Positions 1 through 64,000 of a DNA stretch of 64,000 nt are shown here, one piece after another. Source of the DNA: Candidatus Sulfobium sp. (GTDB taxonomy: Bacteria > Nitrospirota > Thermodesulfovibrionia > Thermodesulfovibrionales > UBA6898); the NCBI GenBank assembly GCA_037380845.1, contig JARRRI010000006.1:12782-76781 (forward strand), written 5' to 3'. The translations under genes and the position numbers were made by a program. Within the stretch, counting starts at the first letter, position 1. Every line of letters starts with the position of its first letter. The notes below the pieces were generated by a model that worked only from the letters and a program-made list of their open reading frames with translations, searched no databases and was not told where the DNA came from.

Positions 1-592
1 TATAAGGAACATTAACCCAAATGCAGGGATAGGTCAGACAGGGGATAAAGGAGCTGCTCCGCTGCCCAGCCGGTCGCTGGATTCAGTGCGGGAACATTTA
101 ATGCCAAGAGAAACCTCAATACTGTAGCAGAAATGTCACAGGGTTGATTACAGGAAGGAAGGTTGTGACAGATCATTCCACCTTCTGGACCTACACTGGG
201 CCCCGTAACTGATTTCAGAAAAGGCCGCGGGCAGCGAATGCCTCCTTTTTTCGACTCCTTCCTGTAATCTTGCTCCGTGATGCACTTTGACAAAATGAGG
301 GTTTGTAGTGCAATGAAACGATCCTTTTAATTCAGCTCGGGTCATCCTACTCATGCCACCTGAAATAATTGATGACAGTTTTCATTCTCCGCGGTACATT
401 TTGAGTATGATGAGCTCCATTTATTGTGTACCTTCGTTCAGGAAATGCGAGGGCGAAAAAGGTCTAAATGAGGGAAAATGAAATCCATTGCGAGGAGGCT
501 CATAGTCCTTTCCTTTGTTCGTTTTTTTGCTGGGATCCGATGCACGGTCAGGCGGACATCGATCATGATGCGAAAGAAGGAGGTGCGACAAA

Positions 593-1489
593 GTGAGAAC
601 ATGGCCTGTGAATCTTCGAGCACCGAATATCGATAAGACTGCTATCAGTCCCTACGACCGTTATTGTGACGGTTATGCCCGTCCAGGTGCGGATGGGAAT
701 GGCTATGTATCCGTGGTGAAGGTCGGTACCGGCACCGTCGTAAAGACTGATGATTTCCTGCTGGATGGTGTACTCGCCTATGACCGGGCCGAGGCCAGCG
801 ATGCCTACATTGGACAGATCAACATGCAGACCGCCTCATCATTCTGTGGAATTGCCGGCCAGGTTTGGGGTTATGACCTGGCCACAGCGGACGTCATTGC
901 AAGGGGAGAGCAGAAATCGATTCTGGAGGTTAAGCAGTATGACTGCTCCGCTCTACCCGTTTATGACGCGCAGCCTTTGATCGACGCGGGCATAGCGCTT
1001 TTCGGCACTGAGAAGAACCGCCGTTTCCCACCGGCTCCGGGTGCCCACGTGCTATGCGCCAATAAGAGCGTGACTGCTCTGCGGCCCAAGGAGGGACCGC
1101 TGCAGAAGGGCCAGGCATGCGGCGTCTGGTGCTCTATCGCTCTTTCCATCGGCAGGGACCGCGATAATGCCGCGGATCTGTTCATCGAGGATGGCGGTTT
1201 CTGGACCCAAAACGACAACCCGAACGACCTCAAGGCCTTTGTGGAAAAGCACCGTGAGGCGCTGGTATGGTCGGTTGTTGCCTGCGGCAAGTACCAGAAC
1301 GTGCTCTATGACCGCACTTACATCAGCTTTGCTTATACCATCATGAAGCCCGGTGAGGTGGGTACGGCACTCGCCGTCGCGCCATATATAACCCTGGCGC
1401 GTGATGCTGTCCCTTCAGGGGGCTTCAGCAGCCTCAACCGCATGACTCTCTCCGAATGGGCCAGAGAGATGGGGTTTGAGAAAGGCTAA
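593..1489 (+). CDS. hdcA: Histidine decarboxylase, pyruvoyl-dependent proenzyme
   Basis: Contains AISPYDRYCDGY, YDRAEASDAYIGQINMQTASSFCG (Ser-Ser autocleavage site), LFIEDGG and APYITLA, which are typical of the HdcA family. GTG start lies 8 nt after AAGGAGGT. Confidence 0.88.
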   Translation: MRTWPVNLRAPNIDKTAISPYDRYCDGYARPGADGNGYVSVVKVGTGTVVKTDDFLLDGVLAYDRAEASDAYIGQINMQTASSFCGIAGQVWGYDLATADVIARGEQKSILEVKQYDCSALPVYDAQPLIDAGIALFGTEKNRRFPPAPGAHVLCANKSVTALRPKEGPLQKGQACGVWCSIALSIGRDRDNAADLFIEDGGFWTQNDNPNDLKAFVEKHREALVWSVVACGKYQNVLYDRTYISFAYTIMKPGEVGTALAVAPYITLARDAVPSGGFSSLNRMTLSEWAREMGFEKG

Positions 1490-1814
1490 AGTCCGCATGG
1501 CCAGCGAAGCACCTGACTCCTCAATGCATGGGAGGTCGGTCCGCCATACCGATCAGTTATCAGTCAGACACCGCATCGAGGGCATACACAGAACCCGGTA
1601 TCTGCGCGACTATAACCGGTTTTCGGGTATCACTGCACCGCCGACATAACGGCATTAAAGAATATGGGTTACAGGCCCAAACGGTCAGTCGGTTAAAGCC
1701 CGGTTTTGATCGCGAGTCCCTTCTTGCCGCATCAATCATCCCCATAGTGTATTCGCATCCCTGCTTGCGTTTGTCGATGTATATGCTAATGTGTTCGTAG
1801 GGGGTGCGAAAAAA

Positions 1815-2708
1815 ATGAAAATTCTGCTTGCAACCGACGGTTCCGAATATTCGGAAAGGGCGGCGCGGTTTCTTGCCCGGCTCCGGCTTTCCTCCGAAGA
1901 TGAAATAGCCGTTCTTCACGTGGTGAGCTGGGTTCCTTTCAACTATGACGCCGAAGCCTATCACGAAAGTCTCAAGCATATAAGGATGGAGATTGCCCCG
2001 AAGATTCTGGACTCGACCATTGAGCTATTGGGACCGGTGAAAGCACGGATAAGCACTGAAATTATCGACGGCGCGCCGGAGAGGTATATCATCGAAGCAG
2101 CACGCAATTACGGAGCCGGTATGATCGTTATGGGGGCGAAAGGTATTAAGGGTATCAAGTCCTTAATCGTCGGTAGCGTCACCAAGGCGGTTGCACTGAG
2201 TTCCCCCATTCCCGTTCTTGTCATAAAGCAACCGGTGGGTGGGGACGCTGCGCTGCGTATCCTGTTTGCTACCGACGGCTCCGATTATTCCATCGAAGCT
2301 GCACGTTTTCTCGCCCGCATCCCTTTTCCGGAGGACACTGAGCTGACCGTCATGAACGCGATCTGGTCGGACTTTTCCGACATACCCGAAAGGTTCGTGA
2401 TGGAAGTCGACGACCGGATAAAAGGGGCTGTGGCCGAGAAGAGATCGGGCGAGATTGCCGAATCGGAAAGTATACTGAAGGACGCGCAGATATTGCTGGA
2501 GGACAGGTTCGGAAAAGTTAAAAAGCTGTCGAAGATCGGCGACCCATCCCTTGAGATCCTGAACACGGCCGAATCTTTGAAAAGCGATATAATCGCGGTC
2601 GGCTGCAGGGGCATGAAGGGCATAAAGGGCGTGATGGGAAGCGTATCGAGAAACGTACTGAATCATGCGGCATGTTCCGTCTTCATAGGGAAGACCTGCC
2701 GGGAGTAG
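1815..2708 (+). CDS. Tandem-domain universal stress protein
   Basis: Two USP domains (KILLATDGS...GSVTKAV and RILFATDGS...GSVSRNV). ATG at 1815 is preferred over the GTG at 1791. Confidence 0.9.
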   Translation: MKILLATDGSEYSERAARFLARLRLSSEDEIAVLHVVSWVPFNYDAEAYHESLKHIRMEIAPKILDSTIELLGPVKARISTEIIDGAPERYIIEAARNYGAGMIVMGAKGIKGIKSLIVGSVTKAVALSSPIPVLVIKQPVGGDAALRILFATDGSDYSIEAARFLARIPFPEDTELTVMNAIWSDFSDIPERFVMEVDDRIKGAVAEKRSGEIAESESILKDAQILLEDRFGKVKKLSKIGDPSLEILNTAESLKSDIIAVGCRGMKGIKGVMGSVSRNVLNHAACSVFIGKTCRE

Positions 2709-2730
2709 TCAGAGACACATAAAGTCCTGT

Positions 2731-5700
2731 TTACGTCTGCTGCTTTGTTTCTGAATCATCGGAGTGTCTCCCGAATCGTCCAAACCGCAATGCCAGAGAG
2801 GGAAGGACCAGGAGGTTCAGCGCCGTTGACGTAACGAGGCCGCCCAGTATGATCTGGGCCATGGGACCTTCTATCTCGCGTCCCGCTGCTCCGCTTCCAA
2901 GGGCAAGCGGCAGGAGGCCAAGCGCCGTAACGGTCGCCGTCATCAGTATCGGGGCGAGCCGCTCCGATGCGCCCCGGACTGCGGTCTCCGGTCCCCAGTC
3001 CATTCCTTCGACGTCGACCAGGTGCTCATAATGGGATATTAGCATGACGGAATTCCGGAGCGTTATCCCGAAAAGGGTCACGAAGCCCACGATTGAGCCT
3101 ATGGAAAGCACCCCTCCTGCGGCGAAGGCCACGAAAACGCCGCCGGCCAGGGCAAAAGGCAGGTTAAGAAGTATCAACAAGAGGTTCCTGTAGCTAACGG
3201 TCACTATCGAAAGGAGGATGATTATTCCCAGGGCCGCGATGGCCGAATGAACCAGGAGGTCTCTTCTTGTGCGGGCCTGCTCCTTTGCGGCACCCGCAAT
3301 ATTGAGATACGTGCCCGCCGGCAGGTGAAGGCGGGAAACCATCTCCTTCTGAACCTCTGCCACAAAGGAGCCGAGGCTTCTGCCCCGTACCTTGCATGTG
3401 ATCGTCTGGACACGTCTTGCGCCCTCGTGCAATATAATAAACCTTGCCGGCATCTCGCGCAGGTTCGCCAGCTGCGAAAGGCTTACGTATGCGCCCTCCG
3501 GGTTCCTGAGAGGCAGGTTTGCCACGTCCGTTATGCTCTTTCTGTTTTTGGGATCGACTATGACCGATACGTTAAAAGCCCTGTTGCCTTGAAATACCTG
3601 TCCTACCTTCTTTCCCGCAAAGGCCGTGTGAATGTCGTCAAGGACCGCCGCGGGCTCAAAACCCCAGCGAGCAAGAGCCCCCTTATCGAGCGTTGCCAGA
3701 AGTTCGGGGGCTGAGGGCGGCGCCTGGAGTCTCACGTCGGCTGCGCCGCGGATGCCGCTTAATATGGCCTCAGCCTCAGCCGCCTTCCTGTCGAGCACGG
3801 ATAGGTCGTTGCCGTAAATGTTTACGGCGACAGGCGCCCTGAAGCCAGAGATGGTCTCATTTATCCTCTCCGTAAGAAAAGTGTCTATTTCGGAGGCCAT
3901 ACCTGGGAATCCAGCTATGATGCCTCTTATCTGCCTTCTTGCCCGGTCGAACCCCGATTTGCCGAGAGGCTTCAGCGTAAGATCGAATTCGCCTTCGTTC
4001 GCGCCCCTGGCCTCGTCGCCTTCTATCGTCCTGCCCGCCATCTGGGCGGCGGACCGCACATAGGGGAGCGCCGTCAGCTTGTCCTCCAAAAGGGCCCCGG
4101 TCCGCAGGGTCTCCTTAAGCGAAGTGCCAGGGGCGGTGGTTGTGTGTATTATGAAATTTCCTTCGATCAGCTCCGGCATAAAACGGCCCTCGAGGAACGG
4201 AAAGATGACAAGCGTGGCCGCGATGAGCACGCCAGCCGCCGCCATGACCGATTTCGGCCTTCTTTCTACGGCAAGTATTATCCTCACGTAGTGCCCCTTA
4301 ATCCAGCGGGCCACGGGCGGCTCCTCCGCAGGCAGCTCCCCTTTGCCCAGCATCAGGAGCGACAGGGCGGGCGTTACCGTGAGGGCGACCAGAAGCGCAA
4401 AGAACCTGCCCGATATCCCTGTCATGGTGAGCACCGGGATAAAGACCAGCACGACGGCGAATGTGGCGTACACAACGGCGCTCCTCACTTCCACGCTGGC
4501 CTTATACACCACCTGCAGCGCCGGAAGGGGCTCTTTCGCCAGGCGGTTTTCCCTCAGCCGCCTTAATATGTTCTCCACGTCTATAACGGCGTCGTCGACG
4601 ACCTCTCCTATTGCGATTGCGAGCCCTCCGATGGTCATGGTGTTTAAGCTCAGGCCGAAATGCTCAAGCACCGTCACCGACCCCAGCAGTGATAGCGGAA
4701 TGGCGGCGCAGGAAATGGCAGCAGTCCTCAGATTGAACAGGTAAAGCAAGAGGACGATTACTACAAGAAGCGCACCGATGATGAGGGAGAAGTTAATATT
4801 ATGGAGCGCGGCTTCTATGAAGTCCGCTGCCCGGAAGAGCCCTGGATATATAGTTATACCCTGCTCTTCAAGGGTCGGACGGAGTTCCGCAATAGCCTTG
4901 TCCAGGCCGCGGGTCACATCCAGTGTGTTTGCGCCGTATTGGGCCCAGACCACCAGGAGCGTTCCGGGCTTGCCGTTTATCGTCGCACCGCCGATCCGGG
5001 GTGCCGGGGCCTCCGCCACATGGGCGACGTCTCCTAAAACCACGTTTGCCCCTTTTCCATGCTTCAGGACCGCCCCGGCAAGCTCCCCGGCCGTAAGTGA
5101 CTGCCCCGCGCTCCTGACGGTTATTCTCTGGTTGGTCCCGTCAATGAATCCCGCACCTTTAACTCCGGTCCCTTTTTTAGCGGCTGATATCACGTCTTCG
5201 AGGGAAAGGCCGTACTTTATCAGCCTTTCGGGGATGACCTGAATCTGCAGCTCTTTTTCGCCGCCTCCGTATATGTTCACCTGGGCGACGCCGGATACTG
5301 CCAGCAAACGCTGCCTGACCGTCCAGTCGGCCACGGTTCTTAACTGCATTTGTGAGAGTTTCGTTGAAGTCAGACCGATTTCGATTACGTTTCCAGTGGA
5401 GGACGTAAGCGGTTTCATCTCCGGCGTCACCCCCTCCGGGAGCGCGCCTGTGAGAGTGGAAAGCCGCTCTGCTATCTTCTGCCTGGCAAGGTATACGTCC
5501 GTGCCGCTTTTGAACCTGACCGTGACGACCGACAGACCCTGCATCGATCTTGACAGGATTGAGGCCAGCCCGCCCAGGCCGGTTACGGCGATTTCCACCG
5601 GGCGGGTAATGAGTTCCTCGGTCTGCTCCGGCGAAAAACCGGGCGCCTCGGAGTTTACCGTTACCTCGGGAGGAGCAAACTCCGGAAAAACGTCATATCT

Positions 5701-5829
5701 GGCGCCGGTGAGAGAATAGATGCTGTAAACCAGAAACAGCAGGGCAAGAGCTATGATTATACCCCGGCGGCGCAGGGCAAACCGGACGATCGTTCCCAAT
5801 ATGCCGTGGTGCCCGCTCCCGGCACTCAA
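2731..5829 (-). CDS. CusA/CzcA-family heavy-metal RND efflux permease (apparent short in-frame deletion in a TM segment)
   Basis: 1032 aa with DVFPEF, AIGEVVDDAVIDVEN and ERLAPILMTA motifs. Confidence 0.9.
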   Translation of the reverse strand: MSAGSGHHGILGTIVRFALRRRGIIIALALLFLVYSIYSLTGARYDVFPEFAPPEVTVNSEAPGFSPEQTEELITRPVEIAVTGLGGLASILSRSMQGLSVVTVRFKSGTDVYLARQKIAERLSTLTGALPEGVTPEMKPLTSSTGNVIEIGLTSTKLSQMQLRTVADWTVRQRLLAVSGVAQVNIYGGGEKELQIQVIPERLIKYGLSLEDVISAAKKGTGVKGAGFIDGTNQRITVRSAGQSLTAGELAGAVLKHGKGANVVLGDVAHVAEAPAPRIGGATINGKPGTLLVVWAQYGANTLDVTRGLDKAIAELRPTLEEQGITIYPGLFRAADFIEAALHNINFSLIIGALLVVIVLLLYLFNLRTAAISCAAIPLSLLGSVTVLEHFGLSLNTMTIGGLAIAIGEVVDDAVIDVENILRRLRENRLAKEPLPALQVVYKASVEVRSAVVYATFAVVLVFIPVLTMTGISGRFFALLVALTVTPALSLLMLGKGELPAEEPPVARWIKGHYVRIILAVERRPKSVMAAAGVLIAATLVIFPFLEGRFMPELIEGNFIIHTTTAPGTSLKETLRTGALLEDKLTALPYVRSAAQMAGRTIEGDEARGANEGEFDLTLKPLGKSGFDRARRQIRGIIAGFPGMASEIDTFLTERINETISGFRAPVAVNIYGNDLSVLDRKAAEAEAILSGIRGAADVRLQAPPSAPELLATLDKGALARWGFEPAAVLDDIHTAFAGKKVGQVFQGNRAFNVSVIVDPKNRKSITDVANLPLRNPEGAYVSLSQLANLREMPARFIILHEGARRVQTITCKVRGRSLGSFVAEVQKEMVSRLHLPAGTYLNIAGAAKEQARTRRDLLVHSAIAALGIIILLSIVTVSYRNLLLILLNLPFALAGGVFVAFAAGGVLSIGSIVGFVTLFGITLRNSVMLISHYEHLVDVEGMDWGPETAVRGASERLAPILMTATVTALGLLPLALGSGAAGREIEGPMAQIILGGLVTSTALNLLVLPSLALRFGRFGRHSDDSETKQQT

Positions 5830-6875
5830 TCCTCGTCCTCTTCTTCGCCGCCGCCTGTCGCTTTCGGTATGCTCTCTTCAGAGAGCAGGGCCTGGGCTCC
5901 CTTGACCACGAGTTCATCTCCGGGAGAAAAGCGCCCTGATACGAAGTAGCCTTCATTTAACGGATTCGACGTGGGCACCTGCTCTCTCGCAAAACCCGTT
6001 GCGCTTTTTTTGACATAGACCCATGCCCTGTCCTGCAGCCATACCACAGCAGAGAGCGGCACAAAAAAGCCTTTCCTGACTCTGCCTGTATGCATCTGTG
6101 CCGTCACGTTCATACCGGGAAGAAGGTTGCCGGAGCTGGAAGAAGCGGCATATATGAAACTTACTCCCTGTATCCTCGGGTCCGTTCTTGTCGCCCGGGA
6201 GACAAAGTTCGCGGAGACTGTGCCCCCCGAGGGAGGCTCTATCCGGATTCTCTTTGCGATCCCCCGGACCGGGAAGGCCGGAGGGACAGTAATCTGCAGA
6301 AGGACTTTTCTTGTACCGAGGACATCCTGTAGCTGGGACGAATAATCGAATATCCATTCCGAGAGGGTGGGGCCCCATTTTACCGCGATCGAATCCTTCG
6401 CCGACTGCAAGACGCCTCGTGCATTGGCCTCCTCGGCCCTGTCGGCTGCAAGCTGCGCTGCGGCAGCCTGAAGCGCCCGGTCCGAGACGTTCTTGGCACT
6501 GGCGTTAAGGGTTTTCAGCCGTTCATACTCCTTTTCAGATGCATTAAGTGCGGCGTTTGCTCTTTCAAGGCCCGTCGTTGCCGCCACATAGGCCCTGCGC
6601 GAGGCGTTAATGCCTTCAGGGTCAAGGACCCTTCCATAGGCCGTCACGCTCATCCGGTGGAGACGCGGTTTCAGCGCCTCCGTAGTTATGCCGCCCGCCT
6701 CCTGGGCTTCTTTAGATATGGTTACCGTATAAGAGGACTCCGGAACGCCTGTCCGGGCTCCGGGTGATTTTTGGGTATCTTCTCCTTTTACCCCGCTGAG
6801 CAGCAGGAACGCGGCGGGGAGTGCCGTGAAAAGAATAAGAAACGCAAAAAGTCTCCTCGTTCTCCCGCTTTTCAC
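5826..6875 (-). CDS. RND periplasmic adaptor (membrane fusion protein)
   Basis: N-terminal membrane anchor, coiled hairpin, LLPGMNV and VPLSAVV motifs. Overlaps both neighbours by 4 nt. Confidence 0.85.
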   Translation of the reverse strand: MKSGRTRRLFAFLILFTALPAAFLLLSGVKGEDTQKSPGARTGVPESSYTVTISKEAQEAGGITTEALKPRLHRMSVTAYGRVLDPEGINASRRAYVAATTGLERANAALNASEKEYERLKTLNASAKNVSDRALQAAAAQLAADRAEEANARGVLQSAKDSIAVKWGPTLSEWIFDYSSQLQDVLGTRKVLLQITVPPAFPVRGIAKRIRIEPPSGGTVSANFVSRATRTDPRIQGVSFIYAASSSSGNLLPGMNVTAQMHTGRVRKGFFVPLSAVVWLQDRAWVYVKKSATGFAREQVPTSNPLNEGYFVSGRFSPGDELVVKGAQALLSEESIPKATGGGEEEDED

Positions 6876-8272
6876 TTTTTTGTTCCCGCCCCCTGGTAAG
6901 AAATCGCCGTCTCAGGGAAAATATCCTGTCTGTTAAGCGGCTTCTGTACGGCATCCTCCAGCCGCCCCACCGACTCCTGCGCGGTAACAAGGGCATCAAG
7001 CCGCGACAGTCTGGCGGTGACGAGCTCGATCCTGGCTTCTGTCACCGCAAGAAGATCTGTCTGACCGGCCCTGAACCTCTCCTCAGCCGCCCGGAAAATT
7101 TTTCCCTGGCGGGCCAGGAGAGAATCGGCTGTTTCGAGAAGTTTCAGAGAACCTTTGTAGCCGGCAAAAGCGCGTCCTGTGTCTTCTATGATGCGGGCCT
7201 GAAGCGCGATAAACTCCGAGGCCTTTTCTTTGCGGCGTGCCCGGGCCTCTGCAATCGGACCCTCGTTGCGGTTCAGAAGGGGAAGTATCAATGCCGCTCC
7301 GAGTGACCATTCATTGTCACCCTGGTCCCAGGTATATGCCGGTCCGAGGTGTATGTCGGGATACTGCCGTGCGATCTCCAGCCGGAGGTCCGCCTGGATT
7401 GCCTGGTATTCCGATAGCTTCGCCAGCAGATCGGCCCTGTTGAGGAGCGCCTCACGGCGGACCTCTGCCGAGTAAAGACCGGCATCCACCTTTTCCATGC
7501 TCCCGAAGGAAATATGGACCCCCTTGAGTGCTTCTTCGGGAATCCCCATCGAACCGGCGAAGCTTACCCTGGCCTGGATTTCATCCTTACGGACACTGGA
7601 AAGGGACAGGGCCGTCTTTTCCATGGTGATGACCGAGCTTGTCAGCGCATATTGCGATTCTTCTCCGGTTGCGAAACGCTCCCTGAATATGCGGACTATC
7701 TTTCTTTGCAGCTCCAGTTCTTCCTGCAGGATCTGTTCCCTTTTGACGAGAGCGTAAAGGGAAAGCAGATCTTTTCTCAGCCTGCTTCTGACCTGCCACG
7801 CCGTATCGGCTATCTCCATGCGGGCGGCATCGGAGAGATGGCCGGCGCGGGCAATCCTGTAACCCCTCCTCCCGGCCGTTTCGATGGGAATATCAAGAAA
7901 AAATGACAAGGTCCATGGGGCGAGTCCGCGCGGGTTTGCGTGGTATTGGGGCGTAAATCCGGCGCCGGGATTGGGGCGTTCGCCGGCTGTTATGACCCCT
8001 GCTTCCTTCACCTGCCATGCAGCGCGGGCTACATCGAGGTCCGGGTGATAGTAGAAAGCGGTGAGGGTCAGCATGCGCAAATCCCACGAAGCGGGAGGCC
8101 ATGGGAATATGGGATGACGGAGGTTCTTCTCCAGGAACGCCCGCAGCCCGGTGTTGTTTAGTGTACGCCCCTCAAATGCAGACGCCGTCGACGAAGGGTT
8201 GAGAGGCTTAGCCTGAAATGTTGTACAGCCGGCAAGAAGCACTACAGCTGCAAAAAGGGCGATGTTCCTCAT
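6872..8272 (-). CDS. TolC/CusC-family outer membrane efflux lipoprotein
   Basis: Lipobox LLAGC and OEP repeats. First gene of the OMF-MFP-RND triad. Confidence 0.85.
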   Translation of the reverse strand: MRNIALFAAVVLLAGCTTFQAKPLNPSSTASAFEGRTLNNTGLRAFLEKNLRHPIFPWPPASWDLRMLTLTAFYYHPDLDVARAAWQVKEAGVITAGERPNPGAGFTPQYHANPRGLAPWTLSFFLDIPIETAGRRGYRIARAGHLSDAARMEIADTAWQVRSRLRKDLLSLYALVKREQILQEELELQRKIVRIFRERFATGEESQYALTSSVITMEKTALSLSSVRKDEIQARVSFAGSMGIPEEALKGVHISFGSMEKVDAGLYSAEVRREALLNRADLLAKLSEYQAIQADLRLEIARQYPDIHLGPAYTWDQGDNEWSLGAALILPLLNRNEGPIAEARARRKEKASEFIALQARIIEDTGRAFAGYKGSLKLLETADSLLARQGKIFRAAEERFRAGQTDLLAVTEARIELVTARLSRLDALVTAQESVGRLEDAVQKPLNRQDIFPETAISYQGAGTKK

Positions 8273-8285
8273 TAGCCGGCGATCT

Positions 8286-8672
8286 CTAAACGTTTTCGAC
8301 CACTTTCTTCAGCCTGGCGCGTACCTGTTCGGCTACCTGTCCCAGTTTGGGATTGTCGATGGCCTGCATGGATGCCACGGGGTCGATTGCGGCTATTTCA
8401 GTCTTGCCCGCGGCGAGTTGCTGGACTATAACATTACAGGGGAGCATGGTTCCAATCTTGTCTTCGATCTGAAGCGCCTGGTGTGCGAAGTGCGGGTTGC
8501 ACGCCCCGAGGATGGTGTAAGGCCTGAAGTCCTCATTCAGCTTCTTCCTGATCGTCTCTTTCACGTCGATGGTCGTCATTATCCCGAATCCTTCCTTCTT
8601 CAGATCCTCCGTGACTTTTTCAAGCACCTTTTCGAAGGGCATGTCGACCGTTTTGTTGAAGTAGTAGCTCAT
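8286..8672 (-). CDS. DUF302 domain protein
   Basis: Motifs GFGIMTTID, ILGACNP and MLPCNVIV. Confidence 0.88.
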   Translation of the reverse strand: MSYYFNKTVDMPFEKVLEKVTEDLKKEGFGIMTTIDVKETIRKKLNEDFRPYTILGACNPHFAHQALQIEDKIGTMLPCNVIVQQLAAGKTEIAAIDPVASMQAIDNPKLGQVAEQVRARLKKVVENV

Positions 8673-8721
8673 CTCTTGCTCCTTTCTCCTTCCGGTCCTT
8701 TGAGGATGAACAACGCTGCCC

Positions 8722-9354
8722 TCAGCGCCGCATGAGTGACAGGATTATATCCGTGCCCATCCCCTGGTCCATACCCAGCCGGATCATCAGGATGGCGAGA
8801 GGTTCCAGATAACGGGCGCTCCTGAGCGGGCCGGCGTCCACGGGCTCAAACCCCGTCTGGACGATCAGATCTGACACCACCCTCTTGGCCTCCGCGTCAT
8901 CACCGCAGTAAAGCATCGTCGGCATCCTGGAGCCGAAGAGCCTGGAATTCGAATGATATATTTCGGCAAAGACCGTGTTGAATGCCTTTACGACACGTGC
9001 TCCAGGCAAAAGCGCGGCAACCTCTTCGCCGCCCGATGTCGTAAGCCCGACTTCCAGGTCGTCAGAGTCCGGTGTGAGGGGATTGGTGCAATCTATCACT
9101 ATCTTGGCACTGATCGGCCCGGCCGCCGTTACTGCGGCCTGTACGGACTGCCACTCTACCGCCAGCAGGACTATATCACCGTGCGCCACAGCCTGCGCCG
9201 GTTCGCCCCACAGCGCATTTGGATGGGAAGCGGCGAGATCCTTCAATTTTTCCGGGCTGTGTGAGAAACTGTACATGACGGAGTGGCCTTTTTTCGACCA
9301 GATATTCCCCAGCCCGCTCCCCATGTCTCCTGAGCCGATAATTCCGATGTTCAC
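8722..9354 (-). CDS. NADP oxidoreductase, F420-dependent-like family
   Basis: Rossmann GIIGSGDMG, plus DCTNP, VVKAFNT and DAGPL. Confidence 0.85.
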   Translation of the reverse strand: MNIGIIGSGDMGSGLGNIWSKKGHSVMYSFSHSPEKLKDLAASHPNALWGEPAQAVAHGDIVLLAVEWQSVQAAVTAAGPISAKIVIDCTNPLTPDSDDLEVGLTTSGGEEVAALLPGARVVKAFNTVFAEIYHSNSRLFGSRMPTMLYCGDDAEAKRVVSDLIVQTGFEPVDAGPLRSARYLEPLAILMIRLGMDQGMGTDIILSLMRR

Positions 9355-9472
9355 TCAGACTCCTTATAGGTGGTTGCTAACTAAAAAGTAGCAGAGGGGA
9401 GGGTGGTTGTCAAATAGGACAGCTTTAAGCTATCGGCAGTCAGCCATCAGCTGCAGCTTGCCAAAATTTCCC

Positions 9473-10399
9473 TTACCCCGGCTCCCTTAACTCCCTGATC
9501 TTTTCTTCCATATCATCCGGCAGGCCGCTTGTAAATTCCATGTATTCTCCACTTATAGGATGGACAAAGCCCAGGAGCGCGGCGTGGAGCATCTGCCTGG
9601 GAAAGGTGACTTTCTTCCGGTTTATTTCGATGGATGTCTTTTTCCCGTAAGTCCTGTCGCCGAGAACCGGATGGCCGAGGGCCGCGAAATGGACCCGTAT
9701 CTGGTGAGTCCTTCCAGTGCCGAGTCGGGCCTCGATAAGAGTCGCGCCTGCCAGACGCTCGACGACTTTCCAACCCGTCACCGCCTCCTTGCCCCTTCTC
9801 ACCCTGGTGGACATCTTCTTTCTGTCGGACTCCGAGCGGCCGATCTTCAGCGATATCTCTCCGCTGTCTTCGGCGAGAGGTCCGCTGACGAGGCCGACGT
9901 ACTTTCTGTTGATAGTTCTGTTTTTGAATTGTTCGACAAGGTCGTAGTACGCCCGGTCATCGAGCGCGACCACCATAACACCCGATGTGTCCCTGTCGAG
10001 CCTGTGTACAACCCCCGGTCTGAGCGGGCCGCCTACGGAGGCGAGTTTTCTGCTGCGGAAAGCCAGGGCGTTCATAAGAGTCCCGCTGTCATGACCGGCC
10101 CCAGGGTAAACTACCATGGATGGGGGCTTGTTGACGACGGCCACGAAATCATCAATATACAGGATTTCAAGGAGAATATTCTCAGGGCGGAGGGTCTCTT
10201 CCTTATCAGGGATCGTTATGGATATGATGTCGCCTGCCTTTGTCTTGTAGTTGGGTTTGACGGCTCCTTTGTCTATGGTGAGAAGTCCTTTCTCGATGAG
10301 GCGCCGGACGCGCGAACGCGTGAGGCCGGCCATTTCGGATGCGGCGATGTCTACGCGTTGCCCGGCCTCGGTCGGGGTGACGTGAAGGTCGAATCTCAT
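9473..10399 (-). CDS. rluD: RluA-family 23S rRNA pseudouridine synthase (RluD-like)
   Basis: S4 domain, NKP, HRLDRDTSG and TGRTHQIRVH. Confidence 0.9.
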   Translation of the reverse strand: MRFDLHVTPTEAGQRVDIAASEMAGLTRSRVRRLIEKGLLTIDKGAVKPNYKTKAGDIISITIPDKEETLRPENILLEILYIDDFVAVVNKPPSMVVYPGAGHDSGTLMNALAFRSRKLASVGGPLRPGVVHRLDRDTSGVMVVALDDRAYYDLVEQFKNRTINRKYVGLVSGPLAEDSGEISLKIGRSESDRKKMSTRVRRGKEAVTGWKVVERLAGATLIEARLGTGRTHQIRVHFAALGHPVLGDRTYGKKTSIEINRKKVTFPRQMLHAALLGFVHPISGEYMEFTSGLPDDMEEKIRELREPG

Positions 10400-10453
10400 A
10401 CATGGTAATTGTAACTCAAAAATTTAAAATGGGCTCAATCCGAGACATGCATC

Positions 10454-10867
10454 GTGCCGGATGTTCGGTACAGTTACAAAAAAACCGACGCGACGAGGCT
10501 GAGGATCCTGATGCTGCTCACTAAGAGAGAATTGTGCGTATGTCAGATCATGGGGGTCCTCGGCGTCTCGCAGCCCCTCGTATCCCGCAATCTCCACCTT
10601 CTATACGAGGCCGGCTTTCTCCGGGAGCGTAAGGAAGGGAAACTTGTCTACTATTCTCTGGATAAGGACATGGGACCGGTCAATCGCAGGATTGTGCGTC
10701 TGTTGAAGGCCCTCCTGGAATCTGATAGGATTCTAGCAAGGGATTTGAAGTCTCTCGGCGAGTGCGAGGAATTTCAGAAAAAAACGGGCAAGTGTGACAT
10801 GAAAACCTTTTCGGACTTCATGAAGAAGAAGAGGAAGAAAGTCGCACGGGAGATGGCAGGTAAGTAA
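10454..10867 (+). CDS. ArsR/SmtB-family regulator; 5' end atypical or truncated
   Basis: DATRLRILMLL, ELCVCQI and SQPLVSRNL are present. The usual N-terminal helix (...FKALSD) is missing and there is no clear RBS. Confidence 0.75.
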   Translation: MPDVRYSYKKTDATRLRILMLLTKRELCVCQIMGVLGVSQPLVSRNLHLLYEAGFLRERKEGKLVYYSLDKDMGPVNRRIVRLLKALLESDRILARDLKSLGECEEFQKKTGKCDMKTFSDFMKKKRKKVAREMAGK

Positions 10868-10872
10868 TTTCC

Positions 10873-12243
10873 ATGTACAGACGCATTGTTTTCATAACAG
10901 TGCTGGCGGTTGCATGCAATGCGGTCTGGTTTTCCGCGGCGACCTGGGCTGAGAAGACTCTGACACTCACGGAGGCCGTTCAATATTCGCTGAAGGACAA
11001 CCCCGGGGTACTTGCCTTCAGGGAGTCCGTCCTGGCTCAGAAAGAAGATATCGGCATTGCCCGGAGTCTCATGCTGCCGAAGCTCAATTTTGAAGAAAGG
11101 TATATGAGGACGAACAACCCCACTTATGCCTTCATGGCGAAGCTCAACCAGGAGCGTTTTTCCCAGCAGGACTTCGCCATAAGTTCGCTGAACAGCCCCT
11201 CGCCGATAAATGACTTCCAGACGAGTTTTTCCCTTGAGCAGGCGGTCTTCGCACCTAAGGCATACATCGCGCTGGACATGGCGAAGAAAGAGGCCGCGGC
11301 CAGGGGGGACGAGTTTGACAGGAAAAAGGAAGAGACCGCCTTCCGCGTATTCAAGACGTACCTGGGAGTGCAGACGGCGAAGGCGTATGTGGGCGTTGCC
11401 GAGAAGGGCGTCGAGGACGCAAAGGAACACCGCCGGATCGCCGAATCGCGCTACAGGAACAATCTGGGACTTTATTCCGACGTTCTCAGGGCACAGGTGG
11501 CCATGTCTTCGGCGGAGGAGAAGATGGTTTCCGCCCGAAAGAACCTGGCGGTTGCAAAGAGGGCCCTCGGTCTGATGCTGGGATTGACCGAATCGGTAAA
11601 TGTAACTGACGAAAGACCTTCCTTCGAGGTAAGGAATATCGACCACTATTATGACAAGTCGCTCCAGAGAAAAGACCTGCACTCATTGCAGGAGCGTTAC
11701 AGGAATGCCAGAAACGCCCTGAAGATGGCGAACGCAGGATACCTGCCGGTTGTGGGAGTGGGGGGGACCTATCAGTTGAATGACCATCGCAGTCCCTTCG
11801 CCGGAGAGGGTGACAGTTGGCAGCTGGTAGCATTTCTGAGGTGGCATATCTTTGACGGAACCAGGCGGGAGCATGAGAGGGAAAAGGCAAAGCACAAAAT
11901 CGCTGAAACGGGCGAATATCTCGACGGGTTCAGGAAGGAATTGCGCTTCAGGGTCTATGATGCTTATCTCGGAGTGGACGAGTCGAAGAAAGGCCTGGAG
12001 CTTGCGAAGGCTGCGCTGAAATCCGCGGAAGAAGGCAGACGGCTCGTCCTGAAGAGATATGAAAACTCGCTTTCTACTATTGTCGACCTGCTCGACGTAC
12101 AGACGAGTCTCGATGCCGCACGGGCCGATGTGGTCAGAAAAGAGGGTGCCTATTTGACGGCGATAGCAAACCTCGGATTCCAGAGCGGAACACTGCTCCA
12201 TGAACTCGGGGTGGAGGACCGGCAAGGACCGAGTGCTGAATAG
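10873..12243 (+). CDS. TolC-family outer membrane efflux protein
   Basis: Signal peptide and two OEP repeats, upstream of MFP and RND genes. Confidence 0.88.
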   Translation: MYRRIVFITVLAVACNAVWFSAATWAEKTLTLTEAVQYSLKDNPGVLAFRESVLAQKEDIGIARSLMLPKLNFEERYMRTNNPTYAFMAKLNQERFSQQDFAISSLNSPSPINDFQTSFSLEQAVFAPKAYIALDMAKKEAAARGDEFDRKKEETAFRVFKTYLGVQTAKAYVGVAEKGVEDAKEHRRIAESRYRNNLGLYSDVLRAQVAMSSAEEKMVSARKNLAVAKRALGLMLGLTESVNVTDERPSFEVRNIDHYYDKSLQRKDLHSLQERYRNARNALKMANAGYLPVVGVGGTYQLNDHRSPFAGEGDSWQLVAFLRWHIFDGTRREHEREKAKHKIAETGEYLDGFRKELRFRVYDAYLGVDESKKGLELAKAALKSAEEGRRLVLKRYENSLSTIVDLLDVQTSLDAARADVVRKEGAYLTAIANLGFQSGTLLHELGVEDRQGPSAE

Positions 12244-12246
12244 AGG

Positions 12247-12411
12247 AGAAGGCGAACGTGCTGAAATGGTCTATAAATTCGGCAAGCATTAATTCTGGTT
12301 CACGTAAACGCGATTTCAGCCTTAAAAGCTTTTTTAAAAGAAGCAGGATGACCATTTTCATGGACTGTGCGGAGCCTCGGGTTATGGACTTTTTCAGCAC
12401 GTCCGCCTTCT
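12247..12411. mobile_element. MITE-like element with 30-bp imperfect terminal inverted repeats
   Basis: 12247-12276 AGAAGGCGAACGTGCTGAAATGGTCTATAA matches the reverse complement of 12382-12411 at 26/30 positions. No transposase is encoded. Confidence 0.55.
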
Positions 12412-12473
12412 TATGTCTTTTTGTGGCGGGATGTAAAAATTGCTTCCACGCCTCCCTTGATGCAGAGAGGAAT

Positions 12474-12530
12474 CTTATCCCTCTCCGGCAAAGAGGGCTT
12501 GCCTGCCGTCGGGCAGGGACGGGGAGTGTT
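12474..12530. repeat. Short palindromic intergenic repeat (CCCTCT..AAAGAGGG type) with nested GCCTGCC motif
   Basis: Sequence TCCCTCTCCGGCAAAGAGGGCTTGCCTGCCGTCGGGCAGGGACGGGGAG resembles the repeats at 13.8 kb and 17.7 kb. Confidence 0.5.
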
Positions 12531-12533
12531 GCG

Positions 12534-13757
12534 ATGAATGTTAAGTCAATCAGGAGGCTGTCAATGCTGCCGAACAAACTTAATGCGATACCGATAGTTG
12601 CCCTTACCCTGGCTATTCTCCTGGGCGGCTGTAAGGGAAAGGTTGAGCCGGGGACCGCTGAGGTGAAAAGACAGCGGGTTAGCGGCGTGAAGGTGGAGAC
12701 GATACGGCCCGCCGAGGTCGACAAGTATTACGAAACCTCGGGGACTGTCATCGCGGACTCCGTAAGCGTTATCTCAAGCAGGATAATGGGTACAATCACT
12801 TCGATGAAAGTGAAGGAGGGCGATAAGGTACGAGCCGGGCAGCTTCTCCTTACAGTGGACAACAGGGACATACAACAGAAGGTCAAGGCTGCAAAAGAAA
12901 GCTACGAAGAGGCGAAGAAGGGACTGGAGGCGGCGAAGGAAAACAGGGACCTGGTCAATATCACTTACAGGAGATACAAGAACCTCTATGACGAAAAGGC
13001 GCTCACCGGACAGGAGCTTGACCAGATCCGGACCAAAAAGAAGGTTGCAGACATTGAATTGGCAAGGGCAAAGGCCGGTGTGAGGCGGGCCGAGGCAGGA
13101 CTCGGGGAGGCGGAGGTAAACCAGGGATTCGGACGCGTGACCGCCCCGACAGCGGGTATTGTTACGAACAAGAACGCAGACGCCGGCAGCATGGCGGTTC
13201 CCGGAAACCCTCTGATGAATATCGAAGACAATTCGTCCTACAGGCTAGAGATAAAGGGGAACGAGTCTTTATCGGGACGGATTACCGCGGGGATGGAGGC
13301 GGACATTTTCATCGGCGCTCTGGACAGGCATTTCAGGGGGCGGGTAGTAGAGGTTGTCCCTTCCGTGAATCCGGCAAGCAGAAGTTTTGTCGTTAAAATA
13401 CATCTCAGCGGGGAGGGGCTCAGAAGCGGCTTTTACGGCAGGGTCTCCATTGCGGTGGGTAAGAAGGAGGTCCTCCTGGTTCCGGCCGGTGCAGTCGTGG
13501 AGAGAGGAGAATTGACCGGCCTTTATACAGTTGGTAATGACAACGTGATTAAGTATACGTTGATCAGGGTCGGGAAGACTTTTGGAGGCAAGGTGGAAGT
13601 GCTCTCCGGACTTGAGCCGGATGACAGGGTGATCGTGGAAGGCATTGACAGGGCCGTCGACGGAGGGCTTTATGTCGGTGAAGTGAAAAGTCCAGGTAAT
13701 ACAACTGAAAAGGCGGGAAATCCTTTCAGTATGGAGTTCATGGCTGACGGTGAATAA
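12534..13757 (+). CDS. RND periplasmic adaptor subunit
   Basis: Lipobox-like LLGGC, biotinyl-like VKEGDKVRAGQLL and VTAPTAGIV. ATG 12534 follows GGGGAG (12564 is an alternative). The 12258 start runs through repeats. Confidence 0.85.
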   Translation: MNVKSIRRLSMLPNKLNAIPIVALTLAILLGGCKGKVEPGTAEVKRQRVSGVKVETIRPAEVDKYYETSGTVIADSVSVISSRIMGTITSMKVKEGDKVRAGQLLLTVDNRDIQQKVKAAKESYEEAKKGLEAAKENRDLVNITYRRYKNLYDEKALTGQELDQIRTKKKVADIELARAKAGVRRAEAGLGEAEVNQGFGRVTAPTAGIVTNKNADAGSMAVPGNPLMNIEDNSSYRLEIKGNESLSGRITAGMEADIFIGALDRHFRGRVVEVVPSVNPASRSFVVKIHLSGEGLRSGFYGRVSIAVGKKEVLLVPAGAVVERGELTGLYTVGNDNVIKYTLIRVGKTFGGKVEVLSGLEPDDRVIVEGIDRAVDGGLYVGEVKSPGNTTEKAGNPFSMEFMADGE

Positions 13758-13790
13758 TCCGGAAAATCTCACCTGGCCCCTGTCCGGGTT

Positions 13791-13935
13791 CATAACTCCA
13801 CCTTCCCCCTCTTATCTAAAAGGGGGTGCCGAAGGCGGGGCGTTATCCACGAGGGGTATTGTCCCTCCCCTTGGCAAAGGGGGTTTACCCGCCTCTGGCG
13901 GCGCCGAAGGCGACCAGGGGTCAGGAGGGATTTTA
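13791..13935 (+). repeat. Composite palindromic intergenic repeat, copy 1
   Basis: ATAACTCCACCTTCCCCCTCTTATCTAAAGGGGGTGCC...TCCCTCCCCTTGGCAAAGGGGG. An inverted homolog lies at 17670-17799. Confidence 0.7.
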
Positions 13936-14047
13936 TTGAACTGCCCGGGTTACTTGTGAATCCAATTGAGGAAGGGAATTCTCTCTGAGTTTGATAAGAC
14001 ACCGTCGTGATTCCTTATGTAAATGAGAATATAAAGAGGCCCATCGA

Positions 14048-17000
14048 ATGAATGACCTCGGCATAGCCGGAAAAATCGCCAAGGCGTTTATCAGTTCCAG
14101 GCTTACGCCTCTTATCGTAATCGCTGCGCTCATCCTCGGGGTTTTTGCGGTCATCTCCACGCCGAGGGAGGAAGAGCCCCAAATACTTGTCCCCATGATT
14201 GACGTGATGGTCGCCTATCCCGGGGCCTCTGCGAAAGAGGTCGAGGAAAGGGTGACGAGTCCCGTCGAGAAACTGATGTGGGAGATCAAGGGGGTCAAGT
14301 ATGTCTATTCAATGGCAAAGCCGGGCATGGGGCTGGTTATAGTCAGGTTCGAGGTGGGAGAGGAGATGGAGACGAGCCTGGTGAAGCTCTATAACAAGCT
14401 CATGTCGAATTACGATATGATCCCGCCGGGTGTCGCCCAGCCTCTTGTAAAGCCGAAATCCATAAACGACGTCCCCATAGCCACATTTACCCTGTGGAGC
14501 GACAAATATCACGGGTATGAACTCAGGCGGGTGGCCGTCGAGGTGTGCAATGAGCTGAAGAAGGACGAGAATGTGTCCGAAACGAGTGTTATCGGGGGAC
14601 AGAGAAGACAGGTGCGGGTGGTCTTCGATCCTCTCAGGTTGAGGGCTTACCACACCTCTCCTTTCCAGATCATAGGGGCGCTAAAGAAGGCCAATTTTAT
14701 TCTTCCGTCCGGCGCGTTTTCTTCGGATAACAGGGAGTTTCTGGTCGACACAGGTGCCTTCCTCAAGGACTCTGATGAAGTCGGAGACCTCGTCACCGGT
14801 GTCCATAATGGGAAGCCTGTATATCTGAAGGATGTGGCTGACATAAAAGACGGTCCGGAGGAGCCTGCCGATTACGTTTTCATGGGACTGGGCCCTCAAG
14901 CGGCAGCAAAGGGCGTCAGCGCCAAATATTCGAAGTCCGGAGAGTATGAAGCCGTAACGATCACGATGGCGAAGAAGAAGGGCTCCAATGCGACCATAAT
15001 CGCAGAGGGCGCCCTGCGGAAGATAAATGCCCTGAAGGGGACGATCATACCCTCCGGCGTGGAGGTTACAACCACACGGAATTACGGGGAGACGGCCAAT
15101 GAGAAATCGAACGAGCTTCTCGAACATCTCCTTATCGCGACTATCTCGGTAATAATGCTGATTGCATTGGCTCTGGGCTGGCGGGAAGCGATTGTCGTCG
15201 CAGTGGCGGTGCCCGTGACACTGGCCCTCACACTTTTGATCAATTATCTCTATGGCTATACCCTCAACAGGGTGACCCTTTTTGCCCTCATATTCTCGAT
15301 AGGTATTCTGGTCGATGATGCCATAGTCGTTGTCGAGAATATTCACAGGCATTTCAGGATGCACAGGATAAGCAGACTTACCGCCGTGCTGGCTGTGGAC
15401 GAAGTCGGTAACCCAACGATCCTCGCTACGTTCGCGGTCATCGCGGCCCTCATGCCCATGGCCTTCGTGCGGGGGCTCATGGGCCCCTACATGAGGCCCA
15501 TCCCGGTGGGCGCATCGGCAGCGATGATCTTTTCATTGCTGATTGCGTTCATCGTCAGTCCATACATGAGTTATCATGCACTCAAGGGTGTCAGGAGGAA
15601 AGGGAAGGGCGGGGGAGAAGGAGATAAAGAGGAGGCGAAGACCTTCCACAAGATTTATGAGAGGACGCTGGGACCGCTCCTCGACAACAAATGGAAGCGG
15701 GCCTCAGCACTCGGCGTCGTTCTCCTCCTGCTGGGCCTTGCCCTGCTCCTCATTCCGCTCAAGGCCGTGGAACTGAAGATGCTTCCTTTCGATAATAAGA
15801 GCGAGCTTCAGGTGGTCGTCAACCTGCCGGAGGACGTGACTCTCGAAGAGAGCGCTGCTCTTGCCCGCGACATGGGGGAATATCTGAAGACAGTGCCAGA
15901 GGTAACGGACTACCAGTCCTACATCGGGACGGCGGCCCCCTTCAATTTCAACGGACTGGTCCGCCATTATTATCTCCGTTCGGGCAGCAATGTCGTAGGT
16001 ATCCAGGTCAGTTTTGTTCCCAAAGGCATGAGGAGTGCGCAGAGCCACGCTATCGCGAAGCGGATCAGGCCTTTCCTTCACAAGATCGGTGAAAGGTACA
16101 ACTCAAAAGTGATAATAGCCGAGATACCGCCGGGTCCCCCCGTCCTCAGCACTCTTGTGGCGGAGGTATATGGCCCGGACTTGAAGGGCAGAATAGATGT
16201 GGCCCGGAAAATCAAGCATATCTTCGAGACTACCGAAGGGGTGGTGGATGTGGACTGGTATGTGGAGGCAAATCAAAGGAAATTCGTCCTCGACGTGGAC
16301 AAGGAAAAGGCGGCGCAGAACGGCGTTACCACGAAAGCCGCTTCGGAGACCCTGAGGACCGTTTTGGGGGGCATGCCAGCGGGCCTCGTCCATTTCGAGA
16401 GGGAAAAGGAGCCTGTAGAGATCCTGCTCAGGGCGCCTCTCCGGGAACGTTCCGGCCTCGCATCCCTGGAAGAGGTTTCGGTGCCGTCGTCAGCGGGCGG
16501 ATTCATCCCTCTTTCGCAGCTCGTGAAAGTCCGGAAAGAGATACAGGACAAGACGATTTATCATAAAAACCTGAAGGGCGTAACATATGTCATTGGAGAC
16601 GTTGCGGGCGCCGCCGAAAGCCCCGTTTACGCCATACTCAAAATGAAGGACAGGATCGGAAGGATAGCCGTTCCGGGCGGATATAAGCTCAGGCAGTATT
16701 ATACCGCCCAGCCCTGGCTTACGGACCATTACGGAATGAAGTGGGACGGTGAATGGCAGATAACGTATGAGGTCTTCAGGGACCTCGGCATTGCCTTCGG
16801 GGCCGTACTTATCCTGATCTACATTCTGGTTGTGGCGTGGTTCAGAAATTTCGTTACACCCCTGATCATAATGGTGCCGATCCCGCTGACGCTCGTGGGG
16901 ATCCTTCCAGGTCACTGGATATTCGGTGCCTTCTTCACCGCCACGTCCATGATCGGCTTCATAGCACTGGCGGGAATAATCGTAAGGAACTCTGTCCTTC

Positions 17001-17323
17001 TCATCGATTTTGTCGAGATGGAGTGGAGGGACTGCGGCGGGCTGAAAGACGCACTCATCAAGGCCGGGGCGGTGAGGTTCAGACCCATCGTCCTGACGGC
17101 GGCCGCGGTAGTCGTCGGCTCTTTTGTTATGCTCTTCGATCCGATCTTCCAGGGCCTCGCAATATCGATGATGTTCGGTGCGGTCGCTGCAACGGGCCTG
17201 ACACTTCTGGCAGTGCCTCTGCTTTACTATGAATTCTTCAAAGACAGGGTCTGCCCCATCAAGGAGGAGGAGTTCGAACTGGAGAAGGAGAGAGAAGAAG
17301 AGAAAAAAGAGGGTGAAAATTAG
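14048..17323 (+). CDS. AcrB/AcrD/AcrF-family RND permease
   Basis: 1091 aa with PREEEPQI, IGILVDDAIVVVENI, GIIVRNSVLLIDF and RFRPIVLT. Confidence 0.92.
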   Translation: MNDLGIAGKIAKAFISSRLTPLIVIAALILGVFAVISTPREEEPQILVPMIDVMVAYPGASAKEVEERVTSPVEKLMWEIKGVKYVYSMAKPGMGLVIVRFEVGEEMETSLVKLYNKLMSNYDMIPPGVAQPLVKPKSINDVPIATFTLWSDKYHGYELRRVAVEVCNELKKDENVSETSVIGGQRRQVRVVFDPLRLRAYHTSPFQIIGALKKANFILPSGAFSSDNREFLVDTGAFLKDSDEVGDLVTGVHNGKPVYLKDVADIKDGPEEPADYVFMGLGPQAAAKGVSAKYSKSGEYEAVTITMAKKKGSNATIIAEGALRKINALKGTIIPSGVEVTTTRNYGETANEKSNELLEHLLIATISVIMLIALALGWREAIVVAVAVPVTLALTLLINYLYGYTLNRVTLFALIFSIGILVDDAIVVVENIHRHFRMHRISRLTAVLAVDEVGNPTILATFAVIAALMPMAFVRGLMGPYMRPIPVGASAAMIFSLLIAFIVSPYMSYHALKGVRRKGKGGGEGDKEEAKTFHKIYERTLGPLLDNKWKRASALGVVLLLLGLALLLIPLKAVELKMLPFDNKSELQVVVNLPEDVTLEESAALARDMGEYLKTVPEVTDYQSYIGTAAPFNFNGLVRHYYLRSGSNVVGIQVSFVPKGMRSAQSHAIAKRIRPFLHKIGERYNSKVIIAEIPPGPPVLSTLVAEVYGPDLKGRIDVARKIKHIFETTEGVVDVDWYVEANQRKFVLDVDKEKAAQNGVTTKAASETLRTVLGGMPAGLVHFEREKEPVEILLRAPLRERSGLASLEEVSVPSSAGGFIPLSQLVKVRKEIQDKTIYHKNLKGVTYVIGDVAGAAESPVYAILKMKDRIGRIAVPGGYKLRQYYTAQPWLTDHYGMKWDGEWQITYEVFRDLGIAFGAVLILIYILVVAWFRNFVTPLIIMVPIPLTLVGILPGHWIFGAFFTATSMIGFIALAGIIVRNSVLLIDFVEMEWRDCGGLKDALIKAGAVRFRPIVLTAAAVVVGSFVMLFDPIFQGLAISMMFGAVAATGLTLLAVPLLYYEFFKDRVCPIKEEEFELEKEREEEKKEGEN

Positions 17324-17341
17324 GAGGGAATGTGGTATAAT
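17313..17341 (+). promoter_or_regulatory. Putative sigma70 promoter of the small zinc-ribbon gene
   Basis: GTGAAA-17 nt-TATAAT with an extended TG. Confidence 0.5.
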
Positions 17342-17390
17342 TAAGAAACAGCGAAACTATGTGGGGACACTAATATGGAGGACGGTTTAA

Positions 17391-17579
17391 ATGTATAACA
17401 GGTGTAAATGCGAAAAGTGTGGCAGTGAATTTGCCACGGTTTTGAAGAATGATCTGGAGCTTCAGAACGAGCCGTGCCCGAAGTGCGGCGAGAAACAGCT
17501 GAAGATAACCGGACCTCTCGGCTTTTACGAGACTAGCAGGCTCTTTTCAGGCGGAGGCTGAAGCCCGCGGGGATGTTAG
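17391..17579 (+). CDS. Small FmdB-like zinc-ribbon protein, probable selenoprotein (UGA at codon 57)
   Basis: GGAGGA RBS, then MYNRCKCEKCGSEF...PCPKCGEKQLKITGPLGFYETSRLFSGGG-TGA(17559-17561)-SPRGC-TAG. Two CxxC motifs. A SECIS-like hairpin follows. Confidence 0.8.
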
Positions 17580-17593
17580 GCCGGTCCGGCCTG
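17577..17593 (+). promoter_or_regulatory. SECIS-like hairpin
   Basis: AGGCCG-GUC-CGGCCU. The GU-containing loop starts 22 nt after the UGA and resembles the GCAGGUCUGC apex of the E. coli fdhF SECIS. Confidence 0.65.
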
Positions 17594-17607
17594 CTTAAAA
17601 TGAGTGT

Positions 17608-17643
17608 AAGGGCATGCTGAATTCAGCATGCCCTTTCTTTTTT
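17608..17643 (+). terminator. Rho-independent terminator
   Basis: Perfect palindrome AAGGGCATGCTGAATTCAGCATGCCCTT followed by TCTTTTTT. Confidence 0.85.
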
Positions 17644-17669
17644 CAATAGCGTCTTTCTACTGATGTATA

Positions 17670-17799
17670 AAAGTCCTCCGGCCCCTGCCTGCCGGCAGGC
17701 AGCTCCCTTTGCCAAAGGGAGGGAACAGGACCCACTTAGGGTAACGCCCCTGCCTTAGGCACCCCCTCTTTGGATAAGAGGGGAAGGGGGAGTTATCAT
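17670..17799 (-). repeat. Composite palindromic intergenic repeat, copy 2 (inverted)
   Basis: The reverse complement reads ATAACTCCCCCTTCCCCTCTTATCCAAAGAGGGGGTGCC...TCCCTCCCTTTGGCAAAGGGAG and carries a nested CTGCCTGCCGGCAGGCAG. Confidence 0.7.
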
Positions 17800-17846
17800 A
17801 CTAAACGACCAATCGTTCAACGCGGGTATGTTATCATTTATACCTT

Positions 17847-18563
17847 ATGGAACAGAGGCTTCAGAAGATCATTGCCGACATGGGCCTTGCATCCCGCAGG
17901 AAGGCAGAAGAACTCATCATGGAGGGCCGCGTCACCGTCAACGGGAAGGCGGCGGTCATAGGTATGAAGGCCGATCCGGCAGCGGACCATATCAAAGTCG
18001 ACGGCAAGCTTCTGGTCAGTCCGGAGAAGAAAGTCTACTTTATCTTTAATAAGCCGAGGGGGGTCGTTACGTCCCTGAGCGACCCGGAAGGCAGGCCGAC
18101 TGTGAATGATTTCCTGCGGGGCATAAAGCAGAGGGTTTTCCCGGTCGGCCGTCTGGACTATGACTCCGAAGGTCTGCTGATCCTTACTAACGACGGTGAA
18201 TTTGCCCATTCGGTACTTCACCCCTCGAAGAAGATACCCAAGACCTACCTGGTGAAGATCAAAGGGGTGCTGGAAGAAGAGGAGATAAACAAGCTGCAGA
18301 CCGGCATCAGGCTCGACAGGACCGTAACGGCTCCGGCGAAGGTCAAGAGACTGCGGAAGGCCGAACATAATTCCTGGATCGAGATGACTATCTCGGAGGG
18401 GAAAAAGAGGCAGATCAGGAGGATGTTGGAAAGGGTCGGCCACCAGGTCATCAGGCTCATGAGAATACGCATAGGCGGACTCGAAATGGGGCCGCTTAAG
18501 CCGGGGACTTACAGGCGCCTCAGGCCGGCAGAGATTGAGAAGGTGAGAAGGTATGCCGTGTAA
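17847..18563 (+). CDS. rluB: RsuA/RluB-family rRNA pseudouridine synthase
   Basis: RLQKIIA S4 domain, VGRLDYDSEGL and EGKKRQIRRM. Confidence 0.88.
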   Translation: MEQRLQKIIADMGLASRRKAEELIMEGRVTVNGKAAVIGMKADPAADHIKVDGKLLVSPEKKVYFIFNKPRGVVTSLSDPEGRPTVNDFLRGIKQRVFPVGRLDYDSEGLLILTNDGEFAHSVLHPSKKIPKTYLVKIKGVLEEEEINKLQTGIRLDRTVTAPAKVKRLRKAEHNSWIEMTISEGKKRQIRRMLERVGHQVIRLMRIRIGGLEMGPLKPGTYRRLRPAEIEKVRRYAV

Positions 18564-18604
18564 GCAGGAAAGGAGCAAAAAAGCGTCTCATCGAAGGAGG
18601 GAGC

Positions 18605-20419
18605 ATGATTCGTGATAAAGGGTGTGGAGATATCAGGGAAGAAGACATAGGTTCCTCGAAGACGATTGCCGGCTGGGTCTTCAGACGGCGCGACCACGGA
18701 GGGCTTATCTTTGTGGACCTGCGCGACAGAAGCGGTATATGCCAGGTGGTATTCAGTCCCGACGTCGCGGCCGGCGCCCACGCCAGTGCTCACGACATCA
18801 GGGCGGAGTATGTTATATCAATATCGGGGGAGGTGAGGAAGAGACCCGAAGGCACCGAAAACCCCGAGATCCCGACCGGGATGGTTGAAGTATACGCCGA
18901 TAAACTAGAAGTTCTTAATGAGGCGTCGCCTCTGCCGTTTCCCATGGAAGAGGCAGCGGATGCGGGGGAGGCGCTCAGACTCAAATACCGTTATCTTGAT
19001 CTGAGAAGGCCCGAGATGCAGAAGAACCTCATGCTGCGCCACCGCATCACTAAGGCGATGAGGGATTACCTTGACGATAAGGGCTTCCTCGAAATAGAGA
19101 CACCTATGCTTACGAAATCGACCCCGGAGGGTGCCAGGGACTATCTGGTTCCCAGCCGCCTTAATCCGGGCCATTTCTATGCACTGCCGCAGTCACCTCA
19201 GCTTTTCAAGCAGATATTGATGGTGGCCGGGCTTGAGAAGTATTTCCAGATAGTGAAGTGCTTCAGGGATGAAGACCTCAGGGCGGACCGCCAGCCGGAG
19301 TTTACCCAGCTCGACCTCGAGATGTCTTTTGTCGACCGGGAGGACCTCCTCACGCTCATGGAGGGCCTCATGAAACAACTCTTCAAGGCTGTCCTCGATG
19401 TCGACATCGATACCCCTTTCGCGAGGCTTGCCCATCTTGAGTCCATGGAGCGTTTCGGCAACGACAAGCCGGACACGCGGTTCGGGCTCGAACTGAAGGA
19501 CATGGCCGATCTGGCGGGGAAGGGAAGCTTCAAGGTATTTCTCGACGCCCTCGGCAGCGGGGGGATGGTGAAGGCAATAAACGGCAAGGGGATGGCCGGG
19601 CTTTCGAGGAAGGAGATTGACACACTCACGGCGGAGGCCCAGTCCTTCGGCGCGAAGGGCCTGGCCTGGATAAAGGTGAGGAACGGCTTTGAGTCCCCGA
19701 TAGTAAAGTTCTTTCCGGAGGATGTACTGAAAGAAATGGCCGATAGGCTGGAGGCCGAGGACGGCGACCTCATGATGTTTGTGGCAGACAAGACTTCGGT
19801 CGTCTACGATGTCCTGAGCCGTATGAGGCTCGAACTGGGCAGGAGGCTCAATCTTATCCAGCGGGGTTACAAATTCCTCTGGATCACCGATTTCCCCCTC
19901 CTTGAATGGGACGACGATGAAGGCCGGTTCCAGGCAATGCATCATCCTTTCACGTCACCCATGGACGACGATGTCCGGAAGATGCTCGCCGGCGATGTGA
20001 GGGACAGGGACGTGCTATCGTCGTTAAGGGCGAAGGCCTACGATATCGTGCTGAACGGCTACGAGATAGGCGGAGGGAGTATCCGTATACACAGGCAGGA
20101 CGTCCAGAGGAAGATGTTCGAGGTCCTTAATATCACGGACGAAGATGCCAGGGTAAAATTCGGCTTTCTCCTCGATGCCCTGCAGTACGGCGCCCCGCCG
20201 CACGGCGGCATCGCGCTGGGCCTCGACAGGCTGGCAATGATAATGTCCGGGACCTCATCCATAAGGGACGTTATAGCTTTCCCCAAGACCCAGAAGGCCT
20301 TCTGCATGATGTCCGGAGCCCCTTCGACGGTCGACCCAAAACAGCTCAGAGAGCTGCACATAAAATCGGACGTGATCGTAGAGGAAGAGACGAAAGGCCC
20401 AGTCTGCGACGGGCTGTAA
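18605..20419 (+). CDS. aspS: Aspartate--tRNA ligase (likely non-discriminating Asp/Asn type)
   Basis: RRDHGG, LPQSPQLFKQ, FRDEDLRADRQPEF and PPHGGIALGLDR. His in RDHGG is typical of ND-AspRS. Confidence 0.95.
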   Translation: MIRDKGCGDIREEDIGSSKTIAGWVFRRRDHGGLIFVDLRDRSGICQVVFSPDVAAGAHASAHDIRAEYVISISGEVRKRPEGTENPEIPTGMVEVYADKLEVLNEASPLPFPMEEAADAGEALRLKYRYLDLRRPEMQKNLMLRHRITKAMRDYLDDKGFLEIETPMLTKSTPEGARDYLVPSRLNPGHFYALPQSPQLFKQILMVAGLEKYFQIVKCFRDEDLRADRQPEFTQLDLEMSFVDREDLLTLMEGLMKQLFKAVLDVDIDTPFARLAHLESMERFGNDKPDTRFGLELKDMADLAGKGSFKVFLDALGSGGMVKAINGKGMAGLSRKEIDTLTAEAQSFGAKGLAWIKVRNGFESPIVKFFPEDVLKEMADRLEAEDGDLMMFVADKTSVVYDVLSRMRLELGRRLNLIQRGYKFLWITDFPLLEWDDDEGRFQAMHHPFTSPMDDDVRKMLAGDVRDRDVLSSLRAKAYDIVLNGYEIGGGSIRIHRQDVQRKMFEVLNITDEDARVKFGFLLDALQYGAPPHGGIALGLDRLAMIMSGTSSIRDVIAFPKTQKAFCMMSGAPSTVDPKQLRELHIKSDVIVEEETKGPVCDGL

Positions 20420-20424
20420 GGCAA

Positions 20425-20469
20425 CGGACGGCGAGGTGAAGCGGGCAGAGAGGCCGACCTCGCCGTCCG
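20425..20469. terminator. GC-rich hairpin between convergent genes
   Basis: 13-bp stem CGGACGGCGAGGT / ACCTCGCCGTCCG. Confidence 0.55.
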
Positions 20470-20493
20470 AGCCGTCAAGTCCTTTCCCAGCAG

Positions 20494-22209
20494 TCATTGC
20501 GAGCCGACAGTAAACTCTGTAATCCACAGATAATAATTTGTGAGGCTCTGGTCTCCCGGCGGCATCACGGCAACTCCAAGCAAATACGTCCCCGCGGGAA
20601 GATCCGAGACCTGTATGGTTCCAAACAGGTCTGCGCCGACCTGACCTGTGGATGCCGGTATCCAGGGTACTAGCCCGGCCGAAATTGGTTGAAGCAGGCC
20701 GGTGGACGTGAATTCATAAATGTTGACCGGATCGATTGACCCGTTATAGAGGAGAAAATAGATATCGACCGGTGATTCAAACCGGCCAACGGCGATATTT
20801 ATGTCCAGAGTAGTGCCGCCGGTAGAAACATCACCAACGCCCACAGGTTGCGCCTGCGAAGGGTCAGTGTTGAGAATAGCCAGGGCGGGAGCGGCGTAGG
20901 TAAAAGTCTCCTGCCCGACAGGAAGAGGAATCGCCTCGGCGTAACAAACCTGATTGTTTGCCGCAGAGGTAGCCTGTACAATCGCACTGCTTACCTGCGG
21001 TGTTACGGCTGCTGAAGCAACAACTAAGGTCGTAGTAGCAGGGGTCGAGTTCGTGTCGGCAACCATGAGATCGAGAGTTCCAATTACTGAGGAGCAGTTA
21101 CTGATATTGCCGCTGCCGTCAAGCTTGAGTAGCCAGCTGTCACTATCGCCTGCGCCGAAGGAATAACTGAATCCTGCCACAATGGAGCCGCCATCCGAAG
21201 TCGGCACGATAACATTTGCATAATCGTTGGCGACGCCCCCGTAGGTTTTCTGCCACGAGATATTGCCCGAAGGGTCGAGCTTCATAACCAGGATGTCACT
21301 ACTGCCCGCGCCAAAGGATTCGACATCTCCCGCCACCAGGTAACCTCCGTCTGAGGTCTGACCGACACTGTAAGCATCGTCATAGACGGTCCCGCCGTAA
21401 GTTTTCTGCCACGAGATATCGCCCGAAGTGTCAAGCTTCAGGATCCACGCGTCACTATCACCGGCACCAAAGGATTTAGTCCGCCCCGCCACGATGTAAC
21501 CGCCATCGGAGGTCTGCTGGATGGCATTAGCATCGTCATAGTCGCTGCCCCCGTAAGTCTTCTGCCATGAGACATTGCCCGAGGGATCCAGCTTCAGGAT
21601 CCAGATGTCGCTGTTACCCGCACCGAAGGACTCTGTATCCCCTGCCACGATGTAGCCGCCGTCAGAGTTTTGCTGGATTGCATAGGCGTCATCGTAACTG
21701 CTCCCCCCATAGGTTTTCTGCCAGGAGATATTGCCCGAGGGATCCAGCTTCAGGATCCACGCGTCACTATCACCGGCACCAAAGGATTTAGTCCGCCCCG
21801 CCACGATGTAACCGCCATCGGAGGTCTGCCGTACGGCATCACCCTCATCATAGTCGCTGCCCCCGTAGGTTTTCTGCCATGAGACATTGCCCGAGGGATC
21901 CAGCTTCAGGATCCAGATGTCGCTGTTACCAGCACCAAAGGACTCTGTATCCCCTGCCACGATGTAGCCGCCGTCGGAGGTCTGCCGAATGGAATAAACA
22001 TCATCATAGCCGCTCCCCCCGTAAGTTTTCTGCCATGAGACATTGCCTGAGGGATCGAGCTTCAGGATCCAGATGTCGTTGTCGCCCGCACCGAAGGACA
22101 CGGTATCCCCTGCCACGATGTAGCCGCCGTCGGAAGTCTGCCGGACGTCCCAGGCGTCGTCATAGGCGCTCCCGCCGTAAGTGCTTGCCCATTCCTGGGC
22201 ATGGGCCGG
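20494..22209 (-). CDS. Secreted/surface beta-propeller repeat protein (7 x 52-aa repeats); start codon and most of the signal peptide missing
   Basis: Repeats WQKTYGGS.YD....I.QTSDGGYIVAG.T.SFGAG.SD.WILKLDPSGN. The frame stays open up to PAHA-QEW (SPase-like site), which is preceded by an in-frame TAG at 22210-22212. Confidence 0.75.
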   Translation of the reverse strand, partial: PAHAQEWASTYGGSAYDDAWDVRQTSDGGYIVAGDTVSFGAGDNDIWILKLDPSGNVSWQKTYGGSGYDDVYSIRQTSDGGYIVAGDTESFGAGNSDIWILKLDPSGNVSWQKTYGGSDYDEGDAVRQTSDGGYIVAGRTKSFGAGDSDAWILKLDPSGNISWQKTYGGSSYDDAYAIQQNSDGGYIVAGDTESFGAGNSDIWILKLDPSGNVSWQKTYGGSDYDDANAIQQTSDGGYIVAGRTKSFGAGDSDAWILKLDTSGDISWQKTYGGTVYDDAYSVGQTSDGGYLVAGDVESFGAGSSDILVMKLDPSGNISWQKTYGGVANDYANVIVPTSDGGSIVAGFSYSFGAGDSDSWLLKLDGSGNISNCSSVIGTLDLMVADTNSTPATTTLVVASAAVTPQVSSAIVQATSAANNQVCYAEAIPLPVGQETFTYAAPALAILNTDPSQAQPVGVGDVSTGGTTLDINIAVGRFESPVDIYFLLYNGSIDPVNIYEFTSTGLLQPISAGLVPWIPASTGQVGADLFGTIQVSDLPAGTYLLGVAVMPPGDQSLTNYYLWITEFTVGSQ

Positions 22210-22425
22210 CTACGGAGGATTCCGGTCTGTGGGTATTACCCCCTTTAATTAACAGGTATCACCGGAGAGGTCTTTTGTCAACAGATTGCATAAAACAGGA
22301 TGAGAAATAAAGGATTATCGCGGAAATGCGGATGTCTCTCAACTCTGCAACTCGGCGGTGAAAACATTTGGTGAAGCTTTTCCGGGGCCGAAGTTTAATG
22401 CAACAGGTCCCGGACGAACAGCGGC

Positions 22426-23586
22426 TTATCCCCCAGGCAGGGTGAAATATATAGTGGCGCCTTTGCCGGGTTTCCCTTCGGCCCAGATCCTGCCGCCGTG
22501 CTTTTCTATTATTCTTTTAGTGATCGAGAGGCCCGCGCCTGTACCCGGGAATACTCTTTCGCCGTGGAGGCGCTGGAAGATTTTGAACAGTTTTCCCGAG
22601 TAGTCCATGTCGAAGCCGACGCCGTTGTCTTTCACCGAATAGATGTTCTCCGCTTCGCCCTTTGTGCCCCTGATCTGGATCAGGGCTGTTTTCTTGGGAA
22701 CTGTAAACTTGAGGGCGTTTGAAAGGAGGTTGACAAGGACGGCCCTCATCATCTGTGCATCTCCCCGCGCAGGGGGCAGTTTTCCGATATCGAGCTTCAC
22801 GGACCGTTCTCCGGGGTTCGGTGAAACGTCTCCGTAAGCACTCCGGACGAGCGAAGCCATGTCCAGACCTTCCATGACGATTCTTTTCGTTCCTATCTGG
22901 GCAAACTGCATGAGGTCGGACAGCAGCCGCTCCATCTTGCCCGCCCGGTCAATTATGGTGGAAAGGAGCTTCATGCCTTGCTCATCCAGACACTTTGAGT
23001 AATCTTCCATCAGGATTTTCGAAAATCCCCCGATAGCGATCAGGGGGGACCGGAGTTCATGGGAGGCGGTATAGCCGAAGGATTCGAGGTCCCTTATGTA
23101 TTCCTCCCGCTCCTTCTCCAGTGCCTTGATCTGTGAGATGTCAGTCGCCGTTGTAAGGCAGACGGGATCCGGCCCCTCATCCCCTTCAAACCTGGCGCTC
23201 TGAAGGCGGGCGTATAAGATGTCGCCGTCCTTCTTCTTCATCCTCACGGTGCAGACCACGCGGTCGTGCGATGCCAGGACTTTTCTCTGATGTTCAAGAA
23301 AAGTGCCTTTGCCGGAAGTATGCACGAAAATGGAGAAGGGTTTCCCGATGAGAGCCTGTTTCGTGGCCGAGAGCATTCCAATTGCGGTGTTGTTGGCCAG
23401 CTTGATGCGCCCTTCAAGGTCGAGGACGAAATAGCCTACAGGTGCACGATCGAAGAGCTCTGCATATTTACGCTGTAAATCGGCCAGGTCGATTTGGGTG
23501 TTCCGGAGGTCCTCGTTCTGCATCTCCAGTTCGATCTGGTGGACCTGGAGCTCGTGGAGGATTTTTTCTTCAGATCTTTTTCTATT
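22426..23586 (-). CDS. PAS-domain sensor histidine kinase (5' end disrupted)
   Basis: LHELQVHQIELEMQNE coiled coil, PAS, SHELRSPL H-box, NLLSNALKF, DNGVGF and GAGL. The conserved N-terminal segment lacks an in-frame start. Confidence 0.8.
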   Translation of the reverse strand, partial: NRKRSEEKILHELQVHQIELEMQNEDLRNTQIDLADLQRKYAELFDRAPVGYFVLDLEGRIKLANNTAIGMLSATKQALIGKPFSIFVHTSGKGTFLEHQRKVLASHDRVVCTVRMKKKDGDILYARLQSARFEGDEGPDPVCLTTATDISQIKALEKEREEYIRDLESFGYTASHELRSPLIAIGGFSKILMEDYSKCLDEQGMKLLSTIIDRAGKMERLLSDLMQFAQIGTKRIVMEGLDMASLVRSAYGDVSPNPGERSVKLDIGKLPPARGDAQMMRAVLVNLLSNALKFTVPKKTALIQIRGTKGEAENIYSVKDNGVGFDMDYSGKLFKIFQRLHGERVFPGTGAGLSITKRIIEKHGGRIWAEGKPGKGATIYFTLPGG

Positions 23587-23820
23587 CTAGCACGATATTG
23601 CCGGTATGATGTCGCAGCCCTTCCATTGGCACAGAAGATAAGAGGAACAAAGTTTTTATTTCCCCATAACAGAGGCGGTGCAGGAGGGTTGTGTCGTTTG
23701 TCGTTCCTTTCCACCGGCTCCTTGCATCCCCATTAATCCCTTTTTCCAAGAGGAAATACGGCAACAGCGGTTCATATAATCAGAAAAATCACCCCGTTGC
23801 CGGATACCTCAACCTCAGCC

Positions 23821-26800
23821 TTAACCTGTCTCCTTCTTTTTCTCCGTCACGTCATTTATCGTCAGGAGTATTCTCCGGCTGTCTTTTTGGTCGCCGAATA
23901 TGACGTTGGCGTCCAGCATCATCTTTTTGCGGCCTATGTCCTCGAAGTCGTGCTCCACCAAGTAGTTGCAAAGTGTCTTCTTTTCCGGAAGGATCCTTTC
24001 CAGAATATCCTTCAGCGCCGGGATGTCCCACTGCCCGTTACCGAGTTCGTAAACACGCCTGTGCACGGTTTCCTGCGGCGTAGTCTCGAAAACGTTGTAA
24101 AAGGCTTCGTTCGCGAATTCCACCATGAGTTTTTTGTCAAGAAGAAGGATCGGTTCCCTGATACTTTGCACGATACTCCGGAACGTGAGGGCAAATCGCA
24201 GTTCATCCTGGGCATTCTTCTGTTCCGTAATGTCCACGAAAGTAAGCACCGCCCCGTCGATAACGTTTTCACTGGTGCGATAGGGCAGGATCTTGGCAAG
24301 ATACCATCTGTTTTTTTCGTGTTTCACAGGTTTTTCCTTTTTTGACAGTTTGGTGATTACCTCTTTGACGTCGGAAACAAGGTTCTGGTACTCGATCCTT
24401 GAAGATATATCGCGCAGCGGCCTCCCCACATCGGATTGTATGAGGTTTACGATTTCACTTGCCGCCGGAGTAAAACTCTTTATTTTGAGGGAATTGTCGA
24501 GGAAGATGGTGGCTATCTGGGTGCTCGCAAGGAGGTTGTTCATGTCGTTGTTGGCCCGGGAGAGTTCCTCGTTCTTCTCCTGGAGTTCGGAGTTCACCGT
24601 GACCAGCTCTTCGTTTATGGACTGGAGCTCCTCACGCGAGGTCTCCAGTTCCTCGTTCGTACTCTGGAGTTCCTCGTTTGATGACTGAAGTTCCTCGTTC
24701 GAAGATTTCAGCTCTTCGTTGGAGGTCTCCAGCTCCTCGATGGTTGTCTGGAGCCTCTCCTTTGTGGTCTTCAGCTCGTACTCGAGCTCCGACACATGCT
24801 TCGTCAGCCTTTCGGCCTCCCGGCTCTTCGGTGTTCCGGCCTTTTCCGTCTTAGGGGTGGGGACGGGCTTGAATACGACCATGACAAGGCCTTCGAAGTA
24901 ATCGGGCCTCTTGATGTAGTGGAGGTCCAGATCTATCGTCTCGAAGCCGCCGTTCGTCTTCACCCTGATTCCTCTGGATGTGACCTTTTCCTTTCTGGAG
25001 AATACCTTGCGAAGGCCTGACATCAGTTCCAGCTTCAGGCCCTCCCGGGCCATCTCGGTGATCCTGAGCGTTGCCTTGCCCGAAGGGGGTTCGAGATACT
25101 TTCCGGTTTTCCCGTAGAAATAAACGATATCTCCTCTTTCGTTGACGATGAGGCAGCAAGGGGAGTATTCGCTCAGGAGCAGGTCTTCCGCAAGCTCGCC
25201 GAGACTGACGTCCGTATGTAAATCCCGGGGGGAGGGTTCTTTGCTATTCGGCTGCGGTCCGGTCACCGTGCCTGCCTGAAGACCGAACTCGGCCGGAACG
25301 GCCCTTTCGCCCCTCTTGGCCCTGAACATCTTCCATCTCTTGTCCGCGACAGAGAAAAGCTCCGTGAAGTCGCCGATATTCTCCGACGGGCCGAGAAAGA
25401 GGACTCCCTCCTGGTTCAGAGTGTAACGGAGGAGAGGTATTATCTTTCTCTGGAGCTCCGTGCCCATGTAAATCAGGACATTCCGGCAGCTGACGAGGTC
25501 GAGCTTGAGAAAGGGCGGATCTTTAAGAATATTATGGACAGCGAAGACAACCATCTCCCTCAGTTCTCCCCTGACCTTGTAATTACCCCCCTGTTTTAGA
25601 AAATACCTTGCGAGCCTCTCCGGGGAAACATCCGCCGTAATGCTGTCTGTATAGACCCCGGCACGGGCGATCTCTATTGCCCCTGCGTCGATGTCAGTTG
25701 CGAATATCTGGACGGGGAACATCTTCTGGGCCTGTTCCATCGTTTCGCGCACTATGATTGCCAGGGAATACGCCTCTTCACCGGTGGAGCACCCCGGCAC
25801 CCATATTCTCAAAGGGTTGTCCTCTGACTTGTTTTGGATTAGCTTCGGCATTATCTCGCTCTTGATAGCGTCGAATGCCTGTGCGTCCCGGAAGAAATTC
25901 GTTACCCGGATAAGTATTTCCTTCAGGAGCGAGTTTACCTCGTGGGGACTGTTTCGCAGGTAGATGAGATAGTCCTCCATCGCCTGTACCTGGTGCATTG
26001 CCATCCGCTTTTCGATCCTGCGGACTATAGTGTTGGTCTTGTAAAGGGAGAAATCCACGCCTGTCTGCGCCCGTACTATTCCAAGGACCTTCTGGAGAAG
26101 GTTCTGGGGCTGCTCTTTCTCCCTTTCGGGCGGACGGACAACAACCCGGCTGGACTGCCTCACGTAATCCATGAGCTTCTTCGCCATCTTTTCCGGGGGC
26201 AGCACGTAATCGACTATGCCGGTGCCGATTGCGCTCTCGGGCATTCCTCCGTAAGAGGCGGTGGCAGGGTCCTGGACGAGTGCGAGACCTCCTTCACCCT
26301 TGATCGAGCGCAGCCCCAGTGCCCCTTCGGTCCCTGTGCCGGAGAGGACTATGCCTATGCCGTATACTCCCCTGTCTTCTGCAAGGGAGCGGAAGAAGAA
26401 ATCTATGGGGTGGCGCACCCCCCTCTCCTGTTTGAGTTCGAAAAGAAGGAGTTTTCCGTTGCGTATGGCCATCTCCCTGTTGGGAGGAATAATATAGATT
26501 GTGTCGGGCCTCACCTTCATCCCTTCTTCGGCCTGGAAGATATCCATCTTTGTGAAGCGCCTGAGGAGGTCGCCCATCATGCTCTTGTGCCCCGGGTCGA
26601 GGTGGGGCACGAGGACGAACCCCATCCCGCTGTCGGGAGGCATATGCCGTAGTAACTTTTCCATTGCGTCGAGGCCCCCGGCAGACGCGCCTATACCGAT
26701 GATATAGAAACCGTTTGCGGGCGGGTGTGCCGTCTTCTCGGCGGAAGCGGGAGCGGTCTTCTTCGCCCGGCCTTTTACTCCTGTTGTCGATGACTTCGAC

Positions 26801-26883
26801 GGTTTGGCCGGAGCCTTGACGGTCTTGCCGGGAGCCTTCTTTGCCGGCTTGGAAGATTCTTTGCTCTTTTTAGTTTTTGCCAA
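23821..26883 (-). CDS. CheB/CheR fusion protein with PAS domains
   Basis: GIGASAGG, LSGTGTEG, VTNFFRD, WVPGCSTGEEAYS, SCRNVLIY, EELQSSNEELQS coiled coil and PAS. Confidence 0.92.
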   Translation of the reverse strand: MAKTKKSKESSKPAKKAPGKTVKAPAKPSKSSTTGVKGRAKKTAPASAEKTAHPPANGFYIIGIGASAGGLDAMEKLLRHMPPDSGMGFVLVPHLDPGHKSMMGDLLRRFTKMDIFQAEEGMKVRPDTIYIIPPNREMAIRNGKLLLFELKQERGVRHPIDFFFRSLAEDRGVYGIGIVLSGTGTEGALGLRSIKGEGGLALVQDPATASYGGMPESAIGTGIVDYVLPPEKMAKKLMDYVRQSSRVVVRPPEREKEQPQNLLQKVLGIVRAQTGVDFSLYKTNTIVRRIEKRMAMHQVQAMEDYLIYLRNSPHEVNSLLKEILIRVTNFFRDAQAFDAIKSEIMPKLIQNKSEDNPLRIWVPGCSTGEEAYSLAIIVRETMEQAQKMFPVQIFATDIDAGAIEIARAGVYTDSITADVSPERLARYFLKQGGNYKVRGELREMVVFAVHNILKDPPFLKLDLVSCRNVLIYMGTELQRKIIPLLRYTLNQEGVLFLGPSENIGDFTELFSVADKRWKMFRAKRGERAVPAEFGLQAGTVTGPQPNSKEPSPRDLHTDVSLGELAEDLLLSEYSPCCLIVNERGDIVYFYGKTGKYLEPPSGKATLRITEMAREGLKLELMSGLRKVFSRKEKVTSRGIRVKTNGGFETIDLDLHYIKRPDYFEGLVMVVFKPVPTPKTEKAGTPKSREAERLTKHVSELEYELKTTKERLQTTIEELETSNEELKSSNEELQSSNEELQSTNEELETSREELQSINEELVTVNSELQEKNEELSRANNDMNNLLASTQIATIFLDNSLKIKSFTPAASEIVNLIQSDVGRPLRDISSRIEYQNLVSDVKEVITKLSKKEKPVKHEKNRWYLAKILPYRTSENVIDGAVLTFVDITEQKNAQDELRFALTFRSIVQSIREPILLLDKKLMVEFANEAFYNVFETTPQETVHRRVYELGNGQWDIPALKDILERILPEKKTLCNYLVEHDFEDIGRKKMMLDANVIFGDQKDSRRILLTINDVTEKKKETG

Positions 26884-27067
26884 GGTTTTGTCCCCCTTAA
26901 GTTGTACTCATATTCTATGTGATTTGGCTGTATTTTAGAACGGCGGGGAGAAAATTCTGTGGTTCACTGAGGGAGCAGGAAATACTTTTTGCGTTCGCCA
27001 GGTTTTGGTGATAACGTGAAAATATAGCAGATGTATATATGAGAATGCATGTGGGAGGAAAGAGATT

Positions 27068-27367
27068 ATGGTTACAGTTGCATTATATGTCCGGCTGGAG
27101 GCCAGGCCTGGAAAAGAGGCTGAAGTTGAGAATTTCCTTAAGGGTGGATTGGCGCTTGTTCAGGAGGAACCGGACACCACTGCCTGGTTTGCGATCAGAA
27201 TGGGGCAGACCACATTCGGCATCTTCGATGCATTCCCGGGAGAAGCCGGCAGGCAGGCGCATCTTTCCGGCAGGGTTGCCGCTGCGTTGAAGGAGAAAGC
27301 GGGCGACCTCTTTGCACAGCCCCCCGTGATTGAGAAAGTGGACGTCCTTGCGGCAAAACTTCCGTGA
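27068..27367 (+). CDS. Antibiotic biosynthesis monooxygenase (ABM) family protein
   Basis: VRLEARPGKE...FGIFDAF...AHLSG, with a GGAGG RBS. Confidence 0.8.
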   Translation: MVTVALYVRLEARPGKEAEVENFLKGGLALVQEEPDTTAWFAIRMGQTTFGIFDAFPGEAGRQAHLSGRVAAALKEKAGDLFAQPPVIEKVDVLAAKLP

Positions 27368-27444
27368 GATCGTATTCCATCTTCAAAGGTTTCATTTCGG
27401 AGTTCCTTACCGCTTGAGGGATTAGGGTAAGGTAAGGAGGACTG

Positions 27445-28536
27445 ATGGAAGGACTGGCGCATCACCTGGGACCCCCGGTCTATACTGCGACCGTTTTAGT
27501 CGGAGCGATAATAGCCGGTCTCATTGCCCACAAAGTATTATTCCGGGTCGCGGCCAATATATCGCGGCGAACTTCAAGTATCGTCGACGATTCCCTCGTC
27601 GGGCATCTGAGAAGGCCCGCACGGGTGATGATCCCTCTTGTAATATTTTACGTCACGCTTCAGTTCGAGCATGTCCCTTCCGATGTTCTACGGGTGATAG
27701 AAAAGATCTCGCTTGTCCTTCTGATACTGGGGGCCTCCTGGGTCCTTGTAGCGCTGACTTCGGTGCTCGAGGATTTCGTCCTGAGTAAATACAGGATTGC
27801 CGACGATGAAAATATCAGGGCGAGGAAGATTTACACCCAGTTCAAGATCATAAAAAAGATTCTCATCGTCGCCATCCTGGTGGTCGGCCTTGCCGCGGTC
27901 TTGCTGAGTTTCAAGAAATTCCGCCAGGTCGGCGCCGGCCTTCTCGCCTCGGCCGGGGTGGCGGGAATCGTTCTCGGGGTGGCGGCCCGGCCAGCCCTCT
28001 CCAACCTTCTGGCCGGAATCCAGATAGCTCTCACCGAACCGATCCGTCTGGAGGATGTTGTGGTAGTTGAAGGTGAATGGGGGAGGATCGAAGAGATAAC
28101 GCTGACTTATGTTGTCGTCAAGATATGGGACCTCCGGCGCCTGGTTGTTCCGATTGGGTATTTCCTGGATAAACCCTTTCGAAACTGGACCAGGCAGTCA
28201 TCCGACCTGATCGGATCGGTCTATCTCTACGCCGATTATACGGTCCCGGTGCCGGAGGTCCGGGAGGAACTCCACCGCATATTGCAGGAATCGTCTTACT
28301 GGAAGGGCGACGTCTGGGCCTTGCAGGTGACGGACGCCACTGAAAAGACCATACAGTTGAGGGCAATAATGGACGCCGGGGATTCATCGAACGCCTGGTA
28401 CCTCAGATGCGAAGTCAGGGAAAAACTCATTGAATTCCTTAGGGTGAAACATCCCGATGCGCTGCCGAAAGTCAGGGCGGGAATAGCGAACTTCACACAA
28501 TCCCCTTCGGCTTCCGGCCGCGAACAGGGGATATGA
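27445..28536 (+). CDS. MscS-family mechanosensitive channel
   Basis: LSNLLAGIQIALTEPIRLEDVV and GRIEEITLTYV. Confidence 0.88.
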   Translation: MEGLAHHLGPPVYTATVLVGAIIAGLIAHKVLFRVAANISRRTSSIVDDSLVGHLRRPARVMIPLVIFYVTLQFEHVPSDVLRVIEKISLVLLILGASWVLVALTSVLEDFVLSKYRIADDENIRARKIYTQFKIIKKILIVAILVVGLAAVLLSFKKFRQVGAGLLASAGVAGIVLGVAARPALSNLLAGIQIALTEPIRLEDVVVVEGEWGRIEEITLTYVVVKIWDLRRLVVPIGYFLDKPFRNWTRQSSDLIGSVYLYADYTVPVPEVREELHRILQESSYWKGDVWALQVTDATEKTIQLRAIMDAGDSSNAWYLRCEVREKLIEFLRVKHPDALPKVRAGIANFTQSPSASGREQGI

Positions 28537-29276
28537 CCAAATTGGCAGAGGAAGGCCTCAATAATAGAAATCCGGACGGAAGCGCACCGCCGGCGGGCCG
28601 CAGGGAACAGGCGCTGGAACTTGCGGTCTTTCTTTTCCTTATCATACCCGCCATGGTGCTATCATTCTTTGTTGTGAGGGGGGCGAGCCTGAGTTTCGTT
28701 ATCCTGGCAGTGGATACGGTCATGCGCGATCTCGGGCTTCTCAGTCTGGTGCTATTCTTCGTCTGGCGCAACGGGGAGCCGTTCGCCGCGGTAGGCTGCC
28801 GGCGGAAGAACCTCCTCAAAGAGATCGGCCTGGGCATCGCACTCTTTATCCCCCTGATATATATTCTGCCGGCGCTGGAGAGCACACTGCACAAGATTGG
28901 ACTAACCTCCCCCTCAAATCCGCTTTCTGCGCTCACGAGCGAAAAGGGCATTCCTGAAGTCCTGCTGGCCTCCCTGATGGTGATGGTAGTCGCAGTGGCT
29001 GAAGAGACTATTTTCCGGGGGTATCTGATCCTCCGTCTGGAGACGGCCACGCGGAGCCGTGCGTGGGCCATAGGTCTGTCTGCCGTGATCTTTTCCCTGG
29101 GACATGGTTACGAAGGTTCCGCGGGTATGGCGACCGTGGCTTTCCTGGGAGTAGTACTGGCGTGGGTCTACCTTTGGCGGCAGAATCTCGTCGCTGCCGT
29201 GGTAATCCATTTTCTTCAGGATTTCAGCGGCATCGTCCTCCTCCCTCTACTGAAGCAGCTGAACCTTCTTCAATAA
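28533..29276 (+). CDS. CPBP (Abi/CAAX) intramembrane metalloprotease
   Basis: EETIFRG, FSLGH and HFLQD motifs. Confidence 0.88.
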   Translation: MTKLAEEGLNNRNPDGSAPPAGRREQALELAVFLFLIIPAMVLSFFVVRGASLSFVILAVDTVMRDLGLLSLVLFFVWRNGEPFAAVGCRRKNLLKEIGLGIALFIPLIYILPALESTLHKIGLTSPSNPLSALTSEKGIPEVLLASLMVMVVAVAEETIFRGYLILRLETATRSRAWAIGLSAVIFSLGHGYEGSAGMATVAFLGVVLAWVYLWRQNLVAAVVIHFLQDFSGIVLLPLLKQLNLLQ

Positions 29277-29287
29277 GGGTGCGGGGC

Positions 29288-30118
29288 ATGGTGGAACGAG
29301 CGCCAGGCGAAAAATTCCCACTGCCCTTAACCATCTTCATATCGGAACTGGCAGGCACCGGTCTCCTTGTTGCCGTGGGGATATCGATGGTCATACTGAA
29401 CTTTGGCAGAGGCAGTCCGGTCGCTCTCCTGGTCCCGGGAGAAGGCTTCCGGCGCATCATCACGGGCTTTCTCTTCGGTTCTACAGGCTGCCTTATAGCT
29501 CTTTCCCCCATCGGCAGGGAAAGCGGGGCACACATCAACCCTGTGGTAACGCTTGCTTTCTGGTCGTTGAGAAAGATTCGGGGCGTTCATGCCTTCTGGT
29601 ATGTTGTTGCGCAGCTTGCCGGAGGGATACTCGGGGCGCTGCCCCTCGTTGCGTGGGGGCGGATGGGAGAGAGCATCCACTTCGGCGCAACGGTTCCCGG
29701 CTACGGTTACGATGTATGGGCTGCCCTGGCCGGGGAAACGGCGACCACCTTCTGTCTTGTTGCAGGCCTGTTTTCCTTTATCAGGCGAAGGAGCATCCGC
29801 CGTTTTACGCCTCTGCTTTTTCCGTTCCTATACGCCCTGATGGTTTTTCTCGAAGCCCCGGTGTCGGGAACCAGTACAAATCCTGCACGGAGCCTCGGCC
29901 CTGCGGTGGTCTCGGGACAATGGCAGGCCTGGTGGGTCTACTGGATGGGACCGGTCATCGGGAGTCTCCTTGCCGTCAGCGCCTTCAGGTTCACATGGCT
30001 ACGCCACATGGAGGTCGAAATAGCCAAGCTCTACCACTTTGAACATGACCCCCACGGCGTCTTCGGCGTGAGGGCCGGATCTCATGATAAAGGCGGCCGC
30101 GACAGTTCAAAAAATTGA
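29288..30118 (+). CDS. MIP/aquaporin family channel
   Basis: SGAHINPVVT and STNPARSLGP. ATG at 29288. Confidence 0.85.
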   Translation: MVERAPGEKFPLPLTIFISELAGTGLLVAVGISMVILNFGRGSPVALLVPGEGFRRIITGFLFGSTGCLIALSPIGRESGAHINPVVTLAFWSLRKIRGVHAFWYVVAQLAGGILGALPLVAWGRMGESIHFGATVPGYGYDVWAALAGETATTFCLVAGLFSFIRRRSIRRFTPLLFPFLYALMVFLEAPVSGTSTNPARSLGPAVVSGQWQAWWVYWMGPVIGSLLAVSAFRFTWLRHMEVEIAKLYHFEHDPHGVFGVRAGSHDKGGRDSSKN

Positions 30119-30178
30119 TATCCGAATTTTCCACAAGGCAAAGTTCCCATAACAACCGAGTCATGGGATAATTGATCT

Positions 30179-30874
30179 ATGGCGCAGTGGCTTGAAACAG
30201 TTTCCATTATTTCACTTGCCGCCGGTTTTGCGAGCAGCCTGATAATTATTCTGGACATCGCAGCCGGGCACCGGCAGTACATGAAGATCATGAATATTGT
30301 CTGGCCGGTTACGGCCCTTTACTCCGGGCCCCTTGGGTTATGGGCTTATTACAAAATGGGCCGTCTCTCCACAAGCCGGAGGGTGCGTAAGGCAAAAGCA
30401 CACGGCGAGGTCCCTCCAGGCAAGAGAAAGCCTTTCTGGCAGAGCGTTATGGCAGGCGCCACTCACTGCGGCAGCGGGTGCACACTGGGAGACATCGTCG
30501 CCGAATGGTTTGTCTTCTTCGTGCCCCTGACTTTGTTCGGAGAGAGGGTTTTTGCCGCATGGGCCATCGATTACGTTCTGGCGTTCCTGTTCGGCATAGC
30601 CTTTCAGTATTTCACCATTAGACCTGCCCGCAAGCTATCCCCGAGAGCTGGGCTCGTGGCGGCGGTAAAGGCGGATACACTTTCGCTGACGGCGTGGCAG
30701 GTCGGCATGTACGGCTGGATGGCAGTAGCGATTTTTGTTATTTTTGGCCGCGATATCCCGAAGACGAACCCGGTATTCTGGTTTATGATGCAGCTGGCGA
30801 TGCTGGCGGGGTTGCTGACGAGTTATCCGGTGAACTGGCTTCTGCTGCGAAAGGGAATCAAGGAAGCTATGTGA
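30179..30874 (+). CDS. DUF4396 family membrane protein
   Basis: HCGSGCTLGD and SYPVNWLL..GIKE. Confidence 0.8.
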   Translation: MAQWLETVSIISLAAGFASSLIIILDIAAGHRQYMKIMNIVWPVTALYSGPLGLWAYYKMGRLSTSRRVRKAKAHGEVPPGKRKPFWQSVMAGATHCGSGCTLGDIVAEWFVFFVPLTLFGERVFAAWAIDYVLAFLFGIAFQYFTIRPARKLSPRAGLVAAVKADTLSLTAWQVGMYGWMAVAIFVIFGRDIPKTNPVFWFMMQLAMLAGLLTSYPVNWLLLRKGIKEAM

Positions 30875-31012
30875 ACCATCCTGTATTCTTTCCCTGTTCC
30901 TGTCGACAAGTCCCGTCAGAGAGTGCAATGAAAAACCGCCATTCTGTATAATAGAGAAAAGTCGAAAAAAAGAATTTACCCGGGACGCATTCTCCGGGGA
31001 AGATGGAAAGAG

Positions 31013-31795
31013 ATGATAAGAAATACGTTCTGCATACTTGACGGCATAGGAGAGAAGCTGGAAAGACGACTCTGGAGGGAGGGAATTCTCACCTGGGCGG
31101 ACTTCACGGACGCAGGTGAGGTCCTCGGCTTCAGCAGGGAGCGGAAGAAGGCCTTCGACGAGCGGCTCGGATGCGACCGGTGCGAGCTCGATGCGGGCAA
31201 TGCCCGGTACTTTTCCTCACGTATGAAGAGGAGGGAACACTGGCGTCTATTCGATACTTTCAAGGACCATGCTGTCTGCCTGGACATAGAGACGAACGGA
31301 TACCAACCCGGCGCCGGAGGGTACGTCACCGTAGTGGGACTCTATGACGGTTTCGACTACAAGTGCCTCGTCAGGGGAGAGAACCTCAGTGCCGAAAACC
31401 TGAACAATGAACTGTCGAGGTACAAATGCCTCGTCACTTTTTACGGTGCGGCGTTTGATGTACCCTTTATGTTGAGGTCCTTCAACGGGCTCAAATTCGA
31501 CATCCCCCATTTCGACCTTTGCTTTGCGGCGAAGAGGCTGGGCATCAAAGGCGGGCTCAAACGGCTCGAACAGGATTTCGGGATTGAACGGGACGAGGCC
31601 GTACGCGGACTGGACGGGTACGATGCAGTCAAGCTGTGGGAGCTTGCACGCCGTGGATCATACGAAGCCCGCGAGACACTCATAAAGTACAACCGGGAAG
31701 ACACTGTAAACCTTATGGGGATGGCGCCTGTCTTCTACGAGAAACTGAAGCAGTCGACCGGCATAGAGGAATACCTTACTTGTGGAGTCGCTTGA
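31013..31795 (+). CDS. RNase H-like (YprB-type) exonuclease domain protein
   Basis: LDIET, FYGAAFD, GGLKRLE and YNREDT. Confidence 0.8.
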   Translation: MIRNTFCILDGIGEKLERRLWREGILTWADFTDAGEVLGFSRERKKAFDERLGCDRCELDAGNARYFSSRMKRREHWRLFDTFKDHAVCLDIETNGYQPGAGGYVTVVGLYDGFDYKCLVRGENLSAENLNNELSRYKCLVTFYGAAFDVPFMLRSFNGLKFDIPHFDLCFAAKRLGIKGGLKRLEQDFGIERDEAVRGLDGYDAVKLWELARRGSYEARETLIKYNREDTVNLMGMAPVFYEKLKQSTGIEEYLTCGVA

Positions 31796-32654
31796 CGCCT
31801 TTCTCACATATCTGTCAGTAGAAAAGGGCCTCGCCGGGAATACCCTCGAGTCATACTCTTCAGACCTGAAAAAATTTAGCGGCTTCCTGAAAAAAAGGAA
31901 GCGGGGCCTTGAGTCGGCTTCCGCAACGGACATTGCGGATTTCCTCGAGACGCTGGTCGACGGGGGATATTCGATCTCCAGTATAGGCAGGTATTTGTCA
32001 TCCATGAGGGCCCTTTACAGGTACATGCTCGTAGAGGACATCATTGCAGAGGACCCCTCTGAAAACATCCAGAGCCCGAGGAAATGGGAAAGACTTCCGA
32101 AGGCGCTGAGCATCTCCGATGTGATGGAGCTGCTGGCGGCCGAGCCGGAAGGCGGAACGGCGCTCAGGGATTCGGCCATGCTGGAGCTGATGTATTCTTC
32201 CGGACTGAGAGTGAGCGAGCTTACCTCCATAAAGCTGGGCGATATCCATTTCGATGCGGGGTTTATAAGAGTCATGGGTAAAGGCTCGAAAGAGCGTGTG
32301 GTCCCGGTCAATGCCAGGGCCCTTGAGAAGGTAAAAAGGTATATGAGCGGGGAGCGGCCGTCGATACTCGGCAAGAGGCGGTCGGTTTACCTCTTCGTTA
32401 CGAAGAGGGGCGGACCGATGACCAGGCAGAGGTTCTGGCAGACACTCAAGTCGATAGGCAGGAAGGCAGGGATTGAGCTCTCTCCTCACACATTAAGACA
32501 CTGTTTCGCTACCCATCTGCTCGAAGGCGGGGCAGACCTCAGGTCCGTACAGAAGATGCTCGGCCATTCCGACATTTCCACAACACAGGTCTACACAAAA
32601 GTCACCACCGACAGGATCAAGAAGGTTTTCAAGAAATACCATCCGAGGGCCTGA
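31782..32654 (+). CDS. xerD: Site-specific tyrosine recombinase XerD
   Basis: VEKGLAGNT, SGLRVSEL, GKGSKER, SPHTLRHCFATHLL and LGHSDISTTQVY. Confidence 0.9.
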   Translation: MESLDAFLTYLSVEKGLAGNTLESYSSDLKKFSGFLKKRKRGLESASATDIADFLETLVDGGYSISSIGRYLSSMRALYRYMLVEDIIAEDPSENIQSPRKWERLPKALSISDVMELLAAEPEGGTALRDSAMLELMYSSGLRVSELTSIKLGDIHFDAGFIRVMGKGSKERVVPVNARALEKVKRYMSGERPSILGKRRSVYLFVTKRGGPMTRQRFWQTLKSIGRKAGIELSPHTLRHCFATHLLEGGADLRSVQKMLGHSDISTTQVYTKVTTDRIKKVFKKYHPRA

Positions 32655-32658
32655 AATT

Positions 32659-32740
32659 CAGTGTCAGTGAATAGTCTCAATGAAGGGATAAAAAGCTATC
32701 CGACCGCCTGACACTGATCACTGTCGCTGGCACTGACACC
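32659..32740. repeat. Inverted arrays of CAGTGT/ACACTG hexamer-like repeats
   Basis: CAGTGTCAGTGA...CTGACACTGATCACTGTCGCTGGCACTGACAC. A similar element lies at 35089-35220. Confidence 0.6.
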
Positions 32741-32842
32741 TTTACGGCCTGGTGAAAGTCGTCTTTTTCTGTGATAGAATTTGAATCAGATATGGAGAAG
32801 AGACAGTGAGAGTTGGACCAACAAGCCTTTAGGGGGACAGGC

Positions 32843-33949
32843 ATGGGCGGGATTAACGAGGAAGATAAGGGCAGGGGAAAAGGAACAAAGACCGTACCGG
32901 TCACAGATGCGGTTGGTACGGTCCTTGCTCATGATATTACCGAGATAAGGAAGGACGAGTTCAAGGGGCGGGCCTTCAGAAAGGGACATGTGGTCAGGCA
33001 AGAGGACGTCTGTCACCTCCAGAGGCTCGGCAAGGAGCATCTCTTCGTCCTGAAGATAGCAGAGGACGAGATTCATGAAGACGAGGCGGCATTTGCTCTT
33101 GCGAAGGCCCTCGCCGGAGAAGGGGTGGAGATAAGGGATAAACCAAAGGAAGGCAAGCTGACGCTACTGGCTGCCAGGGACGGGCTCCTGAGAATAAACA
33201 GGAAGGCGCTCCTCGAATTTAATCTCCTCGGCGATGTTATGTGCGCGACGGCCCACGATGCGACGATTGTCAGGAAGGGGCAGGCCGTTGCCGGAACCAG
33301 GGCCATCCCTCTGGTTGTAAAACGCGATGTGATAAGCCGGGCAACTGCTATCGGGCGTGAGGCCGGCAGGGTGATCCACGTAAAGGAAATCAGAAAGCCC
33401 CGGGCAGGCGTTGTGATCACCGGCAATGAAGTCTATTCCGGAAGAATAAGGGATTGCTTTGCGCCGGTTATCACGGAAAAGGTGGAGTCGTTCGGCGGGG
33501 AGATAGTGGGGCTCCATTATGCGCCCGATGACGAGCCGTTTATAGAAGAAAAACTCAGGGAATTGATAGAAGCGGGAGCCGACCTTCTTGTCACGACCGG
33601 TGGAATGTCGGTTGACCCCGACGATGTTACAAGATTTGCCATAAGTAGACTCGGGGCGTCGGAGATTACCTATGGCTCGGCGGTCCTGCCCGGAGCGATG
33701 GTCCTTGTGGCCTATATAGAGAGAAGGCCTTCAGTCCCGGGTATGCCGGGTCCCCGGGATATGATCCCGGTGATCGGCATTCCGGCCTGCGGAATGTACA
33801 GCAAGATGACGGTCTTCGACCTGGTTTTTCCCAGGATACTCGCCGGCGAACGAATAGGCAGGAAGGAGCTGGCAGAACTGGGACACGGGGGGCTTTGTCT
33901 GAAGTGCGAGGTCTGCCGATATCCGGTCTGCCCATTCGGTAAATACTGA
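32843..33949 (+). CDS. Molybdopterin-binding (MoeA/MogA-like) protein
   Basis: LAHDITEI, TGNEV, TTGGMSVDPDD and C-terminal HGGLCLKCEVCRYPVCPFG. Confidence 0.82.
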   Translation: MGGINEEDKGRGKGTKTVPVTDAVGTVLAHDITEIRKDEFKGRAFRKGHVVRQEDVCHLQRLGKEHLFVLKIAEDEIHEDEAAFALAKALAGEGVEIRDKPKEGKLTLLAARDGLLRINRKALLEFNLLGDVMCATAHDATIVRKGQAVAGTRAIPLVVKRDVISRATAIGREAGRVIHVKEIRKPRAGVVITGNEVYSGRIRDCFAPVITEKVESFGGEIVGLHYAPDDEPFIEEKLRELIEAGADLLVTTGGMSVDPDDVTRFAISRLGASEITYGSAVLPGAMVLVAYIERRPSVPGMPGPRDMIPVIGIPACGMYSKMTVFDLVFPRILAGERIGRKELAELGHGGLCLKCEVCRYPVCPFGKY

Positions 33950-34224
33950 AATCAGGTGGAATGATTTTAGACTGGTGATAGCCTGAAGTCTCACTGTTCA
34001 ACTCCTTTGCAGTTGGCGCAAGCCCCTTGTTCTGCTTCCGGATTTCACTGCTTTTTCGGGCCTTCCTAGCATCACTTATGCCCTTATAAATTAATACAAT
34101 CGGCTAAACCCTTTATTTTATATTGAAAATATGTTATTTTTTCTAACTTTATTTGTTTTAGCCGGAAAGCCTGCAGGAGTTTCCGCTTTCATCTAAATTT
34201 GTCATGAGAAAGGAGCCCCCGGGG

Positions 34225-35082
34225 ATGCTGATAATAGGCGAGAAATTGAGCATCATAGCGAAGAGAGTAAGAGAAGCGATGATGAAGAAGGACAAAGGAC
34301 CGATCCAGGAGATAGCCACACGGCAGTGGAAAGAAGGTTCCGGCATAATCGACGCCAATATCGGACCAGCGGAAGACGGCGGAGAGGATCTGATGCAGTG
34401 GATGGTGACGGCGATACAGGAAGTCGTCCCCCTTCCCGTCTGTCTGGACACAACGAACGCAAGCGCAATCGAGGCGGGACTTAAGGTCCATAACAACGAG
34501 TGGGGGCGGCCCTTGATAAACTCGACTTCAAACGATCCCGAGAGGTTTCCGATTCTCGAACTTGGAGCAAAATATAACGCTCAGGTTATCGGTCTCACAG
34601 TCGGGAAGGGCGGGCTTCCCGCAGATGCGGAGGAAAGGTGCGGAATAGCGGCGGAGATAATGGCCAGGGCGATGGAATACGGGGTGCCCCTGGAAGACCT
34701 TTATCTGGATCCCCTCGTTCTGCAGATAGCAACTACACAGGACCAGGCAGCGAAGGTCATCGATGCGGTGCGGATGTTCCAGGAGATGAACGAACCGCCG
34801 ATGAAGACCGTTGTCGGACTGAGCAATATTTCCAACGGCTGCCCCAAGCACGTAAGGCCTGTTCTTAACAAATATTACTTCCTGATGCTCCTGAACGCAG
34901 GCCTGACAGCGGCAATCGCCGACGCCCGGGAAATGGCGGAAGCCATGGAAGAGAAGAAGCTGTTCGACGATGTCGCGGCCGGAAAAGATATCGCAGACGC
35001 CGGGAAGATGAAAGAAATAAGGAAGACGATAGATGTGATCATGGGCAATACGCTTTATGCCCATTCATATCTGGAAATGTGA
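34225..35082 (+). CDS. acsE: Methyltetrahydrofolate:corrinoid Fe-S protein methyltransferase
   Basis: MLIIGE, LDTTN, INS, DPLV and GLSNISNG. First gene of the acs cluster, with an AAGGAG RBS. Confidence 0.88.
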   Translation: MLIIGEKLSIIAKRVREAMMKKDKGPIQEIATRQWKEGSGIIDANIGPAEDGGEDLMQWMVTAIQEVVPLPVCLDTTNASAIEAGLKVHNNEWGRPLINSTSNDPERFPILELGAKYNAQVIGLTVGKGGLPADAEERCGIAAEIMARAMEYGVPLEDLYLDPLVLQIATTQDQAAKVIDAVRMFQEMNEPPMKTVVGLSNISNGCPKHVRPVLNKYYFLMLLNAGLTAAIADAREMAEAMEEKKLFDDVAAGKDIADAGKMKEIRKTIDVIMGNTLYAHSYLEM

Positions 35083-35088
35083 GAAAAA

Positions 35089-35220
35089 CAGTGTCAGTGA
35101 TTAGTGTCAGTGTCAGCAACTGACATCGAACTCCAATCACTGCCGCTTTCGTCTAAATAAGACGGTGTCGGTAGTTCTTTCCAGTGTCCTTGACTGACAC
35201 TGATCACTGGCACTGACACT
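35089..35220. repeat. Inverted hexamer-repeat element between acsE and acsD
   Basis: CAGTGTCAGTGATTAGTGTCAGTGTCAG...CTGACACTGATCACTGGCACTGACACT. Confidence 0.65.
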
Positions 35221-35239
35221 TTAAGTGAGGAGGTTATAG

Positions 35240-36181
35240 ATGGCTTTTACACCGACCAAGGAGACGTATTCCGGAAAGGTATATCCGGTTTCTATCGGGA
35301 CGGGCGAAAGTGAGGTCACTTTCGGCGGAGAGAACGTCCTTCCGTTCCATTCCTTCGAGGGTGAGACCCCGAACGGACCGCTGATCGCTTATGAAATACA
35401 GGATGTGCCGCCTTCCGACTGGCCGGAGAACGTCAGGAAGCCTTATGAGGCCGTATCAGACGATCCGGTAAAATGGGCCAAGCACTGCCAGGAGGGGCTC
35501 AAGGCGAAGGCGATAGCGCTGCGTCTGACAGGTACGCATCCCGACAGAGAGAACCGCTCTCCGGAAGACGCCACGAAGACCATTCAGGATGTACTCGCTG
35601 CGATAAGCGTGCCCCTTATCATCCTGGGCAGCAACCATGCCGAGAAGGACTCCGCGGTCCTGGTGGCTGCCTCTGAAGCGGCAAAGGGCAAGAATTGCAT
35701 TATCGGCAAGGCGCAGGAGGCAAATTACAAGACTATTGCCGCTGCGGCCATGGCCAACAACCATAAACTCATTGCCATGTCCGAACTCGACATCAACCTC
35801 TCGAAGCAGCTGAACATTCTCATCACCCAGATGGGATTCGAAAAGGAGAGGGTCATCACAGACCCGATGTGTTCGGCCCTGGGATACGGTCTTGAATATA
35901 CCTATTCGGTGATGGAGCGGATAAGGCTTGCCGCGCTGACGCAGAACGATGCGATCATGCAGCCTCCGATGATGGGAGACGTTGGCATGTATGTCTGGAA
36001 GATCAAGGAAACCCAGGCATCTGAAACGGACATGCCGGAGTGGGGCGCCGCAGAGGAGAGGGGAATCGCCTGGGAGGCGGTCACGGCAGCTTCGCTCCTG
36101 GCAGCCGGCGCAGAGCTCTTGATAATGAGACATCCGAAGGCCGTGGAAGCGGTCGGGAATTTCCTGGAAGAACTGGCGTAA
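35240..36181 (+). CDS. acsD: Corrinoid Fe-S protein small subunit (CdhD/delta)
   Basis: GGENVLPF, DINLSKQLN, ALGYGLEYTYSVMERIR and MRHP. Confidence 0.93.
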   Translation: MAFTPTKETYSGKVYPVSIGTGESEVTFGGENVLPFHSFEGETPNGPLIAYEIQDVPPSDWPENVRKPYEAVSDDPVKWAKHCQEGLKAKAIALRLTGTHPDRENRSPEDATKTIQDVLAAISVPLIILGSNHAEKDSAVLVAASEAAKGKNCIIGKAQEANYKTIAAAAMANNHKLIAMSELDINLSKQLNILITQMGFEKERVITDPMCSALGYGLEYTYSVMERIRLAALTQNDAIMQPPMMGDVGMYVWKIKETQASETDMPEWGAAEERGIAWEAVTAASLLAAGAELLIMRHPKAVEAVGNFLEELA

Positions 36182-36239
36182 GAACCGGCACGGGCCGGTT
36201 CCCGGCCCCGCCTTGAGATAAGACTGGAGGTATAAGAAG

Positions 36240-37583
36240 ATGGCTTTATCGGGTGTTGAAATATTCAAGCTTTTACCTAAGACGAACTGCAAGAAATGCG
36301 GATTTCCGACCTGCCTGGCTTTTGCCATGAAACTCGCTCAGAGACAGGCCTCGCTTGATGCCTGCCCGGATGTTTCCGAGGAGGCGAAGAAGGTCCTCGG
36401 AGAGGCATCCGCCCCCCCTGTACGGCCGATCACCTTCGGCACGGGTGACAAGGCAGTAAAGATGGGAGAGGAGACCGTCCTCTTCAGGCATGACAAGAAA
36501 TTCGTTAACCCCTGCGCATTTGCCGTGGAGATCCAGGATACTCTGTCCGAGGCCGACATAGCAGGCATTGCCGAACAGGTCGTGAATTCGGAGATAGACA
36601 GGGTGGGGCAGAAACTGAGGGTCGACGCTATTGCGTTGACCAACGTGTCGGGCGACGCAGGAAAGCTGGAGGCTGCTGCAAAGACAGTGGCGGCAAAGGC
36701 CCCCGGGGTGCCTGTAATCATATGCACGGAGAACGATCAGGCGGCCGATGCTGCGGTGAAGGTATTTGCAGGGCAGAAACCGGTCATTTTCGGCGCCAAC
36801 GCCTCCAACGTCGAGGCCATGGCGAACGTTGCCAAGGCGAACAAGGCTGTTCTCGGCATATCGGCCAACGGCCTCGAGGAACTCTCTGCGCTGACTGAGA
36901 AGGTGAAATCACTCGGTGTGGAGGACATGGTGCTTGATTCAGGCGCCAGAAAGGCGAAGGACATACTTGAGCACAACACGCTGATCAGGAGGGCGGCGGT
37001 AAAGAAGAATTTCAAGCCCCTGGGATATCCCATAATAAACTTCGTACAGCGGGAAGACGCTCTTCTGGAGACGCTGGTGGCTTCTCTGGGCGTAGCTAAA
37101 TACGGATCGATCGTCGTGATGAAGAATATCGAGAAGTGGAAGAACGTTGCTCTCTTCACCCTCAGGCAGAACATTTATACTGACCCTCAGGTGCCGATGC
37201 AGGTCGAACAGAAGGTCTACAACATCGGCGAGCCGAAGGCGGAATCACCGCTCTTCATTACTACGAACTTCTCGCTGACATACTTCATCGTATCCGGCGA
37301 GATAGAGAACAGCAAGGTGGCCAGCAGGCTGGCAGTGATGGACTGTGAAGGGCTTTCGGTCCTGACGGCATGGGCCGCCGGGAAGTTCACCGCTTCAAAG
37401 ATAGCCCAGTTTATCACCGAAAGCGGTGTGGACAAGGAGATAGCCGGCAAGGAGCTGATCATACCCGGTTATGTCGCGATCCTCAGCGGCTCGATCGAGG
37501 ACAAACTGCCGGGCTGGAAGATTACTGTAGGTCCGCGCGAGGCCAACGCCATACCGGCGTTCCTTAAGGGCCGGGCTGCTTAG
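36240..37583 (+). CDS. acsC: Corrinoid Fe-S protein large subunit (CdhE/gamma)
   Basis: LPKTNCKKCGFPTCLAFA, IYTDPQ, TTNFSLTY and GPREA. Confidence 0.95.
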   Translation: MALSGVEIFKLLPKTNCKKCGFPTCLAFAMKLAQRQASLDACPDVSEEAKKVLGEASAPPVRPITFGTGDKAVKMGEETVLFRHDKKFVNPCAFAVEIQDTLSEADIAGIAEQVVNSEIDRVGQKLRVDAIALTNVSGDAGKLEAAAKTVAAKAPGVPVIICTENDQAADAAVKVFAGQKPVIFGANASNVEAMANVAKANKAVLGISANGLEELSALTEKVKSLGVEDMVLDSGARKAKDILEHNTLIRRAAVKKNFKPLGYPIINFVQREDALLETLVASLGVAKYGSIVVMKNIEKWKNVALFTLRQNIYTDPQVPMQVEQKVYNIGEPKAESPLFITTNFSLTYFIVSGEIENSKVASRLAVMDCEGLSVLTAWAAGKFTASKIAQFITESGVDKEIAGKELIIPGYVAILSGSIEDKLPGWKITVGPREANAIPAFLKGRAA

Positions 37584-37623
37584 CGGGAAAGAACTTGCTC
37601 TTTATTGTAAGAATTTCCTGTTA

Positions 37624-37702
37624 GTCATCTCCCGCAATGGCGGGAATCCAATCTTCTTTTTTTCAGGAGATAACGGATTCCCGATTACTGCCTCGGGCAT
37701 GT
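37624..37702. repeat. REP-like palindromic intergenic repeat
   Basis: GTCATCTCCCGCAATGGCGGGAATCCA...GGATTCCCGATTACTGCCTCGGGCATGT. Confidence 0.5.
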
Positions 37703-37867
37703 CCAACAGAGAGATATCTGATATGGCGCAGTCTTGTGTCGGATAGATAAGGCGATAATCTAACAATTTGATTTTATACAGCAAAAAATTGAAAAATAGA
37801 ATATTAGTGAGTTAGGATGGGAGATTCCAGCTTGATGAGCTCCTATCCATAATTAGAGGAGGTCAGG

Positions 37868-40066
37868 ATGTCAAAGTTAATAGCCTCGGCGGCTATACGT
37901 GGTTCCCACAGTCTTGTAAAACGGGCAGAGGAGATGCTGGAGAAGGCGATTGCCGCGCATGGCGAGAATTATGCCTTTGAGTTTCCTGATACTGCATTCT
38001 ATCTCCCGATGATTTATGCGATCACCGGCTTCCCTGTCAAAACCATCGGGGACATGAAAACTGCGCTTGAGAGCGCCAAGGTTTACGCCCATCCGGAGCC
38101 GGATGCCGAACTCTGGAAGCCCTATCTGGGCGAGGCGCTTGATTCGGGTATGCTCACACTCTTTGCCGAAGAGATCATATTGGCCCTGAGATACATCGAA
38201 GGCCTGGAACCCTGCAAGGACCCGGACACCGGTTATGAATATAACGGTTTTATCACTGACACCATTCAGCGGAACCTGGGTATCCAGCTTGTTGACGGTA
38301 CGATGCCCGGGTTTGCAGCGATCATCGGTGCGGCCCCGGACGAGGAAACGGCGGTGAAAATCGTCAGGGAATTACAGGAAAAGAATATCCTTACTTTTCT
38401 CTCGGGGCACAGCAACGGAAACAGCGTCACCAAACAGCTCCTGAACAAGGGTGTCGAACTGGGATGGGAAACGAGGATTGTGCCCCTCGGTCCCGACACC
38501 GAGCACACGCTCTACGCCCTCGACTGGGCCATCAGGGCCTCCCTGATATTCGGAAGCAAGAAGCCCGGGGATTACAGGGAACACCTTAAGTACCAGAAAG
38601 ACAGGGTCTTCGCTTTCGCCCTTGCCCTCGGCGGACTGGACGAGATCAAATGGTCGACCGGCGCAGGCGCAATCAACATGGGTTTCCCGGCGGTGTGCGA
38701 TACTGACGTGCCCGTAATCCACCCGACCGGCGTCTGTACATATGAGGAAGTCGACAAGGAGTTCGATCACGACAAGATCGTCCAGAAGGCGATAGAGGTG
38801 AGGGGACTGAAGATCGTGGTCGAAAGACCTCCCATACCCGTTGCCTACGGACCGGCTTTCGAGGGGGAGCGGATCAGAAAAGAGGACATGTTTATCGAGT
38901 TCGGCGGGCAGAGGACGCCGGCCTTTGAATGGGTGAGGACGAAGGAACTTGAAGAGATAGAAGACAACAAGGTCGTGATCGTCGGCGAGAACTGGCAGGA
39001 GAGGTTCGAGCAGGGCGGCAAGATGCCCCTGGGCATAGTAATCGATGTTGCCGGAAGAAAGATGCAGAAGGATTTCGAGTCGGTCATCGAGAGGAAGATC
39101 CATCACAACCTTAACGAGGCCCAGGGGTTGTGGCACATGGGCCAGCGCGACATAAACTGGGTGAGGATAAGCAATAATGCCAGGAAAGACGGTCTGAACC
39201 TGGAGCATATCGGCGTTATACAGGCGACGATGACGCACGCCAGGTTCAAATCGATCGTCGACAAGGTCCAGGTCACCCTTTATGTTGATGAGAAGGACGT
39301 GCTCGCCATACAGGAAGAGGCGAGGGCGGCGTACCATGAGCGCGACCAGAGGGTGGGAAGCATGACCGACGAGGCTGTGGATACATTTTACTCCTGTCTT
39401 CTCTGCCAGTCCTTTGCGCCGAGCCACACCTGTGTGATCACGCCCGAAAGACTTGGTCTCTGCGGCGCTTACAACTGGCTTGACGGGAAGGCCGCATACG
39501 AGATCGATCCCACCGGCGGCAACCAGCCGATCGCTAAAGGAGACGTGCTCGACCCGGTGAAGGGCAGGTGGAGCGGGGTGGACGAATACCTCAAGCAGGC
39601 TTCCGGCGGCGCCATCGAAACGCTCAACGCATATACCATCATGGACAACCCGATGACCTCGTGCGGTTGCTTCGAATGCATCATCGCCATCGTACCTGAG
39701 GCAAACGGGGTGATGATCGTTCAGCGGGGTCATACCGGAATGACCCCGGCGGGAATGAAGTTCTCGACCCTCGCCGGCAGCGTCGGCGGCGGCATGCAGA
39801 CGCCGGGTTTCATGGGTATCGGCAGGAACTTCATCACCAGTAAGAAGTTCCTTTACGCCGACGGCGGTCTCAAGAGGATCGTCTGGATGACAAAGAACCT
39901 GAAGGAAAGCCTGAAAGACGCCTTTAACGAGAGGGCAGCCGAGGAAGGCGTGCCCGATCTTCTGGACAAGATTGCCGACGAAACCGTCGCGGAAGACTCG
40001 GAGAAACTGCTTGAGTTTCTGACGAGCGTCGGGCATCCGGCTCTCGAGATGGACCCGATGTTCTGA
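37868..40066 (+). CDS. acsB: Acetyl-CoA synthase (bacterial type)
   Basis: PDTAFYLP, CLLCQSFAP.H.C...PERLGLCGA and PMTSCGCFE A-cluster motifs. Confidence 0.97.
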   Translation: MSKLIASAAIRGSHSLVKRAEEMLEKAIAAHGENYAFEFPDTAFYLPMIYAITGFPVKTIGDMKTALESAKVYAHPEPDAELWKPYLGEALDSGMLTLFAEEIILALRYIEGLEPCKDPDTGYEYNGFITDTIQRNLGIQLVDGTMPGFAAIIGAAPDEETAVKIVRELQEKNILTFLSGHSNGNSVTKQLLNKGVELGWETRIVPLGPDTEHTLYALDWAIRASLIFGSKKPGDYREHLKYQKDRVFAFALALGGLDEIKWSTGAGAINMGFPAVCDTDVPVIHPTGVCTYEEVDKEFDHDKIVQKAIEVRGLKIVVERPPIPVAYGPAFEGERIRKEDMFIEFGGQRTPAFEWVRTKELEEIEDNKVVIVGENWQERFEQGGKMPLGIVIDVAGRKMQKDFESVIERKIHHNLNEAQGLWHMGQRDINWVRISNNARKDGLNLEHIGVIQATMTHARFKSIVDKVQVTLYVDEKDVLAIQEEARAAYHERDQRVGSMTDEAVDTFYSCLLCQSFAPSHTCVITPERLGLCGAYNWLDGKAAYEIDPTGGNQPIAKGDVLDPVKGRWSGVDEYLKQASGGAIETLNAYTIMDNPMTSCGCFECIIAIVPEANGVMIVQRGHTGMTPAGMKFSTLAGSVGGGMQTPGFMGIGRNFITSKKFLYADGGLKRIVWMTKNLKESLKDAFNERAAEEGVPDLLDKIADETVAEDSEKLLEFLTSVGHPALEMDPMF

Positions 40067-40184
40067 TTATTGATTAAGGATGACCGGAAATACCCGCATA
40101 CAGAAATTGAAGAAAAGGGAGAGCAGAGGCCGAAACGGTTCCTTAACCTTGACCTCTGCCTTGACCTGTCAGTAAGGAGGATAT

Positions 40185-42170
40185 ATGTCAGAGAACATAA
40201 AGAGCGCTAACAAGGCGGCGGAAGAGATCATCGAATGGGGCGAATCTCATAAAATCGAGACCTGTTTCGACAGGGCTCAGAGGCTTAAGCCGTGTCCGAT
40301 CGGTGCGACGGGTGCATGCTGCAAGGTATGTCACATGGGCCCCTGCCGGCTGGTGGGGAAGAACGCTGAAGAAGATGCGAGGGGTGTTTGCGGCGCCACG
40401 CTGCCTACGGTGGCTTCCAGAAACCTTTTGAGAATGATCGCTGCCGGGACGGCCGCCCACTCGGACCATGCCAGGGGAATGGCATTCACGCTCCTTTCGG
40501 TCGCCAACGGTGAGGCAAAGGACTTCAAGATAACAGACGTGAGAAAGCTTTACCGCGTCGCCGGCTACCTCAATGTCGAATTTGAGGGGAGGCCAGTAAA
40601 CGACGTCGCGAGAGATGTTGCGACCAAGCTGATAGACGATTTCGGCAGGCAGAACGGGGAGATAAACTACCTGTCCCGCGCACCGAAGAAGACGCAGGAG
40701 AGATGGAAAAAGTGGGGTATAGTGCCCCGCGGCGTCGACAGGGAAGTGTGCGAGGCGATGCACCGGACGAACATAGGAGTGGACCATGACCCGGACCATC
40801 TCCTCCTTCATGGGCTGAGGACGTCCCTTGCCGACGGGTGGGCCGGCAGCATGATTTCTACGGACGTCACGGACATCCTTTTCGGGACGCCGATGCCCCA
40901 GAAGTCCGAGGCGAGCTTCGGGATATTCAAGGAGGACGAGGTCAACCTCATCGTCCACGGGCATGAGCCTCTCCTTGCGGAGATCATGGTGGACGTTACG
41001 CAGGACCCGGAGATGGTGGCTTACGCCAAGTCGAAGGGCGCGAAGGGCATCAACCTTGGCGGTATGTGCTGTACGGCGAACGAGGTGCTGATGAGGCACG
41101 GCATCCCGACTGCGGGCGGCTTTACAAACCAGGAACTCGGGATCATGACGGGCCTGGTAGACGCCATCACGGTCGATGTCCAGTGCATAATGCCGGCCAT
41201 AGCCGAGCTTTCAAAAAAATTCCATACAAAGGTCATTACGACTTCTGAAAAGGCGATGATACCGGGCGCTGTCCATATTGAATTCGACGAACACAGGGCC
41301 GTCGATGTTGCCAGGGAAATTGTGAAACTCGCGATCGACAACTACGGCAACAGAAAGGCGGAAGGCAGTCATATTACGGATAAATTCCCGGTAATCGCGG
41401 GCTTCTCCCAGGAGTACATAGAGTACATGCAGGGCGGTACGTGGAGGGCGTCATTCAGGCCTCTCAACGATGCGATAATGGCAGGGAGAATCCGGGGAGT
41501 GGTCGGACTGGCGGGCTGCGACAACCCCAGGGTACCGTCGACGGGCCTCCACCGGTTTCTCGCCACGGAGCTGATAAAGAACGACGTACTTATCGTATCG
41601 ACGGGATGCGGGTCGGCGGCTTGTGGAACGGCCGGCTACCTTACCCCGGAGATGGCCCTGGAAAACGCGGGCCCCGGATTAAGAGAGGTATGTGAGGCGA
41701 TAGGGATACCGCCCATCCTCCACCTGGGAGCATGCGTCGATAACTCGAGGATTCTTACCATTGCCAGTGCAATGGCTGCCGAAGGCGGCCTCTCGGACGA
41801 GATAGGGGGCATGCCTGCGGTTGGTATCGCCCCGGAGTGGATGAGCGAAAAGGCGATTGCGATCGGCTGCTATTTTGCGGCCTCCGGCGTGCCGGTGATA
41901 TTCGGCGGTGAATCTCCCGTGGAGGCGAGTGAAGAGGTGACGAGAATCATGACTGAGGTCTGGTTCGAGAGGTTCATGGGGGCTCTCCACTTTGAGCCGG
42001 ACCCGGAAAAGATCCTGAGCATGACCCTCGACTACATTGACCAGGCGAGGGAAAGGCTGAAACTCAGAAAGTACGAACCCGGCAAGTTCGGCGCCGAGAG
42101 GGTGCTTATGGACATGGCGGCGCGCCGTGAGATCGAGAGGGCTGCAAAGCCTCATCTGGGAATATTTTAA
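40185..42170 (+). CDS. cooS: Anaerobic Ni-CO dehydrogenase catalytic subunit
   Basis: CPIGATGACCKVCHMGPC, HSDH, HGHEP, CCTANE, DVQC, GCDN, TGCG, GACVDN and SEKA. Confidence 0.96.
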   Translation: MSENIKSANKAAEEIIEWGESHKIETCFDRAQRLKPCPIGATGACCKVCHMGPCRLVGKNAEEDARGVCGATLPTVASRNLLRMIAAGTAAHSDHARGMAFTLLSVANGEAKDFKITDVRKLYRVAGYLNVEFEGRPVNDVARDVATKLIDDFGRQNGEINYLSRAPKKTQERWKKWGIVPRGVDREVCEAMHRTNIGVDHDPDHLLLHGLRTSLADGWAGSMISTDVTDILFGTPMPQKSEASFGIFKEDEVNLIVHGHEPLLAEIMVDVTQDPEMVAYAKSKGAKGINLGGMCCTANEVLMRHGIPTAGGFTNQELGIMTGLVDAITVDVQCIMPAIAELSKKFHTKVITTSEKAMIPGAVHIEFDEHRAVDVAREIVKLAIDNYGNRKAEGSHITDKFPVIAGFSQEYIEYMQGGTWRASFRPLNDAIMAGRIRGVVGLAGCDNPRVPSTGLHRFLATELIKNDVLIVSTGCGSAACGTAGYLTPEMALENAGPGLREVCEAIGIPPILHLGACVDNSRILTIASAMAAEGGLSDEIGGMPAVGIAPEWMSEKAIAIGCYFAASGVPVIFGGESPVEASEEVTRIMTEVWFERFMGALHFEPDPEKILSMTLDYIDQARERLKLRKYEPGKFGAERVLMDMAARREIERAAKPHLGIF

Positions 42171-42227
42171 AAAAGGATCTGAAATGGTTGGTAAGACATA
42201 TATGCCCTGTATGTTTTTGGAGGTTAG

Positions 42228-42713
42228 ATGAAAGTTGAAGAAATAAATGTTGATGAGAGGATAGGAAGTGTCGGGGAGGTCCTGACAGAGGAGCAGAAGA
42301 AAAGGGGCGTGCTGATCCACGCCCTGCAGAAAATTCAGAAGGAGCATAATTATCTGCCGGAGGAGGTATTGAAGGACCTTGCAAAGAAGCTCAACTTGCC
42401 TCTCTCGGAGGTTTACAGCACGGCGTCCTTCTATAAACACTTCTACTTCAAGCCCAGAGGCAGGAATGTGGTATGTGTATGTCTCGGAACCGCGTGCCAC
42501 GTCAGGGGAGCGGGCAAGGTCCTCGAAAAGATCGAAGAGAGTTTCGGGATAAGTGAGGGCGAGACGACGGAGGACATGTCGTTGACCCTGGAGACCGTGG
42601 GCTGCGTCGGATGCTGCGGCCTGGCGCCGGTCGTCACCGTGAATGATGAGGTTGAAGGCGACCTCAACCCGAAAAGGGTCACCGATTTAATAGAAACGAT
42701 CAAGGGGAAATAG
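42228..42713 (+). CDS. NuoE/HydC-like [2Fe-2S] subunit
   Basis: CLGTACH and VGCVGCCGLAP. Confidence 0.92.
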   Translation: MKVEEINVDERIGSVGEVLTEEQKKRGVLIHALQKIQKEHNYLPEEVLKDLAKKLNLPLSEVYSTASFYKHFYFKPRGRNVVCVCLGTACHVRGAGKVLEKIEESFGISEGETTEDMSLTLETVGCVGCCGLAPVVTVNDEVEGDLNPKRVTDLIETIKGK

Positions 42714-42716
42714 AAG

Positions 42717-45056
42717 ATGGGCAAATTAAATTCGATACACGACCTGAAGAAACTCAGGGCCCTTCTTGAGGAGGAGACCTTCGCCCCTGATATACCCAGG
42801 ATCAGGATGTGCAGCGGAACGGCCTGCACTGCGACGGGGACTCCCAAAGTGCTTACGGCGCTGGAAGAGGAGGCGGGCCGGAGAGGGATCAAACTTGACG
42901 TAGTGAAGACAGGCTGTCAGGGACTCTGCCAGAAGGGCCCCGTAATGCGGGTGGAACCGCAGGGTATATTCTACCAGAAGGTAAAGCCCGAACACGCCAA
43001 ATGGATAATGACCTACACGGTTGCGGGGGGCGTGCCTTACCGCCAGAGCCTTTACCGGGAAGATATCATGAGCGAGCCCGTGCCGGAGATGGCCAATGTG
43101 CCTTTTTACAGAAAGCAGCTCAGGATAGCCCTCAGGAACAACGGTGTGATTGACCCGCGCAATATCTATCACTATATCGCGGTGGGAGGATATAAGGCCC
43201 TCGAAAAGGCCCTCTCCTCCATGGCCCCCGAGGATGTCATGAATGAAGTCGACAATGCAATGCTACGGGGCCGCGGCGGCGCGGGATTCCCGGCGGGCAA
43301 GAAGTGGAGACACACGAAGGGTGCGCCCGGCTCGATCAAGTTTGTCATAGCAAACGGCGACGAGGGTGACCCCGGCGCCTTCATGGACAGGTCGGTTATG
43401 GAGGGCGACCCTCACAGTCTCTTCGAGGGGATGATCCTCTGCGCTTATGCGATAGGTGCCCGCTACGGTATGGTCTATGTAAGGCACGAATACCCGCTGG
43501 CGGTCAAGAACCTCGGCATAGCGATAAAACAGGCGGAAGAGATCGGGCTGCTCGGGAAGAACATCCTCGGCAGCGGTCTCGATTTCACGATAGACATAAG
43601 GGAGGGAGCGGGGGCCTTCGTCTGCGGTGAATCGACCGCCCTGGTTGCATCTATAGAAGGGGAGAGGGGCTTCCCGAGGCCGAGACCGCCGAGACTGTCT
43701 GAGCCCGGCGGAGGGGCCTGGGGTTATCCCAGCAACCTCAACAACATCGAGACTTACGCCTGTGTTCCGCCGATCGTCGAAAAAGGGGCTGGCTGGTTCA
43801 GGAGCATCGGCACCGAGAGTTCTCCGGGGACGAAGGTCTTCGCTCTTACCGGAAAGGTGAAGAATACCGGGCTGGTGGAGGTACCGATGGGTATGACCAT
43901 CAGGGAGATAATCTACGATATCGGTGGCGGCATCCTCGGGAACAAGGAATTCAAGGCTGTGCAGACCGGAGGGCCGTCGGGCGGTTGCCTGCCGGCAAGC
44001 TTTCTCGACCTGCCGGTGGATTTTGACTCTCTCACGAAGGCGGGCTCCATGATGGGCTCGGGTGGAATGGTCGTTCTGGATGAGGACACATGCATGGTGG
44101 ACGTGGCAAAATACTTCCTCTCCTTTACGCAATCGGAGTCCTGCGGCAAGTGCCCGCCGTGCAGGATCGGCACTTACCAGATGCTCCAGATATTAGAGAA
44201 GATAACCTCCGGTCAGGGTGAACAGGGCGACATCGAACGCCTCATAGAACTTGGGAAATCCATTCAGCATGGATCACTCTGCGGTCTCGGACAGAGCGCG
44301 CCGAACCCGGTTTTGAGCACCATAAAGTATTTCAGACAGGAATACGAGGAGCACATCCATGACAACTATTGCAGGGCTAAGGTATGCAGCAACATGGGCG
44401 TCTTCGTCATCAACCAGGCGGAGTGCATAAGGTGCGGTCTCTGCGAACAGGCCTGTGCTTTTGACGCTGTCACCGAGACAAGAGAGATGTACCAGATCGA
44501 CCGCGCATACTGCACAAGGTGCAAGGCTTGTTACCTTGCATGCCCTGTAGGTGCGGTCAAGATCAGGAAGCACAGCGTGGTGAAGCTGGAAGAACAGTTC
44601 AGGATACCTTCTGAGAAAATAGAAGTCCTTGAAAGGAGGGCTAGAATGACACTCAAAGACCTCATGCAGTCGAAGCCAACCAAGATGGTCACCTGCGGTA
44701 AGGATTCGAAGGTGGCGGAGGCCATCAGCATCATGGACAGCAACAATATAGGGTCTGTTCTGGTAGTCGACGAGGAGAAGAAGATCGTGGGCATATTTAC
44801 CGAAAGGGACATCATGCACTGTTTTGCCAAAAAGATCGCGGTTAACGAAACTGCCCTGGGCGACGTGATGACGCAAAAGCCCGTGACCCTGGACGGTTCC
44901 ATAGATATAAGTGTTGCGGTCAAGGTGATGTCGGAGAAGAAGATCAGGCATCTGCCGGTGACCGAGGACGAAAAGGTCATCGGCATGATCTCTTACAGGG
45001 ACCTTGTCTCCTACCTGCTGCCGGAGGTTATTTACATGGCAGAGGACATTTATTAA
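42717..45056 (+). CDS. NuoF/HydB-like FMN/NAD(H) subunit with 2x[4Fe-4S] domain and C-terminal CBS pair
   Basis: N-terminal 2Fe-2S, GRGGAGFP, DEGDPGAFMDR, GGPSGG, CGKCPPCR, two CxxCxxCxxxC motifs, then CBS motifs (GIFTERD, IRHLPV, GMISYRD). Confidence 0.92.
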   Translation: MGKLNSIHDLKKLRALLEEETFAPDIPRIRMCSGTACTATGTPKVLTALEEEAGRRGIKLDVVKTGCQGLCQKGPVMRVEPQGIFYQKVKPEHAKWIMTYTVAGGVPYRQSLYREDIMSEPVPEMANVPFYRKQLRIALRNNGVIDPRNIYHYIAVGGYKALEKALSSMAPEDVMNEVDNAMLRGRGGAGFPAGKKWRHTKGAPGSIKFVIANGDEGDPGAFMDRSVMEGDPHSLFEGMILCAYAIGARYGMVYVRHEYPLAVKNLGIAIKQAEEIGLLGKNILGSGLDFTIDIREGAGAFVCGESTALVASIEGERGFPRPRPPRLSEPGGGAWGYPSNLNNIETYACVPPIVEKGAGWFRSIGTESSPGTKVFALTGKVKNTGLVEVPMGMTIREIIYDIGGGILGNKEFKAVQTGGPSGGCLPASFLDLPVDFDSLTKAGSMMGSGGMVVLDEDTCMVDVAKYFLSFTQSESCGKCPPCRIGTYQMLQILEKITSGQGEQGDIERLIELGKSIQHGSLCGLGQSAPNPVLSTIKYFRQEYEEHIHDNYCRAKVCSNMGVFVINQAECIRCGLCEQACAFDAVTETREMYQIDRAYCTRCKACYLACPVGAVKIRKHSVVKLEEQFRIPSEKIEVLERRARMTLKDLMQSKPTKMVTCGKDSKVAEAISIMDSNNIGSVLVVDEEKKIVGIFTERDIMHCFAKKIAVNETALGDVMTQKPVTLDGSIDISVAVKVMSEKKIRHLPVTEDEKVIGMISYRDLVSYLLPEVIYMAEDIY

Positions 45057-45067
45057 GGGGAAGTATC

Positions 45068-45658
45068 ATGACAGAGCAGAAAGAACCTAAAGTAGAAGAG
45101 ATAAAGAAGGCGGCGGAGGAGGAGAAGAAATGTCCGGTCCAGAGGTCTCTGTTTTACATAGAGGGCTTCCTTGACGGGCCGATGTGCGGCAGATGCTTCC
45201 CGTGTGCCTTCGGCAGTTACGAGGCGCGGGTCAGGCTGAAGAGAATCATCCAGGGACGGGGCGGTGAGGACGACATCAGGACGCTGCGGCGCATATCGGA
45301 GGAGATGCTGACCAGTTCCCGGTGCAAGAAGGGCAAAGACACGGCGGCATTCCTGACGGAGTGGCTAAACACTGACGTCTTCAGGAGACATGCGGAAGGA
45401 AGCTGCCCCGACATGGAGTGTAAATCCCTGATCGAATACCGGATCATTCCTGAGAAGTGCACCATGTGCGGCCTCTGCCTGGAGGCATGCAAATACGCCG
45501 CAATTCACGGAGAGAAGAGGAGACCGTTTGCTTCGGGGTATTCTCCCTTCGAGATCCGCCAGAAGAGGTGTGTAAAGTGTGGAGACTGTCTGCCTGTGTG
45601 CCCCTATGGCGCAATAGTGATTGTAGAAAAAGAGGTGCCGGCCCCGGTCGGCGGATAA
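45068..45658 (+). CDS. NuoF Fe-S-binding domain plus 2x[4Fe-4S] ferredoxin protein
   Basis: CGRCFPC...SRCKKG, HAEGSCPDMEC, CTMCGLCLEAC and CVKCGDCLPVCP. Confidence 0.85.
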   Translation: MTEQKEPKVEEIKKAAEEEKKCPVQRSLFYIEGFLDGPMCGRCFPCAFGSYEARVRLKRIIQGRGGEDDIRTLRRISEEMLTSSRCKKGKDTAAFLTEWLNTDVFRRHAEGSCPDMECKSLIEYRIIPEKCTMCGLCLEACKYAAIHGEKRRPFASGYSPFEIRQKRCVKCGDCLPVCPYGAIVIVEKEVPAPVGG

Positions 45659-45698
45659 ATGGCGGGTGTCTGAGCCTGTAATTTTATAGGAGGATTGG

Positions 45699-47720
45699 AT
45701 GGGAAAGACGGTAAATCTTAAAATAGACGGAAAGGACGTTCAGGTTGCGGAGGGCCTCAACCTCATCGAGGCAGCGGCCGAGGCCGGGGTTCACATCCCG
45801 AACCTCTGCTATCTGAAGGGCATGAAGGGCATCGGAGCCTGCAGGCTCTGCTTGGTGGAGATCGAAGGCATGAAGTCGCCCATGATCGCCTGCACCACAA
45901 AGGCCAAGGACGGCATGGTGGTCAATACGAAGACCGAGAAGGTCCAGGAGGTCAGGAAGTTCGTGGTAGATCTTATCCTGTCCATGCACCCCCTTGACTG
46001 TATGACCTGCACCAAGGCGGGTGTCTGCAACTTGCAGCAATATGCCTACGATTTCGAGATAAAGGAATCGAGTTTTTCGAGGAAGAAGTTCGGCTATCCG
46101 ATAGACGAAGCCAATCCTTTCATAAAGAGAGATCCCGATTACTGCGTTCTCTGCGGAAGGTGCATACGTGTATGCCAGGCCCAGGACACCAACGTTCTGG
46201 AGTTCTCCGGCAGGGGTGTGGGCGCCAGGGTCGTCACTGCGGAGGACAAGCCACTGCAGGAGTCTGATTGCACCTTCTGCGGAAGCTGTGTGGACGCGTG
46301 CCCGGTAAACGCCCTCCTTGAAGCCGACCGGTGGAGAAAGGGGCGTGAATGGGAATATGAAAAAACGGACTCCGTCTGTCTTTCGTGTGGTAACGGATGC
46401 AGCATTACGGTGAGCACAAAAGACGGAGAGGTAATAAAGATAAACTCGGGTGCTCCGGAAGGAACCGCCGAGCGGTTCATCTGTGCCAGGGGAAGGTTTG
46501 GATTCGACAGCCTCACCAGCGACCAGCGCGTGGGAACTCCGATGAAAAGGGTCGACGGTGATCTTCAGGAGACGACATGGGATGATGCCATTGAAACGGT
46601 TGCGGGGAAACTGAAGGCGGCCGGCCAGGATGCCTCGATCGTCAGCAGCGCAAACATTCTGAATGAAGACGCACTATTACTGAAGAAACTGGCTTCCGAT
46701 GTGGTGAAAACAAGGAACGTCGACTCTTCCGTAACTCTGTATTCTGACTATGATTCACTGAAGAACGGCACGGCGGACCTGCAGAATGCCGACCTGTTCA
46801 TCCTGGCAGGAACGGCACCCGACCAGTGGACAAGAGTCCTGCCGGCCCTCGACGCGGTTATCAGAAGGAAGATGAACAATGACGGCGCAAAGCTGATCGT
46901 TATCAATTCGGGTGATACCAAGATCGCGTCAAAGGCAACCGCCAACCTTAAGGGCGACGAGGTGAAAAAGCTTGAGGAGCTTGCCCAGGCCATGATCTCT
47001 AAAGGCGTAAAGGCCCCGAAAGAGATGGTGGAAGCCCTCGCATCCGTCGACCCCTCTGACGAGGCCATGAACGCCGCGGACATCCTTGTGGCCGCGAAAT
47101 CACCCGTTATCCTTGCCGCCCCCGCTCTTTACAGGGCTGCCGCCAACCTCTCGCTCATAAAGTCCGAGGCTGTGTCGGTGCCTCTTGAGGCAAACTCCAA
47201 AGGCGTGGCGCTCATGGGCCTGACGACGGAAGGGAAGAAATTCAGGGAGATAATTTCCTCTCATTCAAAAGCACTCTATGTGGTCGGAGAAGTGCCGGTG
47301 AGCGAGAGGCCGGATACTGATTTCCTCGTAGTACAGGCTTCCCACATGACAGGCCTGGCGAAGGAGGCCGATGTGGTCCTGCCGTCGGCAGCTGCACTCG
47401 AATCGGGGGGGACGATAGTGGATTATCTCGGAAGGTTGAAAGAGGTCAAAAAGGCGGTGGAGCCTGCCGGTGATGCGCTTCCGCATTCAGTGATATTCAC
47501 GGCAGTTGCGAAGGCTATGGGCGCCTCTCTGAAGACTCCGAAGGACACAGAAGTCAAAAAGGCCCTGAAAGGAAAAGTGAAGGCCTCCTTCAGTCCTTTC
47601 CGGAAAGATAAGGACCTCGACGTTGATGTGGAGAAGTTTAACGAGGATATAAATATGTCGACCATAAACGGTTCGAGGCTTCTCTGGCTGAAGGAGCTTG
47701 AGAAGGGAGTGGCTGCGTAG
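45699..47720 (+). CDS. NuoG/FdhA-like Fe-S subunit with degenerate molybdopterin domain
   Basis: 2Fe-2S GACRLC, HPLDCMTC, two 4Fe-4S and CLSCGNGC. NVDSSVTLY replaces the Cys/Sec-His active-site segment of Fdh. Confidence 0.85.
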   Translation: MGKTVNLKIDGKDVQVAEGLNLIEAAAEAGVHIPNLCYLKGMKGIGACRLCLVEIEGMKSPMIACTTKAKDGMVVNTKTEKVQEVRKFVVDLILSMHPLDCMTCTKAGVCNLQQYAYDFEIKESSFSRKKFGYPIDEANPFIKRDPDYCVLCGRCIRVCQAQDTNVLEFSGRGVGARVVTAEDKPLQESDCTFCGSCVDACPVNALLEADRWRKGREWEYEKTDSVCLSCGNGCSITVSTKDGEVIKINSGAPEGTAERFICARGRFGFDSLTSDQRVGTPMKRVDGDLQETTWDDAIETVAGKLKAAGQDASIVSSANILNEDALLLKKLASDVVKTRNVDSSVTLYSDYDSLKNGTADLQNADLFILAGTAPDQWTRVLPALDAVIRRKMNNDGAKLIVINSGDTKIASKATANLKGDEVKKLEELAQAMISKGVKAPKEMVEALASVDPSDEAMNAADILVAAKSPVILAAPALYRAAANLSLIKSEAVSVPLEANSKGVALMGLTTEGKKFREIISSHSKALYVVGEVPVSERPDTDFLVVQASHMTGLAKEADVVLPSAAALESGGTIVDYLGRLKEVKKAVEPAGDALPHSVIFTAVAKAMGASLKTPKDTEVKKALKGKVKASFSPFRKDKDLDVDVEKFNEDINMSTINGSRLLWLKELEKGVAA

Positions 47721-47747
47721 GATTACGGCGACTCTTCCGGAAAGACG

Positions 47748-47778
47748 AAGGGCGGACCTGCCGGGGCCGCCCTTTTTT
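47748..47778 (+). terminator. Rho-independent terminator ending the acs-coo-nuoEFG-like cluster
   Basis: AAGGGCGG...CCGCCCTTTTTT. Confidence 0.75.
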
Positions 47779-47852
47779 ATTAACGTTTCAATGCGCCGTC
47801 CCGGAGCTTTCGGCATCGCGGCGTCTCATGCTTCCTCCCTGGACGGCGAAGG

Positions 47853-48563
47853 GTGCGGCGGTTGGTTGATCGGAAAGTTATTTATGAAATGGCCGCTCTA
47901 ACTGGAAATTTCCAACCCCGGGACTTTGAGGAGGCCGGGGACATACAGGAACATGTCAGAAGAGAGGTCCGCATAATCCCGTTGGAAGGGGAGCCTGTCC
48001 TTGTCGCGGCGGCGGATGCTGCGTACAGCGACGATTCAGTGGTTGCGGCGGCTTCCCTGTACTCATATGCCGGATTGGCCCATGTAGCCGATGCTTTTTT
48101 CAGGGGCCGGCCAAGCTTCCCGTACAGAAGCGGATTTTTGGCCTTCCGTGAAGGTTCAGCCATAGCCGGTGCCCTGAAAAAACTGGAACGGCCTGATGTT
48201 ATCCTGATCGACGGCCAGGGCATTGCTCATCCGCGGGGAGCCGGCATTGCGTCTCACATCGGGGTTATTCTCAATAAGCCGACCATAGGATGTGCAAAAA
48301 CACGGCTTACCGGCCGCTTCGACGAGCCCGGAGCGACCAGGGGCTGTTGGACATACCTGTACGAGGAAAGGACAGGCCTTCAGCCCATCGGTGCGGTACT
48401 GAGGACGAGGAGTCATGTAAAGCCACTTTTCATATCTCCGGGACACCTCATCGATATTGAATCCAGCGTCCGCATCGTTTTGGGGTGCTTCTCCGGTTAC
48501 AGGATTCCCGAGCCTCTCAGAAGAGCGGATAAACTGTCGAAAACATTAAGCAGGGATGCCTAG
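47853..48563 (+). CDS. nfi: Endonuclease V (start uncertain)
   Basis: FPYRSGFLAFRE, LIDGQGIAHPRGAGIASH, GCAKT and RIPEP. Confidence 0.9.
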   Translation: MRRLVDRKVIYEMAALTGNFQPRDFEEAGDIQEHVRREVRIIPLEGEPVLVAAADAAYSDDSVVAAASLYSYAGLAHVADAFFRGRPSFPYRSGFLAFREGSAIAGALKKLERPDVILIDGQGIAHPRGAGIASHIGVILNKPTIGCAKTRLTGRFDEPGATRGCWTYLYEERTGLQPIGAVLRTRSHVKPLFISPGHLIDIESSVRIVLGCFSGYRIPEPLRRADKLSKTLSRDA

Positions 48564-49240
48564 GTTTTCGCCGATTTGCTTTTGATGAAAGAGTCTATCG
48601 AGGCCCTATGGTGAGATTTCAGATCGAGGAAACGAACTCCATAGTGGTAAGCGTCTGTCCCGTTTGCGGCTACCCTCATCACTTCTGCGTCGGCAGTGAT
48701 CCTTTCGGCCCCCGGCAGGAAAAAAGAGCAGGATATGGAATCACCTTTCTCGAGTTTCTTGTCCGTCTCGATGAGGATGCCCGATGTGCTTATATTCTGC
48801 GAAGAGCAGAAGAATGTTTCACCCGGCGATTTTCCGTTTACGCTCACTTTTAAGAGGACCCTGTAGCTCTTTCTTTCCGGGATGTCGAGAAGCTGACTGA
48901 CTTTTTCAAGAAGTTGCAGCGGCCTGATCGGTTTGGTAATGTAAGCGTTGGCCTGACAGCGTTTAAACCTGTTCATATCGGAGTCACTGTTGGTTCCCAC
49001 TATGATCACGGAGACCTGTTGGAGTACCGGATCTCTTCTAATCTGGGAACAGAGTTCATCTCCGTTAAGTTCAGGCATTTCCAGGTCCATGACGATAAGG
49101 TCCATCTTCTCCGAACGGTGCAGTTCCAGGGCCTCCCGGCTTGAAGTGGTGGTGAATATTGTAAAATCCGATCTGTTGAGGATGCTTTTTTCTTTTTCTA
49201 TGAAGGCATGCACGTCATCTACGATCAATATCTTTTTCAT
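48560..49240 (-). CDS. Response regulator with C-terminal PilZ domain
   Basis: KKILIVDD, DLEMPELNG, KP, then RKSYR...NISTSG PilZ motif. Confidence 0.85.
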   Translation of the reverse strand: MKKILIVDDVHAFIEKEKSILNRSDFTIFTTTSSREALELHRSEKMDLIVMDLEMPELNGDELCSQIRRDPVLQQVSVIIVGTNSDSDMNRFKRCQANAYITKPIRPLQLLEKVSQLLDIPERKSYRVLLKVSVNGKSPGETFFCSSQNISTSGILIETDKKLEKGDSISCSFFLPGAERITADAEVMRVAANGTDAYHYGVRFLDLKSHHRASIDSFIKSKSAKT

Positions 49241-49309
49241 GGGTTTTCTTTTATACCGGAAGAAAGCGGCGTTTGTCAAGACAGGCGCTCCCGGGAGCAG
49301 TCCGGAGCT

Positions 49310-50095
49310 TCATGCGGCGGGGAGGGAATCTTTTCCTGCGTTTGACCGCACCGCGAAATAGACATAGGCGGTGGAAATCAGCAGACTGATGTACCACCAG
49401 TAAGGTATGTCCAGCGCGGCGACGGCAACGAATACACCCAGGATAACAGAAGGCGTGATGGCGATGACCGCCAGACGCACCAGAGTCCGGAACCGCAGTT
49501 GCGCCTGCAGGGAACGGGCAAATATAAGGCCGATTGCGGCATAAAAGATGACCTCGACAATATGGTAGAAAAAAGAAAAAACAAGCGCCAGCGGGTAAAA
49601 GACAAATATCGACCAGTCCTCAAAGCTGTCCATCCAGTCATAAATGACCTTGTGGTTTACGGTCAGCCTCCTGATATCCGACAGATCGAAGGTCCTTGTT
49701 TCAGTCTTATCGGTCTTTATTTCTATGCTGTTTTTCGTGAGGAGAACCACGGCTTGCGATCCTTTGAGTGAGGCGACCTTTCCTGTAGTATCTATTATCA
49801 TTACCGGCTTTCCGGTTTTTTTGTCTTTGATGTAATAAGGCTGCGGCTTTTTTACCGATACCTTGCCGTCTGCAACGGTAATGGTTGGGACCTGCTGCAC
49901 GAAGCCGGGGGCCTCGGTGTTAAAAAAAGTTATCAGGTCCGCCCGAACTTTCATGACTCCGGGGATAACTGACAATGCAAGCAGGGCAAGAAGATAAGTC
50001 ATGCAGAGCCCCTTCCAGTTTCTCGCTACGTCCTGATAAAGAGACTTTGAAAAGAATGACAGGTACAACGGATGGACTATGTTATATCTCTGCAT
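49310..50095 (-). CDS. DUF1189-like membrane protein
   Basis: N-terminal TM, soluble domain and three C-terminal TMs with AITP. Confidence 0.65.
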   Translation of the reverse strand: MQRYNIVHPLYLSFFSKSLYQDVARNWKGLCMTYLLALLALSVIPGVMKVRADLITFFNTEAPGFVQQVPTITVADGKVSVKKPQPYYIKDKKTGKPVMIIDTTGKVASLKGSQAVVLLTKNSIEIKTDKTETRTFDLSDIRRLTVNHKVIYDWMDSFEDWSIFVFYPLALVFSFFYHIVEVIFYAAIGLIFARSLQAQLRFRTLVRLAVIAITPSVILGVFVAVAALDIPYWWYISLLISTAYVYFAVRSNAGKDSLPAA

Positions 50096-50110
50096 AAAAC
50101 CCCTTGCACC

Positions 50111-50578
50111 TTATTCATGCCTCCGGCCCCTGCATATCTGGACCGCGGACTGCACGAGCATCAGCGCGATCCCGGCAGTAAGGGCGGCATCTGCAACGTT
50201 AAAAGCGGGCCAGTGGTAATTCGCGACATGCAGGTCCAGGAAGTCTACGACACGCCCAAGCATTATCCTGTCAGTCAGATTACCCACCGCTCCACCTAGA
50301 ATCAGCGAAAATGCAGCCCGGTTACTGCTATCTTTTACAATCAGGAGGGCAACGAAAATGGAGGCGCAGGCAGCTATTACGATAAAGAAGGAGTTCCCCA
50401 GGCTCCTGAACAGGCCGAATGCCGACCCCGTGTTTTCAACGTGTACCATGTTCAGAACGGGAAGAACGTGTACTACGTCGAACGGAGCCAGAGACATCCT
50501 GACCAGATACTTTGTGTACTGGTCGACAATGAAGACAGTCAGGGAAAGAGCGAAGTATGGAAAACACCCTTTTTTCAT
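50111..50578 (-). CDS. lspA: Lipoprotein signal peptidase II
   Basis: DQYTK, NTGSAFG, GAVGNLTDR, VVDF and FNVAD. Confidence 0.95.
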   Translation of the reverse strand: MKKGCFPYFALSLTVFIVDQYTKYLVRMSLAPFDVVHVLPVLNMVHVENTGSAFGLFRSLGNSFFIVIAACASIFVALLIVKDSSNRAAFSLILGGAVGNLTDRIMLGRVVDFLDLHVANYHWPAFNVADAALTAGIALMLVQSAVQICRGRRHE

Positions 50579-50651
50579 CTTCCGGAGCCGTTCATGATTC
50601 TCGCGAATCCTGGCCGGGAGGGTCCGTGAAAAATGTATTGCCGGGATGCCG

Positions 50652-51125
50652 TCACAGGGCTTCGCCTTTCGGCTGAAGATCGACTATAAGCGCGTGCTCG
50701 TCGCACTCGGGAAATTTCGGACATCTGATGCAGTCCCCCCATATCTTCTGGGGCAGACCTGATTTGTCTATATCCATGAATCCCAGCTTCTTGAAGAAAT
50801 CGGGCTGATAGGTGAGAACGAATACCCTGCTTATCCCCAGTGTCCTGGCTTCCGAAAGGCAGCGCCTGACCAGTTTTCTGCCGATTCCCATCCGTTGATA
50901 TTCTTTTCTGACGGCCAGGGAACGGACCTCTGCGAGGTCTTCCCATAGTATATGCAGGGCGCAGACACCTGCAATTGCGCCGGCGTCTTCGCACACCAGA
51001 AGGTCCCTCATACTTTCGTAAAGCTCATTGAGGGAACGGGGGATCATTTCTTCCCGGCGCGCGAACTCATTGATGAGCCGCTGAACATCCCTCAGGTCGG
51101 AGATCCTAGCCTTCCTGATCTTCAA
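50652..51125 (-). CDS. GNAT N-acetyltransferase (short ArgA-like)
   Basis: EDLAEVRSLAV, VFVLT and LPQKIWGDCIRCPKFPECDE. Confidence 0.85.
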   Translation of the reverse strand: MKIRKARISDLRDVQRLINEFARREEMIPRSLNELYESMRDLLVCEDAGAIAGVCALHILWEDLAEVRSLAVRKEYQRMGIGRKLVRRCLSEARTLGISRVFVLTYQPDFFKKLGFMDIDKSGLPQKIWGDCIRCPKFPECDEHALIVDLQPKGEAL

Positions 51126-51648
51126 CGTAGGCCATTCCCCTGATGATCGACTGTCTGTTGGTATTCATCACTGTGTCCTGCCGACGAGTTTCATCAAATA
51201 AACCGAGTACCGAAGACTCATGGAGGATTTTGGTCCTGGCTACGAGGGCTCCGAGCATGACCATATTTGCGGACTTCGTATTTCCGGCCGAGCTTGCAAT
51301 CTGTGTAGCGGGTACCGGGACCGGTGTAATATCTCTCCTGGCGGAGTGTTTCAGTATCAGTGAACTATCGTAAAAGAAAAGTCCCTTTCGTTTTAGCGAC
51401 GGCTGGAACTTTTCGAAAGAAGCCTTGTTCATGACGACGAGAATATCGGGAGTTAGTACCACGGGAGAGCCTATCATCTCATCGGAGATGATTACAGTAC
51501 AGTTGGCTGTCCCGCCCCTCATCTCCGCTCCGTAGGAAGGAAACCAGGTTACCCTTCTTCCTTCCTTCATGCTGGCGACGGCGAGCATCTTGCCCAGAAA
51601 GAGAATTCCCTGACCGCCGGAGCCGGCTATAATAATTCTTCTTTCCAG
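51106..51648 (-). CDS. 2-oxoacid:ferredoxin oxidoreductase gamma subunit (CTG start)
   Basis: CTG-ERRIIIAGSGGQGIL, PSYGAEMRGG and ANMVMLGA. AAGGAG lies 9 nt upstream of the CTG. Confidence 0.85.
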   Translation of the reverse strand: MERRIIIAGSGGQGILFLGKMLAVASMKEGRRVTWFPSYGAEMRGGTANCTVIISDEMIGSPVVLTPDILVVMNKASFEKFQPSLKRKGLFFYDSSLILKHSARRDITPVPVPATQIASSAGNTKSANMVMLGALVARTKILHESSVLGLFDETRRQDTVMNTNRQSIIRGMAYVEDQEG

Positions 51649-52398
51649 TTAACCCGTCTCCTTGAATCTGTCTTTGTATACGCCGAGTGGAAAAGTTTCG
51701 ACCATCACGGACCTCATCCATTTCAGGGAGGCTTTGGGAGACATGCCCCAGTCGGTGGGACAGGGGGAAAGCATTTCGACAAGAGAAAATCCCTTCCCGT
51801 CCAACTGGTATCTGAAAGCTTTTTCGACAGCGCGCCCGGCTGCGACCACGTTCCGGTGGGAATCAAGCGACACCCGCTCTACGAAAGATACTCCTTCAAT
51901 AGTGGACAGGAGCTCCGATATCCTGAGCGGAAAACCCTCCCGTAAACCGCTTCGTCCAGCCGGAGTCGTGGTCGTGCGCTGCCCCGAGACCGTTGTGGGG
52001 GCCATCTGGCCGCCGGTCATGCCGTAAGTGGCGTTGTTGATGAAAAAGACTGAGAAATTTTCGCCTCTTGCTGCAGCGTGAATTATTTCAGCCGTTCCGA
52101 TTGCCGCAAGGTCGCCGTCTCCCTGATAGGAGAAAATTACTTTGTCGGGCATTATCCTCTTCAGTGCGGTGGCGACGGCGGGCGGTCTTCCATGTGCCGC
52201 CTCCAGAATGTCGAAGTTGAAATAATCATAGGCAAAGACAGCGCAGCCGACCGGCGCGATTCCGACCACATTGTCGCGTATATGCAGGGAATCCATGCAT
52301 TCCGCGATCAGTCTGTGAGCTATACTGTGGCCACACCCCGGACAATATCTGAAAGAGGACGGCTTAAGGCTCTCAGGCCGGGTGAATATTTTCTGCAT
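51649..52398 (-). CDS. 2-oxoacid:ferredoxin oxidoreductase beta subunit (TPP-binding)
   Basis: YCPGCGH, VGC, HGR, GDGD, NNATYGMTGGQMAPT and SPCPT. Confidence 0.92.
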   Translation of the reverse strand: MQKIFTRPESLKPSSFRYCPGCGHSIAHRLIAECMDSLHIRDNVVGIAPVGCAVFAYDYFNFDILEAAHGRPPAVATALKRIMPDKVIFSYQGDGDLAAIGTAEIIHAAARGENFSVFFINNATYGMTGGQMAPTTVSGQRTTTTPAGRSGLREGFPLRISELLSTIEGVSFVERVSLDSHRNVVAAGRAVEKAFRYQLDGKGFSLVEMLSPCPTDWGMSPKASLKWMRSVMVETFPLGVYKDRFKETG

Positions 52399-52656
52399 AT
52401 CTATCCTGGATTCTATTTCAATTTCCTGCGCCTTGCGGACTCACCACAAAGATCCCTTGTCAGTAGGATAGTTTATGACATTGCCGGAACTATTTCAAGG
52501 CAACGAACAGCGTTTCATTCAGTTTTTGACGTGGGGCAGTGCGCCTGCAGGAACAGGATGACAAGGTCGAGGTATGCCGTGATGAAAAAGTGAAGGTCCA
52601 TGCGGAATTATGAGGTATAATATTTTCAGTGTTTGCAAGGTGGTGAAGGAGGTTGA

Positions 52657-53178
52657 GTGAAGGTTCTCGTTCTTGGAGTCGGCAATGTACTGATGAGGGA
52701 TGAAGCCCTGGGGGTGAGGGCGGTGGAGGAACTTGGGAGGAGGTACCGGTTCCCGGAAAACGTGGAACTCCTCGACGGGGGTACTTCCGGAATCGAGTTG
52801 CTGTCGTACATCAGGGAGAGAGATTATCTTATTGTTATTGATGCCGTGAGAAGCGGCAGCCCCCCGGGTACGGTAGTCAGGGTGGAGGGCGAAGACGTGC
52901 CTGCCAGATTCATGACAAGGATTTCGCCGCACCAACTGGGCATTTCGGATCTGCTTGCGACGGCAACGATCAGCGGTCATCTTCCTGAAAGAATGGTCCT
53001 TTTCGGAATAGAGCCGAAAGACGTTGAATTGGGGCTCGGACTGTCCGACGAGGTTAGGGCCGGGTTCGGAAGGTTGATAGAAGTGGTATTGAACGAGTTG
53101 TGCGAGTTAGGTTATGGCGCCGAGCAGGTGCCCGGCGAAGGTCCCCTTTCAAAGAGCAGGTGGGAGCCCGGGGGCTGA
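52657..53178 (+). CDS. Hydrogenase maturation endopeptidase (HyaD/HybD family)
   Basis: LGVGNVLMRDE, DGGT, IDAV and SPHQ. Confidence 0.92.
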   Translation: MKVLVLGVGNVLMRDEALGVRAVEELGRRYRFPENVELLDGGTSGIELLSYIRERDYLIVIDAVRSGSPPGTVVRVEGEDVPARFMTRISPHQLGISDLLATATISGHLPERMVLFGIEPKDVELGLGLSDEVRAGFGRLIEVVLNELCELGYGAEQVPGEGPLSKSRWEPGG

Positions 53179-53183
53179 AGGTC

Positions 53184-53438
53184 ATGTGTCTCGCGATACC
53201 GTCAAAGATCGTCAAGTTGAGTGAATTTACGGCTGTAGTGGATGTCTACAGCGCCCGCAGGGAGATCAGTCTCCTGCTTATGCCCGAAGAGGTCGGTATT
53301 GGGGATTACGTCCTCGTCCACGCGGGTTTCGCAATCCAGAAGGTTGAGCATGAGACGGCCCAGGAAACGCTCAGGACCATTTCGGCTGTCATCGAAGAAT
53401 CTGAAAAAGAAGTCGACGATGACGGTATGGCAGAGTAG
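53184..53438 (+). CDS. hypC: Hydrogenase maturation chaperone HypC/HybG
   Basis: MCLAIP and GDYVLVHAGFAI. Confidence 0.93.
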   Translation: MCLAIPSKIVKLSEFTAVVDVYSARREISLLLMPEEVGIGDYVLVHAGFAIQKVEHETAQETLRTISAVIEESEKEVDDDGMAE

Positions 53439-53626
53439 TATTTCTGACTCTTTGTATGGAACGACTCTCTTGATCTGCCTGTGGCCCGACAATGGGCGCA
53501 AGCGTTATGCCTGCAGGTCCGGGGATCCGGCTTCAGAACATAGTGCTGCCTGCCCGCAGCTAGAGTGATTTTTTTGGAGGCGGCTCTCCTCTGTCGTTTC
53601 ATTTTGTAACTCCACAAAAAATATGA

Positions 53627-53655
53627 TTGACACCTCACCGTTATCGTGATATTTT
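53627..53655 (+). promoter_or_regulatory. Putative sigma70 promoter of the hydrogenase structural operon
   Basis: TTGACA-17 nt-TATTTT. Confidence 0.5.
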
Positions 53656-53802
53656 CTAACTAAAAAAGATCTTGACACGGCATTTAATCACAGACAAAAG
53701 GGGCTTTTTGAAGTTGTTTTTATGGTTTCATATTGGGCTGCCTGAATTTTCTATCAAGACATATTGCATGTATTACCCACCCAAGGCCAAAGGAGGTGTT
53801 GC

Positions 53803-54835
53803 ATGAAAGGTGATTTTGAAGGGATCTCCGATGACGTGGGGTCCCCATATGAGAGGTTGCTTAAAAGGGGGGTATCACGAAGAGATTTCATGAAATTCTG
53901 TGCATCCATGGGCGCGGTCCTTGCCTTGCCGGGGGGATACGCCGGTAAGATCGCGGAAGCCATCGAGAAGACGAAGAGGCCGCCTCTCGTCTGGCTTGAG
54001 TTCCAGGACTGTGCGGGCAATACGGAGGCCTTCCTCAGGGCGAACAAGCCTAGCGTAAGGAAGATTGTTCTCGACGTCCTGTCTGTTGACTACCATGAGA
54101 CCATAATGGCCCCCGCCGGAAAACAGGCCGAGAAATCGCTGGACGACGTTGTGAAAAACCAGAAAGGTAAATACCTGGCTGTCGTTGAGGGCTCTATACC
54201 GCTGAAAGACAATGGGGTATATTGCTGCGTCGGCGGCAAGAGTGCAATCGACATCACCAGGGAGGTGTGCGGCAATGCGATGGCGACCATTGCGGCCGGG
54301 ACCTGTGCAACCTTCGGAGGTATCCCGGCGGCGGCACCCAATCCGACCGGTGCCGTTGGCGTTCAGGAAGCAATGCCGGGCATTACCGTTGTGAATCTTT
54401 CGGGCTGTCCCATGAACCCCGACAATCTGACAGCGGTGGTTGTACACTTCCTTACCTTTGGAACTCTGCCTGCCACGGACCGGCTGAACAGACCTCTTTT
54501 TGCCTATGGCGAAAGGATCCACGACCATTGTCAGAGAAGGGCACACTACGATGCCGGCCAGTTCGTCAGGCAGTGGGGTGACGAGGGGCACAGGCTCGGC
54601 TGGTGCCTTTACGAAATGGGATGCAAGGGGCCGGATACTTTTCTGAACTGTCCTGCCATAAGGTATAACATGTCCGTTCTATAAGAGACTTCCCAAAGTC
54701 CCAGGCTTCGGCGTCGAGGCGACTGCGGATAAGGTCGGAGCTGGCGTAGCGGGAGTGGCTGTTGCCGGTGTCATTGCCCACAGGATTGCCCGGGCCGTAA
54801 GGGGAAAAGAGAAGGAAGAAGAAAAAAATAAATAG
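53803..54835 (+). pseudogene. Group 1 [NiFe]-hydrogenase small subunit (Tat signal), disrupted as sequenced by a deletion/frameshift near 54670
   Basis: SRRDFMK, WLEFQDCAGN, GTCA, SGCP, HDHC and CLYEMGCKGP. The frame stops at 54684. The TM tail PFYKRLP...AGVIAH continues in the +1 frame to TAG at 54835. The GHxCxGC segment is absent. Confidence 0.85.
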
Positions 54836-54859
54836 TCAGGACGAAAGGAGAATGTGATC

Positions 54860-56569
54860 ATGGCCAAGATAGTCGTTGATCCTATCACACGGATCGAGGG
54901 GCATCTCAGGATAGAAGCTCAGGTAGAAGGCGGCAAAGTGGCCGACGCATGGTCTTCCAGTACCATGTTCCGGGGGATAGAGATCATCCTGAAGGGGCGG
55001 GATCCAAGGGATGCATGGTACTTTGCCCAGCGAATATGAGGCGTCTGAACAACGGTTCACGCCAACAGCTCCGTGAGAGCTGTAGAAAATGCTCTGAGTA
55101 TCACCATACCGGAAAATGCGAGGCTCATGAGGAACCTCATAACCGGTATCCAGTTTATCCAGGACCACGTCATACATTTTTATCACCTCCACGCACTTGA
55201 CTGGGTGGACCTGGTAAATGCGCTGCAGGCCGACCCGGCCAGGACGGCCTCCCTCGCACAGTCTATTTCGGACTGGCCGAAGTCCAGCGCGACTTATTTC
55301 AAGGGTATCAAAGACAAGCTGAAGACCTTCGTAGAGAGCGGGCAACTGGGCATCTTCGCCAACGCATACTGGGGTCACCCGGCCTACAAACTCCCGCCGG
55401 AAGCCAACCTCATGGCAGCCGCCCACTATCTGGAAGCTCTTGACTGGCAGAAGAACGTGATCAGGATTCATGCCATTCTGGGCGCCAAGAACCCTCATCT
55501 TCAGACTTACCTGGTCGGCGGGATGGCGTTGCCGATAGACCTCAACAGCGAGAGTGCACTCAATGACGGCGGCCTGACCGAAATCGCCGAACTGAGCAGC
55601 AAGGCAAAGGACTTCGTTGAACAGGTCTACATTCCCGACCTGCTGGCCGTCGCGTCGTTTTACAAGGAGTGGTTCGGCTATGGCGCGGGAATAGGAAACT
55701 ACCTGGCCTATGGTGAATTCCCCAACGATACGGTTTCCAATACAGGCAATCTGTGGCTGCCCAGGGGCATTATCAAGAATAAGGACCTCAGTAAGGTATA
55801 CCCCGTAGACCAGGAGAAGATAGCCGAGTATGTTACGCATTCATGGTATGAATACAGCAACGGGAACGACACGGCAAGGCATCCGTGGAAAGGAGAGACT
55901 GATTATCATTACACCGGTCCCCAGCCGCCTTATCAGTTCCTGGATACGGCCAGGAAATATTCGTGGATAAAGGCTCCTCGTTATGAAAATGAGGCTATGG
56001 AAGTCGGACCGTTGTCGAGGATGCTGGTGGCTTACGCATCGGGCCACAAGCGTATCAGGGAAGTGATAGACTCGGTTCTGAAGAAACTGAACGCCGGTCC
56101 TGAAGCACTGTTCTCGACGCTCGGAAGAGACGCCGCCAGAGGGGTAGAGACGCTCGTTACGGCGGAGATGATGAGCGTATGGCTTAACCAGTTGACGGCT
56201 AACATCAAGAAAGGCGACGTCAGCATTCATAATAACAGTAAGTGGGAGCCCTCGACCTGGCCCAGGGAGGCCAAAGGCTACAGCCTGAGCGAGGCGCCGA
56301 GAGGTGCGTTGGGCCACTGGGTCAAGATCAAGGATGAGAAAATTGAGAACTATCAGTGCGTAGTCCCCAGTACCTGGAACGGATCTCCGAGAGACGCTTC
56401 CGGCAAGAAGGGTGCGTACGAGTCGTCTCTCATGGGTACCCCTGTGGCGGAACCTGACAAGCCCATAGAGATCCTGAGGACGGTGCACTCGTTCGACCCG
56501 TGTATGGCCTGCGCGGTTCATGTACTCGATGCCGAGGGGAAAAAAGTGACCAGGATACAGGTGGTTTAG
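54860..56569 (+). CDS. Group 1 (HybC-like) [NiFe]-hydrogenase large subunit with two in-frame UGA codons at the L1 Ni ligands
   Basis: [19 protein letters not shown](55037)-GV-TGA(55046)-[23 protein letters not shown] and [11 protein letters not shown] plus a cleavable tail. One continuous frame of 569 codons. Confidence 0.92.
55065..55083 (+). promoter_or_regulatory. SECIS-like hairpin downstream of the two UGA codons
   Basis: ACAGCUC-CGUGA-GAGCUGU. The loop starts 23 nt after the second UGA and 32 nt after the first, and contains GU. Confidence 0.55.
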
Positions 56570-56584
56570 AGAAAGGAGGGAGCC

Positions 56585-57241
56585 ATGCAGAAGAGAGTTT
56601 ATGTATGGGAAGCGCCGGTCAGGATAGTCCACTGGCTGATCGCCCTTTGCCTGCTGGTCCTTGCTTTCACCGGAGTGTATATCAGCTACCCGTTCATCGT
56701 TGGAACGACAAGCAAACAGTATGTAATGGGGTGGAGCAGGTTTATCCATTTTGTTGCCGCTTATGTGTTTGTGGTGGCCCTTGCAGTGCGAATTTACTGG
56801 GCGTTCGCCGGGAACCGCTATGCATCGTGGAGGGCATTTTTCCCCTTCAGCGGCAAGAGGGCCGGCGGTATGTTAAAGAATATACTGTTCTACTCACTCA
56901 TCATAAAGAGACCGGAGCCTGAAACCGGGCATACGCCGCTTGCGGGGCTCACATATCTTGTGATCTTCATACTGTACCTGATCCAGATAGTAACGGGGTT
57001 TGCACTTTATTCTCTTTATGCTCCGCAAGGCACCATGCACGACCTTTTCGGGTGGTGGTTCTCGGTGACTACCATACCGGTGACAAGGTTGATACACCAC
57101 ATGATAATGTGGCTGCTGCTGTATTTCGTCATCATACACGTCTATATCGCTCTTTTCCTCGACAAGGCGGAGAAGAACGGTCTGGTCGGAAGCATGTTCA
57201 CGGGTTATAAATTTATGGAGACTGAAGAAACGGAACGGTAG
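56585..57241 (+). CDS. Ni/Fe-hydrogenase b-type cytochrome subunit (HyaC-like)
   Basis: VWEAPVRIVHW, RFIHF, GHTPLA and RLIHH...IHVY. Confidence 0.92.
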   Translation: MQKRVYVWEAPVRIVHWLIALCLLVLAFTGVYISYPFIVGTTSKQYVMGWSRFIHFVAAYVFVVALAVRIYWAFAGNRYASWRAFFPFSGKRAGGMLKNILFYSLIIKRPEPETGHTPLAGLTYLVIFILYLIQIVTGFALYSLYAPQGTMHDLFGWWFSVTTIPVTRLIHHMIMWLLLYFVIIHVYIALFLDKAEKNGLVGSMFTGYKFMETEETER

Positions 57242-57288
57242 CTCCTGTGCCGTTAACGCGGCTGGGGAAACAGACAGGAGGATCTGAA

Positions 57289-57828
57289 ATGACCGCCTTT
57301 AGACGCGGCATATCTAAGGATTGTCGTATTGGAATATGCTTGAAGCGAATTTACACGCGGAAGCGGCGCCTTCTCATCTTCATTGCTGCATTGGCTGTCT
57401 CTCTTGGCACATCTCAATGGAGTCCGTTGCCGCAATTACTGAGTTCACAGTCTACAGCTGTTGCAGCAGAACAGTCGAAGACAGGCGATGCTCCTCAAGC
57501 ACTGGGGGCCCGACTTTATGGCGAAAAATGCGCGGGCTGTCATGGGACCAAGGGGAAAGGTATACCGAAACTTTTTCCGCCTCTTGCAGGGGACCCTGTG
57601 GTCACCGCGAAAAATGCGCACTATGTCATTCGGGCCGTTCTTTTCGGGATGCAGGGCTCGATCATCGGCGGGCTCACATATGAGGTGCGTATGCCTCCCT
57701 GGGCCGGTCAGCTATCCGACGAGGAGGTCGCCGCAGTCATAAATCACATCAGATCAAACTGGGGGAATGACGCCCCTGCCGTCAGCCCGGCAGAGGTTGC
57801 GAAGGTCCGGAGCGAGGGGCCTCCTTAA
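57289..57828 (+). CDS. Monoheme class I c-type cytochrome
   Basis: CAGCH, FPPLAG, MPPW (Met ligand) and IRSNWGN, with an AGGAGG RBS. Confidence 0.85.
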   Translation: MTAFRRGISKDCRIGICLKRIYTRKRRLLIFIAALAVSLGTSQWSPLPQLLSSQSTAVAAEQSKTGDAPQALGARLYGEKCAGCHGTKGKGIPKLFPPLAGDPVVTAKNAHYVIRAVLFGMQGSIIGGLTYEVRMPPWAGQLSDEEVAAVINHIRSNWGNDAPAVSPAEVAKVRSEGPP

Positions 57829-57852
57829 AGAGAAGTTTTACGGCAGGGATGG

Positions 57853-58740
57853 ATGAAAAGATTCAGCGGCGGGCCTCTCGCAAGGAAGGTTTTTATTGCT
57901 TTGTCTGCCTTATTCGCGGTTATTCTGCCGGACCCGTCATTTGCGGTTTCGCAGTCATACTGCTTTTCCTGTCACGGTCATAAAGGGTTTCCAGGCGGCT
58001 ATGTGGACCAGACCCGATATGAGGAATCGGTACATGGCACGCGTCCCTGCAGCGGCTGCCACCTCGACGTTGTCTAAGACATAAAAAACGCCCCTATTTG
58101 TCAGACCTGCCACGGCTCGCACTACATTCTGCCCCCGCAGAATCCGAAGTCCCGGGTAAACCGGAAAAATATTCCCCGCCTTTGCTCTCAGTGCCATGAA
58201 AGACAGTATGATCGGTACATGAAAAGCATTCACGCCAGGGCTTTCTTTCAAATGAAGGTAGAAAAGGCCGCGGTATGTTACGACTGTCATGAAGAACACC
58301 GCGTGCCCAACGTGACGCAGCCCCGCTGGAAGCTGTGGCTGGTGAAGGAATGCGGTTCCTGCCATCGGCGGGAGCTGGCCACATACAGAGATACCATACA
58401 CGGTGAGATCAGTCGTCTCGGCTATACGACGGTGGCGAGGTGTCCCGACTGTCATGGCCATCACGACATTCTGCCTCCGTCGAATCCGGCTTCCACTCTG
58501 TTTTTCGGCCCGAACAGGGTCCATACCTGCAAAAAGTGTCATCCCTCGGCTACGGTGCGCTTTACGGAATATTATGCACACCCGGACATGCATGACAGGA
58601 CGAGGTACCCGATGCTCTACTACACCTATCTCTTCATGTCGGTCCTTATTTTTGGTGTTTTCAGTTTCTTCTCGGTTCACACTTTTCTCTGGGCTTATCG
58701 CTCCGTGAAGGAACGCCACGAAGCGAAGGAGAAGAAATGA
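57853..58740 (+). pseudogene. Membrane-anchored multiheme cytochrome c (8 visible CxxCH) interrupted by an in-frame TAA at 58075-58077
   Basis: Signal peptide, CFSCH and CSGCH, then TAA, then in the same frame CQTCH, CSQCH, CYDCH, CGSCH, CPDCH and CKKCH, and a C-terminal TM containing His. Confidence 0.8.
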
Positions 58741-59573
58741 CGGAGAGGGAAGGCGGGGGGACCTATGTAAGAAGACTGATACCTTACCACAGGGTTCTTC
58801 ACGTGTTTGTTCAACTCAGCTTCTTCGGCCTGGTGTCGACAGGTATGCCGCTGAAATACTCGGACGCGCCCTGGGCGTCATGGATAATGAAGTTCTGGGG
58901 CGGCTACCAGAATGCAGGATTTATCCACAGGATTTGCGCCTCTGTAACTTTTGGGTACTTCATAGCTCACTTGCTTTTCGTTCTTTACTATGTAGGTCGT
59001 GTCAAGAAGTTCAGGTTTGCACCTTTTGGTCCCGATTCCATGATTCCGAGGCCCAAAGATTTCAGAGATATTTACGGAAGTTTTCGGTGGTTTCTGGGCG
59101 TTTCACCGCGGCCCCGGTTCGACAGATGGACCTACTGGGAGAAATTCGACTACTGGGCGGTATTCTGGGGGGTAGGAATAATCGGGGGCTCCGGTCTGCT
59201 TCTCTGGTTCAAGGAATTCTTCGGCCAGTTTCTGCCGGGCTACATTTTCAATATCGCCACCATAGTCCATGGAGAAGAGGCGCTGCTGGCCGCTGCTTTC
59301 ATTTTTACCATACACTTTTTCAATACCCACATGAGGCCTGAAAAATTTACCATGGATACCGTCATGTTTACCGGACGACTTAGCATGGATGAGTTCCGGC
59401 GGGAGAGGCCCCTGGAATACAAGCGACTTGAGGAAAGGGGGGATCTCGATAAGTATCGTACAAAACCTCCGTCGGGATTGCTATTGTGTATATCGATACC
59501 CTACGGCGTTTTTCTGCTTCTCTTCGGATTCTTCCTGCTGGTCCTGATCCTGCTCGGCCAATTTGTCTATTAG
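58737..59573 (+). CDS. FdnI/HydC-like diheme cytochrome b
   Basis: HRVLH, IHRICA, RFDRWTYWEKFDYWAVFWG and HGEEALLA..FIFTIHFFNTH. Overlaps the stop codon of the multiheme gene. Confidence 0.88.
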   Translation: MTEREGGGTYVRRLIPYHRVLHVFVQLSFFGLVSTGMPLKYSDAPWASWIMKFWGGYQNAGFIHRICASVTFGYFIAHLLFVLYYVGRVKKFRFAPFGPDSMIPRPKDFRDIYGSFRWFLGVSPRPRFDRWTYWEKFDYWAVFWGVGIIGGSGLLLWFKEFFGQFLPGYIFNIATIVHGEEALLAAAFIFTIHFFNTHMRPEKFTMDTVMFTGRLSMDEFRRERPLEYKRLEERGDLDKYRTKPPSGLLLCISIPYGVFLLLFGFFLLVLILLGQFVY

Positions 59574-59633
59574 TGTCCGGAGTCACATTTGACAAATAAT
59601 TCCTTCCGCCCTTAGATTATTTCCTGAACGATC

Positions 59634-60881
59634 ATGACTAACCGCAGGCAGATAATAAGCTGGTGTCTCTTCGACTTTGCAAATTCGAGCTATTCCGCTG
59701 TAGTTGCAGCTGTGGTGTTTCCGGTGTACTACGTTTCGGTGGTCGTTGGAAACAATACGGGGCATGGGGATTTATGGTGGGGGAGGGCTATATCGGCGAG
59801 CATGGCCTTTGTGGCCCTTACTTCGCCCTTTCTAGGTGGGATCGCCGACTACGGCGGGAGGCGAAAGAGGTTTCTCCTCTTCTATACGCTATTATGTGTG
59901 TTCTCGGTGGCCGCTTTTTCTTTCCTGGGAAAGGGTGCCGTTTTCAGGGGCTTCCTCCTCGTTACAGCGGCAAATATCGGGATGGAGGGAGGACTGGTAT
60001 TTTATAACTCTTTTCTGCCGGAGATCGCCGATAAGGAACGTCAGGGGAGGTTATCGGGCTGGGGATACGGCCTGGGTTATGCCGGATCGATCCTCTCGCT
60101 TCTTATGGCCATCCCTCTTGTGAGGGGCGGCAACTATCACGGGACGTGGTTAATGGTCTCGGTCTTCTTTCTTGTTTTTTCGATGCCCGCTTTTATCTTC
60201 CTCCCGCCGGATCGCGGAACCGGGGCATCTGCTATCGACGGAGCGGTGAGGGGGGGAACCTATGCCTGGAATACGCTCAAGGTTATTTTGAGGACAAAGG
60301 GGATACGCAGGTTTCTGCTTGCCTTTCTCATTTACCAGGACGGAGTAAATACTGTAGTTGTATTTTCGAGCATATTTGCTGCGACTACACTCAAGTTTAC
60401 TGTGGGGCAGCTGATTGTTTTGTACGTGCTGGTCCAGTTCAGCGCCCTGGCGGGATCGTTCCTTCTTGCCAAACCCATAGACGTGGCGGGTCCGAAGAAG
60501 ATCGTGATGCTGTCATTGGTGCTCTGGTCCTTTGTGGCGGTCACCGCCTTTTTTATCCACCAAAAGGTATACTTTATGGTCCTGGCTGCCGTGGCAGGCC
60601 TCGGACTGGGGACTGTGCAGGCCGCAAGCCGTGCATTTTTTACACAGTTCATACCCGCAGGCCATGAAAGTGAATATTTCGGCACATACTCTTTTGTAGG
60701 AAAAACGTCTGCCATAGCGGGCCCGCTACTGTTCGGATATCTGTCGGAGACGTTCAGAAGCCAGCGTCCGGCGATACTTTCCGTAGCCTCTTTTTTTATT
60801 ATCGGCCTCCTTCTGATACGTTCGGTCAGGGGCGGAGGGCCGAACATTAAAAGCGACAGTGCCGGCAGCCGGAAAATGTGA
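59634..60881 (+). CDS. MFS transporter (UMF1/ATG22-like)
   Basis: WCLFDFANS, FYNSFLP and about 12 TM segments. Confidence 0.85.
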   Translation: MTNRRQIISWCLFDFANSSYSAVVAAVVFPVYYVSVVVGNNTGHGDLWWGRAISASMAFVALTSPFLGGIADYGGRRKRFLLFYTLLCVFSVAAFSFLGKGAVFRGFLLVTAANIGMEGGLVFYNSFLPEIADKERQGRLSGWGYGLGYAGSILSLLMAIPLVRGGNYHGTWLMVSVFFLVFSMPAFIFLPPDRGTGASAIDGAVRGGTYAWNTLKVILRTKGIRRFLLAFLIYQDGVNTVVVFSSIFAATTLKFTVGQLIVLYVLVQFSALAGSFLLAKPIDVAGPKKIVMLSLVLWSFVAVTAFFIHQKVYFMVLAAVAGLGLGTVQAASRAFFTQFIPAGHESEYFGTYSFVGKTSAIAGPLLFGYLSETFRSQRPAILSVASFFIIGLLLIRSVRGGGPNIKSDSAGSRKM

Positions 60882-61078
60882 AACATTCCACAAAGCGTAA
60901 AAGCTGCAAAAACAGGGGACATCGTCCCGGGGTAAGCTGAAGTCTGCGTATGCAGTGCGGCTCGTGCGAACTAACCGCTTGCACTACTTAACTGAGCGCC
61001 TGCTTCTCTTGCATAGCAAAATCCTGATGATATACTGGAATAGAACATTTCTCGCAGACGAAACGGGGGTGGTATTTA

Positions 61079-62440
61079 ATGAAAGAATACGATGCAGTGG
61101 TTGTCGGGGCAGGCGATGTCGGCCTGGGAATTGTTTTTAGTGCCCTGGCCGACGATATGCGCGTCGCTCTTATCGAAAGGAGGGATGTCGGGGGGACCTG
61201 TGTCAACGTGGGCTGCGTTCCGTCGAAGACGCTTATATTTGCCGCTGACAGGGTGATGGAAATAAGAGAGGCGGGGAAGCTGGGGATAGCGGCCGATATC
61301 AAAAATATAGATTTCAACTCGGTAATGAAGAGGATGAGAGAGGCAGTCGACTTCGGCCGCAACTCGATAAGGGAGGCCCTGGAAAGCTCGGCCAACCTCG
61401 ATTTCTACCACGGCGAAGGACGCTTCGTCGATCACTATACCCTTGAAGTGAAAGATGAAAGAATCAAGGGTAGGAAGATATTCATCGCCTCGGGTACGCG
61501 GCCCTTCATCCCCCCTGTAAAAGGACTCGATGGAGTCAATTACCTGACAAATGAGACCCTTCTCAAACTGGAGAAGAAACCCGACAGCATGATCATTATC
61601 GGGGGCGGCTATATAGGTGTGGAATACGCGCATTTTTTCGAGGCCATGGGTACGGCCATAACCCTGGCGGAGAAAGGACCTCATCTGGTACTTCATGAGG
61701 AACCCGAGATTTCGGAACTCCTCAAAAAGGAATTGAAGAGGCGTATGAAGGTGCTTACAGGTGCTGAAGTCGTGGAAGTGAAAAGGGGAAGGAGTGGATA
61801 TATAGTTGTGGTCAGGAGCGATGAGGGAGGCACGGAAGAGCTGATGGGAGATGAGGTCCTCATCGCCGTGGGAAGGAAATCCAACGCCGACCTGTTGGAT
61901 ATTGAAAAGACAGGTCTGCAGGCCGGCAGGGCAAATTTTATCGACGTGAACGACTACCTTGAAACAGGCAGGGAGAACATCTGGGCCGTTGGGGATGCCA
62001 TCGGCAGGCAGATGTTCACCCATGCCGGCGACAAAGAGGCCGAGGTTGCATGGCACAATGCCACTCATGAGGAAAAATTAAGGATGGATTTCGTTAATGT
62101 TCCACACGCGGTCTTTACTTATCCCCAGATTGCATCCGTGGGCCTGACAGAAGAGAAGGCCAGGGAGGGACACGCCGTCCTTGTAGGGAGAGCGAAATAT
62201 TCCGATACCGTAAAAGGGACGGCGATGGTCGAGCATGAGGGCTTTGCCAAAGCGGTTGTCGAAAAGGAGACAGGAAGAATCCTCGGCTTCCATATCATCG
62301 GGCCCTACGCGCCCATTCTAATCCAGGAAGTCGTAAATGCGATGATCCATGACAATGATGTAAGTTACATCAGCGAAAGCATGCATATATTTCCCGCCCT
62401 TTCCGGGTTGATAACAGAGACGCTGGAGAACCTGGAATGA
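61079..62440 (+). CDS. Pyridine nucleotide-disulfide oxidoreductase (dihydrolipoamide dehydrogenase/mycothione reductase-like)
   Basis: GGTCVNVGCVPSK, GGGYIG, WAVGD and HIFPALS. Confidence 0.88.
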   Translation: MKEYDAVVVGAGDVGLGIVFSALADDMRVALIERRDVGGTCVNVGCVPSKTLIFAADRVMEIREAGKLGIAADIKNIDFNSVMKRMREAVDFGRNSIREALESSANLDFYHGEGRFVDHYTLEVKDERIKGRKIFIASGTRPFIPPVKGLDGVNYLTNETLLKLEKKPDSMIIIGGGYIGVEYAHFFEAMGTAITLAEKGPHLVLHEEPEISELLKKELKRRMKVLTGAEVVEVKRGRSGYIVVVRSDEGGTEELMGDEVLIAVGRKSNADLLDIEKTGLQAGRANFIDVNDYLETGRENIWAVGDAIGRQMFTHAGDKEAEVAWHNATHEEKLRMDFVNVPHAVFTYPQIASVGLTEEKAREGHAVLVGRAKYSDTVKGTAMVEHEGFAKAVVEKETGRILGFHIIGPYAPILIQEVVNAMIHDNDVSYISESMHIFPALSGLITETLENLE

Positions 62441-62539
62441 GGCACTACCTTCGGAACCACCCCGCTGACTGAAAACGTCGAGGGCCGGTTCCGGGAATGT
62501 GACGGCGTCAGATACAATCCCAGACTCTTCAGCCGCGCA

Positions 62540-63415
62540 CTAGGGGGCTATTATGGCCGCCTTTATTCCCTTGTTGTGGCATGACAGGCAGAGGTTACTG
62601 TTCATGTTGCTGACGTAGAGCAGTTTCTCACCCGTGTTGCCCTTGTTGTGGACGGCGTGGCAGGTGGAGCATTCCATCTTGCCGTTCCAGAGCAGCTGGG
62701 ACACCGGGACGATATTCGTTCCGCCGTCAAGCGACTGGTCGAACACGGCCGTATCGGCCTGGTAAATCTCATAGTCGACGGCCGCAACAGACGCATAATC
62801 GAAGCCTATGAGATGGTGGTTCGCGAGGTAGCCCTGCGCACCTATTTTGTACTCGGGCGTGATCGTGGTGCCGCCTGCGCTCTGCGACTTGGTACTCTGC
62901 GGGAAATGGCCGTATTCGTTGACGGCGATGGATCCGTCATGGCAGCTCAGGCAGAGGAGCGAGGCTGCGCCGATCTTGTCGAAGTAATCGATCGCCTGCG
63001 AACGCTTTGCGCCTTCGCTCGGCTCGCCGGGACCGTTATAGTAGGGCTGGAATACCGTCGTCGTGATCGTATGGTTCCAAAGCGGCAGATACGTCGCGTT
63101 GGCCGGTGCGAGCGGCCCGCTGCCCGTAGCGCCGGCAGTAGTGAGCCTGTAAGTATGGTGCGGCGCGTGACAGAAAATACAGATCCTGTCGAGATAGTCA
63201 TTAGGATTGGACTGGTATAAACCCAACTGGGTATTTGCCCTGCGAAGGTCGTGGACCGTTCCGTTGATACCGGCACCTGCAGTGCCGACCTCGCCATATT
63301 GACCTGCATTCAGGCCATACTCGCCTGTATACGGCGATGAGATAGCGAACGCTGTGGTCGCCGCCGTCAATACCGCCACAGCGATGCACAGCGCAATTCT
63401 TGAAAGTCTCTTCAC
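62540..63415 (-). CDS. Secreted tetraheme c-type cytochrome, OmcE-like
   Basis: Signal peptide AFA, then HDL, ICIFCHAPH, PLWN, SLLCLSCHDG, LANHH, ECSTCHAVH and LCLSCHNK. Confidence 0.8.
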   Translation of the reverse strand: MKRLSRIALCIAVAVLTAATTAFAISSPYTGEYGLNAGQYGEVGTAGAGINGTVHDLRRANTQLGLYQSNPNDYLDRICIFCHAPHHTYRLTTAGATGSGPLAPANATYLPLWNHTITTTVFQPYYNGPGEPSEGAKRSQAIDYFDKIGAASLLCLSCHDGSIAVNEYGHFPQSTKSQSAGGTTITPEYKIGAQGYLANHHLIGFDYASVAAVDYEIYQADTAVFDQSLDGGTNIVPVSQLLWNGKMECSTCHAVHNKGNTGEKLLYVSNMNSNLCLSCHNKGIKAAIIAP

Positions 63416-63629
63416 TGCTTTCCCCCTCGGGCTTTCGCTTCGGCACTACGCTGTTGAGATCGCAGACGCGTTGGCGTCTCTTAACCGGGCCCGGCGGCTA
63501 CTGCGCCGGGATTCCTGCAATCACCTCCTTTACGGGCAGTCAGCGCTCATACCTGCAATAGAGCTTCGCATGTCCCGCTAACTGACGGGCCTCCTGCTTC
63601 CGTCCACCCAGGGAAGAAAATCCCCGCGC

Positions 63630-63673
63630 AAAAAAGCCGAGATACCAGAGTTTCTTTCCTTCGGCAGCTCGGC
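63630..63673 (-). terminator. Intrinsic terminator forming the riboswitch expression platform
   Basis: Minus strand GCCGAGCUGCCG...UGGUAUCUCGGC-UUUUUU. Its left arm is the 3' strand of the aptamer. Confidence 0.7.
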
Positions 63674-63738
63674 CATCTTACCCAAGAGCCGGCGCTTTCC
63701 GCCCCGTCCTCGCGGACGGTTAGGCTTTGTCGAGGATT
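63656..63738 (-). ncRNA. GEMM-I (cyclic di-GMP-I class) riboswitch
   Basis: Minus strand UCCUCGACAAAGCCUAACCGUCC-GCGA-GGACGGGGCGGAAAGCGCCGGCUCUU...AAGAUGGCCGAGCUGCCGAAGGA. It shows a GNRA-capped P2, a CGGAAAG junction and a P1 closing stem. Confidence 0.88.
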
Positions 63739-63754
63739 CTGTCCTCCTAACTTG

Positions 63755-63783
63755 CTTATACCATGAAAGGACGAACCTGTCAA
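63755..63783 (-). promoter_or_regulatory. Sigma70 promoter upstream of the riboswitch
   Basis: TTGACA-17 nt-TATAAG with an extended TG on the minus strand. Confidence 0.7.
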
Positions 63784-64000
63784 TTGCGTTTTGAGCGGCT
63801 GTAATCGGGAACGACGAAAGAACAGGTCTTGCGCAAAAGCACCGATGGCCTTACTTCCCCCGGCCGGAACCTCTTCAGGTATCATACGGTGACATCAAGG
63901 GTTTCGCCTGTATCGGTCAAATCATCGACCGGCAGGACTTTTTTCCCGGCTATCTTTATGTTTAGAGGATATTTGACGAATGCCCTTTCCTCTTTTCAGC
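63780..64000 (-). pseudogene. Phosphoribosyltransferase, 3' part (degraded)
   Basis: GKKVLPVDDLTDTGETL PRPP loop, then an in-frame TGA at 63882-63884, YLKRFRPGEVR...PDY and an early stop. The gene runs off the window. Confidence 0.7.

Follow-up and report, generated by a model that had tools for sequence, protein, structure and literature searches.

On the evidence of its sequence, a gene in the 64,000-nucleotide stretch of Candidatus Sulfobium DNA analyzed here (the window) encodes the catalytic subunit of a Group 1 [NiFe] hydrogenase of the uptake type, periplasmic and anchored in the membrane, and the codons at both cysteine positions of its N-terminal nickel motif, L1, are UGA. That these two UGAs would be subject to programmed recoding and not to decay, as an earlier note on this DNA had proposed, is strongly supported, because they are conserved, selection is purifying on both sides of them, a hairpin downstream covaries, and the genome holds the selenocysteine (Sec) machinery together with other UGA-containing selenoprotein genes; every refutation test set beforehand came out in favor of the proposal. 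We consider it probable that the whole explanation is SelB-dependent recoding that places Sec at codons 60 and 63 of this uptake enzyme.

Gene and operon

The large-subunit gene (Table 1) is a single reading frame from ATG 54860 to TAG 56567-56569, with an AAGGAG ribosome-binding site 5' of the start. The frame check bore out that the open pieces 54854-55039 and 55073-56569 share one frame, as the earlier note had claimed, and that its only internal stops are TGA 55037-55039 and TGA 55046-55048. These are the codons of both cysteines of RxCGxC, so that L1, when read through, becomes Q-R-I-U-G-V-U-T-T-V-H. The remainder is intact, again as claimed: the C-terminal motif D-P-C-M-A-C-A-V-H has ordinary codons at both cysteines (TGT 56501-03 and TGC 56510-12) and is followed by the 15-residue tail. 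The Pfam model PF00374 matches residues 38-554 along its entire length (model positions 1-508 of 508, E 4.5e-241). In the structure alignment, the UGA-1 site corresponds to a terminal nickel ligand of the solved homologues and the UGA-2 site to a ligand that bridges nickel and iron.

Table 1. Features of the hydrogenase region, with positions in the window
Feature	Position	Strand	Remarks
HycI/HyaD-type hydrogenase maturation endopeptidase	52657..53178	+	Pfam PF01750, E 7e-35
HypC/HupF-family maturation chaperone	53100..53438	+	Pfam PF01455, E 1.7e-24
Hydrogenase small subunit with twin-arginine (TAT) signal	53803..54835	+	TIGR00391, E 1.1e-112; TIGR01409 (TAT)
[NiFe] hydrogenase large subunit	54860..56569	+	569 codons, two UGAs read through
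UGA-1	55037..55039	+	codon 60; first L1 cysteine; aligned to 3MYR chain B
Proximal hairpin, UGA-2 within stem	55040..55063	+	conserved, candidate element; MFE fold
UGA-2	55046..55048	+	codon 63; second L1 cysteine; aligned to 3MYR chain B
SECIS-like hairpin	55065..55083	+	7-bp stem, 5-nt loop 55072-55076; MFE fold, pair counts
C-terminal DPCxxCxxH nickel-binding motif	56495..56521	+	both Cys by ordinary codons
C-terminal extension, 15 residues, intact	56522..56566	+	probably removed by maturation protease
b-type cytochrome membrane anchor	56585..57241	+	PF01292, E 3.1e-30; TIGR02125, E 5.9e-47
c-type cytochrome	57247..57828	+	Pfam PF13442, PF00034
Small multihaem cytochrome	58219..58740	+	weak match, below Pfam cut-offs
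Cytochrome-b-like membrane protein	58737..59573	+	weak match, below Pfam cut-offs

The best PDB matches of the large subunit are Group 1 enzymes, and the surroundings display the features of Group 1 uptake hydrogenases, namely a small subunit with a TAT signal, a cytochrome b anchor, and a C-terminal tail accompanied by a protease gene. Orthologues with cysteine at both L1 sites come from Geobacteraceae, Roseiflexus, Acidobacteriota and Chloroflexota.

In the window, the small-subunit gene is frame-broken, also by comparison with congeners, as 74 nt are absent between 54672 and 54673. At this junction, the contigs of sequencing runs X1 and X8 are longer by 74 letters, a length that restores the frame, and the contig of run X9 shows a matching loose end; the deletion is an assembly artefact. 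Decay of the operon, which the gap might have signified, was dropped as an explanation once the missing 74 nt had been found in the X1 and X8 contigs.

Conservation and selection

The earlier note had called for confirmation of both TGAs in independent data, and Logan contigs supply it. Those of runs X1 and X9 match 54673-55400, and that of run X8 matches 54673-55081, with no differing letter and with both TGAs; the three contig sets are independent, and X9 stems from another study. A diverged relative in run X11 keeps both TGAs despite 26 differences. The samples that contain this DNA are from marsh, and the public runs listed for it include no RNA data set.

Relatives that conserve TGA-GGN-GTN-TGA or alternate between TGA and TGY, which had likewise been sought, do exist. 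In a set of 41 genomes (the source genome and 40 relatives), 21 contain an orthologue of 69-100% identity with exactly two TGAs. Among 110 loci, 44 have UGA at both L1 sites (UGA+UGA), 55 have cysteine codons at both (Cys+Cys) and 11 are Cys+UGA, with no case of UGA+Cys; since the UGA-type sequences are mostly kin, statistics across them overstate the case. The Cys+UGA state is confined to four orthologues and one paralogous clade of seven members, and in the Cys-type homologues both sites are invariant cysteine (55 of 55). A motif-pattern search found TGA..TGA in 100 of the 317 species genomes of the order, spread over 58 of 122 genera, and the reversed pattern, used as a control, gave no matches. 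Within the main clade of 41 sequences, only two are Cys+Cys and one is Cys+UGA. This near-absence of cysteine states, although a single base change suffices to reach them, argues for selection on UGA itself.

A crude genome-wide scan for two in-frame TGAs 1-4 codons apart, open on both sides, returned 92 places, among which the hydrogenase alone is recognizable by motif. Six of the best 120 database matches are relatives stored as 498-residue proteins that start past UGA-2, and a further one is stored with 480 residues. As the databases hold such N-terminally truncated versions, surveys of hydrogenases and selenoproteomes will miss or misjudge these genes.

Both halves of the gene are under purifying selection, codons 1-59 more strongly than the remainder: compared with three congeners (dS 0.66-1.17), codons 1-59 have a dN/dS of 0-0.011, and codons 64-569 one of 0.049-0.053. 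Relaxed selection 3' of the stops, which the earlier note had named as an observation that would speak against recoding, is thus not what the sequences display.

RNA hairpins at and downstream of the UGA codons

The SECIS-like hairpin lies 16 nt past UGA-2 and 25 nt past UGA-1, and the G-U at 55073-55074 in its loop is invariant. All 45 UGA-type orthologues fold here with -6.6 to -11.3 kcal/mol, compared with a mean of -5.2 kcal/mol in Cys-type genes (n=55). The stem pairs in 88% of cells, whereas partners slid by 1-3 columns pair in 26-45%, and two-sided changes occur in three of the seven pairs. Third-codon entropy over 55054-55078 amounts to 0-0.8 bit in UGA-type genes versus 1.5-1.9 bit in Cys-type genes and is equal in both from 55081 onward; 45/45 UGA-type genes, but 26/54 Cys-type genes, have the loop G at 55073. 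The hairpin covaries, and synonymous change is suppressed in UGA-type genes only. The proximal hairpin, with UGA-2 in its stem, is paired in 93.6% of cells, mostly through invariant pairs, and in UGA-type genes, but not in the others, hardly any variation is left at the third-codon positions 55054 and 55057.

The loop of the SECIS-like hairpin starts 35 nt past the U of UGA-1 and 26 nt past that of UGA-2, compared with about 21 nt in the fdhA genes of the same genome. Bacterial SECIS elements span a spacing range of 16-37 nt, which puts UGA-1 at the far edge. An Rfam scan of 54950-55200 with E up to 10 yielded a snoRNA match attributable to chance and nothing from a SECIS family. When RNAalifold was run on 45 UGA-type sequences, the sole helix returned was long-range and weak (-1.7 kcal/mol) and did not covary; the program missed the SECIS-like hairpin because some of the sequences form it with a bulge and a register shifted by one base. 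In light of this, covariation was assessed by counting the pairs of one named structure.

Selenocysteine machinery and tRNAs

The four genes sought in connection with the original proposal, selA, selB, selC and selD, are all present in the genome. Its tRNA-Sec(UCA) scores 73 bits, and SelA and SelB are encoded without internal stops. An in-frame TGA occurs in selD and, at the customary Sec sites, in two fdhA-like genes, in each instance with a hairpin behind it whose 5-nt loop is G-rich. TGA terminates 845 of 1727 long open frames, more than any other stop, and is therefore a normal stop codon in this genome. Six of the 21 UGA+UGA genomes, all of them MAGs of 200-530 contigs, yielded no canonical tRNA-Sec.

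As an alternative to Sec, the earlier note had suggested that a dedicated tRNA with a UCA anticodon inserts cysteine at UGA. The anticodon part of this suggestion did not hold, as no tRNA-Cys(UCA) is among the tRNAs called by ARAGORN in the genome, tRNA-Sec being the sole one of these with a UCA anticodon. The cysteine part retains a candidate in a Sec-shaped tRNA-Cys(GCA) of 94 nt at G000:C62:31154-31247, which according to ARAGORN combines an acceptor stem of 8 bp and a T stem of 5 bp with a long variable arm and U73, and which scores 47.3 bits on RF01852, the tRNA-Sec model. Similar tRNAs, resembling tRNA-ReC, occur in 11 of the 21 UGA+UGA genomes and in 6 of the 20 others in the 41-genome set, counts that include four genomes (G029, G031, G032 and G036) in which ARAGORN made no call and the tRNA was judged, with less certainty, by sequence and RF01852. 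Of these, G029 carries the hydrogenase gene in a closed genome consisting of a single contig. No Sec-shaped tRNA-Cys was detected in four UGA+UGA genomes that are 99-100% complete and have tRNA-Sec. BLAST searches with the Sec-shaped tRNA-Cys also retrieved canonical tRNA-Sec genes.

Alternative explanations

Were the gene a pseudogene, or the TGAs errors of sequencing or assembly, its product would be encoded by no more than the 498 codons that begin with GTG 55073, if it had a product at all. The 498-residue entries that gene callers have produced for the relatives, and the broken frame of the small-subunit gene, are what lends itself to such a reading. However, both TGAs recur in independent contigs and in the 100 species of the order, purifying selection is strongest on precisely the part upstream of the stops, a 498-residue product would be without two of the four nickel ligands, and the small-subunit break is an assembly gap that the X1 and X8 contigs fill. 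For practical purposes, this highly improbable reading is refuted. It is more improbable still that UGA is read as tryptophan or glycine through an altered genetic code or a general suppressor tRNA. The read-through itself would be the sole observation in its favor, and it is contradicted by the use of TGA as the commonest terminator of long frames, by SelA and SelB being readable without internal stops, by tRNA-Sec being the only UCA-anticodon tRNA that ARAGORN calls, and by the invariant cysteine at both sites of the Cys-type homologues.

A further alternative accepts recoding by SelB and the hairpin but has the tRNA-ReC-like tRNA-Cys(GCA) deliver cysteine at one or both UGAs, so that the product would be an ordinary all-cysteine or single-Sec [NiFe] hydrogenase. 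The genome does encode such a Sec-shaped tRNA with U73, and similar tRNAs occur in about half of the UGA+UGA genomes; in addition, Takano (2026, PMC13582414), in the part of that paper on which we draw, reports that UCA and GCA forms mediate SECIS-linked recoding of UGA to cysteine and that these tRNAs are enriched in genomes with UXXU hydrogenases of Group 4. Against this stand their presence in 6 of 20 genomes without a UGA+UGA gene and the four near-complete UGA+UGA genomes in which tRNA-Sec but no such tRNA was found. Moreover, if the product contained cysteine, a UGA with a constrained hairpin would bring no gain over UGC and should decay, yet UGA and hairpin are kept across the order, and the genome retains the whole Sec pathway along with other selenoprotein genes. 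We regard cysteine insertion as possible but rather unlikely.

Proposed explanation and significance

Sec at both sites is the best reading of the sequences, with Sec rather than cysteine as the residue that we infer: the UGA pair and the hairpin are kept in a third of the order's species, which makes an enzyme with two selenium ligands the most likely product. SelB-dependent recoding would read through UGA codons 60 and 63, most likely with the single SECIS-type hairpin at 55065-55083 serving both in turn, and canonical tRNA-Sec would supply Sec to the terminal and the bridging N-terminal positions. With the two C-terminal ligands remaining cysteine, the predicted site is Ni(Se)(mu-Se)(S)(mu-S). 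The Sec-shaped tRNA-Cys(GCA) may add a cysteine fallback, for instance under selenium scarcity. We lean, by a modest degree, toward the fuller picture of a widespread natural Group 1 enzyme with two selenolates, one terminal and one bridging to iron, two thiolates, and an all-sulfur fallback provided by tRNA-Cys. Any consequence of a two-selenium site for catalysis is likewise inferred.

To our knowledge, the [NiFeSe] hydrogenases characterized so far all have a single selenium, at a single position, and the role of selenium in oxygen tolerance and hydrogen production is a long-running question. If correct, the present reading would describe the first uptake enzyme with a di-selenium [NiFe] site and offer a natural test of the role of selenium away from its classical position. 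If selection keeps selenium at the second terminal ligand and at one bridging ligand in roughly one third of the species that make up an order of anaerobes, this would imply that selenium pays there as well. The gene would also provide a natural system to study how SelB serves two UGAs three codons apart, and it allows one to ask what purpose a Sec-shaped tRNA-Cys has.

Comparison with known systems

Within the set of papers searched, we found no report of a Group 1 UXXU hydrogenase. The statement of the earlier note that no characterized example of terminal plus bridging selenium was known continues to hold, the UXXU precedent in Group 4, as far as the consulted part of Takano (2026) goes, being in silico only.

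In the canonical [NiFeSe] enzymes (Desulfomicrobium baculatum, 1CC1; Desulfovibrio vulgaris HysAB, 2WPN/5JSH), which are likewise periplasmic and of Group 1 and in which selenium is likewise expected at the nickel, the only Sec takes the place of the first cysteine in the C-terminal motif, giving DPUxxC; the codon at this position here is TGT at 56501-56503. Similarity to them is low: their PDB matches (E 1e-101 to 1e-89) cover residues 177-568 only, and the NCBIfam HysA model NF045518 gives 411.6 bits, below its cut-off of 780. The closest solved structure is the membrane-bound [NiFe] hydrogenase of Allochromatium vinosum (PDB 3MYR), which aligns over residues 3-554 (E 1.2e-225), its L1 and L2 motifs coinciding with those of the large subunit, but which, unlike the present gene with its two UGAs, is all cysteine.

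Sec has been engineered into a Group 1 enzyme, at the same two ligand positions, by Evans et al. (2021, PNAS, PMC8020662), whose C76U and C79U variants of E. coli Hyd-1 retained catalysis, at 3% and 13% of native activity, respectively, and were almost inactive at 10% O2. This low activity, with no obvious benefit known, counts against a di-Sec reading, and a benefit of selenium in the present enzyme would contrast with these harmful-looking single substitutions. However, according to the part of the report used here, each variant had one substitution, introduced by UAG suppression into an oxygen-tolerant enzyme, and no double variant was among them, whereas the natural enzyme would have Sec at both positions and have evolved around them. 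An N-terminal CXXU in two Group 1 sequences is attributed to Baltazar et al. (2011) in the text of Takano (2026, PMC13582414); Evans et al. (PMC8020662) cite the same review but name C579. In these CXXU cases, Sec is likewise predicted at the bridging position of a Group 1 enzyme, but from one UGA, while in the present gene the codon of the terminal ligand is UGA too.

The nearest parallel is formed by the UXXU hydrogenases that Takano (2026, Front Microbiol, PMC13582414; in print since September 2026) described in silico within Group 4, Groups 1-3 having been excluded by design. As portrayed in the sections of the paper that we cite, they share with the present gene UGA codons in the N-terminal CXXC nickel motif, in place of one cysteine or of both, a hairpin further downstream with G within the first two loop positions, one SECIS proposed for both UGAs, co-occurrence with sel genes and, in many cases, tRNA-ReC-like tRNAs, and truncation by gene callers. 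Together with the study of Evans et al., they are consistent with the assignment of the two predicted selenium ligands, made already in the earlier note, as terminal and bridging. The tRNA-ReC, or selC*, of Vargas-Rodriguez (2018, RNA Biol, as cited by Takano) can insert cysteine at a SECIS-linked UGA, and the tRNA-Cys(GCA) found here shares its Sec-like 8/5 architecture, long variable arm and U73, which makes this function a candidate one; in our genomes, such tRNAs are not specific to UGA+UGA carriers. In contrast to the variants of Takano, which belong to energy-converting, cytoplasm-facing Group 4 enzymes, the present hydrogenase is, by its closest structures, family models, TAT-bearing small subunit and cytochrome b, predicted to be a periplasmic uptake enzyme of Group 1. 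The Group 4 variants are also rare, with 47 sequences or about 0.2% of that group according to the same source, whereas the variant described here is common in its order.

Large-subunit gene and operon

The hydrogenase large-subunit frame displays only two internal stops, TGA 55037-55039 (codon 60, UGA-1) and TGA 55046-55048 (codon 63, UGA-2), which fall on both cysteines of the N-terminal nickel motif RxCGxC (L1), giving R-I-U-G-V-U-T-T-V-H, where U would be selenocysteine (Sec). An earlier note had described two listed ORF pieces lying in one frame, interrupted by these two TGAs at the L1 cysteines, with the C-terminal motif and tail intact; reading the frame confirmed this observation throughout, and the note's interpretation, programmed recoding, is supported. 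Residues 38-554 match Pfam PF00374 (E 4.5e-241). Among solved structures, the membrane-bound enzyme of Allochromatium vinosum (3MYR) is nearest (E 1.2e-225), and L1 aligns in register. In contrast, classical [NiFeSe] enzymes match much more weakly (E 1e-101 to 1e-89), over the C-terminal two-thirds only.

Features of the hydrogenase locus, and a Sec-shaped tRNA gene elsewhere in the genome
Feature	Coordinates	Strand	Remarks
HycI/HyaD-type maturation protease	52657-53178		upstream of hydrogenase genes
HypC/HupF gene	53100-53438		upstream of hydrogenase genes
Small subunit	53803-54835		twin-arginine signal
[NiFe] hydrogenase large subunit	54860-56569	+	one frame, 569 codons, AAGGAG ribosome-binding site ahead
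Proximal hairpin	55040-55063		UGA-2 within stem; conserved
Distal hairpin	55065-55083		7-bp stem, 5-nt loop 55072-55076
C-terminal motif D-P-C-M-A-C-A-V-H	TGT 56501-03, TGC 56510-12	+	ordinary cysteine codons, then 15-residue tail
Hydrogenase-type cytochrome b	56585-57241		downstream of large subunit
c-type cytochrome	57247-57828		downstream of large subunit
Multihaem cytochrome gene and cytochrome-b-like protein gene			downstream; weak matches both
tRNA-Cys(GCA), 94 nt	G000:C62:31154-31247 (L002:1501-1594)		8-bp acceptor stem, 5-bp T stem, long variable arm, U73 discriminator
TusA-domain ORF	L002:1619-2224		directly after the 94-nt tRNA-Cys(GCA)

The gene layout is that of a predicted periplasmic, membrane-anchored Group 1 uptake hydrogenase. 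In the window, the small-subunit frame breaks after N-C-P-A-I-R-Y-N, where 74 nt are absent relative to four congeners; the absent stretch encodes the G-H-G-C-x-G-C iron-sulfur cluster ligands. In contigs from the public sequencing runs X1 (10.8 kb) and X8 (3.2 kb), which match perfectly on either side, 54672 and 54673 are separated by a further 74 nt, and a contig from run X9 has a corresponding loose end at this gap. The contig-borne 74 nt repair the frame; the break therefore stems from the window's assembly, as an artefact or a minor variant, and operon decay was rejected as its explanation.

Other features of the region were noted. Two loci of one congener (L011 and L094) have TGG (Trp) in G-H-G-C-x-G-C where other relatives have a Cys codon. 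The first small-subunit iron-sulfur motif (54010-54021) reads C-A-G-N, as against C-T-G-C in E. coli Hyd-2; its second Cys position is Asp or Asn in 64 of 70 readable loci and Cys in six, in Sec-type and Cys-type genes alike, which suggests an unusual proximal cluster ligand set. In a three-gene cluster at 42717-47720, one product is a Nuo51-like FMN subunit with fused CBS domains, another is ferredoxin-like, and another is a NuoG-like molybdopterin oxidoreductase; the cluster resembles a soluble dehydrogenase module, acting on formate or linked to NAD(P)H.

Conservation and selection

Both TGAs recur in independent sequence data. Logan contigs of X1 (possibly the source sample) and X9 (from another study) show no differences to the window over 54673-55400, nor does that of X8, a run without a source mark, over 54673-55081; a contig of run X11 derives from a diverged relative (26 differences) that has kept both TGAs. 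The runs holding window DNA are all marsh or salt-marsh metagenomes, with no RNA run listed among them. In marsh runs, summed contig depth rises about ten-fold at 55040-55076 (414 and 531 versus a background of 47 and 16) through many short contigs with 3-5 base differences; the UGA-hairpin segment is therefore common to many community members, almost unchanged.

A protein search of 41 genomes, the window's own (G000) and those of 40 relatives, showed that 21 carry a full-length orthologue with exactly two TGAs, at 69-100% identity. Across the order, with one genome per species, the degenerate pattern TGA-GGN-GTN-TGA plus the following four codons occurs in 100 of 317 genomes; the carriers include 74 of the 219 genomes of high quality and span 58 of 122 genera and 10 of 13 families. 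The reversed-pattern control matched in none of the 317. A survey of the two L1 positions at 110 loci, 80 from a species-genome collection and 30 from the relatives, gave UGA+UGA at 44, Cys+UGA at 11, Cys+Cys at 55 and UGA+Cys at none. Beyond Nitrospirota, the MAGs with UGA+UGA bear the labels Methylomirabilia, Thermodesulfobacteriota and Proteobacteria, and those with Cys+UGA the labels Rokubacteria, Chloroflexota and 'delta proteobacterium'. Among the best 120 matches in public protein collections, seven are UGA-type orthologues, stored with a length of 498 aa (480 aa in one case), starting past UGA-2 and annotated simply as Ni,Fe-hydrogenase large subunits; of the remaining 113, all full-length, 112 are Cys+Cys and one was unreadable by the motif pattern.

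Against three congeners (dS 0.66-1.17), codons 1-59 give a dN/dS of 0-0.011 and codons 64-569 one of 0.049-0.053; in comparisons at greater distances dS was saturated. Selection past the stops is thus purifying rather than relaxed, and the low values on both sides of the UGAs indicate that both parts are translated and constrained as one protein.

We built an unrooted tree of 102 large subunits, with UGA sites masked as Cys, using a quick IQ-TREE run in which SH-aLRT was the sole measure of support. The window's clade (support 98) holds 41 sequences, of which 38 are UGA+UGA, one Cys+UGA and two Cys+Cys. A sequence from Methylomirabilia, the second UGA+UGA case, groups as sister with a Cys+UGA sequence from Rokubacteria, with a Cys+Cys outgroup, and the third Cys+UGA case, from Chloroflexota, has a Cys+Cys sequence as its sister; a paralogous clade of about 50% identity contains seven Cys+UGA sequences and one Cys+Cys. 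These placements fit a gain of Sec at the bridging position first and the terminal position second, at least twice. This order, with which the lack of UGA+Cys among the 110 loci agrees, is inferred, since the tree lacks a root.

Other genomes of the family and order (L114-L120) carry a paralogous Group 1 large subunit of about 50% identity with UGA at the second L1 cysteine only (Q-R-F-C-G-V-U) and a different hairpin, a 6-bp stem from 11 nt past the UGA with a 6-nt loop starting G-G. G000 lacks such a paralogue.

Downstream hairpins

The UGA region folds as two neighbouring hairpins. Among 45 distinct aligned UGA-type orthologues, three of the seven distal-stem pairs show changes on both sides (A-U, U-A, G-C; G-C, C-G; U-A, G-C). 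With both hairpins taken together, 88% of cells are paired, versus 26-45% with partners slid by 1-3 columns, and none of 500 shuffles equalled the real alignment in percentage paired or in covariation score; 11-13 unpaired cells at two pairs reflect a sub-clade whose pairing is shifted by one base, with a bulge. In the proximal hairpin, 93.6% of cells are paired, mostly as invariant pairs. The 24-nt hairpin stretch folds at −6.6 to −11.3 kcal/mol in all 45 UGA-type orthologues, versus a mean of −5.2 kcal/mol (range −0.4 to −12.2) in 55 Cys-type genes (Mann-Whitney p = 3e-12, overstated because the sequences are kin). Third-codon entropy over 55054-55078 is 0-0.8 bit in UGA-type and 1.5-1.9 bit in Cys-type genes, whereas from 55081 onward variability is equal in the two sets, an internal control for relatedness. 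All 45 UGA-type sequences have the loop G at 55073, against 26 of 54 Cys-type sequences, and the U that follows this G is invariant in the alignment.

In the two fdhA-like genes of G000, the UGA stands at the usual site and is followed by a 12-nt spacer and a 6-7-bp hairpin with a 5-nt loop starting G-G. The distal hairpin of the hydrogenase is of the same kind but lies farther from the UGA, its loop starting 26 nt from the U of UGA-2 and 35 nt from that of UGA-1.

Selenocysteine or cysteine at the two sites

The sel genes named in the earlier note are present in G000: tRNA-Sec(UCA) (73 bits), SelA, SelB and selD. In-frame TGAs occur once in selD and once in each fdhA-like gene (G000:C20:72243, G000:C29:36972 and G000:C13:49478), at the usual Sec position with hairpins after. 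TGA ends 845 of 1727 open frames of at least 300 codons, so UGA is a normal stop in this genome. Canonical tRNA-Sec (at least 65 bits) was found in 15 of the 21 UGA+UGA genomes of the 41-genome set; the six in which it was not found are all MAGs of 200-530 contigs.

That both UGAs undergo programmed recoding of some kind is, in our judgement, nearly certain. Sec at both sites, at least with selenium available, is the probable outcome. Alternatively, Cys may be inserted at one or both UGAs, yielding a product with fewer or no Sec, since G000 also carries the Sec-shaped tRNA-Cys(GCA), which scores 47.3 bits on the tRNA-Sec model, slightly above the family cut-off. It agrees with the tRNA-ReC (selC*) of Takano et al. 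2026, who describe such tRNAs with UCA and GCA anticodons as able to place Cys at a SECIS-linked UGA (citing Vargas-Rodriguez et al. 2018) and report an enrichment of tRNA-ReC-like tRNAs among genomes that encode UXXU Group 4 hydrogenases (U, Sec; C, Cys at the L1 positions). Sec-shaped tRNA-Cys, some with much longer variable arms, occurs in 17 of the 41 genomes (11 of 21 UGA+UGA, 6 of 20 others), four of these identified by sequence likeness and Infernal hits without an ARAGORN call. It was not found in G005, G027, G028 and G037, UGA+UGA genomes that are 99-100% complete and contain tRNA-Sec; their fetched next-best hits to the tRNA-Sec model are tRNA-Ser or tRNA-Leu, and other listed hits are too short (73-83 nt). 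Not found in four carriers but found in six of 20 non-carriers, it is neither required by nor specific to the UGA+UGA gene.

Were Cys the product, however, a UGA with a constrained hairpin would offer no gain over UGC and could be lost by a single point mutation; both UGAs nonetheless last through an order-wide radiation with few reversions, and the complete Sec pathway is retained in G000. Against Sec at both sites we count the long spacing from the hairpin to UGA-1 and the behaviour of E. coli Hyd-1 with Sec engineered at the equivalent positions, whose activity according to Evans 2021 (PMC8020662) fell to 3% (C76U) and 13% (C79U), with almost none left at 10% O2; there, extreme O2 tolerance came only from the classical position, C576U. 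Sec at both sites is still the reading we favour.

Place among known hydrogenases

In a 2026 review of selenoproteomes in prokaryotes, the only hydrogenase selenoproteins listed are those with the C-terminal UxxC motif and FrhD/VhuD. Takano et al. 2026 (PMC13582414) describe N-terminal UXXU hydrogenases in silico for Group 4, with Groups 1-3 excluded, and term UXXC and UXXU previously unrecognised; they credit Baltazar et al. [quoted passage not shown] Evans 2021 (PMC8020662) refers to the same Baltazar review for a bridging substitution, but gives the residue as C579. A full-text literature search of limited coverage, in main texts only, found no report of Group 1 UXXU, which as far as searched is absent from print. 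By its predicted residues, the large subunit is the Group 1 counterpart of the Group 4 N-terminal UXXU hydrogenases, from which it differs in that the Group 1 type is far commoner within its own lineage.
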